Origin: an uncultured delta proteobacterium
Lineage (GTDB): Bacteria; Desulfobacterota; Binatia; Binatales; Binataceae
Direction: 5' to 3'
DNA: 64,000 nucleotides
NCBI GenBank assembly: GCA_963765675.1
Contig: CAVXXK010000006.1
Coordinates: forward strand, 352,001 to 416,000
The position numbers were made by a program, and so were the translations under genes. The notes below the pieces were generated by a model, which had not been told where the DNA came from, did not search any database, and was given only the letters and a program-made list of their open reading frames with translations. How positions within the stretch are numbered: the first letter of the stretch is position 1; each line of letters starts with the position of its first letter. Positions 1 through 64,000 of the stretch are shown here, in pieces.

Positions 1-622
1 GCGAGTGCATATCGACCAGCAGATACGAGATTCCTTTGTGCTTGGGCGCGGACGGATCGGTGCGCACCAGCAGCACCTGCCAGTCGGCGCGATGAGCAAG
101 ACTGGTCCAGACCTTCTGCCCGTTGACGACGAAGTTGTCCCCCTCGAGGACGGCGCGCGTCTGGAGACCCGCCAGGTCGGAGCCTGCATTCGGCTCGGAA
201 TACCCCTGGCACCAAATTTCCTCGCCGGTCAGCATCTTGGGCAGATAGCGCTTGCGTTGCGCCTCGTTGCCCATCAGCGCGATGGTCGGGCCGATTCTAT
301 CGAGCGCGAGTTGGTTGCATCCGTAGAGCGGCAGGCCGAGGCGCAGCACTTCGTCCTGGTAGATCGACTGCTCGATTATTCCCGCGCCGGTGCCGCCCCA
401 TTCGACCGGCCAGTGCAGCGCGGCGTATCCCGCGGAGAAGAGCCTGCGATGATACTCGCGCATCTTGTTCCACTGCGCGTCGTCGCGGACGTCGAGCAGG
501 CTCGCGGTCGAGGCGCCCATGCCCTCGCCGCCGCGGCCGAGAACCTCCCGTGAATTCTTTTCGAGCCACCCGCGCAGCTCTGCGCGGAATGCATCCTGTT
601 CGGGCGTATAGCTGAAGTCCAT
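1..622 (-). CDS. Acyl-CoA dehydrogenase family protein (5' part; runs off the left edge)
   Basis: Manual translation from ATG at 622: MDFSYTPEQDAFRAELRGWL...WCQGYSEPNAGSDLAGLQTRA...NGQKVWTS...KHKGIS, typical ACAD motifs. Absent from the ORF track because the stop lies outside the window. Confidence 0.9.
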   Translation of the reverse strand, partial: MDFSYTPEQDAFRAELRGWLEKNSREVLGRGGEGMGASTASLLDVRDDAQWNKMREYHRRLFSAGYAALHWPVEWGGTGAGIIEQSIYQDEVLRLGLPLYGCNQLALDRIGPTIALMGNEAQRKRYLPKMLTGEEIWCQGYSEPNAGSDLAGLQTRAVLEGDNFVVNGQKVWTSLAHRADWQVLLVRTDPSAPKHKGISYLLVDMHS

Positions 623-717
623 CGGTTTCTCCGCGAGGTAGGATAACGCGCGAGAGTATAGCGCCGAGGCAGCAGAGTTTTGAAACGCGCGCAGAGCCAG
701 CGGTTAGAGCAAGGCCG

Positions 718-793
718 CCCTCACCCCCGCGGCACGGCGATTGCTGATAAAGAGCAATCGCCGCGCCGCGGACCCTCTCCCGGCGGGAGAGGG
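718..793. repeat. REP-like palindromic element (CCCTCACCC...CCCTCTCCC-ggc-GGGAGAGGG) with an internal 19-bp-stem hairpin
   Basis: Stems 727-745/753-771 and 773-781/785-793, just downstream of the SDR stop at 813. Confidence 0.65.
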
Positions 794-812
794 AAATAGG
801 GTAGGCGAAGCG

Positions 813-1658
813 CTACTTCTCGAAGGACGGGCCGATAAACCCTTGCGCCGGAATCGCCGTCTGCTGGCGAGGCGAGTCAGGCCGCTCGAAGAACTGGCTC
901 CCGATCGTCAGGCCGCCATCGACGACCATCGCCTGTCCCGTGATCCACTGCGAGTCGTCGCTGGCGAGGAACAGCGCCATGTTCGCGATATCCTCAGGAT
1001 GCCCCGCGCGCTGGATCGGCTGGCCATGCGCCATCCACTGTTCCATCGCGTCCTTCATCCCGGGCTGATTGCGATGCAGGATCGGAGTGTTGATTCCGCC
1101 CGGACAGATGCAGTTGACGCGAATCTTGTCCTTGGCGAATTCGAGCGCCGCCGAGCGCGTCAGGTTGACGACTCCGGCTTTCGCCGCGCAATAGGCATGG
1201 AGACCCGCAAAGCCGCGGATGCCGGCGACTGACGCGGTAGAGATGATAGATCCGCCGCCCGCCTTGCGCATCTCGGGCACCGCGTGTTTCATTCCAAGGA
1301 ACACTGAGCGCATCAGGACCGCGAAGCTCTTATCCCAATCCTCGACGCTGATCTGTTCGAGCGGTCCGACCGCTCCGCCGATACCGGCGTTGTTGTAGAT
1401 AACGTCGAGGCGGCCGAATTCCTTGATCGCGCGGGCGATGAGAGTTTTGATTTCTGCCTCGCCCGAGACGTCGGCCTTTTGAAAGACTGCGCGGCCGCCG
1501 TTCTCCTTGCAGTCGCGAACCGCTGCCTCGCCGCCTTCGGCATTCAGGTCCGCGATTACGACCGCCGCGCCTTCACCCGCAAAACGGATCGCGGTGCCGC
1601 GTCCGATTCCGCTCGCCGCGCCGGTGATGATTGCGACTTTTCCATCGAGTCTGCCCAT
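813..1658 (-). CDS. Classical short-chain dehydrogenase/reductase (paralog 1)
   Basis: TGAASGIG, NNAG, YCAAK, IRVNCICPG motifs. Confidence 0.93.
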   Translation of the reverse strand: MGRLDGKVAIITGAASGIGRGTAIRFAGEGAAVVIADLNAEGGEAAVRDCKENGGRAVFQKADVSGEAEIKTLIARAIKEFGRLDVIYNNAGIGGAVGPLEQISVEDWDKSFAVLMRSVFLGMKHAVPEMRKAGGGSIISTASVAGIRGFAGLHAYCAAKAGVVNLTRSAALEFAKDKIRVNCICPGGINTPILHRNQPGMKDAMEQWMAHGQPIQRAGHPEDIANMALFLASDDSQWITGQAMVVDGGLTIGSQFFERPDSPRQQTAIPAQGFIGPSFEK

Positions 1659-1691
1659 GATGATTACTCCTCAGAAGATAAAAGCTTGCGC

Positions 1692-2540
1692 CTATTTTCG
1701 ATCTGTCCTGGTGAATGATGGACCCGCAAAGTTTCCGGGAACCGCCGGCGGCGCCGGGCGATTGTTCCCGATCACCGTGCCGCCTGCTGTCATGCCGCCG
1801 TCTACGACCATCGCGGCCCCCGTGACCCATTCCGCTTCGTCGCTGGCCAAGTATAGCGCCATGTTCGCAATATCATCGGGACGTCCCGCGCGCGGAATCG
1901 GCTGAATCAGCGCGAGGAATTGCGCCGCGGTCTCCTCGCCTCCTGGCAGCCTGCCGTTAATGAGCGGAGTGTTGATTCCACCCGGACAAATACAGTTGAC
2001 GCGAATCCTGTCTTTGCCGACTTCGAGCGCCACCGAGCGCGTGAGATTGATCACTCCCGCCTTCGCCGCACTGTAGGCGTGAGGACCCGCGCCTCCGCGC
2101 AAGCCTGCGACCGAGGCGGTCGAGATGATCGAGCCTCCGCCGGCCTTGCGCATCTCGGGCACGGCATATTTCATTCCGGCGAACACCGCGCGCAGCAGTA
2201 TCGCCATCGTCATGTCCCAATTCTCGAACGTGATCTCGTCGATCGCTCCGATCGCACCTCCCAGGCCCGCGTTGTTGAACATCGTATCGAGCTTGCCGAA
2301 TTCGTTGACCGCGCGATCGACGGCGCCTTTGACATCCTCGCCGACGGCGACATCGGTCTTCTGGAACACCGCGTGGCCGCCATTCTCCCTGCACGCGCGC
2401 ACCGCGGACTCTCCGCCCTCCTGGTTGAGGTCGGCTATCACCACCGATGCGCCTTCGCCCGCAAACCGGATCGCGGTCGCGCGGCCGATACCGCTGGCCG
2501 CGCCGGTGATCACCGCCACTTTGCCTTCGAGTCTGCCCAT
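1692..2540 (-). CDS. Classical SDR (paralog 2)
   Basis: TGAASGIG, NNAG, YSAAK; highly similar to both neighbours. Confidence 0.93.
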   Translation of the reverse strand: MGRLEGKVAVITGAASGIGRATAIRFAGEGASVVIADLNQEGGESAVRACRENGGHAVFQKTDVAVGEDVKGAVDRAVNEFGKLDTMFNNAGLGGAIGAIDEITFENWDMTMAILLRAVFAGMKYAVPEMRKAGGGSIISTASVAGLRGGAGPHAYSAAKAGVINLTRSVALEVGKDRIRVNCICPGGINTPLINGRLPGGEETAAQFLALIQPIPRAGRPDDIANMALYLASDEAEWVTGAAMVVDGGMTAGGTVIGNNRPAPPAVPGNFAGPSFTRTDRK

Positions 2541-2688
2541 GGTCGTTCTTCCCTTTAAGAAATAACTTTCCGCCGCGACGCGGTGCCCCTCAACCTAATA
2601 GCCGTTAGGGCGATCTGACGCAAAGCGCGGTCCGCCCGCCGTGGACGGTCGGTAGCCTCCCCGCCATCGTTCCGTGCGCGGCGACGGA

Positions 2689-3525
2689 CTACTTCCCGTG
2701 CTTTTCGAACGACGGACCCGAGAAGACGCCGTCGCCCGGGATACCCGGAAGGCGAAAGCGGGCGTTGCCGGTATTCACGCCGCCATCTACCACCATCGCG
2801 GTGCCGGTTATCCATTCCGAATCATCGCTGGCCAGGAACAGCGCCATCTTCGCGATATCCTCAGGACGTCCCGCGCGAGGGATCGGTTGCATCCGCGCCA
2901 TATTCTTCTCGGCGGCTTCCTCGGCGCCCGGCCTCCCGCGATGAATTAGCGGAGTGTTGACGCCACCCGGACAGATGCAGTTGACGCGGATCCTGTCGTG
3001 CCCGACCTCGATCGCAACTGCCTCGGTCAGGTTGACGACCGCGGCCTTGGCCGCGCTGTATGGGGCGAGGAATCCGACCCCGCGCAGCCCGGCGACTGAG
3101 GCGGTCGAGATGATCGATCCGCCGCCCGACTTGCGGATTGCGGGAATCGAGTACTTCATCCCCAGGAACGCCGCCCGCAGCAGAATCGCGATGGTCTGGT
3201 CGAAATCCTGCGCCGCAACTTTGTCTATCGGGCCCACCGCGCCGGCCACACCGGCGTTGTTGTACATGATATCCAGCCTGCCGTATTCGCGGACCGCGCG
3301 ATCGACGGCGGCTTTGATATCGGGCTCGCTGGTCACGTCGGTGCGCTGGAACACCGCGCGTCCGCCGGCCGCGGCGCATTCCGCGACGGCGGTCTCTCCG
3401 CCCTGTGAATTCAGATCGGTCAGAACGACCGCGGCGCCTTCCTTCGCGAACAGGATCGCCGTCGCGCGTCCCATCCCGCTGGCGGCGCCGGTGATAACCG
3501 CAACTTTTCCATTGAGTTTGCCCAT
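2689..3525 (-). CDS. Classical SDR (paralog 3)
   Basis: Start placed at MGKLNGK (ATG 3525) by alignment with the paralogs; TGAASGMG, NNAG, YSAAK. Confidence 0.92.
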   Translation of the reverse strand: MGKLNGKVAVITGAASGMGRATAILFAKEGAAVVLTDLNSQGGETAVAECAAAGGRAVFQRTDVTSEPDIKAAVDRAVREYGRLDIMYNNAGVAGAVGPIDKVAAQDFDQTIAILLRAAFLGMKYSIPAIRKSGGGSIISTASVAGLRGVGFLAPYSAAKAAVVNLTEAVAIEVGHDRIRVNCICPGGVNTPLIHRGRPGAEEAAEKNMARMQPIPRAGRPEDIAKMALFLASDDSEWITGTAMVVDGGVNTGNARFRLPGIPGDGVFSGPSFEKHGK

Positions 3526-3706
3526 CACGATAACCTCGCTTGCTGAATAGCAAGCAATGGCGTCCGACTGGAAGCGGCGCAAGCAACCGGAAAGCAAAGA
3601 CTCGAGGGATTGAGATAGAAGTGTGCGCTGATCTGGAGGCCAACCAGCGAGCGAGAAAAGTGTCGAAACCGGATTCCCGAACGGAATCCCGCCGCGACGG
3701 TGCAAA

Positions 3707-4336
3707 CTATCTGAGCGTAACGCGTCGCCGCCGCAAGAGGCGCGACCATGACGATGCGGGCTTTTGCGGCGTTTCCTCCAGTATCGCGATAGCCGCAACG
3801 CGAATCCGCTCGGTCATCGCTTTGAAGTCTCGGGGAGATTCTTCAATGAGCTCATCAGGGAGCGGGCCGGATTCGACGGCGGCGCTTGCCTCCGCGCCCG
3901 CCGTCGATCCCTCGCGAATTTGGCGCAGGATGAAAAGCAAGTCCGCTTTGCCGCGCAGAGATCCGAACAGAGAAGAGCGCGACAGCGCTTGGAGTTCCTC
4001 AGGCGTCACGCTCAGGCGCTCAAGGAGTTCATGGTCGCTGGAGAACTCCTCAAAGATCCGATGGCGCGGGACGCCTTCGCCGTCAAGAGCTGCCGAATCC
4101 TCGCAACATTCGGGAGGCTCCGAAGCTGACCCGCATTCCGCTGCATCGGCAGCCGAAATCAGATCGCTTTCCGGCTGTGGTTCTGATTCGTGCCTCAATG
4201 AGTTTGAAAGCCCGGAGTCTGCCAATCTTATCGAATCGGCGAGACACTTAACTGCCGCCAGAAATTCGCGCATTATGCGTTCCGCTCGTTCCGCGTTGAG
4301 GTTAGAGTTAACAGTGTTCAATTCCGACGCCTTCAT
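3707..4336 (-). CDS. Hypothetical protein
   Basis: 209-aa ORF with a G-rich RBS-like sequence upstream, co-directional with the upstream gene; no family recognised. Confidence 0.65.
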   Translation of the reverse strand: MKASELNTVNSNLNAERAERIMREFLAAVKCLADSIRLADSGLSNSLRHESEPQPESDLISAADAAECGSASEPPECCEDSAALDGEGVPRHRIFEEFSSDHELLERLSVTPEELQALSRSSLFGSLRGKADLLFILRQIREGSTAGAEASAAVESGPLPDELIEESPRDFKAMTERIRVAAIAILEETPQKPASSWSRLLRRRRVTLR

Positions 4337-4382
4337 GACGCGCTAGTGAACACCCCCTTTTGCGTGCTCCGCGTCTGAAAAT

Positions 4383-4844
4383 TTACTGAGCCAAACCCCG
4401 TGACTTTCCGTCGAAACTCTCGGCCAAAGCCGAGAACTCCTGATGCAGGACCTTGGCCGGCTCAAAAGCGTTGACCAAATCCGCAAGCCGCTCCTGCAGA
4501 TTAGCTGCCGGCTCCAACGCTTCGGTCAGCTGCCGCAAACTTTCGCCAAATGCAGCCGCGAGCTGATCGAGTTGGGTGTTGAGATCCCGCAGCGGCGTGA
4601 ATTGCTGCAACACCGTGCGGAGTTGACTGCGGAAATTGTGCATCGGCTCGAGCACCTTGGCGAGCTCCTCGATCTGCGCCGCGAATTCCTTCAAGGGCTT
4701 GAACACCGCCGTCAACTGGGCAAGCTGCTGCATCGGCTCCAGAATGTGCGAGAGTCCAGCTAACTGGTCCTGCAAAGGTTTGACCCGCTCAAAGATGGTG
4801 GACACGGCGATTGTGGACTCAAACGATCCTTGTTGATCCGACAT
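4383..4844 (-). CDS. Hypothetical all-alpha protein with ~17-aa Pro-punctuated amphipathic repeats
   Basis: ATG 4844 preceded by AGAGGA; repeats such as FKPLKEFAAQIEELAKV, LEPMHNFRSQLRTVLQQ, FTPLRDLNTQLDQLAAA. Confidence 0.75.
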   Translation of the reverse strand: MSDQQGSFESTIAVSTIFERVKPLQDQLAGLSHILEPMQQLAQLTAVFKPLKEFAAQIEELAKVLEPMHNFRSQLRTVLQQFTPLRDLNTQLDQLAAAFGESLRQLTEALEPAANLQERLADLVNAFEPAKVLHQEFSALAESFDGKSRGLAQ

Positions 4845-4923
4845 GTTTTTATCCTCTACAAGCAAAAACTTATAATTTTCGAAAACCACGTTCCCGGTAC
4901 CTACTTAGGCAACGCTTGTCCAA

Positions 4924-4939
4924 AGCATGAAATGTGCCG
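4924..4939 (-). promoter_or_regulatory. Putative sigma-54 (-24/-12) promoter
   Basis: Minus strand reads CGGCACATTTCATGCT versus consensus TGGCAC-N5-TTGCW, with GG and GC correctly spaced; about 80 bp upstream of ATG 4844. Confidence 0.6.
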
Positions 4940-5057
4940 CCTTGTTGTGGACTTCGCGCTACTCAAAGATGCAAGGATTTATCGCGCCCGCGGTCATCGA
5001 GTAGCCTCGCGGCGTATCAGATCCGACACAATAAGGGATTTCCGCGCGGTCAGTTTG

Positions 5058-5092
5058 TCACTTTTATACTACAAAATGGTTTACAAAAGTGA
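5058..5092. promoter_or_regulatory. AT-rich inverted repeat; candidate enhancer or operator site
   Basis: TCACTTTTATA-N13-TACAAAAGTGA (10 of 11 bp complementary), about 120-150 bp upstream of the sigma-54 motif. Confidence 0.45.
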
Positions 5093-5164
5093 TTTTCCTT
5101 ACGCCTACGAGATTCGTTCCCGATGCGCCGAATGAAACGATGGCAGATTGGAGCCGACCCTCGA

Positions 5165-5173
5165 TGCTATAAT
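5165..5173 (+). promoter_or_regulatory. Extended -10 promoter element (TGcTATAAT) for uvrC
   Basis: Perfect TGnTATAAT ending 10 nt before ATG 5184. Confidence 0.55.
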
Positions 5174-5183
5174 TGCGCCCGCG

Positions 5184-7298
5184 ATGGCGAGCGAAGACGA
5201 GAGGGGGCGGGGGACGCCGATCGGGCCGAGCTATAGCTCCCTGGTCGAGTATCCTGAGGATCCGGCTGCGCGAGCGCCGGCCGTGCTCGAGCTGAAGCCA
5301 GAGAACACCGCGTCCGAGGACGACCCGATCGAGCGCAAACTCGCGATCACGCCGCCAGCGCCGGGTGTCTATCTGCTGAAGGATCGCGCGGGCAAAGTCC
5401 TTTACGTCGGTAAGGCCAAGTCGCTGCGTCCTCGCGTGCGCTCGTACTTTCGTCCTGCCCGCGAGGGTGAGGCCGGCGACGGGCGCTACCAGGTGCGCTT
5501 CCTGATGCGCAAGGTGCGCGACTTCGACACGATCGTCACCGCGAGCGAGAAAGAAGCGCTCATCCTCGAAAACAATCTGATCAAACAGTACAAGCCGCGC
5601 TACAACATCCGGCTGAAAGACGACAAATCCTACCTGAGCGCCAAGGTCACCAAGCACGCGTGGCCGCGAATCACCGTTACGCGACGCATCGTGAAGGACG
5701 GCGGGCGCTACTTCGGCCCATTTGGATCGGCTGACGGACTGCGCGAGACGATCGACGTTATCCGCAAGGTGTTTCCGCTGCGGACTTGCTCCGACGGCGT
5801 GTTCCGCAATCGCACGCGGCCGTGCCTCGAGTATCAGATCAAGCGATGCCTCGGGCCGTGCTGCCTGCCCGTCGATCGCGAGGAGTACGAAAAGCATCTG
5901 CACGCCGCCGAGCTATTGCTCGAGGGCAAGAACCTGGAGCTCTTGCGCGAGATGCGCGATCAGATGAAGGCGCATGCTTCGCGCCTCGAATTCGAAGACG
6001 CCGCGCGCGTTCGCGACCGGGTCAAGGCGATCGAGAAAACCGTCGAGCGCCAGACCGTGCTCCATCACATGGGAATCGATCAGGACGTGTTCGGCCTCTA
6101 CCGCGAAGGCGGCGAGATCGAGGCGATCGTCCTGATCGTGCGCGGCGGCAAGCTGACCAGCACGCAGAGCTGGAGTTTCCAGGATCTGGAATTCTCGGAT
6201 CACGACGTGTTGTCAGATCTGCTGACGCAATACTATCAGGGCGCGCGTGCGATTCCTGATGAAGTGATCGTTCCGGTCGAGCTCGAGGATGCGGCCGTGC
6301 GCGCCGAGCTGCTAACCGAGCGGCGCGGCAAGAAATGCGAGTTCGTCGTGCCGCAGCGGGGAGACAAGGTGCGGCTGATCGAGATGGCGCAGGAAAACGC
6401 GCGCCAGAGCTTCGCCGCGCGCCGCGACAAGGAACAGACCCGCGAGAAGATGCTCGAGGATCTGCGCACGCGGCTGCATCTCAAGAATTCTCCGAAGCGA
6501 ATCGAATGCTACGACATCTCGAATCTGCAGGGCTCGATGGTGGTCGGCTCGCAGGTCACGTTCGACGAGGGCGAGCCGCTGAAGGCTCAATACCGCCGCT
6601 ACCGGATTCGTGGCTTCGAGGGGCAGGACGATTTCGCAAGCCTCGATGAAGTGCTCGGCCGCCGCGTCAAGCGCGCCAAGCAGGAGAATCAATTTCCCGA
6701 CCTGTGGGTGATCGACGGCGGCAAAGGTCAGCTCAACGTTGCGCTGCAAGTGCTGCGCGAGAACGATCTGCTCGATCAGATCGATTGCATCTCGCTCGCC
6801 AAGCAGCACGTCCTCGACAGGCGCTACGACAAGGAAGTCTCGAAGTCCGAGGAGCGGGTGTTCCTGCCCGGGCGCAAGGATCCGATCGTGCTGCCCAAGA
6901 ACTCGACCGCGCTGTTCCTGCTGGTGCGCGTGCGCGACGAGGCGCATCGCTTCGCGATCACCTACAACCGCGAGCTGCGCCGGCGCGCGCGGATGCGCTC
7001 GGTCCTCGACGATATCGAGGGGATCGGCCCGGTGCGGCGCCGCGCGATGCTCCGGCATTTCGGCAGCCTGAAAAGAATTCGCGAAGCCTCGATCGAGGAG
7101 ATAGCGCAGGTCAAAGGCATCAACCTGGATCTCGCCGGCGAGATCCGGCGGCATCTTGATGCGATGGCATCAATCATCGACCGCGCAATGCAGGAAGAAG
7201 CCACCGAAGACGCGCGGGAAGATGCAGCGCGAGATGCCGGTGGCGTCAAAGCGGTTGCGCCCGATCTGCCTCGGGCCGAGGACGATGTCGTCTGGTAA
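5184..7298 (+). CDS. uvrC: Excinuclease ABC subunit C
   Basis: GIY-YIG (PGVYL...YVGKAK), Cys cluster, IECYDIS, DGGKGQ, RDEAHRFA, HhH (GIGP). Start could alternatively be 5148. Confidence 0.96.
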   Translation: MASEDERGRGTPIGPSYSSLVEYPEDPAARAPAVLELKPENTASEDDPIERKLAITPPAPGVYLLKDRAGKVLYVGKAKSLRPRVRSYFRPAREGEAGDGRYQVRFLMRKVRDFDTIVTASEKEALILENNLIKQYKPRYNIRLKDDKSYLSAKVTKHAWPRITVTRRIVKDGGRYFGPFGSADGLRETIDVIRKVFPLRTCSDGVFRNRTRPCLEYQIKRCLGPCCLPVDREEYEKHLHAAELLLEGKNLELLREMRDQMKAHASRLEFEDAARVRDRVKAIEKTVERQTVLHHMGIDQDVFGLYREGGEIEAIVLIVRGGKLTSTQSWSFQDLEFSDHDVLSDLLTQYYQGARAIPDEVIVPVELEDAAVRAELLTERRGKKCEFVVPQRGDKVRLIEMAQENARQSFAARRDKEQTREKMLEDLRTRLHLKNSPKRIECYDISNLQGSMVVGSQVTFDEGEPLKAQYRRYRIRGFEGQDDFASLDEVLGRRVKRAKQENQFPDLWVIDGGKGQLNVALQVLRENDLLDQIDCISLAKQHVLDRRYDKEVSKSEERVFLPGRKDPIVLPKNSTALFLLVRVRDEAHRFAITYNRELRRRARMRSVLDDIEGIGPVRRRAMLRHFGSLKRIREASIEEIAQVKGINLDLAGEIRRHLDAMASIIDRAMQEEATEDAREDAARDAGGVKAVAPDLPRAEDDVVW

Positions 7299-7478
7299 CG
7301 ACCGTGCCACCTGACAATTGCGCCGGTCAGAGCGCGGGTCTGGAATCCGCGCGCGGTTACTATATGATTAGCAGCGTCGAATAATTAGCCGCCGTCCGAT
7401 AAGCGCGACTGCTCCCCGCGTCGGGCGCGAAATCGCATCCATCAAGCGCACTCAGCAGGAAGGAAAGTAACAAGCGAC

Positions 7479-8726
7479 ATGGCCTACAAGCACATCAAGG
7501 TTCCCAGCGACGGACAGAAAATCACCCTCGGCAAAAATCATACGCTGAACGTTCCCGACCGGCCGATTATCCCGTTTATCGAAGGCGACGGCACCGGTCC
7601 CGATATCTGGCGCGCGTCGCAGTATGTCTTCGACAACGCAGTCGCGAAAATCTATGGCGGCAAGCGCAAGATCGCGTGGATGGAAGTCTACGCCGGCGAG
7701 AAGCCATTCAAGGAGCAGAACACCTGGCTCCCGGATGAGACCGTCGAGGCGTTCAAGGAATTTCTGGTCGGGATCAAGGGTCCTCTCACCACTCCGATCG
7801 GCGGTGGAATCCGTTCGCTTAACGTCGCGCTGCGCCAGATGCTCGACCTCTATGTATGCCTGCGGCCGGTGCGCTACTTCACCGGCGTGCCCAGTCCGGT
7901 CAAGCATCCCGAAAAGCTCGACGTCGTGATCTTCCGCGAGAACACCGAAGATATCTACGCCGGAATCGAATGGCCGGCCGAGTCGCCCGAAGCGAAGAAG
8001 CTCATCAAGTTCCTGCAGGAGGAAATGGGCGTCAAGAATATCCGCTTCCCGAATACTTCCGGAATCGGCGTCAAGCCGATCTCGCGCGAGGGCTCCGAAC
8101 GCCTGATTCGCGCCGCGCTGGACTACGCGCTCCTGCGCAAACGCAAGAGCGTGACCTTCGTCCACAAGGGCAACATCATGAAGTTCACCGAAGGCGCGTT
8201 CCGAGACTGGGGCTATGAACTGGTCCGGCGCGAGTACAAGGGCAAGGCGGTAGGATGGGACGATTGCGGAGGCAAGCCTCCCGCAGGCGAGCTGCTGGTC
8301 AAAGACGCGATCGCGGATATCACCTTGCAGCAGATTCTGACGCGGCCCGATGAGTTCGACGTCGTCGCGACGATGAATCTCAACGGCGACTACATTTCCG
8401 ATGCGCTAGCGGCGCAGGTCGGAGGAATCGGAATCGCGCCGGGCGCCAATATCAACTACCTGACCGGCCACGCGATCTTCGAGGCGACCCACGGCACCGC
8501 GCCCAAGTACGCGAATCAGGACAAGGTGAATCCGGGCTCGGTGATTCTTTCGGGCGTCCTGATGTTTGAGCATATGGGATGGCAGGAAGCCGCCGACGGA
8601 ATCATCCGCGGGCTCGAAAAGACCATCGCGAACAAGACCGTCACCTACGATTTCGAGCGTTTGATGACCGGCGCCAAGCTGCTCAAATGCTCCGAGTTCG
8701 GCAAGGCGATCGTCGATAATATCTAG
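7479..8726 (+). CDS. icd: Isocitrate dehydrogenase (NADP+, E. coli-type)
   Basis: [41 protein letters not shown]. Confidence 0.97.
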
Positions 8727-8752
8727 GCAGCGTGAATCGATTTGAATGTTAC

Positions 8753-8787
8753 CGGGACCGGCGCGCCGGCGTGGCACGCCGGTCCCG
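8753..8787 (+). terminator. GC-rich hairpin after icd, probable terminator
   Basis: CGGGACCGGCG / CGCCGGTCCCG 11-bp stem followed by a weak T-rich tail. Confidence 0.45.
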
Positions 8788-8807
8788 TTGCGTTTGCCGC
8801 TGAAACG

Positions 8808-9566
8808 ATGCGCCAGCGAATCAGGATTGCAGCGCGCGCCCTGGCGATCGCTTTCGCAGCCAGTGTGCTGGCCGGATGCTCGTCCGGCGTGGTGCAGCCG
8901 CTCAATCAGAGTCCCGCTTCCGCGAAGGAACCACGGCAGCCGCCCGACGCCGCACTATCAGCCGGCACAGGGTTCCTGCCCGATCCGGCGCGAATGATGG
9001 CGGATAGCCGTTTTCCGTTTCACCTGTCCTGGGTCCAGCCGGGCACTGATTTCAAAAACTACACTGAGGTGATGCTGGCGCCGATCAGCCTCCAGTATCT
9101 CGCGGCTCCGCCGACCGCGAGCGCCGCGACTCCCCAAGGCAACCGGCATGCGTCGGTTGACGTCGCGGTCTTCGCGGGCGACGCGTTCATCCAAGCAGTG
9201 CGGGACGATCCGTCGCATCGGCTCACGATAGTGACGAAGGCGGATGCGAAAACGATCGTGGTCGAGATGGCGATCGTCGCGCTTGCGCCGAGCGTGCGCC
9301 CGTCCTCGGCGGACGCGTTCGGCATCCCGACCACGACCTCAGCGTCGTCGGCGCTTCAGCGCGAGGCGAACTTGAACGGACGCGGAACGATCGCGATGCA
9401 GCTAAAGCTGCGCGACGGCAAGACCAGTCAAGTGATCGCGATCTTCGCCGACGCGCGCCGCGCCAACGCGCCGCCGGGCGACGAGAAACTCACGCCAGGC
9501 TACGGGTTCGCGAATCAGATCGTGGGCGATTGGATGCGCCAGATCGTGGCGATGCTAAATTCCTGA
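8808..9566 (+). CDS. Lipoprotein, DUF3313-like
   Basis: Lipobox LAGC; GFL..., YTEVMLAPI and LKLRDGKTSQVIA patterns resemble DUF3313. Confidence 0.6.
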   Translation: MRQRIRIAARALAIAFAASVLAGCSSGVVQPLNQSPASAKEPRQPPDAALSAGTGFLPDPARMMADSRFPFHLSWVQPGTDFKNYTEVMLAPISLQYLAAPPTASAATPQGNRHASVDVAVFAGDAFIQAVRDDPSHRLTIVTKADAKTIVVEMAIVALAPSVRPSSADAFGIPTTTSASSALQREANLNGRGTIAMQLKLRDGKTSQVIAIFADARRANAPPGDEKLTPGYGFANQIVGDWMRQIVAMLNS

Positions 9567-9572
9567 GTCGCG

Positions 9573-11036
9573 ATGGTGATGCGGCAACCGGCACTTTTCA
9601 TTGCGGCGCTGATATTCGCGCTCGCTCAGCTCTCCGGGTGCGCGCCGAATCCCGCTACCGGAGGCTCGAGCCTGACCGGCTTCAGCTCGACTGCGGCCGA
9701 AACGCAGACCGGCGCCGATCAGAATCCCGCCGTGCTTGCGGCTCTTGGCGGCGCGTACGCCGATGCATCGCTTGCTGCCTACGTGAGCGAGGTCGGACAG
9801 CGGGTTGCCGCGGGCAGCGAGCGCAAGGACATCACCTACAAGTTCCAGGTGCTCGACACGCCGATCGTCAATGCGCTCGCGATTCCCGGCGGCTATATCT
9901 ACGTCTCGCGCGGACTGCTCGCGCTGGTCAACAACGAAGCCGAACTCGCAGGCGTGCTGGGGCACGAGGTCGGGCACGTCGCCGCGATGCATCATGCGCA
10001 GGGGCAGATGCGCGACACGATCGCGCAGGTCGGGATGCTGCCGCTTGCGATCGTCTCTCCGCTGCTGCTCGGGGCTCCGCAGATGGCCGCGCAGAGCTAC
10101 CTGCGCTCATTCTCGCGCGATGCCGAGTACGAGGCCGACACACTCGGGATCAGGTATGTCGCGCGCGCCGGATACGATCCGGCCGCGACTGCGACGTTCC
10201 TCAACACGATGCGCAACTACGAGCAGGTGCAGGCAGTGATTGACGGCCGCAGCGCAGGCTCGATCGATCAGTTCGATTACATGGCGACGCATCCCAACGC
10301 TCTCGAGCGCTATCGCCGCGCGCTCGCGCAGGCGTCGCAGACTCCGGTTGCGAATCCGATCGTCAGGCGGCGCGAATACCTTGCGCAGATTAACGGCGTC
10401 ATCTACGGCGAGTCGCCAGAGCAGGGCTTTATCCGCGGCCGGATGTTCGCGCATCCGAAACTCCGCTTCGCCTTCGAGGTGCCGAAAGGCTTCGAGCTGT
10501 TCGATACCTCCGATGCGATCTACGCGGCCGGCCCCGACAACGCGATGATCATCTTCGATAGCGCGCCCGAGACCAGCAGCCTCGCGATGACCGGATATAT
10601 CCGTCAGGTGTGGGCCAAGGGTATCGAGGTGCGCGAGGTCAGGCGCGGCGAGATAAACGGCCTCGAGGCGGCGACCGCGATCGCGACGGCGCAAACCAAG
10701 CAGGGTCCGGTCACGATGCGAATCGTCGCGATTCGGATGGACCCGACACATATTTACCGCTTTCGATTCATCGCCCCCGCGCCCCGTGCACAGACACTCG
10801 CACCCGCATTCGCACAGACCGCAGGCACGTTCAAGAGACTTACGGCGGCCGAAGCTGCTTCCCTCAAACCGCGCAAAATAAAGCTCGTCACGGTTGCGAA
10901 GAACGATACGGTTGCGACCCTCGCCAAGCGCTGCGCTTTCGACAAATTTCCGCAGGAGCAGTTTCACGCGCTCAACGGCCTCGCTCCCGACAGCACCCAA
11001 ATCCCTTTGCAGCAGGTAAAACTGATCGTCGAGTGA
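9573..11036 (+). CDS. M48 family metalloprotease lipoprotein (BepA/YfgC-like) with C-terminal LysM-like domain
   Basis: Lipobox LSGC, NALAIPGG, HEVGH, EYEAD, THP; C-terminal VTVAKNDTVATLA. Confidence 0.88.
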   Translation: MVMRQPALFIAALIFALAQLSGCAPNPATGGSSLTGFSSTAAETQTGADQNPAVLAALGGAYADASLAAYVSEVGQRVAAGSERKDITYKFQVLDTPIVNALAIPGGYIYVSRGLLALVNNEAELAGVLGHEVGHVAAMHHAQGQMRDTIAQVGMLPLAIVSPLLLGAPQMAAQSYLRSFSRDAEYEADTLGIRYVARAGYDPAATATFLNTMRNYEQVQAVIDGRSAGSIDQFDYMATHPNALERYRRALAQASQTPVANPIVRRREYLAQINGVIYGESPEQGFIRGRMFAHPKLRFAFEVPKGFELFDTSDAIYAAGPDNAMIIFDSAPETSSLAMTGYIRQVWAKGIEVREVRRGEINGLEAATAIATAQTKQGPVTMRIVAIRMDPTHIYRFRFIAPAPRAQTLAPAFAQTAGTFKRLTAAEAASLKPRKIKLVTVAKNDTVATLAKRCAFDKFPQEQFHALNGLAPDSTQIPLQQVKLIVE

Positions 11037-11085
11037 TTGGAAATTGTAGCCGCGACGACTGTAGAATCCGCCCGAGGTCATCGTC

Positions 11086-11880
11086 ATGCCGGCAAAACAC
11101 TTTGCGTTTCGTCTGCTATTCGCGCTCGCTTTCTCGTTCGTTCTCTCGGCATCCGCATATGCTGCGAACGTCGGCGAAATGGGTGCGATGGGCGCGATGG
11201 ATATGAATAATCCAAATGGCGGCGCGATGGCGATGAGCCCGGGCGATACCGACGCGATGTCCTCGATGAATATGAGCGATATGCACGACTCGCACATGGC
11301 CAGCGGCGAGATGGGCAACATGAAGGATCACATGAAGTGGACCGACCTCCGCCCCGCGAATCCCGCCGATACCGAACGCGCCGACAAGCTCGTCGATACG
11401 CTCAAGACCGCGCTCGCCAAGTACCAGGACTATCACGCCGCCGAAGCCGCCGGCTTTAAGCCGTTTCATCCCGAGCTCAAGGCGCAGAAGGTCGTCCACT
11501 TCACCAAGTGGTGGTACGGGCTCAAGTCCGCCTTCGAGTTCAATCCCGCGGAACCGACCTCGCTGCTCTATGAACGCACCGCCAACGGCGGATACAAGCT
11601 CATTGGCGCGATGTACACCGCACCGCGAAAGTGGGACCCCGACGAGCTCAACCAGCGCGTGCCGCTGAGCGTCGCCCGATGGCATCAGCACATCGATATT
11701 TGCATTCCCAAAAAGGGTACCATGGCCTCCGCCGATTGGACCAAGTTCGGTCCCCGAGGTTCGATTGTGACCGAGCAGGCCTGTACCGCCGCGGGCGGCA
11801 GATTCTTTCCGGTCCTGTTCGGATGGATGGTGCATGTCTATCCCTGGGAGACCAATCCGCAGCAAGTCTGGGCGCACTGA
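11086..11880 (+). CDS. Exported hypothetical protein with Met/His-rich N-terminus
   Basis: Signal peptide ending AYA; Met-rich tract; His-containing motifs VHF, WHQH, WMVHVY. Confidence 0.75.
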   Translation: MPAKHFAFRLLFALAFSFVLSASAYAANVGEMGAMGAMDMNNPNGGAMAMSPGDTDAMSSMNMSDMHDSHMASGEMGNMKDHMKWTDLRPANPADTERADKLVDTLKTALAKYQDYHAAEAAGFKPFHPELKAQKVVHFTKWWYGLKSAFEFNPAEPTSLLYERTANGGYKLIGAMYTAPRKWDPDELNQRVPLSVARWHQHIDICIPKKGTMASADWTKFGPRGSIVTEQACTAAGGRFFPVLFGWMVHVYPWETNPQQVWAH

Positions 11881-11886
11881 GCCGCG

Positions 11887-12792
11887 ATGCCGCTAACCGT
11901 CGAGCTCGAGCGCGCGCGCAAGTGCTACGACGGCCTGGTTGCGGTCGATAGCCTGTCGCTCTCGATCTCCGGCGGAGAAATTTTCGGCCTGCTCGGGCCC
12001 AACGGATCGGGCAAGACCAGCACGATCCGCATGATGATCGGGATCACGCGGCCCGATAGCGGGGTGGTCCGGGTTTTCGGCAAACCGCTGGAGCGCGCGA
12101 GCCTCAGCAGGATCGGCTACCTGCCTGAAGAGCGCGGACTCTACCGCCGGATGACGGTGCGCGAGAACTTGTCGTTCCTCGGCCAGCTCGCCGGCCTGAC
12201 CGCGGCGCAGGCGCTCGAGCGGGGACGCGCGTGGACGGCCAGGCTCGAACTCAGCGACTGGTTCGAGCGCCGGGTCGAAGAGCTGTCCAAGGGGATGCAG
12301 CAGAAGATCCAGTTCGTCGCGGCGCTGATTCACGACCCGGAATTTATCGTGATGGACGAGCCGTTTGGCGGGCTCGATCCGGTCAATGCCAACGAGCTCA
12401 AAGAGATACTGCTCGAACTGAAAGGGCAGGGACGCACGATCGTACTTTCGACGCATCGGATGGACCAGGCCGAGAAACTCTGCGACGCGATCTGCCTAAT
12501 CAACAGCGGACGTGCGATCCTGCAAGGCAACCTGCGCGAGATAAAATCGCAACACGGCGAGCGCTTCGTGCAGATCGATTACGCGGGCGCAAATGGGCTG
12601 CTCGCGGGGCATCCGATGGTCGAGTCGCGCCGCGACTTCGGCAACCATCTCGAACTCAAGCTCCACACTGGCGCCGATCCGCAGGAGCTCCTGCACGCCG
12701 CGGCCGCGTCGGCGCGAATCTCACGCTTCGAGCTGATGGAACCGTCGCTCGAAGAAATCTTCATCAATCGCGTCCGGCGCCGCGATGGGTAG
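11887..12792 (+). CDS. ABC-2 type exporter ATP-binding subunit (NatA/YhaQ-like)
   Basis: GPNGSGKT, LSKGMQQK, MDEPFGGLD, H-loop STH. Confidence 0.92.
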   Translation: MPLTVELERARKCYDGLVAVDSLSLSISGGEIFGLLGPNGSGKTSTIRMMIGITRPDSGVVRVFGKPLERASLSRIGYLPEERGLYRRMTVRENLSFLGQLAGLTAAQALERGRAWTARLELSDWFERRVEELSKGMQQKIQFVAALIHDPEFIVMDEPFGGLDPVNANELKEILLELKGQGRTIVLSTHRMDQAEKLCDAICLINSGRAILQGNLREIKSQHGERFVQIDYAGANGLLAGHPMVESRRDFGNHLELKLHTGADPQELLHAAAASARISRFELMEPSLEEIFINRVRRRDG

Positions 12793-14062
12793 CCGAGTAA
12801 GCCTCCGCAATCTCTGGCTGATCGCGCGGCGCGAATATCTCGAGCGCGTGCGCACGCGGTCGTTCTGGTTCTCGACCCTGATTCTGCCGGTGATCTTCAG
12901 CTCGATGCTGCTGTTGCCGCGGATGGTCGCCAGCGAAGTCGCGGCCGGTTTCGGTGCAGGGGCTCATCCGACCATGCGAATCGCGATCGTCTCGGCGGAC
13001 CGGGAACTCGGCGCCGCGATCGCCGCGGATTTGGCGCGAACTGATCCGCACGGATTTCTCGTCACCCTCGAATCGACTCCGTCGCCAGAGTTGCGCGCGG
13101 AACTGCACCGCCAAATCCGCTCGCGCGAGATCGACGGCTATCTGTGGATCGACTCCGATCCGTCCGGAGCCCGTCGCGCCGTATTTGCGCGTCCGGCTTC
13201 GCTCGGATTCGGCGTGACGAGCAAGCTCAACGCCGCAGTGTGGTTTGCCTGGACCGAGCGTGAACTCGCGCCCTTCGGAATTGAAACCGATCTGGCTCGC
13301 AAGCTGCTCGCGCGAGTGGACTTCCGCACTGCCGACGTAAATCCGCCATCGCTGTATGCGCAGAGCGAGGTCGCGATCGTGATGGTCGCGATGCTGGTAT
13401 TCGTAATGTTCATCTCGCTGATGTCGTACGGGATCATGGTGATGCGCGCGGTGCTGGACGAGAAAAGCTCGCGGATTACTGAGGTGCTGCTGTGCTCGAC
13501 GAGCGCGGACGAGTTGATGGCCGGCAAGGTAATCGGAATCGGCGCGCTCGGAGTTACCCAAGTGGCGATCTGGTTTATCGCGGCGGCGCTGATCGTGGCC
13601 GCGAGCCCGATGGCAGGGGTTGCCGCGCAGGCGCTTCAGTCCGGCGGGAGTGTGATCGGATGGTTCGCGTTTTATTACATCCTTGGCTACCTGCTTTACA
13701 GCTCGATCTACGCGGCCGTCGGCGCGTCTTTCAATTCTCCGGACGAAGCCCAGCAATGGACCTTCGTGATCATGCTGCCGCTCATCGCGACCACGGTATT
13801 GGTCGAGCCGGCGATTCTTTCGCCCGGCACACCGATCGTTGTCGCGGGATCGATGTTTCCGTTCTCCTCGCCGGTGCTGATGTACGCGCGAATCCTGATG
13901 GGGCATCCGCCGCTATGGCAGATCGCGCTGTCGGCTGCGATCCTGCTCGTGACGGTCTGGATCGCGCTTTCGATCTCGGCGCGGATCTACCGGGTTGGAA
14001 TCTTGATGTACGGCAAGCGCCCGACGCTGCGCGAGATCGTCAAGTGGCTGCGCTACGCCTAA
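12785..14062 (+). CDS. ABC-2 type exporter permease (NatB/YhaP-like)
   Basis: REYLERVR N-terminus, EKSSRITEVLL...GKVIG motif, multiple transmembrane helices. Confidence 0.9.
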   Translation: MGSRVSLRNLWLIARREYLERVRTRSFWFSTLILPVIFSSMLLLPRMVASEVAAGFGAGAHPTMRIAIVSADRELGAAIAADLARTDPHGFLVTLESTPSPELRAELHRQIRSREIDGYLWIDSDPSGARRAVFARPASLGFGVTSKLNAAVWFAWTERELAPFGIETDLARKLLARVDFRTADVNPPSLYAQSEVAIVMVAMLVFVMFISLMSYGIMVMRAVLDEKSSRITEVLLCSTSADELMAGKVIGIGALGVTQVAIWFIAAALIVAASPMAGVAAQALQSGGSVIGWFAFYYILGYLLYSSIYAAVGASFNSPDEAQQWTFVIMLPLIATTVLVEPAILSPGTPIVVAGSMFPFSSPVLMYARILMGHPPLWQIALSAAILLVTVWIALSISARIYRVGILMYGKRPTLREIVKWLRYA

Positions 14063-14603
14063 GCGCCGCAAATTCCTTGGATGTGATTCGATAAAGCACG
14101 TGCGGTAATCCCGCGTGAATGATATTGCGCTCAAAACGCATCCCGCAGGTTTCCATCACGCCGCGCGATCCGCGATTGTGCGGCAGCGTGAAGGCGATCA
14201 CACTTTCCGGAGCGAGGTCGCGAAAGCCTAGCCGCAGAACCTCGGCCGCGGCCTCGCTCGCGTATCCCATACGCCACCGGTCGGATCTAATCGCGTAGAG
14301 CAGCTCGATCTCCGGCGCGCCTTGGAGTTCGATATGCCGAATTCCGGCATAGCCGACAAAACGGTTATCGGCCTTTTCAAACAGCATCCACACGCCAAAA
14401 CCATAACGCTCCCAATGCTCGCGTATCCGCGCCAGCATGCCGGAACTGTACTCCTCGCTTGCGGGCTGCCCGTCGGCTGACAGCGTTGCCATCGCGCGAG
14501 GATCGCTGTGAATCACGCGCAGATGTGGCAAGTCGGTTTCGAGCGGCGCACGCCCGCAAAGGCGCGCGGTCTCGAGCACGGTCATCGCGGTTTCCGGATT
14601 CAT
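14040..14603 (-). CDS. GNAT N-acetyltransferase (RimJ/RimL-like)
   Basis: LETARL, WRMGYASEA, NRGSRGVMETCGM; overlaps the convergent permease 3' end. Confidence 0.85.
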   Translation of the reverse strand: MNPETAMTVLETARLCGRAPLETDLPHLRVIHSDPRAMATLSADGQPASEEYSSGMLARIREHWERYGFGVWMLFEKADNRFVGYAGIRHIELQGAPEIELLYAIRSDRWRMGYASEAAAEVLRLGFRDLAPESVIAFTLPHNRGSRGVMETCGMRFERNIIHAGLPHVLYRITSKEFAALRRSAAT

Positions 14604-14797
14604 TCAGTAAAATTCGCGCTTCGCCAAGTCTGGTTATTTCAAGCGGCTTCACTTCCATATCGAAGGTTGCTATTTAACTCGACGCCCGAGGCATCGATCC
14701 GGCGGCGAGGCGCTTCACTTAAGATTGCCTCATTAGCAGAAAACCGACTATAAGAGATTCTTTAGACAGGACATCCTGCTCAGGCGGTAATTCAGGC

Positions 14798-15742
14798 GTG
14801 GCTAGAAGAAAAATTGCGTTTATCGGCGCCGGCAACGTCGGCGCGACCTGCGCGCATCTCTGCTTTCTGCGCAACCTCGGCGACATCGTCCTCTACGATA
14901 TTATCGACGGCCTGCCGCAGGGCAAAGCGCTCGATATGGCGGAAAGCGCGCCGGTCCTCGGAATCGACGCCCAGGTTACCGGCACCACCGATATCAAGGA
15001 TATCGCCGGCGCCGATTGCTGCGTCGTCACCTCCGGTTCGCCGCGCAAGCCCGGCATGAGCCGCGACGATCTGCTGAAAATCAACGCCAAGGTGATGAAC
15101 GACGTCGGCGGCGCGATCAAACAGTACGCTCCCCAATCGTTCGTGATCGCGGTGACCAATCCGCTCGACGCGATGGTGACGCAGCTCAAGCGCGTGACCG
15201 GCTTCCCGAAGCATCGCATAGTCGGACAGGCGGGTGTGCTTGATTCCGCGCGTTACCGGACCTTCCTTGCGATGGAGCTGAAAGTCTCGGTCGAGAGCGT
15301 GAATGCGACGGTTTTAGGCGGCCACGGCGACGACATGGTCCCAGTCCGCAGCTATACGACGATCGGCGGAGTGCCGGTGGCCAAGCTGATATCGGCCAAG
15401 CGGCTCGACGAAATCGAAACCCGTACCCGCAACGGCGGCGGCGAAATCGTCAACCTGATGAAGACCTCGTCCTACTACGCCGCGGGAAGTGCGACCTACA
15501 AGATGGTCGAATCATACATGCTCGATCGCAAGGAAGTGGTCCCGTGCGCGGCGTACCTCGAAGGCGAATACGGCGTGAAGGGATTGTACGCGGGCGTGCC
15601 GGTAGTGATCGGAGGCGGCGGAGTCGAGCGCGTGATCGAAATCGAGCTGACCGCGGCCGAGAAACAGGCCTTCGACAGCTCGGTCGCACACGTGAAGGAA
15701 CTGGTTGACGCGATGGACAAGGTAATCGCGGCGGGCAATTGA
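14798..15742 (+). CDS. mdh: Malate dehydrogenase (LDH-like)
   Basis: [33 protein letters not shown]. Confidence 0.96.
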
Positions 15743-15762
15743 CCGCGAGGCGTGCCCGAGCG

Positions 15763-15788
15763 GTCATCCTGAGCGAAGCGAAGGATCT
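15763..15788 (+). repeat. Half of a GTCATCCTGAGC-type palindromic repeat
   Basis: GTCATCCTGAGCGAAGCGAAGGATCT, related to the arms of the element at 53704-53822. Confidence 0.65.
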
Positions 15789-15863
15789 CGGCGAGCGAAG
15801 CGAAGCGTCGCTGGCGGTCCGGGGTTCGAGATTTTTCCCATAAGTTGTTTCAGAGGGTAGTTG

Positions 15864-17033
15864 ATGAACATCCACGAATTTCAGGCCAAGCAGATTCTCG
15901 GACGCTTCGGCGCGCCCGTTCCGAGGGGGCAATCCGCCGCGACCGCCGACGAGGCTGCGGCCGCGTTCACCGCGCTCGGCGTGCCGAAGGCCGTTATCAA
16001 GGCGCAGATTCATGCGGGCGGACGCGGCAAGGCCGGCGGAGTGAAGCTGATCTCCTCCGCCGATGAGGCGCGCAAGTTCGCCGCCGGCCTGCTCGGCAAG
16101 CCGCTGGTCACGCACCAGACTGGTCCCGAGGGCCGTGTCGTCGGGCGCGTGTATGTCGAAGAGGCCAGCGCTGTCGCGCGCGAGCTTTACCTCGGGATGC
16201 TGGTCGATCGAAAAGCGGGTGCGGTGTCGGTTATCGCCAGCACCGAAGGCGGCATGGAGATCGAGGAGGTCGCCGCCAAGACACCTGAGCGGATCATCAC
16301 CAAGGTCGTTGACCCGCTTCTCGGATTGTCGCCGTTTCTGGCGCGCGAGATCGCATTCGCGCTGGGACTCAAGGACAAGCAAGTCAATCAGTTCGTGGGG
16401 TTGCTCAGCGCGATTTACAAAGCGTTTGTCGAGACCGATGCGTCGCTGGTCGAGATCAATCCGCTGGTCGTGACGCAGGACGGACGCGTCATCTGCCTGG
16501 ACGCCAAGATGTCGTTCGACGACAACGGACTTTTCCGCCATCCCGATATCCGCGAGCTGCGCGACCCTAACGAGGAAGACAAAGACGAAACCGAGGCCGC
16601 GAAATACGATCTGAGTTTCGTGCATCTGGACGGGAACATCGGATGCATGGTCAATGGCGCGGGTCTGGCGATGGCGACGATGGATATCGTCAAATTCTTC
16701 GGCGCCGAGCCGGCCAATTTTCTCGACGTCGGCGGCGGCGCCAACACCGAGAAAGTCGCGGCCGCGTTCCGGATCCTGCTCTCCGACAGGCGCGTCAAAG
16801 CCGTGCTGATCAACATCTTCGGCGGGATCATGCAATGCGACGTGCTCGCGCAGGGCGTGGTCGAAGCCGCCCGGCAGGTGAAGCTCAGCATCCCGCTCGT
16901 GGTCAGGATGGAAGGGACCAACGTCGACAAGGGCAAGAAGATTCTGGCCGAGTCGGGAATCAAGGTGATCGCCGCGGCCGACATGGCCGACGCCGCGCGG
17001 CGCGTGACCCAGGCAATCGGAGTGGGGAAGTAA
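15864..17033 (+). CDS. sucC: Succinyl-CoA synthetase beta subunit
   Basis: [41 protein letters not shown]. Confidence 0.97.
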
Positions 17034-17039
17034 CCGGCA

Positions 17040-17927
17040 ATGAGTATTCTCGTCAACAAGAACACCCGCGTCCTGACCCAGGGCATCACCGGCGCGACCG
17101 GACAGTTTCACACCCGCGCGTGCAAGGAATACGGCACCCAGATGGTGGGCGGAGTGGTGCCGGGCAAGGGCGGCACAACCTTCGAGGGGATTCCGATCTT
17201 CGACACCGTCGAGCAGGCGGTGCGCGCGACGGGCGCCAATGCGGCGGTCAGTTATGTACCGCCGGCGTTCGCGGCCGACGCGATCCTCGAGGCGATCGCG
17301 GCCGAGCTTCCACTGGTCATCTGCATCACCGAGGGCATCCCGGTGCTCGACATGGTGAAAGTAAAGCATTACTTGAAGTCTTCAAAGTCGCGCCTGATCG
17401 GACCGAACTGCCCCGGAATCATCACCCCGGGCGAGTGCAAGATCGGGATCATGCCGGGCTATATCCACAAGCCGGGCCGCGTCGGGGTGGTCTCGCGCTC
17501 GGGAACCCTGACCTACGAGGCTGTGCATCAGCTCACGCAGCTCGGGATCGGTCAATCGAGCTGTATCGGAATCGGCGGAGACCCAATCGTCGGGACCAAT
17601 CACACCGAGGCGATGCGCTTGTTCAACGAGGATCCTGCGACCGACGCGGTGATCATGATTGGAGAGATCGGCGGAACGGCCGAAGAAGAGGCCGCCGATT
17701 ATGTGAAGCATCACTTTAAGAAACCGGTCGTGGCGTTTATCGCCGGGCAGACCGCTCCCAAGGGCCGCAGAATGGGCCATGCGGGCGCGATAATCTCGGG
17801 CGGGCGCGGCACCGCCGCGGACAAGATCGCGGCGCTCAAGGCGGCCGGAATCACCGTCGCGATGAGCCCCGCCGATTTGGGCTCGACGATGAAGGCCGTG
17901 CTCGAAGGCAAAGCTCCAAAGAATTGA
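17040..17927 (+). CDS. sucD: Succinyl-CoA synthetase alpha subunit
   Basis: [27 protein letters not shown]. Confidence 0.97.
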
Positions 17928-17945
17928 GCGCACGAGATCAACCAG

Positions 17946-18362
17946 ATGGAAAAGACTCTCGCAATCATCAAGCCTGACGCGGTTTCGCGCGGACTGACCG
18001 GCGACATCCTGAAGCGTATCGAGGCCTCGGGACTCTCGATTCGCGCGCTGCGCAAGCTGCATCTCTCGCAGGAGCAGGCGCAGATGTTTTACGCGGTGCA
18101 CAAGGCGCGTCCGTTCTACGGCGACCTGTGCAAGTACATGACCTCGGGACCGGTGGTGGTCGCCGTACTCGGCGCCGACGGCGCGATCACGAAGTGGCGC
18201 GAGTTGATGGGCGCGACCGATCCAAAAAAAGCCGCGCCGGGAACGATTCGCCGCGAATTCGGCCAGAACATCGAAGCCAACGCGACCCACGGTTCCGACG
18301 CGCCGGAAACCGCCGCCCAGGAAATCGCCTTCTTCTTCCCCGCGATGGAAATTCTGCCCTGA
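17946..18362 (+). CDS. ndk: Nucleoside diphosphate kinase
   Basis: IIKPDA, GTIR, NATHGSD. Confidence 0.97.
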
Positions 18363-18453
18363 TGCTCGCCTGAACTCATCGTTTTGAGACATGAATAATC
18401 GGGCGAGAGGCGTCCTGCTCTCACGCGCGCATTTCGGTTAGAATTGCGGGTTC

Positions 18454-19590
18454 ATGAACCCCCCCGACGAGCATACTGACGACTCGCCCGATTCTTCCGG
18501 CGCACGCCGCGATATCCGCGACCTGCTGCTGGAGGACCTCGAGGCTGTGGTCGCAAGCCTTGGCGAGCGTCCGTATCGCGCGCGGCAGATTGCGCATTGG
18601 CTATGGCAGAAGGGCGTCGATTCGTTCGACGCGATGCGCGATCTTCCGGCCGCCCTGCGAATCGAATTGTCGGAGCGCTTCACGCTCGCTCCCGCCGCAG
18701 TCTCTATCGTCAGGCGCTCGACTGACGGCACGCGCAAGCTCCTGCTGCGGCTCGCCGACGGTGAGGAAATCGAGACCGTCATTATACCGTCGGAGGATCG
18801 CACGACGCTCTGCCTCTCGTCGCAGGCGGGATGCGCGATGGGATGCGAGTTCTGCGCGACGGCGCGGATGGGATTGCATCGCAATTTGACCACCGCCGAG
18901 ATCGCGGGACAGATTTTCGCCGCGCGGCGCGAGCTTAATCCCGACGAGCGTTTGACCAACTACGTCTTCATGGGGATGGGCGAGCCTTTGGCCAACTATC
19001 CGCGCCTTATTCGCACGCTAATTGCAATGACTGCGGCGTGGGGGATGGCGATCTCGCCGCGGCGCATCACCGTCTCGACCGTCGGGCTGGTCCCGATGAT
19101 GGAAAAACTGCTAGCCGAAATTCCGGTCAACCTGGCGGTGTCGCTGCACGCAACGACGGACGAACTTCGCGACCGGTTGGCGCCGATCAATCAACGCTAT
19201 CCTCTGGGCCAGCTGCTCGACGCGTGCCGCCGCTTGCCGCTCAAGGGCCGCAGCAGGATTACGTTCGAATACGTGATGCTGGCGGGGGTGAACGACAGCG
19301 TCGACGACGCGCGCAGGCTGGTTGCGCTGCTCGCGCCGCAGCGCGCAAAGATCAACCTGATTTTCTTCAACCCCTTCGCCGACAGCGTCCTGGAGCGCAG
19401 CCCGCGCGCTGCGGTAGAGGCCTTTCAAGCGATCCTGCATCGCGGTAACTTGACCGCTACCATCCGCGAGAGCAGGGGACTCGATATCGCGGCGGCATGC
19501 GGCCAACTCTACGCGGAGCTTCATCTCGACAAGGGCGCGAGCGCGTTCGAGGCCGGGGCTGCTGAGGCTGGGACGGAGGGGCGGGACTAG
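18454..19590 (+). CDS. rlmN: 23S rRNA/tRNA m2A radical SAM methyltransferase
   Basis: CAMGCEFC, MGMGEP, SLH, AACGQL. Confidence 0.96.
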   Translation: MNPPDEHTDDSPDSSGARRDIRDLLLEDLEAVVASLGERPYRARQIAHWLWQKGVDSFDAMRDLPAALRIELSERFTLAPAAVSIVRRSTDGTRKLLLRLADGEEIETVIIPSEDRTTLCLSSQAGCAMGCEFCATARMGLHRNLTTAEIAGQIFAARRELNPDERLTNYVFMGMGEPLANYPRLIRTLIAMTAAWGMAISPRRITVSTVGLVPMMEKLLAEIPVNLAVSLHATTDELRDRLAPINQRYPLGQLLDACRRLPLKGRSRITFEYVMLAGVNDSVDDARRLVALLAPQRAKINLIFFNPFADSVLERSPRAAVEAFQAILHRGNLTATIRESRGLDIAAACGQLYAELHLDKGASAFEAGAAEAGTEGRD

Positions 19591-19592
19591 CG

Positions 19593-20459
19593 ATGGCGCG
19601 AAAAACACTGGGCGTAATCGGGGGTAGCGGCTTCTACAATATGCCCGGACTCGAACAGGTCGAGCAAATCGAACTCGACACGCCCTTCGGCAAACCGTCG
19701 GACCCGTACTATCGCGGCCGAATCGGCGAGATCGAAGTGGTATTTCTCGCGCGCCACGGCAAGGGTCACCGGATTTTGCCGAGCGAAATAAATTACCGCG
19801 CGAACATTTTTGGGATGAAGCAGCTCGGCGCCGAGTACCTGGTCTCGGTCAGCACGGCGGGCTCGCTCAAGGAAGATATTCATCCGGGCGAACTCGTGGT
19901 GCCCAACCAGTTCATCGATCGCACCTTCAAACGACCTTCGTCGTTTTTTGGCAACGGGATGGTGGTGCACGTGTCGCTGGCCGATCCGGTCTGCCCCGAT
20001 CTCGCGCGCGATCTCGCCGCCGCGGGACGCAGCATCGATCCAAAGCTGCACGAGGGTGGCGCCTACCTCTGCATGGAGGGGCCGCAATTCTCGACCCGTG
20101 CGGAATCAAATCTTTTTCGCATGTGGAACGCCGACGTGATCAGCATGACCGCGATGCAGGAAGCGCGGCTCGCGCGCGAGGCCGAACTTTGCTACGCGGT
20201 GCTGACGCTGGTCACCGACTATGATTGCTGGCACAAGAGCGTCGCGGCGGTCGATATCGGCGAGATCCTGCGCGTGATGCGCGCGAACGTCGAGAAGGCG
20301 CAGGCTGCCGTGGCGCGGATGGCGGCAACGCTCGCCCGACGCGAACGCACCTGCAAATGCGCAAACGCGCTGGCCGGCACGATCATTACCGATCCGGCGG
20401 TAATCCCCTCGAAGATGAAACGGGAGCTCGGGCTCCTGGTCGGCAAATATCTAAACTGA
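19593..20459 (+). CDS. mtnP: S-methyl-5'-thioadenosine phosphorylase
   Basis: GVIGGSG, RHG..H, EGPQFSTRAES, TDYDCW. Confidence 0.92.
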   Translation: MARKTLGVIGGSGFYNMPGLEQVEQIELDTPFGKPSDPYYRGRIGEIEVVFLARHGKGHRILPSEINYRANIFGMKQLGAEYLVSVSTAGSLKEDIHPGELVVPNQFIDRTFKRPSSFFGNGMVVHVSLADPVCPDLARDLAAAGRSIDPKLHEGGAYLCMEGPQFSTRAESNLFRMWNADVISMTAMQEARLAREAELCYAVLTLVTDYDCWHKSVAAVDIGEILRVMRANVEKAQAAVARMAATLARRERTCKCANALAGTIITDPAVIPSKMKRELGLLVGKYLN

Positions 20460-20479
20460 ACCGGGAGCATGCATAACAG

Positions 20480-21403
20480 ATGAGTATCGTGGTGGTCGGC
20501 TCTGTTGCCTATGATTCGCTCGAGACGCCCGGTGGCAACGCGCCCGACGTGCTGGGCGGCTCGGCGACGTATTTTTCGGTGGCGGCGCGTTTTTTCGCAC
20601 CGGTCAGTATCGTCGCGGTGGTGGGCTCCGACTTCAGGCCAGAGTCGCGCCAATTGCTCGTCGATCGGAGCATCGACTTGCGCGGGCTCGAGCAGCGTCC
20701 AGGCAAGACCTTCAGGTGGCACGGGCGCTATCACGAGGACATGAATCATCGCGATACGCTGTTGCTTGCGCTGAACGTATTTGAAACTTTTTCTCCGGTG
20801 CTGCTGCCGGACCAGCGGCGCTGCGATTATTTGTTCCTCGGCAATATTGCGCCCGAGCTGCAGGAACGCGTGCTCGCGCAGGTACAGAGTCCCAAGCTGG
20901 TGGCCGGCGACACGATGAATCACTGGATCGAGAACTTCGGCCCGGAGCTGAAGCGGCTGCTGTCGCATCTGGATATTTTGACGGTGAATGACGAAGAGGC
21001 GCGGATGCTTTCGGGCGAGCACAACCTGGTCAAAGCGGGGCGCGCGATCCTGAAGATGGGGCCGAAGACCGTGCTCGTGAAGCGCGGCGAGTACGGCGTG
21101 CTGCAATTCTCGCGCGAGGCGATGTTCGCGGTGCCGGCCTATCCACTGGAAGAGGTGATCGATCCAACCGGCGCGGGCGATACGTTCGCGGGCGCGTTCA
21201 TGGGCTACCTTGCGCGCAACGGCCGCGTCACCGAAGCCTCGCTGCGCACGGCAGTCGTTTACGGCAGCGTGCTCGCCTCGTTCGTGGTCGAAAAATTCTC
21301 GCTTGACCGCCTGCTCTCGCTGACCTGGGAAGAGATCGACAACCGCTACCGCGCGTTTATCGAACTTACCGACTCGCATCACAGCCGATGGACCTCTCAA
21401 TAG
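20480..21403 (+). CDS. PfkB/ribokinase family kinase
   Basis: GGSATY, NDEE, DPTGAGDTFAG. Confidence 0.92.
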   Translation: MSIVVVGSVAYDSLETPGGNAPDVLGGSATYFSVAARFFAPVSIVAVVGSDFRPESRQLLVDRSIDLRGLEQRPGKTFRWHGRYHEDMNHRDTLLLALNVFETFSPVLLPDQRRCDYLFLGNIAPELQERVLAQVQSPKLVAGDTMNHWIENFGPELKRLLSHLDILTVNDEEARMLSGEHNLVKAGRAILKMGPKTVLVKRGEYGVLQFSREAMFAVPAYPLEEVIDPTGAGDTFAGAFMGYLARNGRVTEASLRTAVVYGSVLASFVVEKFSLDRLLSLTWEEIDNRYRAFIELTDSHHSRWTSQ

Positions 21404-22326
21404 TCGTCCCGCTGTATAACGAGCGCGACAATCTTGGGCCGCTGCATCACGATCTTGCGGCGGTGCTCGAGCCGCTCGGCATCTCGTACGAGATGATCTT
21501 TGTCGACGACGGCTCCGATGACGGCTCGCTCGAAGTGCTGCGCCGCGTCAAGGAATCCGACCCTCACGTTCGTGTGATCCGCCTTGCACGCAACTCGGGC
21601 CAGACCGCGGCGCTCGCCTGCGGATTTACAAACTCGAAGGGCGATATCGTGGTCGCGATCGACGGCGACGGAGAGAACGATCCGAACGATATCCCGCGCC
21701 TGCTCGAGCGCTTCAATGGTGGGTTCGATCTGGTGAGTGGATGGCGCACCGAGCGCTGGAAGGGCGCGCGCCTGACGCGGCGGCTGCCGTCGGTCGCGGC
21801 GAATTCTCTCATCTCGAAAATCACCGGCGTGCGGCTGCACGATTACGGATGCACGCTCAAGGCGTATCGCGGCGACATGGTCCGCCAACTGCGTCTCTAC
21901 GGGGAGATGCACCGCTTCGTCCCCGCGATCGCGGCGGAGCAGGGCGCGCGAATCACCGAGCTGGAAGTGGGCTTCCGCCCGCGGCGCTCCGGCGCCTCGA
22001 AGTACGGACCGGGCCGAATCCTGCGCACGTTTCTGGATCTGATCACGGTCCGATTTCTCTCCGGATACTCGACGCGCCCGATCCAGGTGTTCGGCGCGAT
22101 CGGCGTGGTGCTGGGCGGCTTGGGAACCCTATGGACCGCGTGGCTGGTGTTCGAGAAAATCATTCTGGGGCATCCGCTCGCCGATCGTCCCGCGCTGTTG
22201 CTGGCGGTCCTGCTGGTGGTGGTCGGCGTGCAGTTGGTCAGTATCGGGCTTCTGGGAGAGATGCTCGCGCGGACCTATCACGAGTCGCAGAACAAGCAGA
22301 TTTACGTGATCAAGGAAGAGTTCTAA
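21388..22326 (+). CDS. GT2 polyprenol-phosphate glycosyltransferase (ArnC/DPM1-like)
   Basis: VVPLYNE, VDDGSDD, DGDGENDP, two C-terminal transmembrane helices. Confidence 0.9.
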   Translation: MDLSIVVPLYNERDNLGPLHHDLAAVLEPLGISYEMIFVDDGSDDGSLEVLRRVKESDPHVRVIRLARNSGQTAALACGFTNSKGDIVVAIDGDGENDPNDIPRLLERFNGGFDLVSGWRTERWKGARLTRRLPSVAANSLISKITGVRLHDYGCTLKAYRGDMVRQLRLYGEMHRFVPAIAAEQGARITELEVGFRPRRSGASKYGPGRILRTFLDLITVRFLSGYSTRPIQVFGAIGVVLGGLGTLWTAWLVFEKIILGHPLADRPALLLAVLLVVVGVQLVSIGLLGEMLARTYHESQNKQIYVIKEEF

Positions 22327-22341
22327 GGCGAGACGATCCCT

Positions 22342-23650
22342 ATGAATATTGCAGTCATCGGCACCGGCTATGTCGGGCTGGTCAGCGGGACTTGCTACGC
22401 AGAGAGCGGCAACGAGGTGATCTGCGTCGATATCGACGCCAAGCGAATCGCCGCGTTGAACGAGGGCAAGGTTCCGATCTACGAGCCGGGCCTCGAAGAG
22501 CTGGTCCGCCGCAACAGCAAGGAAGGCCGGTTGCAGTTCACGCTCGACACCGCTGAGGCAGTCGCGCAATCGATGGTTTCGTTTATCGCGGTCGGCACGC
22601 CGATGAGCAAATCGGGCGCCGCCGATCTGAGCGGCGTGTTCAAGGCGGTCGAGGACGTCGCCAAATCAGTCACCGGCTATCACGTGATCGTGATCAAGAG
22701 CACCGTTCCGGTCGGCACCAATGAAAAAGTACGCGAGCTCCTCACGCGGATGGGAAAGCATCAGGTGGACGTCTGCTCGGTGCCGGAATTTCTGAAGGAA
22801 GGCTCGGCGGTCGAGGACTTCATGCGTCCGGACCGCGTCATAATCGGCAGCCGCAGCGACCGCGCGACCGCGATCCTGCGCGAGATTCACGCGCCGTTTG
22901 TCCGCACCGATAATCCGATCCTCGTGATGGATCCGAAATCGGCGGAGTTATCGAAGTACGCCGCCAACTCGATGCTGGCGATCAGGATCTCGTTTATCAA
23001 TCAGATCGCGAATCTGTGCGACGCGGTCGGTGCGGATATCAACGCGGTGCGGCGCGGCCTCGGCTCCGATCGGCGGATCGGCTCGCAGTTCCTGTTTCCC
23101 GGGCGTCGGTTATGGCGGCTCGTGCTTTCCCAAGGACGTGCAGGCGCTGATTCATACCGCGTCGGAGAACAAGCTGAATTTTTCACTGCTCAAGGCCGCT
23201 CAGGAGATTAACGCCGGGCAGAAACGCGTACTGCCGATTCGTGTGAAGGAGCATTTCGGCGACGACCTGACCGGAAGGACCTTCGCGATCTGGGGCCTCG
23301 CGTTCAAGCCGCGCACCGATGATATGCGCGAAGCCCCGTCGCTGGTGGTGATCGACGAACTGGTCGCGGCGGGCGCGAAGGTTCAGGTCCACGATCCCGA
23401 GTCACTCGAGAACGCGCGCGCGATGCTCGGTGCTCGCGTGAGCTACCACAAAACCAATTACGCGGCATTAAAGGGCGCCGACGCGCTCCTGATATGCACC
23501 GAATGGAACGAATTCCGCCATCCGAATTTCCAGCGGATAAAGGCCGAGCTCAAACAGCCGGTGATATTCGACGGCCGTAACCTGTATGATCCAGATCTCA
23601 TGAAAGCGCTGGATTTCAAATACTACTCGATCGGACGCTCCCCGGTCTGA
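22342..23650 (+). CDS. ugd: UDP-glucose 6-dehydrogenase (one +1 frameshift near 23100, probably a sequencing error)
   Basis: GTGYVG, PEFLKEG, KYAAN in the first frame; GYGGSCFPKD and AFKPRTDDMRE continue in the next frame after TTTCCCGGG. Confidence 0.9.
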
Positions 23651-23667
23651 GTGCGGAAGACCTCACG

Positions 23668-24601
23668 ATGCGAATTCTCGTAACCGGCGGCGCGGGCTTT
23701 ATCGGGTCGCATACTGTCGATGCGCTGATCAAAGAGGGCGCAGGCGACGTCGCGATCCTCGACGATCTGTCGGCCGGCAAGCGCCATCAGGTCAATCCGA
23801 AGGCGCGGCTGCATCAGGTGGATCTTCGCGACGCGCCCGCGGTGAGAGAGGTCATCGCACGCGAGCGTCCCGAGGCGATTTACCATATGGCCGCGCAGAT
23901 GGACGTGCGGCGCTCCGTTGCGGACCCGGCCTTCGATGCGCAGGTTAATATCGTCGGATTCCTCAACCTGATTGAGGCCGCCCGCAAGCATGGACTGAAG
24001 CGCGTGATGTTTTCCTCGACCGGAGGAGCGATCTACGGCGAGCAGGATACGTTCCCCGCCGGCGAAGAGCATCCGTGCCGCCCGGTCAGTCCTTACGGAA
24101 TCGCCAAGCTATCGACCGAGGCATATCTGTTTTTCTACCGCGTGGAGTACGGAATCGATTACCTGGCGCTGCGCTACGGCAACGTCTATGGGCCGCGCCA
24201 GGATCCTCACGGCGAGGCCGGCGTGGTCGCGATTTTCAGCGGACGAATTCTCGAAGGGCAAACCGTGCACGATTTATGGCGACGGCTCGCAGACGCGCGA
24301 CTACGTTTTCGTGGGCGACGTGGTGCGCGCCAATGTCGCTGCGCTCAGTGCCAAGGCGTCCGGGATCGCGATCAATATCGGCACCGGAATTGAAACCAGC
24401 GTCAACGATCTCTACTCGAACCTTGCGTCGATAGCGGATTTTCCGACCGCCGCGGAGCATGGTCCAGCGCGGCCCGGCGAGCAGAAACGCTCGGTGATCT
24501 CGCCTGCGCGCGCGGAGAAAGAGCTCGGATGGCGTCCGACGGCGGCGCTGCGCGACGGGCTGGCCGAGACCTTCAAATACTTCAAGGCGCACAGAAAGTA
24601 G
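23668..24601 (+). CDS. NAD-dependent epimerase/dehydratase (UDP-glucose 4-epimerase-like); frameshift near 24256
   Basis: TGGAGFIG, YGIAK, YGNVYGP; IYGDGSQTRDYVFV continues in a shifted frame after GAAGGGCAAA. Confidence 0.88.
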
Positions 24602-24610
24602 CGGGCCTCA

Positions 24611-26413
24611 ATGACGGACCCGGCATCGATTCGCAATTTTTCGATTATCGCGCATATCGATCACGGCAAATCCACGCTTGCCGATCGATTGTTGGAGCGC
24701 ACCGGTGCGCTCACCAAGCGCGAGTTGAAGGAACAGTTCCTCGACTCGATGGACTTGGAGCGTGAGCGCGGCATCACGATCAAAGCGCGCAGCGTGCGCC
24801 TGTCCTACACTTCGCGTGCGGGCAAAACCTACGTGCTCAACCTGATCGACACTCCCGGCCACGTGGATTTCGCCTACGAGGTCTCGCGCAGCCTGGCCGC
24901 GTGCGAGGGCGCGCTGCTGGTCGTCGACGCGAGCCAGGGGGTCGAGGCGCAGACGCTGGCCAATGTTTACCTCGCGCTCGATCACGGGCTTGAAATTATC
25001 CCGGTGATCAACAAGATCGATCTGCCCGGCGCCGACGTCGAGCGAACCCGCCAGCAGATCGAGGAAGTGATCGGCCTGCCCGCCGATGACGCGATTCTAA
25101 CCAGCGCGAAAGAGGGCGTCGGCATCGACGACGTGCTCGAGGCGATCGTAGCGAGAATTCCCGCACCCAAGGCAAATCGCGACGAGCCGCTGCGCGCTCT
25201 CATCTTCGATAGCTGGTACGACAGCTACGAAGGCGTGGTCGGACTGGTGCGCGTCACCAGCGGCGAGCTTCGCCCCGAAATGAAGATCCGCCTCATGGCG
25301 ACGGGTGCGGCGGGCGAAGTGATGCGCCTGGGTCATTTCACACCGCACGAGCAATCCGCCGACATGCTCGGCCCGGGCGAGGTCGGCTACGTCGTCGCGG
25401 GAATCAAGACCGTCGCTGACATGCGCGTGGGCGACACGGTCACCGACGCGGAGCATCCGGCGGCCGAGCCGCTTCCCGGCTTCAAGGAACTCAAGCCGAT
25501 GGTCTTCGCCGGGCTCTACCCGACCGAGGCGAACCAGTATCCCGCTCTGCGCGACGCGATCGAGAAGCTGACGCTCAACGACGCGAGCCTCATCTGCGAG
25601 CCGGAATCCTCGCAGGCGCTGGGCTTCGGCTTCCGCGCCGGATTCCTCGGGTTGCTGCACATGGAGATCGCGCAGGAGCGGCTCGAGCGCGAATTCGGAA
25701 TCAACCTGATCGTCACCGCGCCCACCGTCGCCTACCAGATTCGCACGACTTCCGGTACGACCATGATGGTTGATAATCCGGCGCTGCTTCCGCCCGAGAA
25801 TTCGATCGAGGCGATCGAGGAGCCGTTCATCATCTCGTCGATTCACATGCCCGAGGAATTTTTGGGCGCGGTGATGAAGCTGTGCGAGGACCGCCGCGGC
25901 CTGCAGCGCGATCTCAAGTACCTGGGCGACAAGCGCGTTATCCTGCACTACGAGCTTCCGCTGGCGGAGATTGTGTTCGACTTCTACGACCGGCTCAAAT
26001 CGGTCAGCCGCGGCTACGCGTCGCTCGATTATGACTTTCTGGACTTCCGGTCCGGGCCTCTGGTTAAATTGGATATCAGGATCAACGGTGAGATAATCGA
26101 CGCGCTCTCGATAATTGTGCATCGCGACAAGGCCTACGAACGAGGCCGCGCGCTTTGCTCGAAGATGCGCGAGCTGATTCCGCGCCAGATGTTCGAGGTC
26201 GCGATTCAAGCCGCGATCGGCGCCAAGATTATCGCGCGGGAAACCGTAAGCGCACTGCGCAAGAACGTCACCGCGAAATGCTACGGCGGCGATATCACGC
26301 GCAAACGCAAACTCCTCGAGAAGCAGAAGGAAGGCAAAAAGCGGATGAAGCAAGTCGGCCGCGTCGAAATTCCGCAGGAGGCCTTCCTGGCCCTGCTGAA
26401 GGTCGGGGAGTAA
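24611..26413 (+). CDS. lepA: Elongation factor 4
   Basis: [36 protein letters not shown]. Confidence 0.98.
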
Positions 26414-26418
26414 CCGCG

Positions 26419-27126
26419 GTGAGCGAACCCCTGCGCTCCGCTGAGCGCCGCGAAGTCGCCGCGAGGGCGGTTCCCGCTGCGCGAAAGTCGGTCCTGCGCG
26501 AGTACGGCGAGGCGCTCGGAATCGCGCTGCTCCTGGCGATTCTGATCCGCACTTTCTTTATCCAGGCCTACGAAATTCCGTCGGGTTCGATGGAGCCGAC
26601 GCTGCTGGTCGGCGATCATATCCTGGCCAACAAGCTGGTCTATGGTTTCCGGATGCCGGATTCGATCTTCGGCCTGACTCCCTTCGGTCTGCCTTACGGG
26701 CACTATCTCTTTCGCTTTGAGCCGATTCATCGCGGCGACGTGGTCGTGTTCGTCTATCCGCGCAACCCGAGCGAGGACTATATCAAGCGCGTAGTCGGAA
26801 TCGCGGGCGACGTTGTCCAGATCAAGGACGGCAAGGTATGGCTCAACGGCGCGCCGATGGACGATCCGCACGGGCACTTCGAAGTGCCCGACGCCGACCG
26901 CTCAACCTCGCAGGTGCGCGACTACTTCGGTCCGGTCACCGTGCCGCCGGGCAATCTGTTCATGATGGGCGATAATCGCGACGATAGCTCTGACAGCCGC
27001 TTCTGGGGCTTCGCGCCCGAGGAAAATGTCGAAGGCCGTGCGATGGTGATCTACTGGTCGTGGGACAGCGACGAGGGTGGTATCCTGCCACTGCGATGGT
27101 CGCGTTTCGGGATGCCGGTCCGGTAG
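26419..27126 (+). CDS. lepB: Signal peptidase I (copy 1)
   Basis: GTG start 26419; IPSGSMEPTL, YIKR, GDNRDDSSDSR. Confidence 0.92.
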   Translation: MSEPLRSAERREVAARAVPAARKSVLREYGEALGIALLLAILIRTFFIQAYEIPSGSMEPTLLVGDHILANKLVYGFRMPDSIFGLTPFGLPYGHYLFRFEPIHRGDVVVFVYPRNPSEDYIKRVVGIAGDVVQIKDGKVWLNGAPMDDPHGHFEVPDADRSTSQVRDYFGPVTVPPGNLFMMGDNRDDSSDSRFWGFAPEENVEGRAMVIYWSWDSDEGGILPLRWSRFGMPVR

Positions 27127-27212
27127 GATTGCACGGCACGCGGCAGAGTCGTCAGGAAAGGCGCTGATGATTGATCAGGAATGTATCGCGGAGATGGCGG
27201 AGTAGGGTGGCG

Positions 27213-27962
27213 ATGGGCGAGCCGTTGCGTACGCTGAAGCCTTCCGCGAAGCCGTCGGGATCGTCGCGCCCGGCGCCGCCGCCGGCGCAGAAATCGATCA
27301 CCCGCGAGTACGTCGAGGCGCTCGTGATCGCGCTGCTTCTCGCGGTCGTGATCCGGACGTTTTTCGTCCAGGCCTACAAGATTCCTTCCGGATCGATGGA
27401 GCCCACGCTGCTGGTGGGCGACCACATTCTCGTCAACAAGCTTATCTACGGCTTGCGAATGCCCGATACGCTCTTCGGGATCGACATTGGGTCAGCGCCC
27501 TTCGGCAGGTACCTGTTTCGAATTGAACCGATTCATCATGGCGACGTGGTGGTGTTCGTGTTCCCACCCGACCCGACCAAAGACTTTATCAAGCGGGTGA
27601 TCGGACTTCCGGGCGACATTGTTGCGGTCAAGAATGGCAAAGTATGGCTCAACGGCGCACTGATGCCCGATCCTCACGCGCATTTCGAGGTGCCAGACGC
27701 CGAACGCTCAGCCGTCTCGCCTCGTGACAACTTTCCGCAGATCGGCACGGGAGCCGACACGCTCGGCGCGGTGACCGTTCCGCCGGGAAAGATTTTCGTG
27801 ATGGGGGATAATCGCGATCGGAGCTACGATAGCCGCTTCTGGGGTTTCGTCCCGGAAGACAATGTCGAAGGGCGCGCGATGATTATCTACTGGTCGTGGG
27901 ACTCCGATGGCAGCAGCTTTCTGCCTGTCAGATGGTCGCGCTTCGGGATGATTGTCGAATAG
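27213..27962 (+). CDS. lepB: Signal peptidase I (copy 2)
   Basis: IPSGSMEPTL, FIKR, GDNRDRSYDSR. Confidence 0.93.
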   Translation: MGEPLRTLKPSAKPSGSSRPAPPPAQKSITREYVEALVIALLLAVVIRTFFVQAYKIPSGSMEPTLLVGDHILVNKLIYGLRMPDTLFGIDIGSAPFGRYLFRIEPIHHGDVVVFVFPPDPTKDFIKRVIGLPGDIVAVKNGKVWLNGALMPDPHAHFEVPDAERSAVSPRDNFPQIGTGADTLGAVTVPPGKIFVMGDNRDRSYDSRFWGFVPEDNVEGRAMIIYWSWDSDGSSFLPVRWSRFGMIVE

Positions 27963-27978
27963 CCGAAAGGAGCGTCGT

Positions 27979-28557
27979 GTGGCTGCTGCTGAAGATGGCG
28001 TAACAAGAATCGGCGCGATGCTTGAAGAGATGAGCGCGCGCTTCGAACTGGTAATCGAAGCGGTGTCGGGCTACGGCGGCCGTCTCGATGCGCTGCGCCA
28101 GGAGCTCTTCGCCCAATTCGCCGAGGTTGGAAGCCAGATCCGCTTTCTCTCGGATCAGATCGGCGAGAATCGGCGCGGAATCGCGACCATCCGGGCCGAC
28201 CTCGGCGCGGAGATGGTCCGCCTGGGCGAGACGCTGGGCCGCACCCGCGTCGAGTTTCGCGAACAGATCGGAGCCGCCGAGCGCGCGCTGCAGCAGGAGA
28301 TCGGCGCACGCGCCGCCGAGTCGCGCGAGCATACCACCGCCGCAACGGTCCGCGCCGCCGACGATACCGGCGCGAAACTCGGCGAAATCACGGGCACCGC
28401 CGCCAAAAAAATCACCGCCGAGCTCGCCAAGACCAACAAGGCGCTGACGAGCCTCGCGCGCAAATTCGAGCGCTTCGACGATCGAATCACGGTAGCGACC
28501 CGCGACCAGGACCAGCGCCTCCGCAAACTGGAGCAGCGCCGCAAATCCGCGGGCTGA
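27979..28557 (+). CDS. Hypothetical coiled-coil protein
   Basis: GTG preceded by AAGGAG; heptad-rich helical sequence. Confidence 0.7.
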   Translation: MAAAEDGVTRIGAMLEEMSARFELVIEAVSGYGGRLDALRQELFAQFAEVGSQIRFLSDQIGENRRGIATIRADLGAEMVRLGETLGRTRVEFREQIGAAERALQQEIGARAAESREHTTAATVRAADDTGAKLGEITGTAAKKITAELAKTNKALTSLARKFERFDDRITVATRDQDQRLRKLEQRRKSAG

Positions 28558-28581
28558 TCAGGAGGCGGTTCTTTTTCGTCA

Positions 28582-28618
28582 TCCCCCGTGTTTTACGGGG
28601 GAGGAATAAGGAGGGGGT
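28582..28618. repeat. Short palindrome TCCCCCGT-N5-ACGGGGGA followed by GAGGGGGT (REP-like)
   Basis: 8-bp stem 28582-28589/28595-28602; architecture resembles the 718-793 element in the opposite orientation. Confidence 0.4.
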
Positions 28619-28660
28619 GCAGCGCTTGATTTTCTGAGGCGACAGCGTAATAGTAGTCCT

Positions 28661-28693
28661 ACCTTTAATCCGTTACTGAGATAGCGGGAAGGT
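28661..28693 (+). promoter_or_regulatory. PyrR-binding RNA stem-loop (anti-antiterminator)
   Basis: ACCTTTAA-T-CCGTTA-CTGAGA-TAGCGG-GAAGGT: U-rich CUUUAA lower stem, CNGNGA hexaloop and GAAGG closing strand, directly upstream of pyrR. Confidence 0.8.
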
Positions 28694-28724
28694 TAACATG
28701 ATGAATTTCCCTAGCTTTGGCGTA

Positions 28725-28755
28725 CCCGGCTGCATCTGCGGTCGGGATTTTTTTT
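28725..28755 (+). terminator. Intrinsic attenuator terminator of the pyr leader
   Basis: CCCGGCTGCA-TC-TGCGGTCGGG hairpin followed by A and a T8 run. Confidence 0.85.
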
Positions 28756-28786
28756 CGCTCCGAGCGCTTCCGGCAGGGCTCTCACG

Positions 28787-29329
28787 ATGACGCCCAAGCC
28801 GGAAGTCGCGCTCGACGCCAATGCGATCGCGCGTTCGGTCAAGCGAATCGCGCATGAGATTGTCGAGCATAGTGATGGCGCAGGTGCGCTCGTGCTGATC
28901 GGAATCGTGCGCCGCGGTGCGTTCCTGGCCGAGCGAATCGCGGCGGAATTGATACGCGCAGGCCATACCGAGATCCCTGTCGGCACGCTCGATATTTCGT
29001 CTTATCGCGACGACGGCAAAGGCGCGCCCGGCGACCCGCGCCTGCTCGCCCGCGATATCCCGTTTTCGCTCGACGACAAGCGCGTCGTGCTGGTGGATGA
29101 CGTCCTCTACACCGGACGCACCGTGCGCGCCGCACTCGATGCGCTGTCCGACCTCGGGCGGGCTGATTCGATTCAGCTAGCGGTGCTGGTCGATCGCGGC
29201 GAGCGCGAACTTCCTATCCGCGCCGACTTTATCGGCAAGAATATCCAGGCCCCGGCCGGGCAGCGGGTCTATGTCCGGCTGGCCGAGGTTGACGGAACCG
29301 ACGCGGTCGTGGTCGGCAACGGAAAATGA
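28787..29329 (+). CDS. pyrR: Pyrimidine operon attenuation protein / uracil phosphoribosyltransferase
   Basis: KRIAHEI, LDISSYRDD, VDDVLYTGRT, RELPIRADFIGK. Confidence 0.95.
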   Translation: MTPKPEVALDANAIARSVKRIAHEIVEHSDGAGALVLIGIVRRGAFLAERIAAELIRAGHTEIPVGTLDISSYRDDGKGAPGDPRLLARDIPFSLDDKRVVLVDDVLYTGRTVRAALDALSDLGRADSIQLAVLVDRGERELPIRADFIGKNIQAPAGQRVYVRLAEVDGTDAVVVGNGK

Positions 29330-31272
29330 CGCGTCTTGGCAAAATCGATCTCGTTTCGATCGAGGATCTCGCGCTGCCCGAGATCGAGCGCATCTTTACG
29401 CTCGCCGACGGTTTCGCCGGTGCGCTCGAGCGTGGGGAATCGCTCACGCTCGCAAGCGGGCTCATCATGGCGACGCTCTTTTACGAGCCCTCGACTCGCA
29501 CGCGGCTCAGTTTCGAATCCGCGATGCATCGGCTTGGCGGCGCCGTGATCAGCTCAGCCGACATGAGTGCGAGCTCGGCAGCCAAAGGCGAGAGCCTGGC
29601 CGACACGGCGCGGATCGTCAGCGGCTACGCGGACCTGATCGTGCTTCGGCATCCGCACGACGGCGCGGCGCGCGTCGCGGCCGACTACGCGCCGTGCCCG
29701 ATCATCAACGCCGGCGACGGCAGCAGGGAGCATCCGACTCAGACGCTGTGCGATCTGTTCACGCTGCGGCGCAAGAAGGGTCAGCTAAAGGGACTCACCG
29801 TTGCGCTTTGCGGAGATTTGAAATTCGGCCGCACCGTCCATTCGCTGATTTACGCGCTCGCGCGCTTCGGCGCGAATATCGTCGCGGTTCCTACCGCCGG
29901 CATGAACGTGCCCGATTACGTGCTCGAACGTCTGGCGGCGGAACGCCACTACAGTTTTTCGACCGTTACGATGGACGAGCTCAAGTCGCTGGCCGGCGGC
30001 CTCGACGCGCTTTACCTGACGCCGAGTGCGCCGCATCAGATGGCGCTGTTCACCGGCGAGGTTCCACTCGACAAGATTCCTGCCGCCGAGCCGCCAGCCT
30101 CGCTCGACGCATTTTATGTCACGCGGCTGCAGAAGGAGCGAATCGCAAGCAAGGACGCAAAGCCTGCCGATTATGTCCGCTTCGACGCGAGCGCGCTAAA
30201 GGGGCATCGTGCACAGGAAGCCGTCGTGATGCATCCGCTGCCGCGCACCGGCGAACTTGCCTACGAACTTGATTCCGATCCGCGAGCGGTATACTTCGAG
30301 CAAGCCGCCGCCGGCGTGCCTGTGAGAATGGCGCTGATCGCTTGGCTCCTGGAGCAGACGCGAGGGGCGCGGCGCGCGCCAGTCGCAGCGCTTGAGAATA
30401 TCCGTATCCAGGCCGAACCGTCGCCGCGATGCGCGAACCCGAATTGCATAACTCGGTTCGAGGGCGCGCATCTGCATCCGCGGTTCAAGCTCACGCGCGC
30501 AGTCGAGCGCAGCGCGCTGCCACTGCGCTGCGATTTTTGCGAGCGCGAATTGCGGGTGGAATTCGTCGGCCACGCGCGAACTCATCGCTACTACCGCTAC
30601 GATGAGAGCCTGTACGGTTACGTCCGCCAGTGGATCGCCGAGGATTCCATGGCCGTGTTCGAAAACGTCAAGCAGGCCGAGGAGACCGGCTACGAACCCT
30701 ACAAGCGCGGGCCTCAGCGCGAAGTGATGAACGCGGACGAAATCGAGCGCGCGGTAGATTCGATGGCTGCGCAAGTGATTGCCGACGTCGCGGACCTCAC
30801 CAATGTCTCGATCGTCGGCGTCGTCAGCCACGGCGCGATGCTCGCGATACGAATGCGCGATCGGATCGCAGCCAAATCCGGAGTCCGTCCGCCTACCGCC
30901 GCGCTGGACCTCTACAATCCCGCCGAGACAGTCGTCGCACTCGACAGCGGCGAGCCGCTCGCGGTCGCGGATCGCGTGATCATAATCGTTGACGATGTGC
31001 TCAACAGCGGGTGGACCGTGCAGCGCGCGATGACCACGCTATGGCAGCAGGGGCGGCCCGCGTCGGTGAAGCTGGCCGTGCTGATCGACCGCGGACATCG
31101 CCTGGTTCCGATTCGCCCCAACTACGTCGGCAAAAACATTCCGACCTCGCGCACCGATCGCGTGCAGGTGCGGCTCGAGCCGCCCGACCGCGAAGGAAAA
31201 CACCCCGCGCATGACCGCGCGATGGTCTATTCGATGGTCGAGGCGCTGAAAGCACCGGAGAGCGTCGGATGA
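29326..31272 (+). CDS. pyrB: Aspartate carbamoyltransferase fused to a PyrI-type zinc domain and a C-terminal PyrR-like PRT domain
   Basis: FYEPSTRT, KGES, HPTQ, GDLKFGRTVHSL, TRLQKER, MHPLP; CANPNC...CDFC; VDDVLNSGWT...DRGHR...VGKNIPT. Confidence 0.93.
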   Translation: MTRLGKIDLVSIEDLALPEIERIFTLADGFAGALERGESLTLASGLIMATLFYEPSTRTRLSFESAMHRLGGAVISSADMSASSAAKGESLADTARIVSGYADLIVLRHPHDGAARVAADYAPCPIINAGDGSREHPTQTLCDLFTLRRKKGQLKGLTVALCGDLKFGRTVHSLIYALARFGANIVAVPTAGMNVPDYVLERLAAERHYSFSTVTMDELKSLAGGLDALYLTPSAPHQMALFTGEVPLDKIPAAEPPASLDAFYVTRLQKERIASKDAKPADYVRFDASALKGHRAQEAVVMHPLPRTGELAYELDSDPRAVYFEQAAAGVPVRMALIAWLLEQTRGARRAPVAALENIRIQAEPSPRCANPNCITRFEGAHLHPRFKLTRAVERSALPLRCDFCERELRVEFVGHARTHRYYRYDESLYGYVRQWIAEDSMAVFENVKQAEETGYEPYKRGPQREVMNADEIERAVDSMAAQVIADVADLTNVSIVGVVSHGAMLAIRMRDRIAAKSGVRPPTAALDLYNPAETVVALDSGEPLAVADRVIIIVDDVLNSGWTVQRAMTTLWQQGRPASVKLAVLIDRGHRLVPIRPNYVGKNIPTSRTDRVQVRLEPPDREGKHPAHDRAMVYSMVEALKAPESVG

Positions 31273-32636
31273 CCACCGCAGTGCTTATCCGCGGCGGACG
31301 CGTGATCGATCCCGCCTCGGGAATCGACGGGAGCTTCGATCTACTCGTGCAGGACGGCGAGATCGAAGCGCTCGAACCCGCCGGAACGATCGAAGATCCC
31401 GGCAATGTGACCATGATCCACGCCGCGGGATGCTGGGTCGTGCCGGGCCTTATCGACGCGCACGTGCATCTGCGCGACCCCGGCTTCCCGGAAAAGGAAA
31501 CCATCGCGACCGGCCTGCGCGCTGCCGCCGCCGGCGGATTCACCGCCGTCGCTGCGATGGCTAACACCAATCCGGTGAACGACTCGCCCGCGACGACCGC
31601 GTACATGCTCGGGCGTGCCGACGACGCGCATGCTGCGCGCTTGATTCCAGTCTCTGCAGTAACTCGAGGATTGGCGGGCGTCGAGTGTGTGGACTACGCC
31701 GCCATGGCTCAAGCCGGCGCGCGACTCTTCTCCGACGACGGGATGCCGGTTGACGACCCTGTGCTGCTCGGCCGCGCGATGGACGAAATCGGACGATTGA
31801 ATTTGGCTATCTCTCTGCACGAGGAAGATCGCGGCCTGTCCTGCAACGGCGCGGCCAACGCCGGCGAGGTCTCGCGCAGCCTCGGCGTCACCGGATACAG
31901 CGATGCGGCGGAAGCGAAGCGAATCCGGCGCGACTTGGCGCTCGCGATCGGATCCGGTGCGCCGGTTCATATCGCGCACGTATCGACGCGCGAATCGCTC
32001 GACCTCATTCGCGCCGCGCGGCGCAACGGAGCGCGGGTGACGTGCGAGGTGACTCCACATCATTTCGGGCTCGACGAACGAGCGGTCCTGCGCTGGGGTC
32101 CCAACGCGAAAATGAATCCGCCCCTGCGTTCACCTGACGATGTCGCCTCGATTCACGAAGCGATCGCCGACGGCACGATCGACATGATCGCGAGCGATCA
32201 CGCGCCGCACGACCCCGGCTCGAAGCATCTGGATCGCGTGGCGGCATACTTCGATCCCGCACGCGAGGCGGACGTGCTCGCGCCCGCGGTGGCGAAAGAG
32301 TTCTCTGCCGCCGCCAACGGCATTGTCGGGCTGGAGACCTCGCTTGGTCTCGCGCTGGAATTGGTGCATCGATCATTGATTAGCGCCGCGCGATTGGTTG
32401 AGATGATGAGCCTGAATCCCGCGGCGCTTTTGCGTATGGATGCGGGAAATCTCGCACCGGGAGGACCGGCGGATATTACGGTGATTGATCCGAACCTCGA
32501 ATGGACCGTCGAGCCGGCGCATTTTTTGTCGAAGAGCCGCAACACTCCGTTCGCCGGCAGACGACTGCGAGGCAGGGCGCGATTGACGATCGTCGCGGGC
32601 GAAATCGTCTTCGATGCGCGCAAGGTGGAGCGATGA
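31269..32636 (+). CDS. pyrC: Dihydroorotase (type I)
   Basis: [45 protein letters not shown]. Confidence 0.95.
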
Positions 32637-33831
32637 GTACGCCGCAGCGGCCCGCGATCCTGGCACTCGCCGACGGACGGATCTTTCGCGGACGCGCATT
32701 CGGCGCTATCGGCGAACGAACCGGTGAGGTCGTATTCAACACCGCGATGACCGGGTATCAGGAAGTGCTGACCGACCCCTCGTACAAGGGGCAGCTCGTC
32801 TGCATGACCTATCCGGAGATCGGAAACGTCGGAATCAATCGCGAAGACGCCGAGTCGCGGCGGATTTACGTCGAGGGCTTTATCGTCCGCGAGTATTGGG
32901 ACCGCCCGTCAAACTGGCGCGCGGAAATGCCACTCGGTAAATATCTGGAAGAAGCTCGAGTTCCCGGAATTGAAGGAATCGACACGCGCGCGCTGGTCCG
33001 CCATATCCGCGAGCACGGCGCGCAGGAAGCGGTCCTTTCGAGCGTCGATCTCGACGCCGCTTCGCTGGTCAGAAAAGCAAAGGCTTCTCCGGGCCTGGTC
33101 GGGCGCGACCTGGTGAAAGAAGTCACCTGCGCCGAGGCCTACGATTGGGAAACCGGCGCGTGGCGTCTCGACGGTGGCTACCGGCCCGCGACGCGCGAGG
33201 AATTGCGCGATGCGCCGCTGGTCATCGCGCTGGATTACGGAATCAAGCTCAATATCCTGCGCCAGCTCGTCGCGACAGGTTTTCGCGTGCGCGTGATGCC
33301 GGCGCGGTCGAGCGCCGAGGAAATTCTGGCTGCGAATCCCGACGGCATTTTTCTTTCCAACGGACCCGCTGATCCGGCGGCCCTCCCGTACGCTCACAAA
33401 GCGGTCGCGGGAGTTCTGGGCAAGCGCCCGGTATTCGGCATTTGCCTGGGGCATCAGATAATCGGGCTGGCGCTCGGGGGAAAACGTACAAGCTCGACTT
33501 CGGGCATCATGGCGCGAATCATCCGGTGATGGATCTGCGCACGCGCAAGGTCGAGATCACTTCGCAGAATCACGGCTTCGCGGTTGATTCCGATTCGGTC
33601 GCCGGACGTGCCGAGCTGTCGCATCTGAATCTCAATGATCGCACGGTCGAAGGATTGCGGGGGGAGGGCTCTCCATTTTTCTCGGTGCAGTATCATCCCG
33701 AGGCGTCACCGGGTCCGCACGATTCGAGCTACCTGTTCAAACGCTTCAAGCGGATGGTCGAGCTGTATCCAAAACATGGCGCGGAAACGCTCGACCGCGT
33801 CGCCGCCGAAGAAGCTGCCGCCGCGAAATGA
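32633..33831 (+). CDS. carA: Carbamoyl-phosphate synthase small subunit; one-base deletion near 33480
   Basis: [25 protein letters not shown]; [16 protein letters not shown] and QYHPE lie in a shifted frame after the GGGGGGAAAA run. Confidence 0.93.
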
Positions 33832-33881
33832 CAACCGCAATTGCATCAACCGTACAGAAATGATCGACCGGATAATTTGAC

Positions 33882-37088
<3,207 letters not shown>

Positions 37089-37117
37089 GATGCCGCGCAC
37101 GAGGGCTCTGGAAGCCG

Positions 37118-39264
37118 ATGCGCGCAATCATCGCAGATAGCACCAAGCGGGCAAACGCGTCCCGTCCAGCGCTGTCGCCCGATACGCCGGTCGCCGATCT
37201 GCAGGGCGTTGGTCCCAAGCGCGCCGCTGCGATGGCCGAGCGCGGAATCTTGACGCTGCGCGATCTGGTTTTTCACTTGCCCTCGCGCTACCAGGATTGG
37301 CGCGGCCTGACGAAGCTCGCGGCGCTCGCTCCCGGCGCGACTGTGACCGTCGCCGGCGAGCTCGGCAAAGTTTCAGAACGGCCGATGCGCGGGTCGCGAT
37401 GGCGCCGGCTCGCGACCGGTCTACTTACTGAGCAAGGCGGCGCACGCGTTCGCTTGGTGTGGTTCAATCTACCCGCGTACATGCGCGGACGGATGCCGTC
37501 GAATGAGCGCGTGCTCGCGCACGGCCGCGTGAGCGCGAACGCCGACGGCGGACTCGACATCGTTCAGCCCGAGCTTCATCTGCTGTCGTCAGGCGAGCCG
37601 CCTCCTGTGCGTCCGGCCTACCGATTGCCCGCGTCGATCGGCCAGCGGCTGTTCGCGTCGCTGGTCGAAAAGGCGCTGGCCGGTATCGGTGAGCAAATCC
37701 GCGGCGCGCTGCCGGACGAGTTGCGTGGCGATCTCTCGATGTTCGAGGCGCTCCGCTACCTGCACCAGCCTCCCGTCGACGCGGATTGCGCATTACTTGA
37801 GCGCGGCGAATCGCCGGGGCATCTGGCGCTCGCATTCGACGAGCTATTCGCCTTCGAGCTGGCTCTGTGTCTGGAGCGCGAGCGTGCCGCCGTGCGGTCG
37901 GGTATCGCGCTGTCCGGCGATGGACGCGTGACGGCGCGATGGCTTGGCGAGTTGCCGTTCGCGCTGACCGGCGCGCAGTCGCGTGCGCTCGAGGAGATCG
38001 CCGGAGACCTCGAATGTCCTGGCGCAGATGAACCGGATGCTCCTGGGTGACGTCGGCAGCGGCAAGACAATCGTCGCGTTCTGGGCGGCGCTGCGCGCGG
38101 TCGAGTGCGGCTATCAGGCCGCGATCATGGCGCCGACCGAGCTCCTGGCGGAGCAGCATCACGCGAGCTTCCAGAGCCTCTGTGGCAGACTCGGAATCGC
38201 GGCAGGGCTGTTGACCGCGAAAGTCACCGGCGCGGCGCGCGCCTCTACGCTTCGGACCCTCGCGTCGGGTGCGATGCCGATCGTGTTCGGCACCCACGCG
38301 ATTATCCAGGAGCGCGTGAAGATTCGCCGGCTCGGCCTCGGCGTGATCGACGAGCAGCATCGCTTCGGCGTGTTCGATCGTGCGCGGCTGAAAGCGCTCG
38401 GCGCGGAGGCTAATCTCCTGATGATGACGGCGACGCCGATACCGCGCAGCCTCGCGCTCTCGCTGTTCGCGAACCTCGAGGTCTCATTTCTCGACGAATT
38501 ACCGCCGGGGCGCACACCGATTACTACGGAGATTTTCTCCGAAGCCGATCTCGAAAAGCTTGATTCGATCGTTCGCGATGAGCTGCGCGCCGGTAACCGC
38601 GCCTACTACGTGCTGCCCCGGATCGAGAGTGCCGAAGACGCCGACGATGACGAGGTTCGTTCGGTCACCGCAATGGCCGAGCGGCTGAAGCGCGGCGCGC
38701 TCGGAGATTACAAAATCGCGATTCTGCACGGGCGAATGCGCGACGAGCGACAAAGAAGCGGCGATGCGCGATTTTCGCGACGGCGCGATCCAGGTGCTGG
38801 TCTCGACCACCGTGGTCGAAGTCGGAATCGATGTGCCGGAGGCTTCGGTGATCGTGATCGTTGCCGCCGAACGCTACGGCCTTGCGCAGTTGCATCAGCT
38901 CCGTGGCAGGGTAGGGCGCGGACGCGCGGCCTCGCGATGCTTCCTGGTCGCCTCGCGCGAGGCCGACGAAACCGCGCTCGAGCGCCTGGGCGTGATGATT
39001 GTCTGCGCCAGCGGCGCCGAAGTTGCCCGCGAGGATTTGCGCATTCGCGGCCCCGGCGATTTGCTCGGTGCGCGCCAGACCGGCGCGTTGCCGCTCAAGT
39101 TCATCCACCTGGTGCGCGATCCGCTCACGATCGAAAAGGCCCGTGCGATGGCCGAGGACTGGCTTGGCCGCGACCCCGGTCTGCGGACGCCGGCCTCGCA
39201 AGGCGCGCGCCGCGCGATCCGCCAGATGCTGGCGCATGGGTTCAGCCTCGGCGATGTAGGCTAG
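37118..39264 (+). CDS. recG: ATP-dependent DNA helicase RecG; frameshifts near 38021 and 38743
   Basis: GVGPKR, FDELF, GDVGSGKT, DEQHRFG, ATPIPRS, LHGRM, TTVVEVGIDVP, LHQLRGRVGRG spread over three frames. Confidence 0.92.
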
Positions 39265-39265
39265 A

Positions 39266-39778
39266 ATGGAAGGCAGGGTAGAACGGGTGCCTCGCAAAAT
39301 AAAATCCAAACCTGGCCAGCCAGCCGCTGCGCGCCGCAGGATTCCGCTCCGCCGCGAGGTTTCGGCTGGCGGAATCGTCTGGCGTCCCGGCGAGCGGGGA
39401 ATCGAGATCGCGATGATCCGGCCGCACGGCTCGGATGCCTGGGCTCTTCCCAAGGGCCACATCGAAAAAGATGAGAGCATCGAGAGTGCGGCGATTCGCG
39501 AGGTTCGCGAGGAAACCGGCCTCGACGTCGCCGAGGTCCGCGCGCTGGGCGACGTTGCTTACATCTTTTCCTGGCGCGACAAGCGGCGCGGCACGATCAC
39601 TCGGGTCAGCAAGCGGGTGCATTTTTTTCTGATGGAGTTCGCGGGCGGCAATACCGCCGATCACGACGGCGAGATCGACGAAGTCGCATGGGTGCCGATA
39701 GACGCCGCGCTGAGCCGTGCCAGCTACGCGAACGAACGAGTGCTGATCGAGAAGGCGCGCGCGCAGCTTCAGGTTTGA
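39266..39778 (+). CDS. NUDIX hydrolase
   Basis: Nudix box GHIEKDESIESAAIREVREETG. Confidence 0.9.
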   Translation: MEGRVERVPRKIKSKPGQPAAARRRIPLRREVSAGGIVWRPGERGIEIAMIRPHGSDAWALPKGHIEKDESIESAAIREVREETGLDVAEVRALGDVAYIFSWRDKRRGTITRVSKRVHFFLMEFAGGNTADHDGEIDEVAWVPIDAALSRASYANERVLIEKARAQLQV

Positions 39779-39788
39779 TTCCGGTCGG

Positions 39789-41069
39789 CTAGGGCGAGAT
39801 CGGATGGCCGGCGATCGCGCTCGATTTCCAAATCGCGGGTGCGAGCTCGTGGAAGCGAATCGCGCCGTCGCCGATCAGGACCAGCACCGCGTTCCCGTTC
39901 TGCTCGACATGGCGCGCGGTCAGACCCGGTAGTGACTTCGCGAGAATCTGCGGATAGAGCGCCGCGAAATTCTCGGCCTGTCCGCGATTGTGGAACGCGA
40001 CAATCCAGACCAAAGTCACGTCGGTTGATTTCTGCAGTGCGACGAAGTGATCGCCCGCCCATCCGTCCGCCGCCGCGACGTAGGGAGTTCCCTCGCCGAT
40101 CCAGTGCTCGATCACCATTCTCAGGACCAGCTCGCCAAAGGTATCCTCGTCGGCTTTTTTCCAGGCGGCGAGTACCTTTTCGTAGCCCGCGACGTGCACC
40201 TGAAGCGGCGCGTCTGGATGATCGAAATAGAGCTCAGGATGAATGATCTGCCGTGTGGACTGCGGCGGATTGCGATAAATCGCGTCGACTGCCGCCCACC
40301 CGCCGCGATGGTATCCCGCCGCGACAAAGCGCGCGCCGTCGAGGTATGGAAAGATCAGCAGCTTGCGCATCTGCACGCCCAGACCCTTGGCGCTGCCGAG
40401 GAAAATCACGCTCGCGTCCTCGCTGTTGTCGAGGAAGTAGTCAATCGTCGGATCGTCGGCTCGGCCCACGACCGAGCAGAAACCAGAAAGGGTCGCGTCG
40501 CCTTCGAGCAGCGCACGCAATGCGAATTCGCGGTCGGTGTTGCCGTGGGTTGCTTTCTGTTCGGCCGTGATGTCGAAGTGCTGATCCTGCAAAGCGTGGG
40601 TCAGCTCGTGCGCCAGGACGCCCGCCGTGCTCAGCTTGAGCGCAAACTCGAGCAGGCGCGGATTCACCATCGGATTGGCGGGTATCGGCCGCTCGATAAT
40701 CACCATGTCCTTCTGCCGCGAATCGTAGAAGCCAGCGAGCTGCGACTTGAGCATCGTCAGGTTCTCTTTGGCGAGATCGACCTTCGGCGGATAAAGGCCG
40801 ATCAGCTCGCCCTCGCGTGCGTCGAGTTCGAGTTCCGCCGGCGTCGTATCGCGCTCGAGATCGGCCCGCAGCCGCGTTTGCGATTGATCGACCGTGAGAT
40901 ACGAAAACGGAACCGGATGCAGAAACTTGAGCGCGCGAATCTTCTGTACGCGGTCGGTTACAGTCCGCGTCTCTTCCGGATTGAGGATGCCCTGGACGGT
41001 TTCCGCCGAGACGCCCGCGACGATCGCGAGTGTCGCAGCAATCGCCGCCAAAAAAATCAACCGCCTCAT
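39789..41069 (-). CDS. Secreted HEXXH zinc-metallopeptidase-like protein (paralog B)
   Basis: Signal peptide MRRLIFLAA...; AGFYD, LAHELTHALQDQ, EGDAT, PPQSTRQIIHPE. Confidence 0.75.
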   Translation of the reverse strand: MRRLIFLAAIAATLAIVAGVSAETVQGILNPEETRTVTDRVQKIRALKFLHPVPFSYLTVDQSQTRLRADLERDTTPAELELDAREGELIGLYPPKVDLAKENLTMLKSQLAGFYDSRQKDMVIIERPIPANPMVNPRLLEFALKLSTAGVLAHELTHALQDQHFDITAEQKATHGNTDREFALRALLEGDATLSGFCSVVGRADDPTIDYFLDNSEDASVIFLGSAKGLGVQMRKLLIFPYLDGARFVAAGYHRGGWAAVDAIYRNPPQSTRQIIHPELYFDHPDAPLQVHVAGYEKVLAAWKKADEDTFGELVLRMVIEHWIGEGTPYVAAADGWAGDHFVALQKSTDVTLVWIVAFHNRGQAENFAALYPQILAKSLPGLTARHVEQNGNAVLVLIGDGAIRFHELAPAIWKSSAIAGHPISP

Positions 41070-41115
41070 GCCCAGTCCCCCCTTTTCGACCTTGCGCGCG
41101 CGGGTCACACAATAG

Positions 41116-42477
41116 CTACGGACGATTCGGCGACGTATCGCCCGGCATCCCCGCCATCGCGGCGTTCGCGATCGGATGCCCCCCGATCGTGCTCGCGCGC
41201 CAGAGGGCCGGCCCTAGCACACCCATGTAATGGGCGGCTTCGCCGATCACTATCAGCACCGCGTTTTCGCGATAATCGATCTCGTGCGCCGTCGAGCCGA
41301 GCAACCGATCGAGCAGGCTCGAATAGGCGACCGCGAATTTACCGGCGGCGCCGTCGTCTGTAAACGCGATAATGCCAATCACGGAAATCGCATCCTCGTC
41401 TTGCAGGACGACGAAACGGTCGCCGGTCCATCGCGCGGCCAGCGCGGCTTGCCCGGCGTCTTCAGTGGGATTTTTTTTGAGATCGCGCTCGAGGATTACG
41501 CGAACCAGAAGTTCGCCCAAGGTGAAACCGTCCACCTGTTTCCACGCCGGCATCGTCGGCTGATAGCCGCTGATCGACACCGTGAGCGGCGGGACAGGAT
41601 CATCAAAATACGCCTCGGGATGAATTATCTGATGCGAAGACTCCGGCGGCTTGGCGTACAGCGCGTCAACCGCCTTCCACCCTCCGCGCCGGTAGGCTTC
41701 GGCCACGAACTTCACGCCCGCGGAGTATTGAAACAAAAGCGGCGCGCTCAGACCCACCGGAGTGCCCGGAGTCTCCTCCGCGAAGAGCTTCGGAAGCTGT
41801 CCGAGCTGGCTCTCGATTGTGTCCAGGGTCGCGTCGTCCATCGTTTCCGTAACATACGCCATCCCCGCGATAGTCGCGTCGCCCTCGGCCACCGATTTGA
41901 GCGCGAGTGCGCGATCGTCATCGTCCTTCAGCGCTTCGAGCCTGTCGCCCAGATTAAAATTCTGATCCTGCAGCGCGTGGGTCAGCTCATGTGCGAGCAG
42001 CATCTCGCCGACCAGATCGCGCTGTACGACGAACTCGGCCGCGTTGTTCAGAAACCCGATATCGTCAGAGCCCTCGACCAGCACCATCTCGTGCGCATGA
42101 GGATCGTAGAATCCCGCCACCTGGCTGCGCAGCAGCTTCAGCTCCTCGGCCTTAAGATCGATCCCGGCGGGAAAAAGTCCGAGCAGGGCGCCGGCCGCGC
42201 CCTCAGCCGCCATCTCGGCGTCGGTATTGTCGCGTTCGAGCTCGCGCTCCATCTGGGTTTCGGCTTCGTCCTTGGTTTCGACGACCAGCGGCACCGGAGC
42301 TTTGAATTTCAACTGCCGGAGCACCTGAATGCCCTGCTCGATCTGGTCCGCCTTGGCGTCGTTGATTTTGCCGCGATTCACCAGCGCGTAGGCGCATCCT
42401 GCCGCGGCGATCGCGAATCCGAACAGAACCAGAGCGCGGTACGCGGCTCTCTGTGGGCGGATTTCGCGCTCGATCAT
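41116..42477 (-). CDS. Secreted or lipoprotein HEXXH zinc-metallopeptidase-like protein (paralog A)
   Basis: Possible lipobox AAGC; AGFYD, LAHELTHALQDQ, EGDAT, PPESSHQIIHPE. Confidence 0.75.
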   Translation of the reverse strand: MIEREIRPQRAAYRALVLFGFAIAAAGCAYALVNRGKINDAKADQIEQGIQVLRQLKFKAPVPLVVETKDEAETQMERELERDNTDAEMAAEGAAGALLGLFPAGIDLKAEELKLLRSQVAGFYDPHAHEMVLVEGSDDIGFLNNAAEFVVQRDLVGEMLLAHELTHALQDQNFNLGDRLEALKDDDDRALALKSVAEGDATIAGMAYVTETMDDATLDTIESQLGQLPKLFAEETPGTPVGLSAPLLFQYSAGVKFVAEAYRRGGWKAVDALYAKPPESSHQIIHPEAYFDDPVPPLTVSISGYQPTMPAWKQVDGFTLGELLVRVILERDLKKNPTEDAGQAALAARWTGDRFVVLQDEDAISVIGIIAFTDDGAAGKFAVAYSSLLDRLLGSTAHEIDYRENAVLIVIGEAAHYMGVLGPALWRASTIGGHPIANAAMAGMPGDTSPNRP

Positions 42478-42493
42478 TCGCGGCTGTCCGGCC

Positions 42494-43195
42494 TCAATCG
42501 CTGACTATGAGAGGATAGCCGATTTTCGCGGCCTGGCTGGCGCGCCCTTGTGCCGCCTCGCGGGTCTCGAACGGACCCATCCGAACCCGGTAGTAATGAT
42601 TAGTTCCTGCGCCGATTTCCTCGATGTGAACGTCGTCATAGTACTGCTTCAACTGATCGCGCAGCTCGTGCGCATGCTCTGAGCTGTTGAACGAGCCGAC
42701 CTGCACGTAGAATCGCGGCTGGGTTCCGACCGCGCGCGAACCCGGCGGCGCCGACAGCAGATCGATCTTCACGTGCGCCGTACCCTTGTCGAGCATCCCG
42801 ATCATCGTCGCCGCTTTGTGCGACAGGTCAATCTTGCGGCCTTTTTTTAGCGGGCCATGATCGTTGATCAGCACCTCGACCGAACGTCCCGTGTCCAGAT
42901 TGGTCACGATCACGCGGCTGCCGAGCGGATAGATCATCGACGCAGCGGTCAGATCGTTCTGATCGTAGATGTCACCGGTCGAGGTCTGGTGGCCGCTGAA
43001 TCCCGGTCCATACCACGACGCGACGCCATACTGCGGTGCAGGATGCGCTCGGCCCGGAACCTCAACCACGGGCGCGGGGACAGGCGGAGGTGGCGGGGGC
43101 GGTTGATAGGTTGTCGCGCACGCGGTCAGCGCGATACTCATCGCGAGAGCAGCGCCGCATCGAAAGATCCAATGGTGGACCCTGTTTCCGCTCAC
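42494..43195 (-). CDS. rlpA: Septal lytic transglycosylase RlpA with SPOR domain
   Basis: Lipobox LTAC, GVASWYG, INDHGP, IDLS; SPOR motifs YVQVGSF and YRVRMGPF. Confidence 0.9.
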   Translation of the reverse strand: MSGNRVHHWIFRCGAALAMSIALTACATTYQPPPPPPPVPAPVVEVPGRAHPAPQYGVASWYGPGFSGHQTSTGDIYDQNDLTAASMIYPLGSRVIVTNLDTGRSVEVLINDHGPLKKGRKIDLSHKAATMIGMLDKGTAHVKIDLLSAPPGSRAVGTQPRFYVQVGSFNSSEHAHELRDQLKQYYDDVHIEEIGAGTNHYYRVRMGPFETREAAQGRASQAAKIGYPLIVSD

Positions 43196-43334
43196 GTTGA
43201 TTACCTCGCTTCCCGCGGTTGATTATAGATTTTCACCGGAACACGTATAAGCGTCTTGTTGATGAATCAATTTCCGGGCCTTAGAAGCGGCGACTGCTCA
43301 TGGTAGCATCCGGAGCGTTACTCAAAGAGCGAAT

Positions 43335-44507
43335 ATGTCCCCGAATTTGTTGCGAACCAGGCTGGACCTCGAGGAAATCGAAGCGCGCACGCTTGCGCCT
43401 TTTGCGATGCTTTCCCGAAACAGCCGCGGGCGCCGCGTCGCCGAGCCCGAGCATCCGATGCGCACCGTCTTCCAGCGCGACCGCGACCGCGTTATCCATT
43501 CGGCCGCCTTTCGTCGTCTCGAGTACAAGACCCAGGTGTTTGTTAATCACGAGGGCGATTACTACCGCACCCGCCTGACTCATACGCTCGAAGCCGCGCA
43601 GGTCACCCGTACGATCGCCAAGGCGCTCGGACTCAACGGCGAGCTGGCGGAGGCCGTCGCGCTCGCGCACGACCTTGGCCATACGCCCTTCGGCCATGCC
43701 GGCGAACGATGGTTAAACGAACTGATGGAACCGTATGGCGGCTTCGATCACAACGCGCAGAGCCTTCGCACCGTCGATTGGATCGAGGTGCGCTATCCGA
43801 CCTTTCGCGGACTGAACCTCAGCTTCGAGGTGCGCGAGGGCATTATCAAGCATTCTCATTTTCAGGACCGTCCCTCGGCGCAGGAGTTCGATCCTTCGAC
43901 CTATCCGTGCCTCGAAGCGCAGATCGTCGATCTAGCCGACGAGATTGCGTATCTCGCGCATGACGTGGACGACGGGCTCAAGTCCGGGATGCTCACGGTC
44001 GAGAATCTGAACGAATCCGCCCTTTATGCCGATGCTGCCGCCGACGCTCGCGCCGCGAATCCGCAAGCCGACGCACGCGTCACGCGTTACCAGACCGTGA
44101 TCAGAATGATCGACGCGATGTCCACCGATCTGATGACGAATCTTGGCGCCGAGCTCGAACGGGCGCGGATCGAAAACGTCAACGATGTCCGGCGGGCGGG
44201 CAGGGCGCTCGCCACGTTCTCGCCCGCGATGGGGGCGCGCGTCGATGAGATGAAGCTGATCATGCGCGAGCGGCTTTATCATCACTATCGAGTCAGCCGG
44301 ATGACGCAAAAGGCGGGCAGGGTGCTCGCGCGCCTGTTCGAAACATACATGGCCGAGCCGCGCCAGATGCCGGCGCACGTGCTGGCGAGGGCCGAGCGCG
44401 ACGGCGAACCGATTCCGCGTGTGGTCGCGGACTATATCGCCGGGATGACCGACCGATTCGCGCTCGACGAATACCGCAAGCTGTTCGATCCCGATGAGCG
44501 CGTCTGA
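43335..44507 (+). CDS. dgt: Deoxyguanosinetriphosphate triphosphohydrolase-like protein
   Basis: FQRDRDRVIHSAAFRRLEYKTQV, RLTHT, HDLGHTPFGHAGE, DYIAGMTD. Confidence 0.95.
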   Translation: MSPNLLRTRLDLEEIEARTLAPFAMLSRNSRGRRVAEPEHPMRTVFQRDRDRVIHSAAFRRLEYKTQVFVNHEGDYYRTRLTHTLEAAQVTRTIAKALGLNGELAEAVALAHDLGHTPFGHAGERWLNELMEPYGGFDHNAQSLRTVDWIEVRYPTFRGLNLSFEVREGIIKHSHFQDRPSAQEFDPSTYPCLEAQIVDLADEIAYLAHDVDDGLKSGMLTVENLNESALYADAAADARAANPQADARVTRYQTVIRMIDAMSTDLMTNLGAELERARIENVNDVRRAGRALATFSPAMGARVDEMKLIMRERLYHHYRVSRMTQKAGRVLARLFETYMAEPRQMPAHVLARAERDGEPIPRVVADYIAGMTDRFALDEYRKLFDPDERV

Positions 44508-45138
44508 CGGCACGACTGTGCACAGCGCGAACCGGCGCGTGCGGACCCTCGTGCTGCGGCGCGAGGACCATATCGGCGACACGCTGGGCCTCGCGTTCCT
44601 CGAAGCGCCGGAAAGCGCCGGCGAGGCGATCCTCGCACGCGTGCGCGCCTACCTGGGCGCAAAGGTAAAAATCCTGAAGGCGGAAATCTCGCGCGACAGG
44701 ATCGAAGTCGAAGTGGAGTCGCGCGGATGGCCCGACGAAGCGGCGCGTCTGGCCGCCGCCGCAACCGATCTCAGTGCGAAGGGCGCACGCCGCAACGCCG
44801 AATCGATGTTCCGCGAAGCAATCAAGATGGACGCGCTCAACCCGTCCGCGATGGCCGGCCTGGGCCTCGCGATGGCGGCGCAGGAGCGCGACCTCGAAGC
44901 GCTGGAAGCTCTAAGACGCGCCCGCGAGTTCGGCGCCGGCGGCACCGACGTTCTGATCGCGATGGCGCAGTGCGCTGCGCGCCTTGACCGGCGAACAGCG
45001 GCGCTGGGTTACCTCGAGCAGGCGCTCGCGCTCGATCCAAAAAACTTCACCGCCCGCCGCGCGATGAAAGCCTTGGGCCGCGCCCCGAAATACACCGCCG
45101 CGCCGGACGTAAGCATCCAGCGCAACAAGCGCAAATGA
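44494..45138 (+). CDS. TPR-containing protein
   Basis: TPR-like helices (AESMFREAIKMDALNP, ALGYLEQALALDPKN). Confidence 0.75.
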   Translation: MSASDGTTVHSANRRVRTLVLRREDHIGDTLGLAFLEAPESAGEAILARVRAYLGAKVKILKAEISRDRIEVEVESRGWPDEAARLAAAATDLSAKGARRNAESMFREAIKMDALNPSAMAGLGLAMAAQERDLEALEALRRAREFGAGGTDVLIAMAQCAARLDRRTAALGYLEQALALDPKNFTARRAMKALGRAPKYTAAPDVSIQRNKRK

Positions 45139-45244
45139 AATTGACCCGGGAGCCGGAGAGGCGACAAATGAGTCAAAGGATGTAGCAGCTCGAATCCAAG
45201 CGCGCTAAATTCGGTTCAATGAAACTCCGGAAGAAGCCTAGACA

Positions 45245-45382
45245 TTGACGACACCCGCGAGCGCGCGTGCCAAAGAAATCAAAGAAGTCCTGCAGGACGC
45301 AGATCTAAAAAAATTCGACCCCGAACTATTGGACGTGGCCCTCCAAACCCCGAAGAAGAAACCTCGTCCAACACGCGGATGA
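45245..45382 (+). CDS. Possible 45-aa basic small protein
   Basis: TTG-start ORF MTTPASARAKEIKEVLQDADLKKFDPELLDVALQTPKKKPRPTRG; no other support. Confidence 0.25.
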   Translation: MTTPASARAKEIKEVLQDADLKKFDPELLDVALQTPKKKPRPTRG

Positions 45383-45489
45383 CGCGGCCGTTCGTTTGAC
45401 GGTGAGCTAGCTTGCCTGTCTGGATCGCAGGAGGAGTCGCTCACGCCGCTCCGCCCGCTCAGACCCGCAGCCTTTTTGCCCTGGACAAC

Positions 45490-46560
45490 TCAGTCGAGTG
45501 TCTCTCTGAGGAGTGTGAGAAATCGCGCGGTATCCAGAAAATAGCTGGGGTATGCTTGGCGCAAGCCCGCTAAAGATGGGACGGAGACCAATACAACATC
45601 GATTCCCGGTTTACTGGCAATTTCTTTTTCAACTCTCACATATTCGTTGCTGGCTGCTTCCGCCTCGGTCGCTTTGAAGGGAGTCACCTTAAGGGTGCGC
45701 TCATTGACATCCAACTGAAGCAGAAAGTAACGGGCACTCAAGGCTTCTTTAGTTCCGACGCTTTCGAGCGCAACGTTATAGACCTGAAGGCGAGCCTCAA
45801 CTTGCAACTCATCGGCGACACGGCGCACCTGTTTCATTAGATCTTTAGCCTCCTGTGGCGTATTCCGCACGAGAGAAGTGCTTTCTCTCAATGCCAGCGC
45901 GGAACCCATGAGCGCAAAAAACCGCAACCATGCTTCTTGGCCTAGACTGGATTTGAGTGCCTGACTCAGAAACGTTCCAACTGTTTCAACAGCCATTGCC
46001 CAGATATGCTGAATTTCGGTTCGGATCTGCATTTCGATGTGAAGCGAGTCATAGGGGCACGGATGCCTGCCCCGATATCGATAGATGAGGTGAATCGCCC
46101 GGTATCCCGACGTTCTGGGGCGCTCGATGTAGTCGGTCTTTCGGCGCAAAGTGTGCCGCAGTGAACTGCGCTCGTACATTTCGACCAGCTGGCGCGCCGC
46201 CTTCACTGAGTGAACGACAGCGCGACATCCTCCAATGTCCTGCATTTGCGAGAGCGCCATATTGTGATGCAGGCGAAGCTTCAACCTGATCGCAGAGAAA
46301 CGTTTGAGTCGTTGCGATACAAACCCATGCTCATCGACCCCAGCTATCTTGTTCTTGAGAGTGCTTTGAAAGACCCACAGTGGATATCCGTGTGCAGAAC
46401 GCCAATTGTTCAGAACTACATACGCGTGCTCCCAAGCTTCCCAGTTTTCCCAGTCGGCGCCCGTCCATGAATTGTCTGTTGGTATTGGAGGCGGGTCGAT
46501 GATGATCGCAGCAGCACGATCTACTTCGTTCTTCGACCATTTTGGCGTTGCCCAAGGCAT
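45490..46560 (-). CDS. RelA/SpoT small alarmone synthetase-family protein, CapRel-like fused toxin-antitoxin
   Basis: QRLKR, MQDIGGCR, DYIERPRTSGYRAIH, EMQIRT..QHIWA; C-terminal domain ending AYPSYFLD (YXXY); visibly more AT-rich than its flanks. Confidence 0.85.
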   Translation of the reverse strand: MPWATPKWSKNEVDRAAAIIIDPPPIPTDNSWTGADWENWEAWEHAYVVLNNWRSAHGYPLWVFQSTLKNKIAGVDEHGFVSQRLKRFSAIRLKLRLHHNMALSQMQDIGGCRAVVHSVKAARQLVEMYERSSLRHTLRRKTDYIERPRTSGYRAIHLIYRYRGRHPCPYDSLHIEMQIRTEIQHIWAMAVETVGTFLSQALKSSLGQEAWLRFFALMGSALALRESTSLVRNTPQEAKDLMKQVRRVADELQVEARLQVYNVALESVGTKEALSARYFLLQLDVNERTLKVTPFKATEAEAASNEYVRVEKEIASKPGIDVVLVSVPSLAGLRQAYPSYFLDTARFLTLLRETLD

Positions 46561-46630
46561 TTGGCGAACCAACTTTTCATCAAGGTGCTCGCCATTTAAG
46601 CACCGAAGACGAACGATTCTGTTACATTCT

Positions 46631-46658
46631 AGTTTACATAATATCTGTTATGCGAAGC
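46631..46658 (-). other. XerCD dif site (chromosome dimer resolution)
   Basis: Minus strand GCTTCGCATAA-CAGATA-TTATGTAAACT: 11-6-11 layout, right arm identical to the B. subtilis dif XerD arm, left arm similar to the E. coli XerC arm GGTGCGCATAA. Confidence 0.88.
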
Positions 46659-46686
46659 TGGCATCGGCTCCGAAGCCGCCTTCGAG

Positions 46687-46905
46687 TCACGCCGTCCGAT
46701 TGCGCCATGCTGTCTGCGCGTCGATCGCGCGCTGCACCGCTGGCAGCTGCTTTAGCGAGCGGTCAATCGACCGTAGGAGATCGATCTGCTCGTCCATCCT
46801 GAAGTACGAGAACATCGACCACACCGCCCCGACCAGCGCCGCGACGCAAATCAGGCCCGCGCACAGGACCGGGTAAAAGAGCGCGCCGAATACCAAGGAA
46901 TCCAT
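46687..46905 (-). CDS. Small membrane protein, hypothetical
   Basis: 72 aa, one long hydrophobic N-terminal segment, AGGGGG RBS-like sequence upstream. Confidence 0.55.
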   Translation of the reverse strand: MDSLVFGALFYPVLCAGLICVAALVGAVWSMFSYFRMDEQIDLLRSIDRSLKQLPAVQRAIDAQTAWRNRTA

Positions 46906-46931
46906 CGCTCAACCCCCTATGTATGCGAAGT
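46904..46931 (-). other. Degenerate second dif-like site (XerC arm only)
   Basis: Minus strand ACTTCGCATAC at 46921-46931 is a direct repeat of the dif XerC arm (9 of 11 identical); the XerD-side arm is non-consensus. Confidence 0.45.
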
Positions 46932-47054
46932 AATATTATCGGTAAGGTCCATGCAAATCGTTAGCGCGGACGCCTCATTCTTGAGGCGTTGGCAGACGGA
47001 ACCCCGCCACCCTGCCAAACGAAAAGGCTATGAGTTTCAGCAAGGAGATGTTCG

Positions 47055-48383
47055 ATGATGTCCTCGGAGACTTTCAGGCCGCTCGCTTCGTCCGCGCCGC
47101 TTATCGTCTATATCGACTACAAGAGTCCCTACGCGTACCTCGCGATAGAACCGACTCAGACTCTCGAAGACGAACTCGGCATCGAGGCTGATTGGCGGCC
47201 GTTCACGCTCGACATCCCGAGCTATCTCGGCTCGGCTCGGCTCAATCAGGAAGGCAAGGTGGTTGACGCCGAGCGAACGCCCGGCCAGTGGACCAAGGTC
47301 AAGTACGCCTATCACGACGTGAGACGCTACGGATCTCTGCGCGGCATTATCGTGCGGGGAACCGTCAAGATCTGGGATTCCTCGCTGGCCGGGATCGGTA
47401 TGCTGTGGGCCAGGGAGCAGGATCGAGCGGTGCTCCGCGCCTACTCGGGCATTGTGTACGAGCGTTTTTGGAAGCGCGAGCTCAACCTTGAAGACGCCGG
47501 GGTCATCGCGCGCGTACTCGAAGAGGCCGGCGCGCGGACCGTTGGTTTCCAGGATTATGCGTCCGGCGAGGGCCGTGTACTCCACGACAGCATCCAGCGT
47601 AAAGCCTTCGATGCGGGAATTTTCGGAGTACCGACATATGTGATTAACGGTGAAGTATTTTTCGGGCGCGAGCATCTGCCGCGAATCCGATGGATACTCA
47701 CTGGCCGCTCTGGCGCACCTCCGGATGTGTCTTACGGGATCTCGGGCGAGCGTGCGCCGTCGGGCGAAATCATCAAAGGCCAGCTTCCGGTCGTGATCGA
47801 TTTCAAAAGCCCTCAGGCGTATCTCGCGATCGGACCGACCTGCGCTTTGGCGGATGAGCTCGGGATCACGATCGATTGGCGTCCGCTGCTCATTGCTCCG
47901 TCAAAGATATCCGCAGCAGATTCCGGACAGGACCGCGGCGCGCGCCATCGCCGGTTTCGCGCCGATTACCTCGAACGCGATATTACCCGCTACGCCGCGG
48001 ATCGTGGTCTCTCCATCGGGGGACGGCTCGATCGCAGCAAGGATTCAACCCTCGCCGCGATTGGCCTGTTATGGGCCAAACGCCAAGGCCCGTCGCTCGC
48101 GCGGTCATACGTCGAGCGAGTGTTCAAACGGTATTGGCAAGAGGATCTAGACATCGAAGACGAAAGCTCAATACGAACTTTGCTCACTGAGATTCACGCG
48201 CCCGTTTCGGGGTTTGAAGCATTCGCGAGAGAGGAAGGCCGCACCGAGCTTGCGCGAATTCAGTCCGAGCTTCGAGACATTGGAGTGTTCGAGGTGCCGA
48301 CCTACTTGGTGGACGGCGATCCATTCCTTGGGCGCCAACATCTGCCGTTGGTTCGCTCGCGCCTTCTCCGGGCCGCTCCATAA
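47055..48383 (+). CDS. Tandem double-domain DsbA-fold protein, HCCA isomerase / GST-kappa family
   Basis: Two homologous halves: DYKSPYAYLA...GIFGVPTY...FFGREHLP and DFKSPQAYLA...GVFEVPTY...FLGRQHLP. Confidence 0.85.
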   Translation: MMSSETFRPLASSAPLIVYIDYKSPYAYLAIEPTQTLEDELGIEADWRPFTLDIPSYLGSARLNQEGKVVDAERTPGQWTKVKYAYHDVRRYGSLRGIIVRGTVKIWDSSLAGIGMLWAREQDRAVLRAYSGIVYERFWKRELNLEDAGVIARVLEEAGARTVGFQDYASGEGRVLHDSIQRKAFDAGIFGVPTYVINGEVFFGREHLPRIRWILTGRSGAPPDVSYGISGERAPSGEIIKGQLPVVIDFKSPQAYLAIGPTCALADELGITIDWRPLLIAPSKISAADSGQDRGARHRRFRADYLERDITRYAADRGLSIGGRLDRSKDSTLAAIGLLWAKRQGPSLARSYVERVFKRYWQEDLDIEDESSIRTLLTEIHAPVSGFEAFAREEGRTELARIQSELRDIGVFEVPTYLVDGDPFLGRQHLPLVRSRLLRAAP

Positions 48384-48520
48384 GGCCGATTTCAAGGGTT
48401 TCAGTGGGTTCGTTTTCAGAACGAAGCCATTCCGAGGCTTGGCAGCCTTCCGCGAACGTCGCACGGAATGCGCGCGACGGTCTGGAAGAAGGTGGAGCAG
48501 GTCCGTATCATGGGATGCTT

Positions 48521-49468
48521 ATGAATCATCGGAGAACTTCGTCGGTTATGCGAATTGCGTGGTTGGTTGGTCTGGTCGCTATTGCGAGTGGCGCGATGCT
48601 CACGGCTCCGTGCGCGGAGGCTGCCTCGCCGGCGGCGGCGACCGAAGCGGTCCCGAGCGATGCGGCGCGCGATCAGGCGGTCAAGGTCTTCCTGCAGAAG
48701 AAGTTTCGCATCCCCTCAGTCGAGGAGATCAAGCTCGGCCCGCTCGAGCGCACCGGTATCAAGGACCTCTACGGACGCACCGTCACGGTCACCAACGAAA
48801 AGGGACAGACGGCCAGCGTCGTGATGTTCACGAATCCGGACGAGACCAAGGCGATAATCGGCCAGTTCATGGATCTGGAATCCGATCCGTGGGGACGCGC
48901 CGATCTGCGCATGATCCATCTGGAAGACCGCCCTACCCTGGGGCCTGCCGACGCTCCGGTGACGATCGTCGAGTTCGCCGATTTCGAGTGTCCGTTCTGC
49001 GCGCACGCGTTCGGAGAGATCGAGACGCTGGCCAACACCACTTACAAAGGCAAGATCAAGATCATCTTCAAGAACTACCCGCTGAACGTGCATCCGTGGG
49101 CCAAGACCGCCGCGATCGGCGCCGAATGCGCACGGCTGCAGAACCCCGACGCGTTCTGGGATTTCGCGCGTTACTATTACGCGAACCAGGGCCAGATCAC
49201 GCCGAAGAATATCCAGCAGAAGATAGACGATGAAGCCGCCAAGCTCTCGCTCGACGACACCGTGCTCAAGGCGTGCATGGCGGGTACCCAAGCGGCGCAG
49301 CGTATCGCGCAGGACCAGACCGACGCCAACGCGGTGAAGGTCTCGTCCACGCCGACCTTCTTTATCAACGGAATTCCGATCGTCGGACTGCCCGAGGGCA
49401 AGACCTTCAATTTCGTTATCGAATCGGAACTCGCGGGCAGCGCGCAGAAGGCCGCCTCTGCGAAATAA
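48521..49468 (+). CDS. Exported DsbA/thioredoxin-fold disulfide oxidoreductase
   Basis: Signal peptide, EFADFECPFC (CxxC), cis-Pro STPTFFING. Start may be 48548. Confidence 0.88.
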   Translation: MNHRRTSSVMRIAWLVGLVAIASGAMLTAPCAEAASPAAATEAVPSDAARDQAVKVFLQKKFRIPSVEEIKLGPLERTGIKDLYGRTVTVTNEKGQTASVVMFTNPDETKAIIGQFMDLESDPWGRADLRMIHLEDRPTLGPADAPVTIVEFADFECPFCAHAFGEIETLANTTYKGKIKIIFKNYPLNVHPWAKTAAIGAECARLQNPDAFWDFARYYYANQGQITPKNIQQKIDDEAAKLSLDDTVLKACMAGTQAAQRIAQDQTDANAVKVSSTPTFFINGIPIVGLPEGKTFNFVIESELAGSAQKAASAK

Positions 49469-49474
49469 CGCCCT

Positions 49475-50278
49475 TCAGTGTGGCGCGGCTGCGGGAGCCG
49501 CGGCTGGCGTCGTGGCAGCTCCCGGCGCTGCGCCGGACGGCGGCATCATGACGGGCATCGCGCCATTGCCAGCGCTCGCATTCGGCGCTTGAGCGGATTG
49601 CGGTTGTGCCGCAGCTCCGAGCATCGCGAGCGACTCGAGCACTTCCCCGCGCTGCTGAGCGTAGGGCCGAAGGGCCAGGAAGGCGCGATAGGTCTGAATC
49701 GCGCCAGCCTTGTTGCCCTGCTCGGCCTGCAGCCGCGCGACGGCGAGGTCTGCGCTAATCTGCTGGGGTCCGGGGACACCGGCGGCTTGCTGGTAGGCGC
49801 CTTGCGCCTTGGCGAGATCGCCCATCTTTTCGTACACGACGCCGAGGTCCATCAGCGCGAGGCTGGAAAATTCGGGATCATGATAATCGGCGACGAACGC
49901 GATCAGCGCGTCGCGTGCCTTCAGAAAATCGCCTTCGCCCGCATAGCTCTGCGCCAGGTACAGCCGCGCGAGTTTGCCGATACGCCGGTCTGGCTCCGCG
50001 GCCGCAAGCTTGGCGAACTGCTCCTCTGCGGTCTTGTACTGCTTGGCAGTAAGAGCGGTGAGCGCACCGTAGAAGGCTTCCCCGGCGATGCGATCGCGGC
50101 GGCGTTCGTAAGAATAGGTTCCGATCGCAATTCCCGCCGCGACCACGATGATCACGGCCGAAATAATCACCTGCCGCAGGTTGGCGAGCAGAAACTCCTG
50201 CGCGCTTTCAAAGATATTCTGGAATTCGCTCGGAGCTTTGAGCTCCTTGCGATTGATCTTGCGGTGGGTTGACGGCAT
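49475..50278 (-). CDS. Membrane-anchored TPR protein (YfgM-like)
   Basis: N-terminal RKELKAPSEF, single transmembrane helix, TPR helices. Confidence 0.7.
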   Translation of the reverse strand: MPSTHRKINRKELKAPSEFQNIFESAQEFLLANLRQVIISAVIIVVAAGIAIGTYSYERRRDRIAGEAFYGALTALTAKQYKTAEEQFAKLAAAEPDRRIGKLARLYLAQSYAGEGDFLKARDALIAFVADYHDPEFSSLALMDLGVVYEKMGDLAKAQGAYQQAAGVPGPQQISADLAVARLQAEQGNKAGAIQTYRAFLALRPYAQQRGEVLESLAMLGAAAQPQSAQAPNASAGNGAMPVMMPPSGAAPGAATTPAAAPAAAPH

Positions 50279-50363
50279 CTGGGCGGGTTACTCGTCGGCA
50301 TCGCCCGCTGCGTACGGGGGAGGCTCGTGTGGCGCGCGGCGGCGGGCCGCAGGCGCATCACGG

Positions 50364-50903
50364 TCACATCTTATACTTGAAGTCGTCGGGCGACATCCGC
50401 TCGAGGATTTCCGACCATTTGTCGCGCGAGACTCCTGCCAGGTTCTGGTCTGCACCTGAGGACGACGTCTGGCTCTCGGTCTCGCGCAGCTCGCTAGAGT
50501 CCTCGAGCACTTTCTTGGCGACATAGATCGGCGACTTGGTGCGCAGCGCGATCGCGATCGCGTCGGAGGGGCGCGAGTCGATTTCGAGCGCCCTGCCCTC
50601 GCGCGTCTTCAGTTGCAGGCGCGCGAAGTAGGTGGTTTCGCGAAGCTCGGTGATCTCGGCGGACTCGACCGTGGCGCCGAATTCGGCCAGAAGGTTGCGC
50701 ACCAGGTCGTGAGTCTGCGGCCGCGGCGGACGGATTCCCTCCTGCTCGACCGCGATCGCATTGGCCTCGAGCGGTGCGATCCAGATGGGCAGATTCATCC
50801 GGTTGTCCGGATCCTTGAGCATCACGATCGGAACCTTGGTGGTCGGATCGAGGATAATCCCGCCAACTACCATCAGGATGAAATCTTCTCTACGTGCGGC
50901 CAT
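50364..50903 (-). CDS. Bifunctional nuclease family protein (DUF151)
   Basis: LPIWI..EANAI, PRPQTHDL, IDSRPSDAIAIALR. Confidence 0.9.
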   Translation of the reverse strand: MAARREDFILMVVGGIILDPTTKVPIVMLKDPDNRMNLPIWIAPLEANAIAVEQEGIRPPRPQTHDLVRNLLAEFGATVESAEITELRETTYFARLQLKTREGRALEIDSRPSDAIAIALRTKSPIYVAKKVLEDSSELRETESQTSSSGADQNLAGVSRDKWSEILERMSPDDFKYKM

Positions 50904-51044
50904 TGATGGGCTCTCTGGAAAATACGCTTGCGCCGCGAGGCGGCGCCCCGATGGCGGCGCTTCGCGATACCATGAAGTCATCTTGGCCCAAAGCTGAACG
51001 ACGGTCAACCAAAGGGCGGAAAATGCCCCGCGCGACGCGGCGGC

Positions 51045-52457
51045 TCAGCGAACCACGAGACGATCGACGACCCGGTAGAGCTGGTTGAGATTGCGGCACT
51101 CTTCGACCATGTCGCAGTGGAGCTGGTATTTGTCCATCTCGCTGTCGCCGAAGCCCCAGGTATTGCGGCTTTCGGGGTTGAGCCAGATGACGCGCTTGGC
51201 CCGCTGATGGATTTCGCGCAGGCACCAGTCGTGCGGCAAATTATAATTGTTACGCGCGTCGCCGAGCACGATCACGGTGGTCCGCTTGTTTATCGCGCCG
51301 ATATGATCGGAGACGAAACTGCGGAACGCGTAGCCGAAGTTCGAGTGCGCGTACACGTTTATAATATCGCCCTTGAGCGCCACGTCCAAGGCATCTTTGA
51401 TATCGCCGGTGCGGAAGTGCTCGGTCACTTCGCCGATTTCGCTGACGAAGATAAAGCTGCGCACGCGCGAGTAGAGATCCTGCAGCGAGTACACGAACTG
51501 GAGCATGAAGCGCGAGGCGTTGCGCACCGAATCTGAAACGTCGCACAGGATAACGACCTGCGGTTTTTCTTTTTTGCGCTCTTCGAAGCGGAGCTTGAAC
51601 GGGACGCCGCCGCAATCCATGTTCTTGCGCAGAGTCTTCTTGATATCGAAGCGGCCTTTCTTCGCGTGCTTGCGCCGCACCGAGATCACGTTCTTCAGGC
51701 GCAGCGCAAGCTTCTGCACCGCCTCCTGCATCTTCTTGAGCTCGTCTTCGCTGAGATAGTAGAAGCTCTTCTCGGCGATCTGGTTCATCTTCTGGTCTTC
51801 GCGCTGGCGGATGTCGCGTTTTTCGCGCTCCATGCGCACATAGCGTCGGATAATATCCTCGAGCGCCTTGAGCCGGCGTTCGAGATACTCTTCCATCCGC
51901 GCCTTCATCTCGGTGCCGAGGTCCATCTTTTCGAGTTGCTCGCGCAACTCCTTGATCTCGGCCTCGATCTTGTCGAGTCCCAGCTCGCGGGCCAGAGCGC
52001 GGGCGAAGTAGTTCTCTTCGATCGTGCGCTCGATTCCCTTAAGCCGCGCGGCGCGTGCCGCCTCGCGCAGCTTCTTTTCCATCGCGCCGGAGTTGTTCTG
52101 CAGAAGCTGCTTGGCAAGCTCGGAGAGGTTCTTGCCTTCCTTTTTGAGCATTTCTTCGATCTGGTCGAGGAATTTCTGGAATTCCTGATCCGACATCGAG
52201 AGCGCGTCCTGCACGGCCTTGCTGGCCTGCTTGATAATCTCGCCCAGGCCGGAGAAATAGACGTCGAACAGCTCCTCGAAGACCGGCAACTCGCTCGAGC
52301 GTTTGATCATCGTGGCGCGCAGCGCTGCGCGGAACGAGTCGCGTTCGGATAGCCCCGTGATTTCCGAGGCGCTGAAGGCGTCGAGGGTTTCGGCGAGCGA
52401 AACGCGTACGCCATTTTCGCGCAGCAGCTTCGCGAATTCGACCAGTTTTTCCTGCAT
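51045..52457 (-). CDS. VWA domain protein, CoxE-like
   Basis: LRENGVRVSLAE, MIDAS-like DVSDS, GDARNN, WLNPE, CRNLNQL. Confidence 0.88.
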   Translation of the reverse strand: MQEKLVEFAKLLRENGVRVSLAETLDAFSASEITGLSERDSFRAALRATMIKRSSELPVFEELFDVYFSGLGEIIKQASKAVQDALSMSDQEFQKFLDQIEEMLKKEGKNLSELAKQLLQNNSGAMEKKLREAARAARLKGIERTIEENYFARALARELGLDKIEAEIKELREQLEKMDLGTEMKARMEEYLERRLKALEDIIRRYVRMEREKRDIRQREDQKMNQIAEKSFYYLSEDELKKMQEAVQKLALRLKNVISVRRKHAKKGRFDIKKTLRKNMDCGGVPFKLRFEERKKEKPQVVILCDVSDSVRNASRFMLQFVYSLQDLYSRVRSFIFVSEIGEVTEHFRTGDIKDALDVALKGDIINVYAHSNFGYAFRSFVSDHIGAINKRTTVIVLGDARNNYNLPHDWCLREIHQRAKRVIWLNPESRNTWGFGDSEMDKYQLHCDMVEECRNLNQLYRVVDRLVVR

Positions 52458-52516
52458 CTGTACCTCGGCGTTGCCTCAGGTGGCGGCGCAACGAGCGTTT
52501 CGCGCGATAGCGGCAA

Positions 52517-52591
52517 CGGGCGCGTCCCGACGCGCCCCTACGAAGAACGACACGAACCTCGTATTCGTAGGGGCGGCTCGGGAGCCGCCCG
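52517..52591. repeat. GTAG-type REP doublet (REPIN-like)
   Basis: Minus-strand GTAGGGGCGCGTCGGGACGCGCCCG (52517-52541) and plus-strand GTAGGGGCGGCTCGGGAGCCGCCCG (52567-52591), inverted, each an internal palindrome. Confidence 0.75.
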
Positions 52592-52622
52592 TCTCAGTTC
52601 GGAGTGCGCGCTTGGGCAAGAT

Positions 52623-53588
52623 TCAATTTAGCAGATCCTTGTCGCTGCTGCCCGTGGTCTCGGTGCCACGGCGAGCGCGCACCCGGCGCACGTAATCCTT
52701 GAGCTCTTCCTGTGCTTTGCGGACGTCGCCTTCGTATTTCACGATCGTGTCGAGCGTTTCGTTGACCAGCTCCTGATCCAGGCTCTCGACGTTCAGCAAC
52801 GTCAGCGCCTTGACCCAATCGAGCGTCTCGGAAATTCCGGGCGTCTTCTTGAGATCGAGTTTGCGCAGCGACTGGACCACCGTGACGACTTCGTCGGAGA
52901 GCTTCTTGGCGGCGTCGGGCACCTTAAGCTTGACGATTTCGAGCTCCTGCTCGCGGCTGGGGAAATCGATATACAGATGCAGGCATCGGCGCTTGAGCGC
53001 GTCGGACATCTCGCGCGCGTTGTTCGAGGTCAGGATCACCAGCGGAATATGCTTGGCCTTGAGCGTTCCGAGCTCCGGCACCGAAATCTGGAAGTCGGAG
53101 AGCAGTTCGAGCAGGAACGCCTCGAACTCTGAGTCGGACTTGTCGATTTCGTCGATCAGCAGCACGCACTGCTTCTCGGAACTGATCGCCTTAAGCAGAG
53201 GGCGCGGCAGCACGAAGCGCTCGGAGAAGAACACCTCGTCCTCCTTCGCGATCCGGTCCACAGCTTCCTTAAGCCCCTTGGCGCCCGTCAGCACTTCGCT
53301 GATCTTGTCCTTCAGGATCTGGGTGTAGAGAAGCTGCTTGGCGTATTCCCATTCGTACAGCGCCTTGCCCTCATCCAACCCCTCGTAGCATTGGAGGCGG
53401 ATCAGCTCGAGGTCGAGCGCGGTTGCGAGCACCTTGGCGAGATCAGTCTTGCCAACGCCAGCAGGTCCCTCGACCAGTACCGGCTTCTTAAGCGAGGTCG
53501 CCAGATAGATCACGGTGGCGATGCGGCGGCTCGCGATGTAGTTATTCTTCGCGAATCGCGCGATAACGTCTTCGATCGATGAAAACAT
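52623..53588 (-). CDS. MoxR family AAA+ ATPase, CoxD-like
   Basis: EGPAGVGKT, RLQCYEGLD, LYEWEY, LLIDEIDKSD, LKRRC. Confidence 0.92.
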   Translation of the reverse strand: MFSSIEDVIARFAKNNYIASRRIATVIYLATSLKKPVLVEGPAGVGKTDLAKVLATALDLELIRLQCYEGLDEGKALYEWEYAKQLLYTQILKDKISEVLTGAKGLKEAVDRIAKEDEVFFSERFVLPRPLLKAISSEKQCVLLIDEIDKSDSEFEAFLLELLSDFQISVPELGTLKAKHIPLVILTSNNAREMSDALKRRCLHLYIDFPSREQELEIVKLKVPDAAKKLSDEVVTVVQSLRKLDLKKTPGISETLDWVKALTLLNVESLDQELVNETLDTIVKYEGDVRKAQEELKDYVRRVRARRGTETTGSSDKDLLN

Positions 53589-53703
53589 CCAACCTCCAAG
53601 GCGGTCGCGGCAAGCGCCCACGCTTCCGCTCGCAGATGAAATCCAATATCACGGCAAGTCCCATCGAGGAAACCCGGTCTTTTCCTCCTATTCGTTCTTT
53701 GTT

Positions 53704-53822
53704 TGTCATCCTGAACGGAGGTTGCCGCAGAGAAGGATCTCGCGAAGCGATTAGTGCGGAGAGCCTCGATTCTTTGCACTAATCGCTTCGCGGAGATCCT
53801 TCGCCTACGGCTCAGGATGACA
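53704..53822. repeat. 119-bp palindromic element TGTCATCCTGA...TCAGGATGACA
   Basis: Terminal 11-bp inverted repeat, GAAGGATCT/AGATCCTTC, and inner stem CGCGAAGCGATTAGTGC/GCACTAATCGCTTCGCG. Confidence 0.8.
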
Positions 53823-53876
53823 CCGCCGGAGTTTCTGCAAAAGAATCGTGCAGTTTCTTTCGCACTTCGCGCTGTC

Positions 53877-53913
53877 GGGATTCCTCGCGCGGCAGCCACG
53901 CGCGGGAATGACA
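53877..53913 (-). repeat. GTCATTCCCGCG-type palindromic half element
   Basis: Minus strand TGTCATTCCCGCGCGTGGCTGCCGCGCGAGGAATCCC, immediately after the oxidoreductase stop. Confidence 0.6.
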
Positions 53914-53920
53914 GAAAGGC

Positions 53921-55138
53921 TCAGATGTGCAGCGCTTCGAAGACCTGCTCGCCGCGCGCGAAGCGCTCGCGCGATAGAGCCGACGCGTCGAGCGCGCCGT
54001 AACTTCCGGTCGCGATAAGCTCCGCGAGCGCCTGCCCAGCTCCGTAGGATTGCATCACGCCGCGTCCGCTGAACGAATGCGCCTCGAAGATGCGCGGTGC
54101 CGCGCGTCCGACGATCGCGCTGCGATCAGGGCTGACTTCGTACAGCCCCGCCCATCCGGTCACGTGGCGCTGCCGCTCCATGCAGCTCATCCGCGCGTAC
54201 ATCCGCGGCCAGATTTCGGTCTGGAAAAACGCCTCGCCGTCGTAGTTGAAATGGTATCCGGGCGGCTCCTCCGGCGGCGAATATCCGGCCAGGATGTGCT
54301 GCCCCTCGTTGTGGAAATACACGCCCGAAGTATCGACGATCATCCCGTAGCGCTCGAGGTTGGTCACCCGGTTATCAACCAGGCAGATCTGCCGGCGCAC
54401 CGGCTCGCTATAGTTCTTGAGTCCGAGCAACCCGGTCGCGTATGGCGACCACGCACCTCCCGTGATCACGATCGCATCCGCACGGATATCGAACAGGCGT
54501 CCGGGCTCCGCTTCTCCCGGGCCGTCCTGCGTCAGCAGGCGCACGAGGCCCGCATCGGGCATCGCATCGTCGGCCCGCCAGCATCCCAGCCGCACGCCGT
54601 CGCTGCCGGACTCGATCGCGAGGACATAGACGCGATCGAGAAACTGCGCGCCATGCTTGAGCGCGCTCGCGCGATAATGCTGCTTCAGAAGATTCGGATT
54701 GATGAGCCCGTCCTTGGGCGAGAAGGTTGCGCCCGCGACCCCGTCGAGCTTGTCGATCTCCGGGACTCGGCGAGCGACTTCATCGGGCGAAAGCGTCTCA
54801 ATCGGATGCCCGAGGCCGCGCTGCAAATCGATGTGCGCGAGCGCGTCGGGCCAGGTCGCCGAATCGTAGAGCCACAGGTATCCCTTCTGGCGGAAGCCGA
54901 CTTCGCGCGCGATCGTTTCGTAATACTCAATCGAGGCGCGGCACAATCGGATATTGACCGCCTGCCACCAGGTCGCACGGACGCCGCCGGCATTCTTTTC
55001 GCTCGAGCTGAGCCGCCCGCTCAGATCGAGATCGACGGCAAGTGTCTTGAGCCCGCGCCCGGCAAGCGCCATCGCGACCGAGCTGCCGATAATCCCGGCG
55101 CCGATAAGGCATACGTCGAATCGCTCACCCCGGTCCAT
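53921..55138 (-). CDS. FAD-dependent oxidoreductase, DAO/sarcosine oxidase beta-like
   Basis: IGAGIIG, SSEKNAGGVR, WAGLYEVSPD, FSGRGVMQS. Confidence 0.88.
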   Translation of the reverse strand: MDRGERFDVCLIGAGIIGSSVAMALAGRGLKTLAVDLDLSGRLSSSEKNAGGVRATWWQAVNIRLCRASIEYYETIAREVGFRQKGYLWLYDSATWPDALAHIDLQRGLGHPIETLSPDEVARRVPEIDKLDGVAGATFSPKDGLINPNLLKQHYRASALKHGAQFLDRVYVLAIESGSDGVRLGCWRADDAMPDAGLVRLLTQDGPGEAEPGRLFDIRADAIVITGGAWSPYATGLLGLKNYSEPVRRQICLVDNRVTNLERYGMIVDTSGVYFHNEGQHILAGYSPPEEPPGYHFNYDGEAFFQTEIWPRMYARMSCMERQRHVTGWAGLYEVSPDRSAIVGRAAPRIFEAHSFSGRGVMQSYGAGQALAELIATGSYGALDASALSRERFARGEQVFEALHI

Positions 55139-55188
55139 ATCGCCAATATATCAGGCTCGGTCCGAGCCGCATCAGGAAGGCATTAAGG

Positions 55189-55250
55189 CGGCCACGAAGA
55201 CGCGGAGGCATTAGGCAAAGATTCTTTGTGTCTTAGTGTCTTCGTGGCCG
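55189..55250. repeat. Inverted repeat CGGCCACGAAGAC...GTCTTCGTGGCCG
   Basis: 13-bp perfect terminal inverted repeat with degenerate internal 8-mer units, in a divergent intergenic region. Confidence 0.6.
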
Positions 55251-55338
55251 GTCGGATCTGCCCGTTGGCTGGTCAATCCGCGAGCAATCCAGCCCCTCTT
55301 GTGCGGGCGCGGCGTTACCTGCCAAGTATGAAATACGT

Positions 55339-56124
55339 ATGTGTACGCTTGCGATTTACTTCCGCGTGGCGCCCGAATGGCCGGTCATTATCGCTGCCAA
55401 TCGGGACGAATTTCTTGACCGCCCCGCTCTCGACCCGACCGTGCTCAACGATGACCCGCACGTCGTCGGCGGCAAGGACCTGCGCGCCGGAGGCACCTGG
55501 CTTGGCCTCAGCGAGAGCGGCCTCGTGTGCGGGCTCCTTAATCGCCCAGTCGTTGATGGCGGCAATGCTCGCGCGCGCTCGCGCGGGCTGCTCTGTCTGG
55601 ACGCGCTGCGCTGTGCGAGCGCTGGAGACGCGGCGCGTTTCGCCGCCGCCGAGAACGGCGCGAACTACAACCCGTTCAATCTGCTGATCGCCGCGCGTGA
55701 CGCCGCGTTCGTCGCGTACAACCGCAACGGCGAGATCGAGTTGGTCGAGCTGACGCCGGGACTTCATATGCTCTCGAATCAGAATGTCGACGACTTCGAG
55801 TGCCCCAAGATCAGCCGCTCATATGGACGCTTCACCGAGCTTGGCCAGCGCGCCGACTTCCGGCGCGACCCGATTGCGATGCGCGCCGAGCTTGGGCGAT
55901 TGCTTGCGGATCACAGCGCCGAAGTCGATCCGCGGACCGGCCGCACCAGTTCGCTCTGCCTGCATCTGGACAACTACGGCACGCGATCCTCGAGCATGAT
56001 CTTTCTCGGCCGTGACCCCGATCGCGTCGAGCATTTCTTCGCGCCCGGAGCGCCGTGCAAGACCGCGTACGTGCAAGCCGCGACGCCGCATCCGGCGCAT
56101 CGCGCGGTGGCTCACGGACGGTAG
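55339..56124 (+). CDS. NRDE/TANGO2 family protein
   Basis: MCT N-terminus, AANRDEF, GGTWLG, SRG, YGTRSS. Confidence 0.92.
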   Translation: MCTLAIYFRVAPEWPVIIAANRDEFLDRPALDPTVLNDDPHVVGGKDLRAGGTWLGLSESGLVCGLLNRPVVDGGNARARSRGLLCLDALRCASAGDAARFAAAENGANYNPFNLLIAARDAAFVAYNRNGEIELVELTPGLHMLSNQNVDDFECPKISRSYGRFTELGQRADFRRDPIAMRAELGRLLADHSAEVDPRTGRTSSLCLHLDNYGTRSSSMIFLGRDPDRVEHFFAPGAPCKTAYVQAATPHPAHRAVAHGR

Positions 56125-56306
56125 TAGCCGACGACGCCCGCGATAACAAAACAGATGATCGCGATCGCTCCGCAGGCCAGGAAAATCGAGGCGAGAAAAG
56201 GCGGCTCAATCACGAAGAACAGCACAACGCCGGAGACGAGCGCAAAGAAGCTCGCGATAATCGCCACAACAACGCACATCCGCCGCACCTGCGCCGAAAT
56301 CGTCAT
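56112..56306 (-). CDS. Small two-TM hypothetical membrane protein
   Basis: 64 aa with two hydrophobic helices; fills the gap between annotated genes. Confidence 0.5.
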   Translation of the reverse strand: MTISAQVRRMCVVVAIIASFFALVSGVVLFFVIEPPFLASIFLACGAIAIICFVIAGVVGYYRP

Positions 56307-56367
56307 GGCAGATTACGGAGCTCCGCGGATGGATTTACGCGAGCGGGCGCGCCTGTTAGAAGTTCCG

Positions 56368-57487
56368 TGATGATCATTCCGCGCAACCCCTGCCTTCGGG
56401 TAGCGATTCCCGCTGTGCTCCTAATCGCGGTCGCTCTTTGTACCGCGCCCGCTGTGCGCGCTCAATCAGCCCCGGTCGTTGGAACCGGAAGCCTCGGCCA
56501 GGCCGACCTCAACTGGCAGCAGCGTTTTCTCGGAATTCTGCCGCTGGTCAAGCCCGATCCGAAAGACCCGGTGGTGGTCACGGTGGACGGCCATCCGATA
56601 ACCGCCGCGCGAGATCACCGACTACGCGCGGACCGAGCGGCAGATGATCAACGCGACTTCGAGCGAAGAGACCAAAGCGGTCTTCAAGGACGCTACCGAA
56701 AATCTGATCAATCGCCAGCTTCTGATCGACGAGGCCGCGCGGCGCAAAATCGTGATTCCCGATCCCGAGGTGGCCGAGCGGGCGCGCGAGTTCAAAGTCT
56801 CCGGCGGAGACTCGAACAGTCTCCCGGGCGCCGCGCCGGATCCGCAGTTGATCGAGCAAGTGCGCGGCTCGATGATGATCGAGAAGATGTTCGACGATAT
56901 CTTTCGCGAGCAGAAAGTCCGCCCGACCGACGCGCAGATCAAGCAGTACTACGACCAGCATCGCGATTTATTCGTCAAGGATCCGGGCGAGGTGAGAATC
57001 TCGCATGTCGCGGTCAAGCTGCCCGACAATCCGACCGACGCGCAAAAGGCCGCCGCCCACGACAAGATCCTGAAACTCTACAAAGAGGCGCAACACGCCA
57101 AGGACTTCGCCGCGTTCGCGAAGGCAAACTCGGAGGACAGCCAGTCGGCCGCCAAGGGAGGGGACCTCGGCTATTTTCATCCGGGCCAGTTGCCGCCCGT
57201 GGTCGAGAAGGCGGTTTTTGCGACCCCGGTCGGGCACCTCACGGAGATTTTCGAATCCAATCTCGGCTACAGCTTTATCAAGGTGACCGCGCGCCAGGGT
57301 GAGGACTTCCTGGCGCAGAAGGAAGTCCAGCCGAAAATCGCGATGGTGTTGCTCGACTACAATGAAGACGCCGTCGTGAAGAAAGACGCTCGAACAGTTG
57401 CAGCGCAAAGCGAAGATTGAATTCCGCAAGCAGCCCGGCGCGGCCGCGCCATCGCTCTCGGAGTCTGGTGAGCAAGCTCCCGACTGA
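56368..57487 (+). CDS. SurA/PrsA-like parvulin peptidyl-prolyl isomerase; frameshifts near 56607 and 57384
   Basis: Signal peptide, VVTVDGHPIT, then ISHVAV, FAAFAKANSED..SAAKGGDLG; correcting the second shift gives ...LQRKAKIEF...stop at 57487. Confidence 0.82.
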
Positions 57488-58342
57488 AATTTCCGCCGCG
57501 TTGATCGAGGACATTAACCGCACTCGCGGCACCAGCTTTCGTATCGCGCGCGCACGGCGCTCGCGGGCGAGTCGGGTGCGACCAGGATTATCCTCGATCA
57601 GAACGAACGAGAGCATCTTCTAAAATGGGGCTCGGGCGATGAGTTCCGCCTCTACGACGTCATCGCAATCACTACCGAGCTGGCGCGCCGCAACTATCCG
57701 CTGCCGGCCTATCTGCTGACAGGCGACAACCTCGATCTCAGATGGACGATTCGTCCGATGCTGCCAGGCCGCTCGATGGGCATCCTCGATGAGCGCTACC
57801 TCGCCCGGATTCTGGAGCTCAACGAGGCGCAGGCCGGCGCGGCTTCGTCTCTATCAGGAGATTGGCCGGCGAGGATCGTCGAAAGCATTCTGGACGGATT
57901 TCAAGAATGGTGCATTCTCGACACTTTTAGAAATCACTCGGCCGAGACAGCCGCGATGTTGTCGCAGATGCAGGAGCACGCTCGCGCCGCCGAGCGCTCG
58001 CACGTTGAGGCGCACGACGCGGTGCATTTCGATTTCAATCCGCAGAATATTCTGGTCGATGACGGCGCCATCACCGCCGTCATCGATTGGGAAGGATGCT
58101 GCCCTGGCGACCGCGCGTTCGACCTCGCGACGCTGTTGTTCTACTCGTACGACCGCGCGGAAATTCGTTCGTGTCTGCAGGAGCGTATGCGCAAACTCGC
58201 GTCCGCTGAGGCAACCGCGCTATATCTTTCGCACATGATAGTCCGGCAGCTCGATTGGTCGATTCGGCGTCACGCCGTGCCGACGGTTCAGCGCTACCTT
58301 ACGGTTGCACGGGATATCCTGCGCGACCTTCGCGCGAGCTAG
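57468..58342 (+). CDS. Aminoglycoside phosphotransferase/choline kinase-like protein; probable frameshift near 57550
   Basis: VHFDFNPQNIL and VIDWE motifs; the N-lobe (HLLKWG...YPLP) is in frame upstream of 57758; GTG at 57468 is in another frame. Confidence 0.7.
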
Positions 58343-59034
58343 CTCGGCTGACGCGCATATCGCGTCGGGTCGGGGACTCGCGCGGCGGCGAAACCTTGCG
58401 CTCGCTCCGCGCATTTGGTGCATCGCCCGCAATGCGTCGAGCCGCGAGGACTTGCGCACGTCAGCGTCAGCTCCAGGTGCAGCGCCCTGCCCTTCCTTAT
58501 GACTTGCGCCTTGGTCATCCCGGCAAATGGAGTTCGGATACGAAGCGGAAGTCCGACGCCGAGCAGAACCGCGCGCTCGACCGCGCGAAAGAATTGCGGG
58601 CGCGCGTCGGGGAACGGATTCGACTCGAGCGGAGCCATCGCGATTTCTCCGATTCGGTTGTGTGCGCAGAAGATCGCGGCCTTCACGAGCAGGCTCAAGT
58701 TGCGGCCGACGATATAGTTGGATTCGACTTTCGCACGATAGCCGGGAACGCCCCGGCCGGTGACACTCCAATGCTCGCGCGCGACATCGGTCATTGGAAG
58801 ATCGAGAACTGCAACCGGCTCGATTCGCGAGCTCGCGAGCGTCGCGATAAATTTTCTCAGCGTTGCGAGCTCAGCGCGCTCCCACTTAAGCCCGGCTCGC
58901 ACATAGACGGGAAAGACGTGACGGCCGCGACCAGCCAGCTCTGCGAGCATAACCGAGCTGTCGAGACCGCCGCTCGCGAGCACCGCAATTCGGGCGCGAA
59001 TCGGGGAAATGCGAAAGTTGCGAGCGGCGCTCAC
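58339..59034 (-). CDS. queC: 7-cyano-7-deazaguanine synthase
   Basis: SGGLDSS, GRN, FPD, TKAQVI, C-x8-CGRCTKC; GTG start overlapping the upstream stop. Confidence 0.82.
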   Translation of the reverse strand: MSAARNFRISPIRARIAVLASGGLDSSVMLAELAGRGRHVFPVYVRAGLKWERAELATLRKFIATLASSRIEPVAVLDLPMTDVAREHWSVTGRGVPGYRAKVESNYIVGRNLSLLVKAAIFCAHNRIGEIAMAPLESNPFPDARPQFFRAVERAVLLGVGLPLRIRTPFAGMTKAQVIRKGRALHLELTLTCASPRGSTHCGRCTKCAERAQGFAAARVPDPTRYARQPS

Positions 59035-59765
59035 GCGATCAGACGGCCGCCGTCGAGCACTATAGTGGAGCCGGTCGCGAAGTCGGTGCCCTCGCATAAG
59101 AACAAGATCGCGTTGGCGACGTCACGCGGCGAGCCCATCTTCTTGGTGAGCGTTCCCGCTACCATCCGCGTAATCTCGTCGGGCCCGTAGTCCTCAGGTG
59201 CGAGGACCGGTCCTAGCGCGACGCAGTTCACCTGCACCTCGGGAGCAAGCGCCTTCGCGAGCGAGCGCGTCAGTCCGATCACGCCGGTCTTGGAGACCGT
59301 GTACGGCAGATAATTGTTGTACGGGCGGATACCTGCCCAATCGCCGATATTAACGATCTTGCCGGCGCCCTGCTTGCGCATGTGCGCACCAGCGAACTTC
59401 GCGAGAAAAAACGGCGCCTTCAAGTTGATGTTGAGATTCGCGTCCCAGTCGCGTTCGGTCACTTCCTCGATTGGCTTGCGATAGAACACCGACGCCGAGT
59501 TGACCAGCACGTCGATTCGGCCGAAGTCCGCGACGACCGCCGCGACCATCGCCTCGATCTGCGCGACGCTTTCGAGATCGGCGTGAAAGGATTTCGCGTG
59601 CGCGCCAACCTCCGTGATCTCGCGCGTTGCCGCGTCAGCCTCGGCGCTCGAGGTGCGGTAATGCACGGCGATATCCGCTCCGCGCTCGGCCAGCGCCAGC
59701 GCGATCGCGCGGCCGACGCGCCGCCCCGCGCCGGTGACCAGCGCGACTTTCCCTTTAAGTTCCAT
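59031..59765 (-). CDS. Pteridine reductase-like SDR (FolM/PTR1 type)
   Basis: TGAGRRVG, VHYRTS, VNSAS, NIGD, YTVSK. Confidence 0.8.
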   Translation of the reverse strand: MELKGKVALVTGAGRRVGRAIALALAERGADIAVHYRTSSAEADAATREITEVGAHAKSFHADLESVAQIEAMVAAVVADFGRIDVLVNSASVFYRKPIEEVTERDWDANLNINLKAPFFLAKFAGAHMRKQGAGKIVNIGDWAGIRPYNNYLPYTVSKTGVIGLTRSLAKALAPEVQVNCVALGPVLAPEDYGPDEITRMVAGTLTKKMGSPRDVANAILFLCEGTDFATGSTIVLDGGRLIA

Positions 59766-59790
59766 CCGGTTTCGTCAGGCGCGCGCGATT

Positions 59791-61065
59791 TCAGTTTTGC
59801 GAGAGCTTCTGGATCGCCTTGGCCAGCGCGAGGTTGTCGCTATGCCCGGTCTTCGAGGCGGTGATGTGCGCGAATATCGGCCGGCCGAGCAGATACAGGT
59901 CGCCGATCAGGTCCAGCACCTTGTGCCGCGCAAACTCATCAGGAAACCGCAGCGTGGTGTTCACTACTTTCTGTTCGTCAACCAGGATCGCGTTGTCGAG
60001 CCGCGCGCCGCTACCCAGGCCCATCTCGTTGAGCTTGCGGAACTCGCGCACCGACCCAAACGTTCGCGCGGGTGCGATTTCTTTGGTGTACGCGTCGGGC
60101 GAAGTCAATTCGAAGTGTACCTTCTGCGCGCCGATCGGTTTCGGGTATTCGAGGATGTAATCGATAATCAGATGATCGGCGGGCTCCACAGCGATAAATT
60201 CGCGGCCCACGCCTTCCTCTCCAATCACAAATTTTTGATTGATCCGGATCGGCGCGATGAGCGCGGCCTGATCGGTGACTCCGACCTCTTCGATATGCTT
60301 GCAGAACTCGAGCGACGAACCGTCGAGCGCCGGCACTTCCTCATCGGTCTTGACCAGCAGATTGGTGATCCCAAACGCGTGCAGGGCCGACATCAAATGT
60401 TCGACCGTGCGCACTGAGCGGCCGCCCGACGCGAGCGTGGTGTTATACGCGGTATCGACCACGTTCTCGACCCGAACCTCGACCGCGATATCGTCGGAGA
60501 GCGAGGAGAAGACAATTCCGAATCCAATCGGCGCCGGATGCAGGATCACTCCGGTCTTGAGGCCGGTGTGCAGCCCTTGCCCGCCGAGCACGATCGAGCG
60601 CGCGATTGTGCGCTGCGCGAGCGCGCCGCGTTTGACGCGCGCCTGCGCGGACGGCAGCTCACCGGAAGGAGCGACTGCGCGGTCGCCGAGCGGTGCGGCG
60701 CTGCCACCGTCGAGTGCGCGCGAAATCGACGCGAGCAGGCCGTCAACTGAAAACGGTTTCTGGATAAAATCCGCCGCGCCGAGCTTGGTTGCCGCCACCG
60801 CGCTCTGAATATTCGCATGGCCTGAAATCATGATCACCGGTACTGCAGGCTGTTCGGACTTGATCCGCCGCAGAAGCTCGATCCCGTCGAGCTCGGGCAT
60901 CCATACGTCGAGCAAAACGATCGACGGCGCCTCGCGATGAATCAAATCCATCACGCCCGGCGCGTCTCCCGTGTCAACCACCCGGAATCCTTCGTCGCTT
61001 AATATTCCACGTATCGATGATCGGATCCGCTCCTCGTCATCCACCACCAGCACGGTTTCGTTCAC
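59791..61065 (-). CDS. lpxC: Receiver domain-LpxC fusion (UDP-3-O-acyl-GlcNAc deacetylase with N-terminal REC)
   Basis: aa 1-120 REC (D9-D10, D53, S81, K103); from aa 151 LpxC (QRTI, GLHTG, TVEH, PALDGS, APARTFG, HKVLD, GH). Confidence 0.93.
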   Translation of the reverse strand: MNETVLVVDDEERIRSSIRGILSDEGFRVVDTGDAPGVMDLIHREAPSIVLLDVWMPELDGIELLRRIKSEQPAVPVIMISGHANIQSAVAATKLGAADFIQKPFSVDGLLASISRALDGGSAAPLGDRAVAPSGELPSAQARVKRGALAQRTIARSIVLGGQGLHTGLKTGVILHPAPIGFGIVFSSLSDDIAVEVRVENVVDTAYNTTLASGGRSVRTVEHLMSALHAFGITNLLVKTDEEVPALDGSSLEFCKHIEEVGVTDQAALIAPIRINQKFVIGEEGVGREFIAVEPADHLIIDYILEYPKPIGAQKVHFELTSPDAYTKEIAPARTFGSVREFRKLNEMGLGSGARLDNAILVDEQKVVNTTLRFPDEFARHKVLDLIGDLYLLGRPIFAHITASKTGHSDNLALAKAIQKLSQN

Positions 61066-61150
61066 GATGCGTTCCTCTTCGCGGAAGATTTGGATCAGTG
61101 TTGTCGCGAGTTCCTGCTGACCGGAACGGCCGCTCGCGGCGAGATTCGCT

Positions 61151-63397
61151 TCAGCCGGCGGCTTTGGCGAATTGCTGCATTTTTATAGGAAACTCCATGA
61201 CAAATCTACTTCCACGCGGCTGATTGTCAATTACCCGCACAAAGCCGTGATGATCGGTCACGATCGCCGACACGATAGCGAGCCCAAGCCCTGTGCCGCC
61301 CTTCTTGCTCGAAAAGTAGGGCTCGAAAATCCGCGTGCGCAGCCGCGGGTCGATGCCGGGGCCGTTGTCTGCAACCTCGAGGACCAGAATCGAAGTCTCT
61401 CTGCGGATCGCGGTGCGCAGATCGATTCTCGGCTTATCGCCATTTTGCGCGAACGCGGTGGTCGCGCCGACAGCGTTGTCGAGCAGGTTCACCAGCGCGC
61501 GCTTGAGCGCCTCCCGATCGATCATCATCTGCGGCAGACCGGCGGCAAGGTTGGTGTTGAACTCGACCGCCGGATGCGCCGCGCGGAAGTTTGCCACCGT
61601 GTCGGCGACCAGCGCGTTCAGATCGCCCGGGACGGGATTCAGATGCGGCATCCGCGCGAAAGCGGAAAACTCGTTGACCAGATGCTTCAGCGCCTCGACC
61701 TCGCCGATAATCGTGCGCGTGCATTCTTCGACCAGCGGAGTATCGGGCGTTCCATCGCTGCGCCCGACCATCTGCCGGCGCATCCGTTCGGCGGAGAGCT
61801 GGATCGGAGTGAGCGGATTTTTTATTTCATGCGCGATTCGGCGCGCGACTTCGCGCCACGCTTCCATCCGCTCGACCTTTGCGATCTGGCTCACATCCTC
61901 GAAGAACAGAACCGAGCCGAGCGGCTCTCCCGCGCTGTCCGAAAGCGGGCTCGCCGTCAGCATCAACTCAGCTTCCGCGCCCGCGACTTCGAGCTTGACG
62001 GTAGAGCGCGCCTCGCTCGGGCTCGTCGCCGCCGCGAGCAGGTCGTCAAGCACGCGCGACAGAGCAGGTTGCATCGTGCGGCGGTAGTGAGTTCCGATGA
62101 CGCCGTGCGCCGTGACGCCGAGCAGGCGTTCCGCACAGGGATTTATCGTGGTCAGAATTCCCTGGGGGTCCAGGCCGACCACGCCGGCCGAGACATTCTC
62201 GAGCAGGGTTTCGGTGTAGCGGCGGCGCCGTTCGAGCTCGGCCGCTGAGCCGCGCAGATCCGCGGTCATCTGGTTAAAGGATTCAATTAGCTGGCCGATT
62301 TCGTCGTCGCGGATTCCCGCGATGGTGTAATCGAGATTGCCCGCCGCGATCGCCTGGGTGCCTTGCAGCAGCCGCTTGATCGGTCCGGTAATCCCGCGCG
62401 CCAGGTACATCCCGAACCAGCTCGCAAGCATCACGACCACCAGCCCGATCAGCACCAGCGCCAGGATGTAACTGTTGAGAATCGGGCCGCGCAGAATTCG
62501 AAGCTGAAAATAATCTTCCGCCGATCGCGAGATCCCCGCCGCGCGGGTGGCAAGACTCTTGGGCAGGTAGTAATCGACCACCACGGCGCCCACGACGGTG
62601 TCGGTCTCGGGCGTCGAGTAGATAGGCGCGGTGCCGCGAATCACGTCTGAGCTGCCCAGACGATCGGTGCGGGTCATCGCCTGTCCCTTCAAGGTTTCGA
62701 GCAGGATTTGCGCATCGGGCGAGACGCCGATCCCGGTCGGAGTCTTGGGGCTCAGCGCTATCAGGAGAAGCTTCCGATCGGCGGAGAATACCTCGATCGT
62801 GCCGAGATTGTATTCCTGCTGGTGCTGTTCGATGAAATGGCGCAGGCGCGCATGGTCCTCCGGCGCGAGCAGCTTTCGTGAAGAGATCTCTTCGGCCAGC
62901 ACGCGCGCGAAGTGCGCCGCGTTGTTGGCTGAGTTCAGATAATAGGTCTTTGCGATCTCGAGCGAATCGTCGAGTACCTGCTCGTACTCGGGGTTGAACC
63001 AACTACCGATATCCGCGTTCAAAAATACGCCCGAGACGTAGAGCAGGAATGCGCTCGGCACCAGCGCGACGGCGATAAATCCCGCCACCAGCCGCACCTG
63101 GAACTTCGAGCCGATGAGTCCGCGGCGGCGCTCGAAAATGACCTTGGCCAGATTTCTGCCGACCAGGAACAGCAGCAGCGCGAGCAGAAGGAAGCTGAGA
63201 TTGAAGAGCGAGATAACGGCGAGGTTCGAGGCGAGCGACGTATGCCGCGACAGCGGCGGCAACTCGGTCTGCGCGAAGACGAATGCGACCAGAATCGCGG
63301 CGGCGACTCCGACCGCGATCAACTCGCGCCGGCGCCGCTTTAGCTCGGCGCGCCGGAGGTTGAAATCGCGCGGCTCTGCCGCCATCTTTGCCGCCAT
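61151..63397 (-). CDS. NtrY-like membrane sensor histidine kinase (TM-periplasmic-HAMP-PAS-HisKA-HATPase)
   Basis: AWREVARRIAHEIKNPLTPIQLSAER H-box, NLLDNA, DNGPG, GTGLGL; HAMP and PAS segments. Confidence 0.92.
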   Translation of the reverse strand: MAAKMAAEPRDFNLRRAELKRRRRELIAVGVAAAILVAFVFAQTELPPLSRHTSLASNLAVISLFNLSFLLLALLLFLVGRNLAKVIFERRRGLIGSKFQVRLVAGFIAVALVPSAFLLYVSGVFLNADIGSWFNPEYEQVLDDSLEIAKTYYLNSANNAAHFARVLAEEISSRKLLAPEDHARLRHFIEQHQQEYNLGTIEVFSADRKLLLIALSPKTPTGIGVSPDAQILLETLKGQAMTRTDRLGSSDVIRGTAPIYSTPETDTVVGAVVVDYYLPKSLATRAAGISRSAEDYFQLRILRGPILNSYILALVLIGLVVVMLASWFGMYLARGITGPIKRLLQGTQAIAAGNLDYTIAGIRDDEIGQLIESFNQMTADLRGSAAELERRRRYTETLLENVSAGVVGLDPQGILTTINPCAERLLGVTAHGVIGTHYRRTMQPALSRVLDDLLAAATSPSEARSTVKLEVAGAEAELMLTASPLSDSAGEPLGSVLFFEDVSQIAKVERMEAWREVARRIAHEIKNPLTPIQLSAERMRRQMVGRSDGTPDTPLVEECTRTIIGEVEALKHLVNEFSAFARMPHLNPVPGDLNALVADTVANFRAAHPAVEFNTNLAAGLPQMMIDREALKRALVNLLDNAVGATTAFAQNGDKPRIDLRTAIRRETSILVLEVADNGPGIDPRLRTRIFEPYFSSKKGGTGLGLAIVSAIVTDHHGFVRVIDNQPRGSRFVMEFPIKMQQFAKAAG

Positions 63398-63399
63398 CG

Positions 63400-63612
63400 T
63401 CAGCGCCTGAAGATCGCGAAGATAATCGATAGGATAATGCTCGCAACCACGCAGCTAGCGAGAGGAAAATAGAGGCTGAAGTTGCCGCGCCTGACCTGGA
63501 TGTCGCCGGGCAGATGCCCGAATATCGGCACGTAGCCAAGCCCCCATAGCATCGAGCCTAGCGCGATCAGCACGAGTCCTATTGCGATCAGGCCCTTTCC
63601 AAACGGCGCCAT
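63400..63612 (-). CDS. DUF2905 family small membrane protein
   Basis: GHLPGDI...NFSLYFPLASC motif. Confidence 0.85.
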   Translation of the reverse strand: MAPFGKGLIAIGLVLIALGSMLWGLGYVPIFGHLPGDIQVRRGNFSLYFPLASCVVASIILSIIFAIFRR

Positions 63613-63690
63613 CGCGAATCTGCCTCAAGGCAGATTGTATAGCACGGCACGCCGTCGCAATACCGTCATTTGGCCGCGGCGGCAGGTCTC

Positions 63691-64000
63691 CTAAGCATGC
63701 GCATGATGCGGTCCCGCGGCTTCGCGGGCGGCCTTGTTCTCCTTGATTATCTTTTCGGCCACCGGCGGCGGCGCCTCTTCGTAGTGATCGAAACGTTGCT
63801 CGAACGATCCCCGTCCAGACGTGATCGAGCGAAGGTCGGGCGCGTATTTTAGTATTTCCGACATCGGCACCATCGCCTTGATCACCTGGCTCGCGCCCTT
63901 GCGATCCATCCCGAGCACTTTGCCGCGGCGCGAATTGAGATCGCCGATTACGTCGCCCATGCATTCGTCCGGGCAGGCGACCTCGATCGCGACGATCGGC
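63691..64000 (-). CDS. fusA: Elongation factor G family protein, C-terminal part (runs off the right edge)
   Basis: Domain V: [12 protein letters not shown]...[13 protein letters not shown]. Not followed by tuf, so possibly an EF-G2 paralog. Confidence 0.85.

Follow-up and report, generated by a model that had tools for sequence, protein, structure and literature searches.

We describe a gene that may encode an aspartate carbamoyltransferase (ATCase) carrying a built-in regulatory subunit on a single chain, in which the usual sensor has been swapped for a domain derived from PyrR; we put the probability of this reading at about 0.5. The gene occupies positions 29326..31272 of the analysed stretch of DNA from a soil bacterium (64,000 nucleotides, hereafter the window; all features given below lie on its forward strand), starts with ATG and encodes 648 amino acids followed by a stop codon. 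Four Pfam families exceed their cut-offs on this open reading frame, namely OTCace_N (PF02729, aa 8-148, E 3e-44), OTCace (PF00185, two stretches, the best at aa 259-341, E 2e-18), PyrI_C (PF02748, aa 368-410, 31.4 bits against a cut-off of 23.4) and Pribosyltran (PF00156, aa 469-602, 54 bits against 26.3). The combination of OTCace, PyrI_C and Pribosyltran, for which the preliminary description of this DNA had suggested a search, was found in database homologues as well. The fused gene is the organism's only aspartate carbamoyltransferase, and profile searches of the 95.6%-complete genome returned neither a second ATCase nor a second PF02748 above cut-off. Likewise, PF01948, the allosteric domain of PyrI, had no match in the 648-aa protein and none anywhere in that genome, while control genomes gave matches; the earlier statement that the N-terminal nucleotide-binding domain of PyrI is absent therefore holds for the protein and the genome alike.

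Operon organisation

The fused gene is joined by ATGA overlaps to pyrR upstream and to pyrC downstream. The free pyrR (28787..29329, 180 aa) is complete, with YRDD, TGRT and the RIAHEI helix, and scores 211.5 bits with the PyrR model NF003549 (cut-off 138). Just upstream of it lies a leader RNA resembling a PyrR binding site (28658..28756), with a hairpin and a U-run at its end; it matches the full Rfam model RF00515 (positions 1-115) at an E-value of 0.087, its 33.7 bits falling short of the gathering score of 54. Downstream, the start of pyrC (31269..32636), which encodes a dihydroorotase of 455 aa (PF01979, PF12890), overlaps the stop of the fused gene. Of 102 loci, 96 have a free pyrR upstream of the fused gene, and the other six are cut by a contig end; pyrC follows in most loci and is missing from the cluster in seven of the 102. 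In the window, carA is split by a frame break at a G5A4 run near 33476-33484.

Catalytic chain

The whole protein scores 290.1 bits with the catalytic-chain model TIGR00670 (293.3 in the genome search; cut-off 236.95). Its first 345 residues, previously taken for a complete ATCase catalytic chain, comprise a carbamoyl-phosphate domain (aa 8-148, 29347..29769), in which STRTR, K, R and HPTQ are invariant relative to E. coli PyrB, and an aspartate domain with a C-terminal helix (aa 149-345, 29770..30360), whose R267 and Q269 correspond to the E. coli alignment positions R230 and Q232. In the literature numbering of E. coli PyrB, which we take to be the alignment position minus one, the substrate-binding residues (S52, T53, R54, T55, K84, R105, H134, Q137, R167, R229 and Q231) are all invariant, both relative to E. 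coli PyrB and in 44 family members. The catalytic part has a fold similar to that of P. abyssi 1ml4 (TM 0.87, normalised to the target). Its nearest solved chains are the ATCases of M. jannaschii (E 1e-78) and P. abyssi (E 4e-76), and the other solved chains match with E-values of about 1e-64 (E. coli), 1.5e-33 (B. subtilis, 2at2) and 1e-25 (Aquifex, 3d6n). To judge from its sequence, this part is an ATCase with a full catalytic equipment, from the archaeal/E. coli lineage whose usual partner is PyrI.

Directly before the aspartate-binding strand lies a family-specific insertion of ~39 residues (aa 220-258, 29983..30099), which M. jannaschii 2rgw and E. coli PyrB lack in the alignment and which occurs also in the short form of the protein treated below. 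P233 and L241 are invariant and Q238 nearly so among 44 sequences, and the insertion has the look of an incomplete duplication (LDALYLTP / LDAFYVTR). Its pLDDT is below 50; in the AF2 model, values below 50 were obtained for aa 235-285 and aa 590-648. The preliminary description mentioned neither this insertion, nor the linker module (see below) as a structured conserved unit, nor the distinct lineage of the catalytic part.

Zinc domain and linker

The catalytic chain is followed by a PyrI-type zinc domain (aa 368-410, 30427..30555), recognised earlier at aa 369-405 and now borne out by the PF02748 match and by the alignment of all four cysteines: C369, C374, C402 and C405 correspond to C109, C114, C138 and C141 of E. 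coli PyrI. The equivalents of E. coli N111, E119, F125 and L136 are invariant too, and the domain matches M. jannaschii PyrI (2yww) with an E-value of 0.0057. In the E. coli enzyme, the regulatory chain grips the catalytic chains by its zinc domain. Nothing in the fused protein aligns with E. coli PyrI residues 1 to ~95.

Between the zinc domain and the PyrR-derived domain lies a conserved linker module of ~55 residues (aa 411-465, 30556..30720), marked by G415, W436, F445, A451 and the motif VFxSVKQAEExGYEPY, with columns that are invariant in 22 diverse sequences. It is predicted to be structured (beta-beta-beta-alpha-beta-alpha, pLDDT 82-90). Foldseek gave no fold match for it at E-values up to 0.001, and in a wide VIA search all matches stayed below Z 5, the best being N-Ada 1u8b_A (Z 4.6, rmsd 3.3, 60 aligned residues), with 1eyf_A at Z 4.0. 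The module had no Pfam match to PF02805 at E-values up to 1, and it lacks a second cysteine pair.

The PyrR-derived domain

The C-terminal part consists of a PyrR-derived type I phosphoribosyltransferase (PRTase) domain (aa 466-623, 30721..31194) and a tail of low pLDDT (aa 624-648, 31195..31269) with nearly invariant D630 and Y635. The domain belongs to the same fold family as PyrR, the attenuation protein and uracil phosphoribosyltransferase (UPRTase), and matches solved PyrR structures (1a3c, 1non, 1ufr, 1w30, 4p80-4p86) with an E-value of 3.5e-29. With the free PyrR encoded next to it, it shares 34% identity. Among the PyrR equivalog models, residues 464-623 score best with NF003549, at 129.6 bits just below the cut-off of 138. 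In the tree, the fused PRTase domains form an old clade of their own, apart from the free PyrRs, and the branch to the window's family is long (1.11). Because of this separate clade, the fused domain does not stem from a recent duplication of the adjacent pyrR, which refines the earlier proposal of a recruited PyrR paralog.

Comparison of 24 fused domains with 88 free PyrR rows (of which three, P0351, P0262 and P0265, are fragments of fused proteins, left out of the helix-charge comparison) separates what is shared from what is found in free PyrR only. Kept in both are V555, D556, D557, V558, G562 and T564 of the PRPP loop region, D588, R589, G590 and R592, and G602; D556, D557, G562 and T564 are invariant, as expected of the type I PRTase fold. 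By contrast, R20, R74-D75-D76, R111 and R114 (numbering of the free PyrR) are kept in free PyrR only. Thus R20 is present in 73 of the 88 free rows and replaced by S, E or A in fused domains. Similarly, the R, D and D of the YRDD loop are retained in 80, 83 and 80 free rows, respectively, while the full [YF]RDD motif survives in just two fused domains (P0246 and P0287). The arginine of the TGRT loop is replaced by tryptophan (NSGWT) in the window's family and in 16 of the 24 fused domains, and the residue at the PPi loop varies (H/R/K/A/E). Finally, the RNA-helix signature R..[ST]R[IL]AHEI is lost. In B. subtilis PyrR, residues T18, R19, H22 and R27 reportedly act in this RNA-binding helix, as judged by mutagenesis. 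The helix carries a mean net charge of -3.8 in the 24 fused domains, as against -0.5 in 83 free PyrRs, and 1.5 basic residues (K+R+H) as against 4.5. The preliminary description had claimed a retained PRPP/nucleotide loop (VDDVLNSGWT) and DRGHR...GKNIPT, and the loss of the basic helix and of YRDD; both motifs are indeed present, the helix is acidic and R-D-D is gone.

The role of this domain could be purely structural, i.e. it might dimerise and steady a higher oligomer of two catalytic trimers, with no ligand to sense. A homodimer of aa 346-648 was predicted with a score of 0.56 (runs 0.52, 0.59 and 0.56), the best of three controls reaching 0.29; the runs share at least 55% of contacts and the partner pLDDT is at least 74. 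Among proteins solved as same-chain pairs, 20 of 30 pass the mark used, and among those solved as single chains one of 23, although this pass may merely mirror the likeness to solved PyrR dimers, or the model's memory of them. The predicted interface is symmetric and formed by aa 554-583 and 593-599. Such a role would also agree with the loss of several residues conserved in free PyrR and with the long branch to the window's family. We nevertheless regard it as unlikely: the phosphate-binding loop and the DRGHR/GK hood are invariant or nearly so in 44 sequences, with overall identity between families of only 39-50%, which is hard to explain if nothing is bound.

Alternatively, the protein could be a bifunctional enzyme with an active UPRTase at its C-terminus, linking the de novo and salvage routes with no allosteric coupling. 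Indeed, a search of the 95.6%-complete genome for upp (TIGR01091) was negative, the PRPP loop has an invariant acidic pair and G.T, and FRDD/YRDD and S/TGRT survive in P0246 and P0287, the two fused proteins that are most distant. PyrR itself has residual UPRTase activity (PMC6524683). This explanation nonetheless appears improbable, since those two proteins are the only ones of 24 to keep [YF]RDD, the loop arginine is tryptophan in 16 of the 24 and the PPi-loop residue varies, and the adjacent free PyrR has all these motifs and could supply the activity. Moreover, a plain bifunctional fusion would need neither a PyrI zinc domain nor a conserved linker.

Still less credible is a coupling to RNA control, in which the enzyme would titrate or recruit the attenuation regulator because its fused domain pairs with the free PyrR or still binds RNA of the pyr leader. 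The two proteins are encoded side by side, their domains are homologous and PyrR-family proteins dimerise, but each of the 24 fused domains has an acidic signature helix, with net charges between -6 and -1, and fused and free domains form separate old clades.

Distribution and gene replacement

That the fusion is genuine and has been conserved over long times, on which the earlier interpretation depended, is confirmed by its homologues: 739 database proteins match the C-terminal half, and the zinc and linker module is encoded at 192 loci in species genomes. Among the best 120 database matches, all have PRTase and OTCace domains and 118 also PyrI_C. Within the window's class the module is distributed in an all-or-none manner by family, being present in 45 of 45 genomes of five families and in none of 105 genomes of fourteen others; its identity falls as low as 36% among the 45, and the 45 matches including the linker module sit in open frames of 624-844 aa. 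Ten DNA sequencing runs, and no RNA run, contained letters of the contig (highest share 0.36). The reads of four DNA runs on the locus are short, low-depth fragments. None of them spans a junction between domains by 31 letters, no indel is listed, and they speak neither for nor against the fusion. A frameshift or misassembly joining pyrB, a pyrI remnant and a second pyrR, as the nearby frame break in carA and some split or frameshifted database copies (P0248, P0257, P0164/P0223) might suggest, can be dismissed, for independent assemblies refute it, with an unbroken frame of 636-658 aa at 22 diverse genome loci and both PRTase and OTCace domains in every one of the 120 best matches.

Candidates for a separate regulatory gene were rejected: these pieces of 80-350 aa lie mostly on contigs of 1-4 kb, and the few on long contigs resemble frameshifts (P0164 and P0223 on one contig; P0248/P0257). 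Likewise, an apparent member from another phylum, labelled Acidoferrales (Acidobacteriota), comes from a genome placed in the window's class. The remaining unexpected labels (Acidiferrales, Trinickia on a 1.6-kb contig, Thermodesulfobacteriota) belong to sequences 67-76% identical to that of the window and are read as label or binning noise rather than wide spread.

A rare short form possesses the zinc and linker module and lacks the PRTase domain, so that the module can function without the latter. In sister families the same slot between pyrR and pyrC is occupied by a B. subtilis-type pyrB. Since the catalytic part of the fused gene belongs to the archaeal/E. coli lineage associated with PyrI, the whole fused gene has replaced a different ATCase lineage in situ within the operon.

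Relation to known ATCases and proposed regulation

Known bacterial ATCases differ by what the catalytic trimer carries: nothing, PyrI, or dihydroorotase. The E. coli-type (class B) enzyme, PyrB6:PyrI6, has the same catalytic lineage and substrate-binding residues as the fused ATCase, and the zinc domain of the latter is homologous to PyrI residues ~100-141. By contrast, the fused ATCase is one polypeptide instead of two, lacks the N-terminal CTP/ATP-binding domain, has a PRTase-fold domain after the zinc domain, and carries an additional 55-residue module as well as the 39-residue insertion beside the equivalents of R229 and Q231. Fused PyrB-PyrI proteins, known from Thermotoga and Treponema, likewise combine catalytic and regulatory parts and a zinc domain in one chain; they keep the whole of PyrI including its allosteric domain, where the fused ATCase has the PyrR-like domain, and the corresponding model (NF009916, 'bifunctional catalytic/regulatory subunit') gives 82.5 bits against a cut-off of 800. 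Class A and Aquifex-type ATCases form complexes with dihydroorotase, and the overlap of pyrC with the fused gene recalls the operons for such complexes; however, the catalytic part is far from the Aquifex/B. subtilis lineage, and pyrC is not always in the cluster. Relative to PyrR, finally, the fused domain retains the acidic pair and G.T of the PRPP loop and DRGHR...GK, and differs in lacking the RNA-helix signature, the R-D-D loop and mostly the TGRT arginine, in being fused to an enzyme and in forming a separate clade.

For an ATCase with a swapped sensor we infer ligand binding, allosteric signalling and oligomeric state as follows. The PRTase domain would substitute for the missing nucleotide-binding domain of PyrI and, by analogy with PyrR, bind a pyrimidine nucleotide, UMP or UTP, with PRPP or a guanine nucleotide possibly acting as antagonist. 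In line with the predicted symmetric homodimer, it would pair with its counterpart on a chain of another catalytic trimer, and ligand-dependent changes would travel via the linker module and the zinc domain to the catalytic trimers; end products would thus curb pyrimidine synthesis at its first committed step, while the adjacent free PyrR would retain RNA-level control of the operon. RNA binding by PyrR is known to respond to UMP/UTP and PRPP (PMC6524683). The ligand may differ from that of PyrR, given the exchange of the loop arginine for tryptophan and the variable PPi-loop residue. A counterpoint to a PyrI-like holoenzyme is that the zinc domain comes first and the sensor second; because this reverses the domain order of PyrI, a PyrI-like geometry is not guaranteed. 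The low pLDDT values of aa 235-285 and 590-648 and the existence of the short form likewise weigh against the proposed scheme, and contacts between the zinc domain and the catalytic part were reported by none of the tools used. The earlier interpretation, in which a PyrR paralog serves as feedback-sensing and oligomerising module signalling through the zinc domain, is partly supported: each of its points that this analysis could test agrees with it.

More tentatively, the fused proteins might constitute a further ATCase regulatory class, in which the zinc 'transmission' domain of PyrI was kept and the CTP/ATP sensor exchanged for a PyrR-derived sensor of PRTase fold, so that the enzyme would respond to UMP/UTP, perhaps along with GTP or PRPP, in place of CTP/ATP. 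One ancestral ligand-sensing fold would then govern the pathway twice per operon, at the RNA through the free PyrR and at the enzyme through the fused domain. The literature searched gave no description of an ATCase combining PyrB, the PyrI zinc domain and a PyrR-like domain, so that the suggestion of an undescribed regulatory class stands within that scope.

Significance

ATCase is a textbook model of allosteric regulation. The fused gene, which is intact in many genomes, documents an in-situ swap of one ATCase lineage for another inside a conserved operon. If it indeed represents a further regulatory class, the short form and the insertion beside the aspartate-binding strand would be steps in the assembly of a new allosteric circuit. 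And if the PyrI docking domain does carry a swapped, PyrR-derived sensor, the family would provide a natural test of whether allosteric sensor modules are exchangeable, and an example of one regulator fold serving two levels of a single pathway.

Domain architecture and genomic context

The fused ATCase gene (29326..31272, + strand) is an uninterrupted ORF of 648 residues in the gene order lepA, lepB, lepB, small ORF, pyrR, fused gene, pyrC, carA, carB. It overlaps both of its neighbours, namely pyrR (28787..29329, +), which encodes a free PyrR of 180 residues, at its start and the directly following pyrC (31269..32636, +) at its stop. Pfam models for OTCace_N (aa 8-148), OTCace (two stretches), PyrI_C (aa 368-410; 31.4 bits, cut-off 23.4) and Pribosyltran (aa 469-602) match the protein above their curated cut-offs, and no Pfam match to the PyrI allosteric domain was found in it. 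In NCBIfam, the first part is recognised as aspartate carbamoyltransferase (TIGR00670, 290 bits, cut-off 237), and PyrR models reach 129.6 bits on aa 464-623, slightly under the cut-off of 138, a model that the adjacent free PyrR matches with 211.5 bits. Identity between the C-terminal domain and this neighbouring PyrR is 34%, and among solved structures the domain hits PyrRs at E 3.5e-29. The preliminary description of the protein as an ATCase chain with a PyrI zinc domain and a PyrR-like domain therefore stands.

In 96 of 102 loci the fused gene has a free pyrR upstream; a contig end truncates the other six. In the window, pyrR is preceded by a leader resembling a PyrR binding site (28658-28756, +), which at 33.7 bits falls short of the gathering score of 54 for Rfam RF00515. 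Its GC-rich terminator hairpin, with a U8 run that stops 30 nt ahead of the pyrR start, suggests classical PyrR attenuation of the operon. Seven of the 102 loci (L025-L029, L037 and L038, from families f86 and f95) have carA-carB directly after the fused gene and no pyrC in the cluster. In the window, carA (32501-33831, +) falls into two frames, ORFs 32501..33529 and 33442..33831. They part near 33476-33484 at a G5A4 run, where one added base would restore the usual ...LGGKTYKL... reading; either the assembly has a homopolymer error here or the frameshift is genuine. Further upstream, lepA is followed by two tandem signal-peptidase-I (LepB-like) paralogues (26155-27962, +), closely similar to each other over their last ~200 residues.

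Distribution of the fusion

The fusion is real. Within the length range covered, residues 340-648 matched 739 database proteins with E-values of 0.001 or better, and a scan of species genomes gave 192 confirmed loci, so that homologs support the fusion; public read sets yielded only fragments at the fused gene, which have no bearing on it either way. All of the 120 matches listed carry PRTase and OTCace domains, 118 of them also PyrI_C, and their named sources are Binataceae/Binatus or 'Deltaproteobacteria' MAGs; most of the shorter matching pieces are fragments from contig ends or copies with frameshifts. In a library of 1.84 billion cluster representatives the C-terminal 303 residues found only 20 matches at E up to 1e-30, among them full-length fused proteins (P0244, P0246, P0287) with 30-39% identity and the same four domains.

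The zinc domain together with the linker module (aa 411-465) occurs in three of 201 genomes evenly sampled from the window's phylum and in 46 of 151 genomes of its class, where kin genomes are not independent and the distribution is all-or-none by family. Leaving out the window's genome, it is present in f1 (17/17, or 16/16 without the unpublished genome G282), f86 (8/8), f87 (1/1), f89 (17/17) and f95 (2/2), and absent (0/105 genomes) across fourteen other families. The 45 class matches that span the linker module are open frames of 624-844 residues, the sole exception in the class, in G174, being a piece of 36 residues that sits on a contig end. Since identity of the module drops to 36-49% between families, the architecture has been long maintained.

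One member labelled 'Acidoferrales' appeared to add a second phylum; the genome tool places this genome in the window's class, and it was not counted as such. Binataceae-like gene copies also occur under other labels (L068, L088, L055 and P0244; Acidiferrales, Trinickia on a 1.6-kb contig, Thermodesulfobacteriota), which are probably noise from the binning or labelling of MAGs.

Exchange of the ATCase lineage

The window's genome, which is 95.6% complete, yielded no PyrI allosteric domain, no second PyrI zinc domain and no second ATCase above cut-off, and the fused protein must therefore supply the ATCase activity. Its catalytic part is closest, among solved structures, to the ATCases of M. 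jannaschii (E 1.4e-78) and P. abyssi (E 3.9e-76), followed by CAD and E. coli, and is distant from those of B. subtilis (about 1e-33) and Aquifex (1e-25), with which a fold search concurs. PyrI_C is absent from five complete genomes of module-less sister families, four of which show the window's arrangement, with a plain pyrB of ~310-330 aa between pyrR and pyrC. In these four, identity to the window's proteins is 47-57% for PyrR and 45-50% for PyrC, yet their PyrB, 66-72% identical to that of genome G218, shares only 34-37% with the fused catalytic part and has B. subtilis ATCase as its best solved match. Because neighbours and gene order agree while PyrB is of a different lineage, these comparisons indicate that one ATCase lineage replaced the other, in either direction, within a conserved operon.

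A further sister-family genome (G224, locus L021; a 99%-complete single contig) has no zinc module and no ATCase above the TIGR00670 cut-off; its best-scoring protein (145.7 bits) is probably an ornithine carbamoyltransferase.

Zinc domain, linker module and insertion

Aligned directly with E. coli PyrI, the fused protein retains C109, N111, C114, E119, F125, L136, C138 and C141. PyrI residues 1 to ~95 have no counterpart in it, and it extends beyond the PyrI end. This extension, the linker module (window 30556-30720), is predicted as a small alpha/beta unit (pLDDT 82-90); across 22 diverse sequences G415, W436, F445 and A451 never vary, with 'VFxSVKQAEExGYEPY' almost as constant. A fold search gave no convincing match for it, the best rows, all weak, being the Ada N-terminal zinc domain (1u8b_A, Z 4.6; 1eyf_A, Z 4.0) and PyrI zinc domains (Z 4.1). 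Its 'F.S...AE..GY.PYK.G' stretch resembles, minus the cysteines, the Ada motif '...GFRPCKRC'.

In the aspartate domain, a conserved insertion of ~39 residues (aa 220-258; window 29983-30099) lies immediately ahead of the strand with the R229/Q231 equivalents. It looks like a partial duplication of this aspartate-binding Arg/Gln strand, GGLDALYLTP... being followed by ASLDAFYVTRLQKER, and the first copy has Pro at the position of E. coli R229. AF2 placed the first copy in the sheet, with the second, catalytic copy at pLDDT under 50, and could not place the insertion as a whole. A rare short form of 452-461 aa is known from three proteins (P0401-P0403, 65-100% identity) and from a genome that stands alone in its class within the window's phylum (G006; L007:1507-2862, - strand). 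It comprises the catalytic part with insertion, zinc domain and linker module, ends in ...AGFHP and lacks the PRTase domain, and pyrC begins 59 nt further on. The insertion thus goes with the zinc domain and linker module and not with the PRTase domain.

Role of the PyrR-like domain

Most simply, the protein can be read as a one-chain ATCase that includes its own regulatory subunit, with a different sensor in place of the original: the PyrI zinc domain would have been kept to hold the catalytic chains, the PyrR-derived domain would stand in for the missing nucleotide-binding, dimerising domain, and RNA control would be left to free PyrR. By analogy with PyrR, which responds to UMP/UTP and PRPP according to PMC6524683, the fused domain may bind UMP/UTP; signal transmission and hexamer formation we likewise infer.

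Two copies of aa 346-648, modelled from a 44-row alignment, scored 0.56 (runs 0.52, 0.59 and 0.56) against 0.29 for the best control, with at least 55% of contacts agreeing between runs and partner pLDDT of at least 74. Among proteins of solved structure, 20 of 30 one-chain pairs and one of 23 single chains attain the pass mark. The predicted interface is symmetric and lies inside the PRTase domain (554, 561, 565-566, 569-570, 573, 578-583, 593-599). As PyrR dimers have already been solved, the pass may reflect likeness to these only. Alternatively to a sensor, the domain could be a purely structural dimeriser.

When 24 fused domains are set against 88 rows of free PyrR, of which three are in fact fragments of fused proteins, both share the PRPP-loop core V-D-D-V...G.T, the next helix, G576-R577-P578 and D588-R589-G590-(H)-R592...G602-(K603). 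Confined to free PyrR are R20 of the first helix (73/88), R74-D75-D76 of the flexible loop (80, 83 and 80 of 88) and R114; R111 of TGRT is kept in 85 of 88 free PyrRs, and fused domains have Trp (16/24) or Arg (7/24) there. In B. subtilis the first helix of PyrR binds RNA via T18, R19, H22 and R27. This helix bears R..[ST]R[IL]AHEI in free PyrR, and its net charge is -3.8 (range -6 to -1) in fused domains versus -0.5 in 83 free PyrRs, with 1.5 versus 4.5 basic residues. Charge and columns alike bear out the earlier suggestion that the basic helix and the YRDD-loop residues have been lost. A domain coupled to free PyrR or to RNA is another conceivable reading. An active UPRTase would suit this genome, in which a search for upp came up empty; against it, the fused domain has lost the R-D-D loop.

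In a quick maximum-likelihood tree the fused domains of the class form one group (SH-aLRT 91) and the free PyrRs of the same loci another (95), with a long branch to the window's family. The fused domain is therefore an old separate lineage rather than a recent copy of the neighbouring PyrR.

Conclusions

A full-text literature search covering few subscription journals found no description of an ATCase-PyrR fusion or of a Binatia ATCase, and databases name the protein 'phosphoribosyltransferase family protein' or 'aspartate carbamoyltransferase catalytic subunit'. The ATCase with its proposed exchanged sensor combines a known enzyme with known domains in a regulatory arrangement undescribed in the literature searched and, deduced from the sequences of uncultured organisms, is of real interest for research on allostery.

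Follow-up and report, generated by a model that had tools for sequence, protein, structure and literature searches.

A probable CapRel-family fused toxic small alarmone synthetase gene next to the dif site of an uncultured Binataceae-like bacterium

The sole CapRel protein of known mechanism, CapRel-SJ46 of Salmonella phage SJ46 (PDB 7ZTB, 9ERV; Zhang et al. 2022, PMC9712102), is encoded by a stand-alone gene located in a P1-like prophage. It joins a toxic synthetase domain (toxSYNTH) to anchors, a pseudo-zinc-finger domain (pseudo-ZFD) and a C-terminal helix. According to the same paper, its residues R79, R116, Y155, V338, L339, A351, Y352 and Y355 are catalytic or render the protein constitutively toxic when mutated, and the CapRel homologues tested there protect against phages (PMC9712102). 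CapRel-SJ46 also senses a phage protein that is unrelated to the capsid (PMC11578894; title of PDB 9ERV). The bicistronic toxic small alarmone synthetases (toxSAS), such as PhRel/ATphRel of phage Phrann, FaRel2/ATfaRel2, and CapRel/ATcapRel of Mycobacterium, carry homologues of both the toxin domain and the antitoxin fold with its YxxY (PMC7229694, PMC11782079), and blocking of the donor site by YxxY is described as the neutralization mode of tRNA-modifying toxSAS (PMC11782079). With respect to chromosomal location, comparable systems are the integrative mobile elements that make use of Xer (IMEXs, such as CTX-phi and TLC-phi), which lie directly at dif, as does the gene described here.

This gene is found on the minus strand at 45490..46560 of the window (the whole stretch of 64,000 nucleotides that was analyzed) and encodes 356 residues followed by a stop codon, with an ATG start at 46560. 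The list of open reading frames gives a longer version (45490..46572, minus strand; 360 residues from a TTG); the ATG at 46560 is the likely start, because the family consensus MAWAxPxYS at the N-terminus fits the MPWATPKWS present here. The ORF is intact; its RelA/SpoT synthetase, with which no hydrolase domain is associated, is followed by a C-terminal domain of ~110 residues with AYPSYF towards its end. An earlier note, made from the letters of this DNA, had described a RelA/SpoT synthetase lacking a hydrolase, and the profile searches bear this out: Pfam yields RelA_SpoT only (residues 83–189, E 3.8e-14) and no HD domain, while the NCBIfam models of long RSH give merely weak partial matches. 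Both strings quoted in that note, NNWRSAHGYPL and VVLVS..SLAGLRQAYPSYFLD, are found in the translation. Its remarks on composition and orientation were also correct. Thus, the GC content is 0.51–0.55 over positions 45250–46750 compared with 0.60–0.69 in the flanks, and the dGTPase-like and TPR genes upstream run in the opposite direction to this gene. The ORF itself has a GC content of 0.526 and a GC3 of 0.560; the GC3 of five neighboring genes is 0.68–0.81.

Neither a sigma-70-like promoter nor a Shine-Dalgarno sequence was found upstream of the gene, and a scan outside the gene found one terminator-like site but no promoter-like one. No other defense genes stand beside it, the neighbors being housekeeping genes. 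No RNA sequencing run with this DNA was listed. Four DNA sequencing runs of one study (0.12 share) contributed unitigs of 95–326 nt only, three of which match stretches of the ORF or of its 3′ flank at 100% identity (45406–45556, 45797–45972 and 46055–46270); none of the unitigs from these runs bridges an insert junction or dif.

Several searches place the protein with CapRel along its full length. The PADLOC profile PDC-S33 matches residues 1–354 of 356 over profile positions 1–341 of 349 (E 1.7e-111); PADLOC lists this family only as a "candidate" (PDC). Because of this candidate label, and because the name is absent from the literature searched, the match brings, as evidence of function, nothing more than co-occurrence with defense genes. 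It is from such co-occurrence that the PDC entries of PADLOC are derived. In a phmmer search of the PDB, CapRel-SJ46 (7ztb/9erv) is matched over residues 44–352 with E 7.3e-36 and 127 bits, and the top ordinary small alarmone synthetase (SAS) with E 5.7e-08 and 35 bits, over the synthetase domain alone. BLASTP against the phage SJ46 protein aligns residues 7–356 at 29% identity (E 3e-46). The AF2 model leads to the same structure, 7ztb_B, in Foldseek (E 2.3e-23, TM 0.71–0.73); the only full-length structural matches to the model are CapRel structures (TM 0.67–0.73), with RelQ/RelP-type SAS and long RSH at 0.4. In a phylogenetic tree, a branch with an SH-aLRT of 94 separates the query, CapRel-SJ46 and 12 members of the family from six references, of which three are RelQ-type SAS and three are long RSH. 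It should be noted that the references of this tree exclude FaRel, FaRel2, PhRel and PhRel2, so that it separates CapRel from RelQ-type SAS and long RSH, not from the sister group PhRel. Rather than clustering with non-toxic SAS, an outcome which the earlier note had named as speaking against its proposal, the query groups with CapRel-SJ46 in this tree.

The toxSYNTH domain spans residues ~44–245 (45826..46431, minus strand), within which lies the Pfam RelA_SpoT match, and includes R84, R113 and the G-loop tyrosine Y153. In the family alignment, these three are the counterparts of SJ46 R79, R116 and Y155, and each is present in 70 of 70 sequences. The C-terminal antitoxin/sensor region, residues 246–356 (45493..45825, minus strand), is assigned from the AF2 model and from the alignment to the C-terminal domain of 7ZTB. 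It contains the YxxY neutralization motif, Y337-P-S-Y340 (45541..45552, minus strand), which aligns with SJ46 Y352/Y355. Y337 is kept in 69/70 family sequences and Y340 in 68/70; more generally, SJ46 residues V338, L339, A351, Y352 and Y355 correspond to V323, L324, A336, Y337 and Y340 of the present protein, each conserved in 68–70 of the 70. Thus, the ATP-coordinating arginines, the G-loop tyrosine, YxxY and the V-L...A scaffold are identical in the two proteins. Two scaffold positions differ from SJ46, namely A77, which is S82 here, and A341, which is S326; the latter serine is the family norm (66/70).

The AF2 model has a pLDDT of 85.7 and orders its C-terminal elements as strands 276–284 and 289–296, helix 297–313, strand 320–326, and helices 330–336 and 338–355. 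This part of the model comprises anchors, a beta-beta-alpha-beta unit resembling the pseudo-ZFD, and a terminal helix. The predicted structure thus contains what defines a pseudo-ZFD, i.e., an antiparallel sheet of three strands, a helix that separates the second strand from the third, and a C-terminal helical anchor, and repeats the order of parts in CapRel-SJ46. Residues 338–341 form the sole segment with a pLDDT below 50, which is consistent with a hinge at YxxY. The two proteins are also alike in being single polypeptides of about 360–370 residues encoded by stand-alone genes on mobile DNA. They differ in that the identity is merely 29–30%, in that both the loop after beta-1 and the pseudo-ZFD are shorter in the Binataceae protein, in that the C-terminal region is acidic here (pI 5.2) and basic in SJ46 (pI 9.9), and in that the prophage location of the latter contrasts with a chromosomal one, at dif.

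In contrast to the bicistronic systems, toxin and antitoxin are fused here, and no separate antitoxin gene was found beside this gene or beside 160 relatives. The earlier note had seen no obvious partner antitoxin, in agreement with the lack of any recurrent partner among 282 ORFs flanking 160 related loci; the sole recurrent neighbor at these loci is a transposase. Two small ORFs next to the gene, of 72 and 45 residues, were considered as partners and rejected, as neither has a counterpart adjoining the 160 relatives. The similarity to SJ46 over the full length, the key residues, YxxY and the predicted pseudo-ZFD topology uphold the description of a CapRel-like fused toxSAS/antitoxin; all the features of sequence and structure by which the CapRel literature defines such a fused protein are present. 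In our opinion, the gene product is probably a single-polypeptide (fused) toxic small alarmone synthetase of the CapRel family, whose toxicity, tRNA modification and role in phage defense would follow by homology. As such, the gene adds a new member to a family that is very large and already characterized: relatives of the protein number more than 4,500, and 138 relatives are on IMG/VR contigs.

By analogy with the characterized toxSAS, we infer toxicity, a tRNA substrate, autoinhibition and phage triggering. In the resting state, the C-terminal pseudo-ZFD would be folded back onto toxSYNTH, placing Y337 and Y340 of YxxY between the adenine-coordinating arginines R84 and R113 and so blocking the binding of ATP. 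A phage protein bound to the variable C-terminal domain would keep this domain off the active site, turning the enzyme on. The basic N-terminal toxSYNTH, a pyrophosphokinase by homology, would then transfer pyrophosphate from ATP to the 3′ CCA ends of tRNAs, so that translation would stop and the infection would be aborted. Residues 246–320 are the least conserved stretch of the protein (mean column identity of 0.53–0.58 in the family alignment). This variability of the sensor region makes a new sensor specificity, as put forward in the earlier note, plausible. Sensing of the capsid specifically is not implied, since CapRel-SJ46 senses a second, unrelated phage protein.

The synthetase fold and the G-loop tyrosine are common to tRNA-modifying and alarmone-producing enzymes (preprint 10.64898/2026.04.06.716658), and the protein could on these grounds be a toxSAS that poisons metabolism by producing (pp)pApp or (p)ppGpp, in the manner of FaRel, Tas1 and GRel/Pag1B, with no modification of tRNA. 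We consider this improbable. Both in sequence and in fold, the protein is closest to the tRNA-targeting CapRel structures, and YxxY, whose donor-site blocking is coupled to tRNA-modifying toxSAS (PMC11782079), is present. Moreover, the toxSYNTH domain is strongly basic, with a net charge of +14 and a pI of 10.2, compared with a pI of 9.05 in SJ46, also basic, and 5.8 in a RelQ-type SAS; Pag1B, on the other hand, is said in the preprint to be without a basic tRNA pocket (10.64898/2026.04.06.716658).

The CapRel-type gene was proposed to have been acquired horizontally, and comparison with related genomes agrees with this. The gene was found in 0/10 genomes of the same genus and 0/24 of the same family, its GC3 is low, and the site is empty in congeners G009 and G005, where the order is the 45-residue ORF, 17 to 70 bp, and dif. 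The gene is therefore accessory and of foreign composition. It is the only gene of a strain-specific, low-GC insert of ~1.23 kb (45397..46630), which at its right edge adjoins the XerD arm of dif. The small conserved ORF of 45 residues, starting from TTG and containing DLKKFDPELL (45245..45382, plus strand), marks the left flank that dif had ancestrally; it lies next to dif in G005, G009 and G006, and the ATG that matches the start used in the congeners is in another frame in the window.

The chromosomal dif site lies at 46631..46658 on the plus strand and consists of the XerD arm AGTTTACATAA, the central TATCTG and the XerC arm TTATGCGAAGC. The 4.5-Mb genome has no second copy when up to 6 mismatches are allowed, and the site falls within the maximum that the cumulative GC skew reaches on its contig. 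Of 81 family genomes, 65 contain the motif, a count that includes five unpublished genomes (60/76 without those), and 64 of the 65 have it once; a reversed-pattern control gave 0 matches. Two full-length Xer-type recombinases are encoded in the genome. The location next to dif that had been suggested is thus real, with dif 70 bp upstream of the CapRel-type gene.

A second insert, of ~273 bp, occupies the XerC side of dif (46644..46916), such that the single dif of the empty-site congeners is split across both its ends. Beyond it, a leftover chromosomal XerC half-site, GTATGCGAAGT (46921..46931, plus strand), is followed by a flank homologous to G005. The duplicated XerC arm is as expected of IMEXs. 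This insert contains the ORF of 72 residues (46687–46905, minus strand), which has a host-like GC3 of 0.82. A 79%-identical relative is present in a Candidatus Binataceae MAG, which suggests a Binataceae-like host, and weak matches occur in 4/80 family genomes, of which one is unpublished and was set aside. None of the three loci examined contains a dif within its ~3 kb; the match in G015 is ~2.1 kb from the dif of that genome.

Unlike IMEXs, the CapRel insert is without a second dif-like site. Carriage of the gene by an IMEX was rejected as unsupported, unless such a site has decayed: over positions 43000–49000 the best second site reaches 15–16 of 28 positions, which equals the window-wide background. 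At the left junction, the alignments contain no XerC arm, and ~8 nt at most resemble the XerD arm. No flanking repeats of the cassette rise above noise, and a direct repeat of 17 of 23 nt (45338–45360 and 46591–46613) that flanks the cassette is no better than regional chance repeats. Adjacency to dif was likewise rejected as a trait of the CapRel clade. The strict motif is near the gene in 1/80 genome loci (L027, beside the end of an IS-like gene), where the expectation is ~0.5 chance matches in 752 kb, based on 3 in the 4.5-Mb genome, and in 0/80 metagenome loci, which amount to 372 kb.

Elsewhere, in other phyla, CapRel homologues are passengers inside IS1595 transposons. Bracketing inverted repeats were found at 7/21 IS-linked CapRel loci, and 5 of these 7 have perfect 8-bp target duplications. 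None of the papers listed on IS1595 passenger genes concerns CapRel, and "transpos" has 0 occurrences in the main text of either PMC9712102 or PMC7229694; such passengers may have been described outside this search.

Such passengers, together with the position of the window copy alone among housekeeping genes, would suit an active toxin-antitoxin that is mainly selfish, i.e., a passenger favoring retention of its mobile DNA rather than phage defense. Classical post-segregational killing is, to our mind, hard to envisage for a fused module without a separately degradable antitoxin, and the tested CapRel homologues protect against phages (PMC9712102); we therefore give this explanation little credence. 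That the gene encodes a non-toxic housekeeping SAS of the RelQ/RelP kind, supplementing the single long RSH that is the only other RelA_SpoT-domain gene of the genome, is highly improbable, because the weak NCBIfam match to GTP diphosphokinase YjbM (50.7 bits) is far under the curated cut-off of 320, the gene was not found in the 24 same-family genomes and has a foreign GC3, and the fused pseudo-ZFD with YxxY comes with a long branch away from RelQ-type SAS.

A separate observation concerns the IS1595 passenger transposons of the host's bacterial family, for which the insertion position is one and the same, at the edge of dif. The 8-bp target duplication consists of 5 nt plus AGT, the first three bases of the XerD arm, and IS1595-type elements are stacked in tandem at this edge. 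The heptamer GTTGACA is common to the inner part of the inverted repeats and to the XerD arm of the family. The paper listed on IS1595 together with dif sites is an Acinetobacter review, and an earlier description of this target may exist outside the search. If the CapRel cassette arrived by such a transposon, the transposase would treat the XerD arm as a pseudo-end, and the dif edge would act as a landing pad for cargo genes. No transposase ORF is present beside the CapRel-type gene, the IS1595 transposase copies of the genome being on contigs C1, C4 and C14. IS1595 ends around the cassette were sought and rejected, the inverted-repeat profile giving 0 matches in 45200–47000 at E ≤100. We offer only tentatively, as an unlikely reading, that the cassette is remnant cargo of a dif-targeting IS1595 passenger transposon, left at a dif-edge pad that delivers single-gene defense cassettes.

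The fused CapRel-type gene extends the CapRel family to an uncultured soil lineage, and its divergent, acidic sensor domain could serve the search for new phage triggers. In our opinion, the context of the gene says more than the gene itself, as it bears on the spread of one-gene immune cassettes: IS1595 transposons with intact target duplications carry CapRel homologues as passengers, and in this bacterial family passenger transposons have repeatedly used the dif edge as a precise point of insertion. If targeting of the dif edge by a DDE transposase is true, it would be a second way to exploit dif, independent of Xer-mediated IMEX integration. If the cassette is indeed such a remnant, the dif edge would be a previously unrecognized delivery place for single-gene defense cassettes.

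The minus-strand ORF at 45490..46572 encodes 356 aa when read from the ATG at 46560 (ORF listing and translation), which is the likely start codon, since the alignment of 70 family members opens with MAWAxPxYS, matched by MPWATPKWS in this protein. A Pfam scan found RelA_SpoT as the sole domain (residues 83–189, E 3.8e-14) and no hydrolase domain, which bears out the earlier note's description of a stand-alone synthetase of ~356 aa without hydrolase. The strongest family match, obtained in the HMM and PADLOC check that the note had proposed, is the phage-defence candidate family PDC-S33 (full length, E 1.7e-111); the NCBIfam models of small alarmone synthetases (SAS) and long RSH proteins match below threshold only. 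Among solved structures, 7ZTB and 9ERV, both of CapRel from Salmonella phage SJ46, score best (E 7.3e-36, residues 44–352), and ordinary small alarmone synthetases match the synthetase domain alone (~6e-08). Likewise, the best of 50,697 phage records is the RelA/SpoT gene of phage SJ46, and direct comparison with its protein gives 29% identity (E 3e-46, residues 7–356). In another phage, the P1-like Escherichia phage vB_EcoM-673R5 (L187:1462-2561), the annotation of a CapRel-like gene gives two adjoining ORFs, one for a ‘RelA/SpoT family protein’ (182 aa) and one for a hypothetical protein (180 aa); this CapRel is either split or broken.

The phylogeny points the same way. Of the 22 sequences in a quick maximum-likelihood tree, 14 were the query, CapRel-SJ46 and 12 members of the family; the other eight were two distant matches found in related genomes, three long RSH and three RelQ-type SAS taken from Gram-positive phage records. 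In this tree, built without PhRel or FaRel references, the query, its family and CapRel-SJ46 fall together on the same side of a branch (SH-aLRT 94), with both outgroups far away; SJ46 and the two distant matches were flagged as long branches. Thus, the protein does not cluster with non-toxic (p)ppGpp synthetases, here represented by the RelQ-type SAS, which the note had named as the outcome that would speak against its reading.

The residues reported as critical in CapRel-SJ46 (Zhang et al. 2022, PMC9712102) are largely retained. R84, R113, Y153, V323, L324 and A336, corresponding to R79, R116, Y155, V338, L339 and A351 of SJ46, are kept in 70/70 members of the family, Y337 (SJ46 Y352) in 69/70 and Y340 (SJ46 Y355) in 68/70. 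Two positions are unlike SJ46: A77 is replaced by S82, where the family has A in 54 and S in 16 members, and A341 by S326, S being the family norm (66/70). The AlphaFold2 model, computed from the 70-sequence alignment, has a pLDDT of 85.7, the YxxY hinge (residues 338–341) being its only segment with pLDDT below 50. C-terminal of the synthetase domain, it shows a strand-strand-helix-strand arrangement followed by a long terminal helix; this predicted fold matches the topology of the pseudo-zinc-finger domain (pZFD) of CapRel-SJ46 as given in PMC9712102. In Foldseek comparison with the PDB, only CapRel entries match over the full length (E ~2e-23, TM 0.67–0.73), SAS1, SAS2 and RelP being confined to the synthetase half. 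The gene has all testable sequence and structure features of a fused CapRel; family match, similarity to SJ46, key residues and predicted fold all agree with the fused toxSAS/antitoxin interpretation, and the gene belongs to an already known family. The sensor region (residues 246–320) is the least conserved part, with a mean column identity of 0.53–0.58 vs 0.74–0.76 in the catalytic core and anchor, which fits the published idea that the sensor diversifies.

By homology, the toxSYNTH domain would pyrophosphorylate tRNA 3′ ends. It is basic (net +14, pI 10.2; the corresponding pI is 9.05 in SJ46 and 5.8 in a RelQ-type SAS), and alarmone-making toxSAS are described as devoid of a basic pocket, unlike the tRNA-modifying ones (preprint 10.64898/2026.04.06.716658). 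In the resting state, docking of the pZFD would insert Y337 and Y340 between R84 and R113 and so keep ATP from binding; such YxxY blocking of the donor site is reported as the neutralisation mode of tRNA-modifying toxSAS (PMC11782079). A phage protein binding the variable C-terminal domain would presumably lift the block. CapRel-SJ46 is reported to sense two unrelated phage proteins (PMC11578894; title of PDB 9ERV).

The CapRel family is very large: in the protein collection, 8,000 scored candidates yielded at least 4,554 matches. We confirmed 560 relatives in species-representative genomes of Acidobacteriota, Proteobacteria, Chloroflexota, Actinobacteria, Bacteroidota, Nitrospira and other groups, and found 522 in metagenome contigs and 138 on IMG/VR contigs. 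The nearest protein in the collection is 82% identical, the next ones 63%, and most 45–50%. Searches of 10 same-genus and 24 same-family genomes (9 and 23 without one unpublished genome) did not find the gene. In composition and orientation it stands apart from its surroundings, as the note had observed: GC is 0.51–0.55 vs 0.60–0.69 around it, GC3 is 0.56 vs 0.68–0.81 in five neighbouring genes, and transcription runs against the upstream dGTPase-like and TPR genes.

Two congeners, with flanks 86–92% identical to the window, have an empty site, in which a small conserved ORF (...DLKKFDPELL...) is followed by a 17–70 bp spacer, dif and the downstream genes. In the window, a CapRel-only segment of 1.23 kb (~45397–46630) lies between this small ORF and the XerD arm of dif. 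The small ORF itself (45220–45382; ...EILxDADLKKFDPELL...) has 52 aa from ATG in congener G005; the window counterpart of that ATG is in another frame and meets a stop after 9 codons, so the window copy either has a frameshifted 5′ end or starts at TTG 45245. The stretch from the TPR gene to dif is different in each congener examined, with an extra lipoprotein-like ORF in G005 (L024, C3 ~649950-650400), an ArsR-like gene in G006 (L022) and unrelated ORFs in G004 (L021), and contigs of several congeners end at this spot.

The dif site next to the gene is real. It lies at 46631–46658 (AGTTTACATAA-TATCTG-TTATGCGAAGC), is the sole copy in the 4.5-Mb assembly when up to 6 mismatches are allowed, and falls at 398.6 kb of the 526-kb contig, inside the cumulative GC-skew maximum (peak 390–410 kb). 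With no more than 2 mismatches, the motif is present in 65/81 genomes of the bacterial family (60/76 without unpublished genomes), as a single copy in 64 of these 65; the reversed pattern, used as a control, gave 0 matches in the family genomes. Two full-length recombinases of the Xer type are encoded elsewhere or nearby in the same genome, scoring 313 and 264 bits against the XerD model.

Xer-mediated entry of the CapRel segment is one route to be considered. Integration of an IMEX, a mobile element exploiting Xer, should be marked by a second dif-like site. No such site above background was found near the segment (best 15–16 of 28), and its left junction has at most ~8 nt resembling the start of the XerD arm. 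On the XerC side, a 273-bp insert (46644–46931 region) does bear the IMEX-type signature: one half of the congeners' single dif aligns with the window dif and the other half with a residual XerC arm (46921–46931), beyond which the flank is homologous. Together with the central hexamer, TATCTG being the only one not ending in C among 66 family sites listed, this shows that Xer-type crossovers have happened at dif, though not demonstrably for CapRel. Within the insert lies an ORF of 72 aa with a hydrophobic stretch near its N-terminus; its GC3 (0.82) resembles that of the host, and a Candidatus Binataceae MAG encodes a relative with 79% identity. Separately, L027, the best relative in the genome collection (49% identity, ‘Deltaproteobacteria’ MAG), has a strict dif-like motif (L027:186-206) ~170 bp upstream of the CapRel start, oriented as in the window and adjoining the end of an ORF that, judged by eye, resembles an IS630-type transposase; this could be chance, ~0.5 such motifs being expected in 752 kb by our estimate.

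Transposition is the other candidate route. A survey of 160 related CapRel loci gave a single recurrent neighbour, a transposase of the IS1595 family, which is the nearest neighbour in 21/160 (its cluster held 22 flanking ORFs, 1 of them unrelated and mis-clustered). At seven of the 21 loci (L029, L050, L068, L087, L139, L142, L152), a 25–34-nt inverted repeat brackets CapRel and transposase, in that order, as one unit of 2.3–3.2 kb; none comparable encloses only the transposase at these loci. Five of the seven units have perfect 8-bp direct repeats at their ends; IS1595 elements typically generate a target duplication of 8 bp. In several phyla, CapRel thus travels as a passenger of these transposons.

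In the window's bacterial family, dif has a thioredoxin/DsbA gene as its anchor on the XerC side and a highly variable XerD side. On the latter, 14/30 genomes (16 at a looser threshold) have an IS1595-type terminal repeat that stops exactly 5 nt short of the XerD arm; 10 of the 14 were used to build the repeat profile, leaving 4 (6 at the looser threshold) independent; the equivalent spot in the window is just left of 46631. A partner repeat lies 2.0–3.2 kb away in 10/14 genomes inspected over 8 kb. The family's IS1595 elements insert at this one exact position, as seen at loci L226–L239 (10 of the 14) and L196–L225. All ten units encode an IS1595 transposase (two fragmentary) and passenger ORFs, the cargo being DUF3800 in three units and unannotated proteins in others; PADLOC had 0 matches in their 34 ORFs. 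All ten are flanked by an 8-bp duplication NNNNN+AGT (nine perfect, one imperfect), the AGT being the opening three bases of the XerD arm, and dif itself is left intact. The heptamer GTTGACA is common to the inner part of the IS1595-type inverted repeat and to the XerD arm. The left flanks of six units are themselves ends of earlier insertions; the elements thus form tandem stacks.

The window cassette occupies exactly this dif-edge position. Sequence, repeat and profile searches found no IS1595-type end, duplication or transposase in it, and no dif-like targets were found for the CapRel-carrying IS1595 units elsewhere; the link of both patterns to the window is therefore circumstantial, and it is unlikely that the cassette is the remnant of a dif-targeting IS1595 transposon. 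No earlier description of CapRel at the dif edge, of CapRel as an IS1595 passenger or of IS1595 elements aimed at dif was found in the literature searched, which did not extend to ISfinder or the main IS-family papers. In our opinion, the dif-edge position, the link of CapRel to IS1595 as a passenger and the dif-targeted IS1595 elements deserve follow-up more than the gene itself.

What the first reader, a model, noticed from the sequence alone, without database searches (positions are those of the whole stretch)
59791..63397. Sensor kinase whose apparent response regulator is LpxC itself: possible direct phospho-control of lipid A synthesis
Seen: an NtrY-type kinase (61151-63397) is followed by one 424-aa ORF. 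It has an intact receiver domain (D9-D10, D53, S81, K103), a ~30-aa Ala/Pro/Gly linker and a full LpxC with its Zn and catalytic residues (E222-H223, H381-K382-D385, H408). No ATG lies in the linker before the LpxC QRT start, so a split gene is unlikely. Known: NtrY is normally followed by NtrX (REC-AAA+-HTH). LpxC catalyses the committed step of lipid A synthesis and in E. coli is regulated by FtsH/LapB proteolysis. Inference: the NtrX-like REC (LLDVWMP, MISGH) has swapped its transcriptional output for an enzyme, so a periplasmic or PAS signal could set LPS flux by phosphorylation. I know of no characterised example.
Basis: partly seen in the sequence, partly recalled or inferred. Interest (0 to 1): 0.92.

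Follow-up and report, generated by a model that had tools for sequence, protein, structure and literature searches.

The report
Receiver domain fused to LpxC
In this soil bacterium the only gene for LpxC, the enzyme that commits the cell to making lipid A, is fused to a two-component receiver domain and sits just behind a sensor kinase, which suggests that outer-membrane lipid synthesis is switched directly by phosphorylation.

Summary
ORF 59791-61065(-) is one 424-aa protein: an intact receiver domain (REC), a 25-30 aa linker and a complete LpxC. It lies 85 nt downstream of an NtrY-like HAMP-PAS histidine kinase (HK). It is the only LpxC in this 96%-complete Binataceae genome, and LpxC sits at one locus in 81 of 81 sampled genomes of its class. 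It is not an artefact: more than 180 independent homologues keep both domains. The phospho-acceptor Asp is present in 184 of 186 and the Zn/catalytic residues in 186-187 of 187. Related fusions occur in records named Thermodesulfobacteriota, Acidobacteriota, Nitrospinota and Nitrospirota, and in cultured Desulfomonile tiedjei. They form a series: unfused lpxC-HK-RR clusters (RR = response regulator) with a sigma54 promoter before lpxC and a GAFTGA-bearing RR; REC-AAA+-(HTH)-LpxC with GAFTGA and Walker B lost; REC-HTH-LpxC; and the window's REC-LpxC. Fused LpxC domains form one clade, and their RECs group with the RRs of the unfused clusters. The best reading is that a dedicated transcriptional regulator of lpxC became fused to its own target, so the kinase now acts on the enzyme itself. 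Phosphotransfer and its effect on activity remain untested. I found no description in print.

The parts
63400..63612 (-). DUF2905 small membrane protein (70 aa). Its stop lies 3 nt before the kinase start, so it is probably the first gene of the operon.
   Evidence: Pfam PF11146 at 1.2e-21. A homologue lies directly upstream of the kinase in L027, L028, L036 and L038.
61151..63397 (-). NtrY-like sensor histidine kinase, 748 aa. It has four TM-like segments (23-46, 54-88, 100-128, 301-333) around a roughly 175-aa periplasmic region, followed by HAMP, PAS, HisKA and HATPase.
   Evidence: Pfam domains; hydropathy and motifs. Full-length orthologues (275-722 bits) lie next to fused or unfused lpxC systems in other phyla. 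The next-best paralogue in this genome scores 112.7 bits over residues 333-738 only.
62483..63010 (-). Periplasmic sensor region of the kinase (about residues 130-305, dCache_3-like). The signal it senses is unknown.
   Evidence: PF14827 dCache_3 at 27.3 bits and PF19312 NtrY_N at 30.5 bits. It is flanked by TM-like segments.
62252..62404 (-). HAMP domain of the kinase
   Evidence: PF00672 at 5.6e-15, residues 332-382
61892..62212 (-). Cytoplasmic PAS domain of the kinase
   Evidence: PF00989 at 2e-10, residues 396-502
61649..61858 (-). HisKA dimerisation and phospho-acceptor domain. The H-box is HEIKNPL, with His523 at 61829-61831.
   Evidence: PF00512 at 2.3e-11; motif position
61184..61519 (-). 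HATPase_c catalytic domain (N box DNA at 640, G1 DNGPG at 677, G2 GTGLGL at 701)
   Evidence: PF02518 at 6.1e-22; motifs
61066..61150 (-). 85-nt spacer between the kinase stop and the fusion start, with GAGGAA about 7 nt before the GTG. No terminator-like site was found here.
   Evidence: Sequence. The scan found no terminator in the spacer. It did find a promoter-like TTGACA-16-TAGATT at 61230..61203, inside the 3' end of the kinase gene.
59791..61065 (-). REC-LpxC fusion gene, 424 aa, the only LpxC of the genome
   Evidence: The top 120 homologues all carry PF00072 and PF03331.
60724..61053 (-). Receiver domain (residues 5-114). Its phosphorylation site is Asp53 (codon 60907-60909), with D9, D10, S81, F100 and K103.
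   Evidence: PF00072 at 1.8e-30. Conservation among 186 fused receivers: D53 184, D9 185, D10 185, S/T81 186, F/Y100 184, K103 184. The AF2 model shows a (beta-alpha)5 fold with pLDDT 84-95.
60628..60702 (-). Ala/Pro/Gly-rich linker (residues 122-146), predicted disordered. This is where relatives carry the AAA+ and/or HTH modules.
   Evidence: pLDDT below 50 over 122-146. The REC-to-LpxC gap is 24-57 aa in short forms, 62-116 in intermediate forms and 260-341 in long forms.
59809..60615 (-). LpxC deacetylase domain (residues 151-419), with E222-H223 (60397-60402), T335-F336, H381-K382-D385-D389 (59899-59925) and H408 (59842-59844). Only 5 residues follow the domain.
   Evidence: PF03331 at 2.1e-82; TIGR00325 over its cut-off. 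Motifs are identical to P. aeruginosa LpxC in the alignment. The model superposes on A. aeolicus LpxC with TM 0.95 and rmsd 1.7 A. These residues are conserved in 185-187 of 187 fused LpxC domains.

Best explanation
The pair at 59791-63397 is a two-component system whose response regulator is the lipid A committed-step enzyme itself. The membrane kinase senses a periplasmic/envelope signal or a PAS-detected signal and autophosphorylates on His523. It then transfers the phosphoryl group to Asp53 of the receiver domain that is joined to LpxC. The state of the receiver sets how much UDP-3-O-acyl-GlcNAc is deacetylated, and so sets the flux into lipid A, without any step of transcription. My preferred version is that the unphosphorylated receiver docks on LpxC and holds it in a low-activity state, and that phosphorylation releases or activates it. 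This would work like CheB. It would also keep the sign of the ancestral circuit, in which the phosphorylated sigma54 activator switched lpxC transcription on. Shown here: the fusion is real, it is the sole LpxC, both domains keep their functional residues, the kinase is a conserved partner, and the family descends from lpxC-linked regulators. Inferred: phosphotransfer, that phosphorylation changes activity, and the sign of the effect.
For: (1) Architecture and integrity are shown. (2) It is the sole LpxC. There is 1 LpxC match in the own genome, which also has lpxA (two copies) and lpxB. 81 of 81 class genomes have one LpxC locus, and in 79 it lies in an open frame of at least 411 aa. So the enzyme must be active and the receiver is always attached to it. 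(3) The receiver residues are under selection: D53 is kept in 184 of 186, K103 in 184, S/T81 in 186 and F/Y100 in 184. (4) The kinase is a partner. The same full-length kinase family lies directly upstream in 11 of 32 fused loci, in the window, and in G110, G143 and G076. 5 of 5 genomes with an 'orphan' fusion encode it elsewhere at 252-529 bits. The next-best paralogue in the own genome scores only 112.7 bits. (5) Descent from a regulator of lpxC. 12 loci have lpxC-HK-RR(REC-AAA+). Their RECs and all 33 fused RECs form one clade (SH-aLRT 98) that excludes 8 other NtrC-type regulators of this genome. 10 of 12 of those RRs have a GAFTGA-type motif and 11 of 12 have Walker B. A sigma54 -24/-12 element lies 39-76 nt before lpxC in 9 of 12 evaluable loci, against a background of 0.12 per kb. 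In D. vulgaris the NtrC-type RR DVU2934 has lpxC as its single mapped target (PMC3333781, passages). (6) Transcriptional control was given up after the fusion. Long fusions have GAFTGA in 0 of 9 and Walker B in 0 of 9. A sigma54-like site precedes 1 of 31 fused genes and 0 of 11 linked kinases, and none lies in window 58000-64000. (7) All 33 fused LpxC domains are one side of a branch with SH-aLRT 100. With a wider outgroup, 67 fused plus 3 stand-alone LpxCs form a clade with support 97. (8) AF2 gives pTM 0.86 for the window protein and 0.80 for a divergent Thermoanaerobaculia fusion. I estimate about 0.63-0.65 if the two domains were unplaced, so the model is confident of a fixed REC-LpxC arrangement. 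This is my inference; I saw no coordinates. (9) No LapB orthologue is present (best 24.8 bits, cut-off 363), and only 5 residues follow the LpxC fold. So the E. coli type of control is unlikely here.
Against: There is no biochemical or expression evidence of any kind. The sign and the mode of control (activity, stability, oligomeric state or localisation) are guesses. In 21 of 32 fused loci no kinase lies within the available upstream sequence, so adjacency is not universal. For L016, L040 and L049 less than 2.3 kb of upstream sequence was available. Some genomes keep a plain LpxC beside the fusion (G034 and G199; L059 with L098), so in them the fusion need not carry the main flux. Three stand-alone LpxCs nest in the fused clade, so the enzyme can apparently do without the receiver. 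5 of 9 long forms tested keep a Fis-type HTH over the Pfam cut-off, so in those relatives DNA binding may persist and the logic may differ. The conservation counts are inflated by 120 near relatives of the window protein (72-95% identity). The trees are quick searches with SH-aLRT support only.
Confidence: 0.68

Rival explanations
1. Phosphorylation of the receiver controls the amount of LpxC, not its catalysis. The REC would act as a phospho-dependent degradation or localisation tag, in the way RssB or CpdR couple receiver state to proteolysis. That would replace the FtsH/LapB route of E. coli.
For: Proteolysis is the best-known way to control LpxC (review PMC12444477, section 10 read). No LapB orthologue is present, and the protein has no C-terminal tail beyond the fold. 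The same conservation of receiver residues fits this reading equally well.
Against: Nothing points specifically to a protease or adaptor. None of the neighbours I annotated between 55339 and 64000 is a protease gene. The confident AF2 inter-domain placement fits direct steric or allosteric control better.
Confidence: 0.18
2. The receiver is a leftover. It serves as a constitutive structural or dimerisation module, or does nothing, and LpxC is unregulated by phosphorylation.
For: Three stand-alone LpxCs nest inside the fused clade. Many fusions have no adjacent kinase. The AAA+ and HTH modules clearly decayed after the fusion, so decay of function does happen in this family.
Against: The whole acidic pocket, the S/T, the switch F/Y and the Lys are kept in 184-186 of 186 receivers across several phyla. 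That is not expected for a pseudo-receiver. The kinase orthologue is kept even where it is unlinked (5 of 5). The fusion is fixed as the sole LpxC in 81 of 81 class genomes.
Confidence: 0.08
3. The signal runs the other way. The LpxC domain reports substrate or product load to the receiver, so the protein acts as a phosphate sink or feedback element for the kinase and for another regulator, and is not itself the regulated output.
For: In genomes that hold both systems, one kinase could serve both a sigma54 RR and the fused protein (L098 with L059, L099 with L050). Some long forms keep an HTH.
Against: In the window's genome and class there is no second LpxC, so the domain must be the working enzyme. 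The window protein has no DNA-binding module. No NtrX-type partner is encoded beside the kinase.
Confidence: 0.05
4. It is an assembly or gene-calling artefact: two genes wrongly joined by an indel in the linker.
For: The window comes from a metagenome-type assembly. The linker is GC-rich and of low complexity.
Against: 120 of 120 top homologues carry both domains. These include proteins seen on contigs of 1.6 to 3.8 Mb, and a complete Binatia chromosome carries the fusion (L034). 17 ESM-Atlas clusters of at least 50 members have both domains. An independent contig bridges the linker in frame. There is no start codon in the linker.
Confidence: 0.01

Closest known systems
DVU2931/DVU2934 two-component system of Desulfovibrio vulgaris Hildenborough (Rajeev et al. 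2011, PMC3333781; passages read)
   Same: A kinase plus an NtrC-type regulator dedicated to lpxC: DVU2934 has lpxC as its single mapped target. In S. fumaroxidans lpxC lies next to the orthologous operon. The 12 unfused lpxC-HK-RR loci found here have the same layout, GAFTGA-bearing RRs and a sigma54 promoter before lpxC. Their receivers are the closest kin of the window's receiver.
   Different: That control is transcriptional and acts through sigma54. In the window the AAA+ and DNA-binding parts are gone and the receiver is covalently joined to the enzyme. Orthology of the window's kinase and REC to DVU2931/DVU2934 themselves was not tested, because I had no sequence of them in hand. Table S9 of that paper lists the orthologues, but supplements were closed.
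NtrY/NtrX of Alphaproteobacteria (Lemmer et al. 2020, PMC7240162, search listing only; review PMC12444477, section 10 read)
   Same: The kinase has NtrY-like architecture (TM, periplasmic region, HAMP, PAS, HisKA, HATPase). The receiver's best solved relatives are the Brucella NtrX receivers. NtrYX regulates lpxC: an ntrYX mutant of R. sphaeroides has about 9-fold more lpxC transcript and 2-fold more LPS. The long fused forms lack GAFTGA, as I recall NtrX does.
   Different: NtrX is a pleiotropic DNA-binding regulator that represses lpxC among dozens of genes. [quoted passage not shown] The window protein scores 127.5 bits against a cut-off of 600 for the NtrX family, over its REC part only.
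Response regulators with enzymatic outputs: CheB (REC-methylesterase), PleD/WspR (REC-GGDEF), RpfG (REC-HD-GYP). Mechanisms are recalled, not tested here.
   Same: An N-terminal receiver is joined by a flexible linker to a C-terminal enzyme. In CheB the unphosphorylated receiver occludes the active site. The AF2 models suggest a fixed REC-enzyme packing here too.
   Different: The output here is a Zn-dependent deacetylase of an essential biosynthetic pathway, not a signalling enzyme. No solved structure spans both domains: the best query-normalised TM-score is 0.61, which is the LpxC part alone.
FtsH/LapB(YciM)/YejM proteolytic control of LpxC in E. coli (review PMC12444477, passages and section 10)
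   Same: It has the same target and the same purpose: post-translational tuning of the committed step of lipid A synthesis.
   Different: It works by regulated degradation through a C-terminal degron and a TPR adaptor. This genome has no LapB orthologue (24.8 bits against 363), and the protein ends 5 residues after the fold.
Bifunctional LpxC/FabZ (NCBIfam NF009667)
   Same: It is another natural fusion of LpxC, and it shows that the enzyme tolerates an added domain.
   Different: The partner there is a C-terminal fatty-acid dehydratase, which gives metabolic coupling and not signalling. The window protein scores 200.7 bits against a cut-off of 465, over its LpxC part only.

Membership tests
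LpxC, UDP-3-O-acyl-GlcNAc deacetylase (TIGR00325 / PF03331) | Full-length match over the curated cut-off | tested here: met
   TIGR00325 scores 229.4 bits against 187.25. PF03331 matches model positions 1-267 of 268 at 2.1e-82.
LpxC, UDP-3-O-acyl-GlcNAc deacetylase (TIGR00325 / PF03331) | Zn ligands (His, His, Asp) and the catalytic Glu, His, Thr, Lys and Asp. The roles of these residues are recalled. | tested here: met
   TVEH, ARTFG, RHKxLDxxGD and GH align identically with P. aeruginosa LpxC. E222, H223, H381, K382 and D385 are kept in 187 of 187 fused LpxC domains; D389 and H408 in 186; T335 in 185.
LpxC, UDP-3-O-acyl-GlcNAc deacetylase (TIGR00325 / PF03331) | Two-domain beta-alpha-alpha-beta LpxC fold | tested here: met
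   The AF2 model superposes on A. aeolicus LpxC (1yh8, 1p42) with target-normalised TM 0.95 and rmsd 1.7 A.
LpxC, UDP-3-O-acyl-GlcNAc deacetylase (TIGR00325 / PF03331) | Deacetylase activity; acts as the pathway's enzyme in the cell | not testable with these tools
   Indirect only: it is the sole LpxC in a genome that also has lpxA and lpxB.
Two-component receiver domain (PF00072) | Domain match over the cut-off and a (beta-alpha)5 fold | tested here: met
   105.8 bits against 30.2. Five strand/helix pairs in the model.
Two-component receiver domain (PF00072) | Conserved quintet: two acidic residues, the phospho-acceptor Asp, Ser/Thr and Lys (roles recalled) | tested here: met
   D9, D10, D53, S81 and K103 are present and are kept in 184-186 of 186 fused receivers.
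Two-component receiver domain (PF00072) | Phosphorylation by a cognate kinase | not testable with these tools
   There is only genomic linkage and retention of the kinase orthologue.
NtrX (NCBIfam NF051870) | Full-length REC-AAA+-HTH match over the cut-off | tested here: not met
   127.5 bits against 600, over residues 4-119 only. No AAA+ or HTH domain was found. The protein is NtrX-like in its receiver only.
NtrY-type histidine kinase | NtrY_N membrane/periplasmic region followed by HAMP, PAS, HisKA and HATPase | tested here: met
   All domains were found. NtrY_N is weak: 30.5 bits against 23.2, over model positions 13-181 of 291.
NtrY-type histidine kinase | Orthology to alphaproteobacterial NtrY, paired with NtrX | not tested
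   No NtrY-specific NCBIfam model appears among the 25 best families shown; the best are LIC_11548 and AtoS, both far below their cut-offs. The partner is not an NtrX.
Sigma54-dependent (bEBP) regulators | AAA+ domain with a GAFTGA loop and Walker A/B motifs | tested here: not met
   The window protein has no AAA+ domain. The long fused relatives have Walker A in 9 of 9 but GAFTGA in 0 of 9 and Walker B in 0 of 9. The unfused neighbours of lpxC have GAFTGA in 10 of 12 and Walker B in 11 of 12.
CheB-like auto-inhibited REC-enzyme | The unphosphorylated receiver packs on the enzyme's active site and phosphorylation relieves it | tested here: inconclusive
   pTM values of 0.86 and 0.80 imply a fixed inter-domain arrangement in AF2, but I could see no coordinates, so the interface is unknown.

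The most novel reading that the evidence does not exclude
Asp53 phosphorylation directly gates LpxC catalysis. That would make lipid A flux a real-time output of an envelope-sensing kinase. It would be the first phospho-switch on the committed step of LPS synthesis, used in place of FtsH/LapB-type proteolysis in Binatia and, in fused forms, in several other phyla. It would have arisen when a dedicated sigma54 regulator of lpxC was fused to the product of its own target gene and then shed its AAA+ and DNA-binding modules. That is a documented path from transcriptional to post-translational control.
Probability: 0.55. Interest if true: 0.9.

Novelty: new variant of a known kind. Interest (0 to 1): 0.82.

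Why it matters
LpxC is the control point of outer-membrane biogenesis and a major antibiotic target. Outside the Enterobacteria and a few model species, how it is regulated is an open question; the 2025 review describes the details of the alternative systems as 'still emerging'. A receiver domain joined to LpxC offers a simple, testable answer for large and little-studied groups of soil and sediment bacteria. It would also add an essential biosynthetic enzyme to the list of response-regulator outputs. The graded series of relatives shows, step by step, how a transcription factor can be converted into a direct regulator of its former target's product. It also links three separate findings: NtrYX represses lpxC in Alphaproteobacteria, DVU2934 targets lpxC in Desulfovibrio, and the fusions described here. 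Together they suggest an old, recurring connection between this kinase family and lipid A synthesis. Desulfomonile tiedjei, which is cultured, carries a long form, and the proteins should be easy to make in E. coli, so the idea can be tested directly.

Tried and rejected
1. REC-LpxC docking as two chains (complex prediction; LpxC 147-424 against REC 1-121, both from alignment A2). The verdict was 'no answer' (ipSAE 0.00 and 0.01, mark 0.32), and the controls were not run. This counts neither for nor against binding.

2. Expression: no RNA holder was listed. The best DNA holders carry at most 0.33 of the sampled words, so they hold relatives and not this strain. The laid material was short Logan contigs only, and most of them do not span the linker.

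3. A triple HK-REC-LpxC fusion. Open frames of 1378, 1423 and 1007 aa in G110, G143 and G076 suggested it. I rejected it because the kinase is in another reading frame, and the long frame is a stop-free alternative frame over a GC-rich gene.

4. The idea that the unfused lpxC copies beside the kinase are the direct sisters of the fused LpxC. The tree does not support this. Those LpxCs scatter among plain LpxCs, and the fused clade stands apart on a long branch. Gene order also differs: lpxC-HK-RR against HK-RR::LpxC. A simple read-through fusion of neighbouring genes is therefore unlikely, and duplication or translocation of lpxC is needed.

5. Bifunctional LpxC/FabZ and NtrX membership were both rejected on score.

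6. Prior description in print. Searches found none. The Galperin response-regulator census papers, whose ids I recalled, are not held, so a mention there cannot be excluded. InterPro architecture tables were not available. Supplements are closed; Table S9 of PMC3333781 (orthologues of DVU2934) may bear on the orthology claim.

Full report
WHAT IS THERE. On the minus strand, one search lists a 748-aa ORF (61151-63397) followed after 85 nt by a 424-aa ORF (59791-61065). Pfam finds Response_reg at residues 5-114 and LpxC at 151-419 in the second ORF. The first ORF has NtrY_N/dCache_3, HAMP, PAS, HisKA and HATPase_c. The LpxC part passes the curated equivalog cut-off (TIGR00325, 229.4 against 187.25 bits). 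The linker (122-146) holds no in-frame ATG, GTG or TTG. The first such codon is at residue 159, inside the LpxC fold. A GAGGAA motif precedes the GTG start. The kinase has the H-box HEIKNPL (His523), the N, G1 and G2 boxes, and four TM-like segments around a periplasmic region of about 175 aa. No terminator-like site lies between the two genes. A 70-aa DUF2905 gene abuts the kinase start.

NOT AN ARTEFACT, AND THE ONLY LpxC. The window lies in a 4.5-Mb genome that is 95.6% complete. That genome has one LpxC match, which is this gene. It also has lpxA (two copies) and lpxB, no LapB orthologue and no NtrX over the cut-off. The 120 best homologues (72-95% identity, named Candidatus Binataceae or Binatus where named) all carry both Pfam domains and are 416-446 aa long. 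In a sample of 81 genomes of the window's class, all 81 have LpxC at a single locus. In 79 it lies in an open frame of at least 411 aa. One of the other two is cut by a contig end and one is frameshifted. An independent contig bridges the linker in frame. The ESM Atlas holds 17 clusters of at least 50 members with both domains.

BOTH HALVES LOOK FUNCTIONAL. I examined 186 fused receivers and 187 fused LpxC domains. Of these, 120 are close relatives of the window protein, and the rest are 34 representatives at 50% identity plus 32 loci from several phyla. The phospho-acceptor Asp is kept in 184 receivers, the acidic pair in 185, Ser/Thr in 186, the switch Phe/Tyr in 184 and the Lys in 184. The Zn ligands and catalytic residues are kept in 185-187 LpxC domains. 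The LpxC motifs align identically with P. aeruginosa LpxC. The AF2 model of that half superposes on A. aeolicus LpxC with TM 0.95 and rmsd 1.7 A.

A FAMILY WITH A HISTORY. The exhaustive search of 1.84 billion representatives, with Pfam scans, shows three architectures. The first is REC-linker-LpxC (412-461 aa). The second is REC with an insert of 62-116 aa before LpxC (457-505 aa); HTH_8 is over its cut-off in P0136, just under it in P0141, and not detected in P0145 or P0149. The third is REC-Sigma54_activat-AAA_lid-LpxC (650-736 aa); 5 of 9 tested also have HTH_8 over its cut-off. A scan of one genome per species, mapped with a script, gave 80 loci:
- 9 long fusions, in records named Thermodesulfobacteriota, Nitrospinota and Desulfomonile;
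- 23 short fusions, in records named Binatia, Syntrophobacteraceae, Thermodesulfovibrionia, Thermoanaerobaculia, Holophagae and Terriglobia;
- 12 loci with an unfused cluster, lpxC then kinase then REC-AAA+ regulator;
- 3 loci with lpxC near such a regulator but on the other strand;
- 33 loci with plain LpxC.
Cultured Desulfomonile tiedjei has the long form (P0309, 701 aa). In a sample of 201 genomes of the window's GTDB phylum, 26 (G000 included) show a contiguous REC+LpxC match. A further 22 have a fused-type LpxC part (46-53% identity) in open frames of 450-837 aa. The remaining listed LpxC matches are plain, at 35-44% identity.

TREES. All 33 fused LpxC domains fall on one side of a branch with SH-aLRT 100, away from 47 unfused ones, and long and short forms are interleaved. 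With 94 of the closest plain LpxCs added (175 rows), one clade (support 97) holds all 67 fused domains plus three stand-alone LpxCs of 283-292 aa. The receivers of all 33 fusions and of the 12 regulators from unfused clusters form one clade (support 98). That clade excludes eight other NtrC-type regulators of the window's genome. Re-inserting a homologous AAA+ module at the same site several times is implausible. The simplest reading is therefore one fusion of a whole regulator to LpxC, followed by repeated loss of the AAA+ and HTH parts. The fused clade has its own signature residues in LpxC. Examples are Gly172 (99% against 1% in plain LpxCs), Lys239 (99% against 2%, where plain LpxCs mostly have Glu or Asp) and Cys255 (96% against 3%).

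FROM TRANSCRIPTIONAL TO DIRECT CONTROL. The regulators of the unfused clusters are ordinary sigma54 activators: 10 of 12 have a GAFTGA-type motif and 11 of 12 have Walker B. One of the 12 (L080) is cut by a contig end, which accounts for one missing GAFTGA motif and the one missing Walker B. A -24/-12 element lies 39-76 nt before lpxC in 9 of 12 evaluable loci, against a background of 0.12 per kb. This matches the experiment in D. vulgaris, where the NtrC-type regulator DVU2934 has lpxC as its single target, and the remark that in S. fumaroxidans lpxC adjoins the orthologous operon (PMC3333781, passages). After the fusion this machinery decays. The long forms have GAFTGA in 0 of 9 and Walker B in 0 of 9, but Walker A in 9 of 9 (the same is visible in the 15-row alignment). 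A sigma54-like site precedes 1 of 31 fused genes and 0 of 11 linked kinases, and none lies in window 58000-64000.

THE KINASE. The same full-length kinase family (275-722 bits to the window's kinase, covering its membrane and periplasmic part) lies beside the unfused clusters and directly upstream of 11 of 32 fused loci. It is also directly upstream in three more genomes of the window's class. In five genomes whose fusion has no adjacent kinase, a full-length orthologue is found elsewhere (252-529 bits). In two of these it is still paired with a sigma54 regulator, and in one (a Terriglobia genome) also with a plain lpxC. In the window's genome the next-best kinase scores 112.7 bits, over the cytoplasmic part only.

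HOW IT PROBABLY WORKS. The kinase senses an unknown periplasmic or PAS-detected signal and phosphorylates Asp53, and the receiver state sets LpxC output. AF2 gives pTM 0.86 for the window protein (its linker is disordered) and 0.80 for a divergent Thermoanaerobaculia fusion folded with an alignment that has no Binataceae rows. By my arithmetic, two well-folded but mutually unplaced domains of these sizes would give about 0.63-0.65. So AF2 is confident of a fixed packing of the receiver on the enzyme. I could not see the coordinates, so this is only a hint. I favour CheB-like relief of inhibition, with phosphorylation activating the enzyme, because the ancestral circuit was positive (an activator driving lpxC). 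Control of stability is the main rival. A vestigial receiver, or a reversed direction of signalling, is unlikely for the window's lineage.

COMPARISON WITH WHAT IS KNOWN. Response regulators with enzyme outputs are a known kind, and two-component control of lpxC transcription is known (NtrYX in Alphaproteobacteria and DVU2934). A receiver fused to LpxC, that is, direct phospho-control of the committed step, is not mentioned in the 2025 review of lipid A regulation. That review has no occurrence of 'receiver', 'fusion' or 'fused' (section 10 read). Nor is it mentioned in any paper found. Where a source names them, databases label these proteins simply as LpxC. I therefore rate it a new variant of a known kind. 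It is widespread but overlooked, and it has an unusually clear evolutionary path.

LIMITS. Everything about phosphotransfer and its effect is inference. The trees are quick searches with SH-aLRT support only and no root. The locus sets were chosen by similarity to fused proteins. The conservation counts include many close relatives. Orthology to DVU2931/DVU2934 and to true NtrY/NtrX was not tested.

Noticed in passing
window 63400-63612 (-); L027, L028, L036, L038: A DUF2905 small membrane protein lies directly upstream of the kinase in the window. It does so too in four other loci, from Binataceae, Syntrophobacteraceae and a 'Deltaproteobacteria' MAG. It may be an accessory membrane partner of the kinase.
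   Followed up: partly
window 58339-59765 (-): The fusion is followed after 25 nt by an SDR whose best NCBIfam family is pteridine reductase (227.5 bits, cut-off 288). Next comes an overlapping QueC-like gene far below the QueC cut-off (73.7 against 150.3), with a weak QatC hit. This pair is conserved only in the Binataceae loci L038 and L046.
   Followed up: partly
L059 and L098 (one Terriglobia genome); L050 and L099; G034 and G199: Some genomes hold both an orphan REC-LpxC fusion and the unfused system (lpxC-HK-sigma54 RR) or a second plain LpxC. One kinase may therefore serve two outputs, one transcriptional and one direct.
   Followed up: partly
P0173, P0177, P0203: Three stand-alone LpxCs (283-292 aa, each with its own Met and a short leader) nest inside the fused clade. 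They may be secondary fissions or mis-called starts. Their genomic context could not be fetched.
   Followed up: partly
L023 3005-5667: In a Thermodesulfobacteriota MAG the long form is split into two overlapping frames, REC-AAA(N) and AAA(C)-LpxC. This is either a frameshift or an assembly error.
   Followed up: no
G232:C5:524273-525078: In one 78%-complete genome of the window's class, the single LpxC locus is broken into pieces in different frames.
   Followed up: no
window 61203-61230 (-): A promoter-like TTGACA-16-TAGATT (10 of 12 matches) lies inside the 3' end of the kinase gene, about 140 nt before the fusion start. It could be an internal promoter that uncouples expression of the fusion from that of the kinase.
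   Followed up: no
window residues G172, K239, C255 of the fusion (LpxC domain): These residues are nearly invariant in fused-clade LpxCs and rare in plain LpxCs. K239 replaces a Glu or Asp. They are candidate contact or regulatory positions.
   Followed up: partly
G000:C1:2105923-2106681 and G000:C3:54294-55046: The genome has two full-length lpxA genes over the family cut-off (304 and 293 bits) but only one lpxC and one lpxB.
   Followed up: no
window 55339-58342 (+) and 63691-63999 (-): Other neighbours are a TANGO2-family protein (55339-56124), a PPIC-type/SurA-like peptidyl-prolyl isomerase (56644-57420), an APH-type phosphotransferase fragment (57758-58342), and the C-terminus of elongation factor G at the window edge.
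   Followed up: no
L043 model m7671594a31a1, residues 111-150: In the Thermoanaerobaculia fusion the REC-LpxC linker is predicted as an extended alpha5 plus a second helix (137-150). In the window protein the linker is disordered. The helices may be a remnant of the lost modules or a real connector.
   Followed up: no
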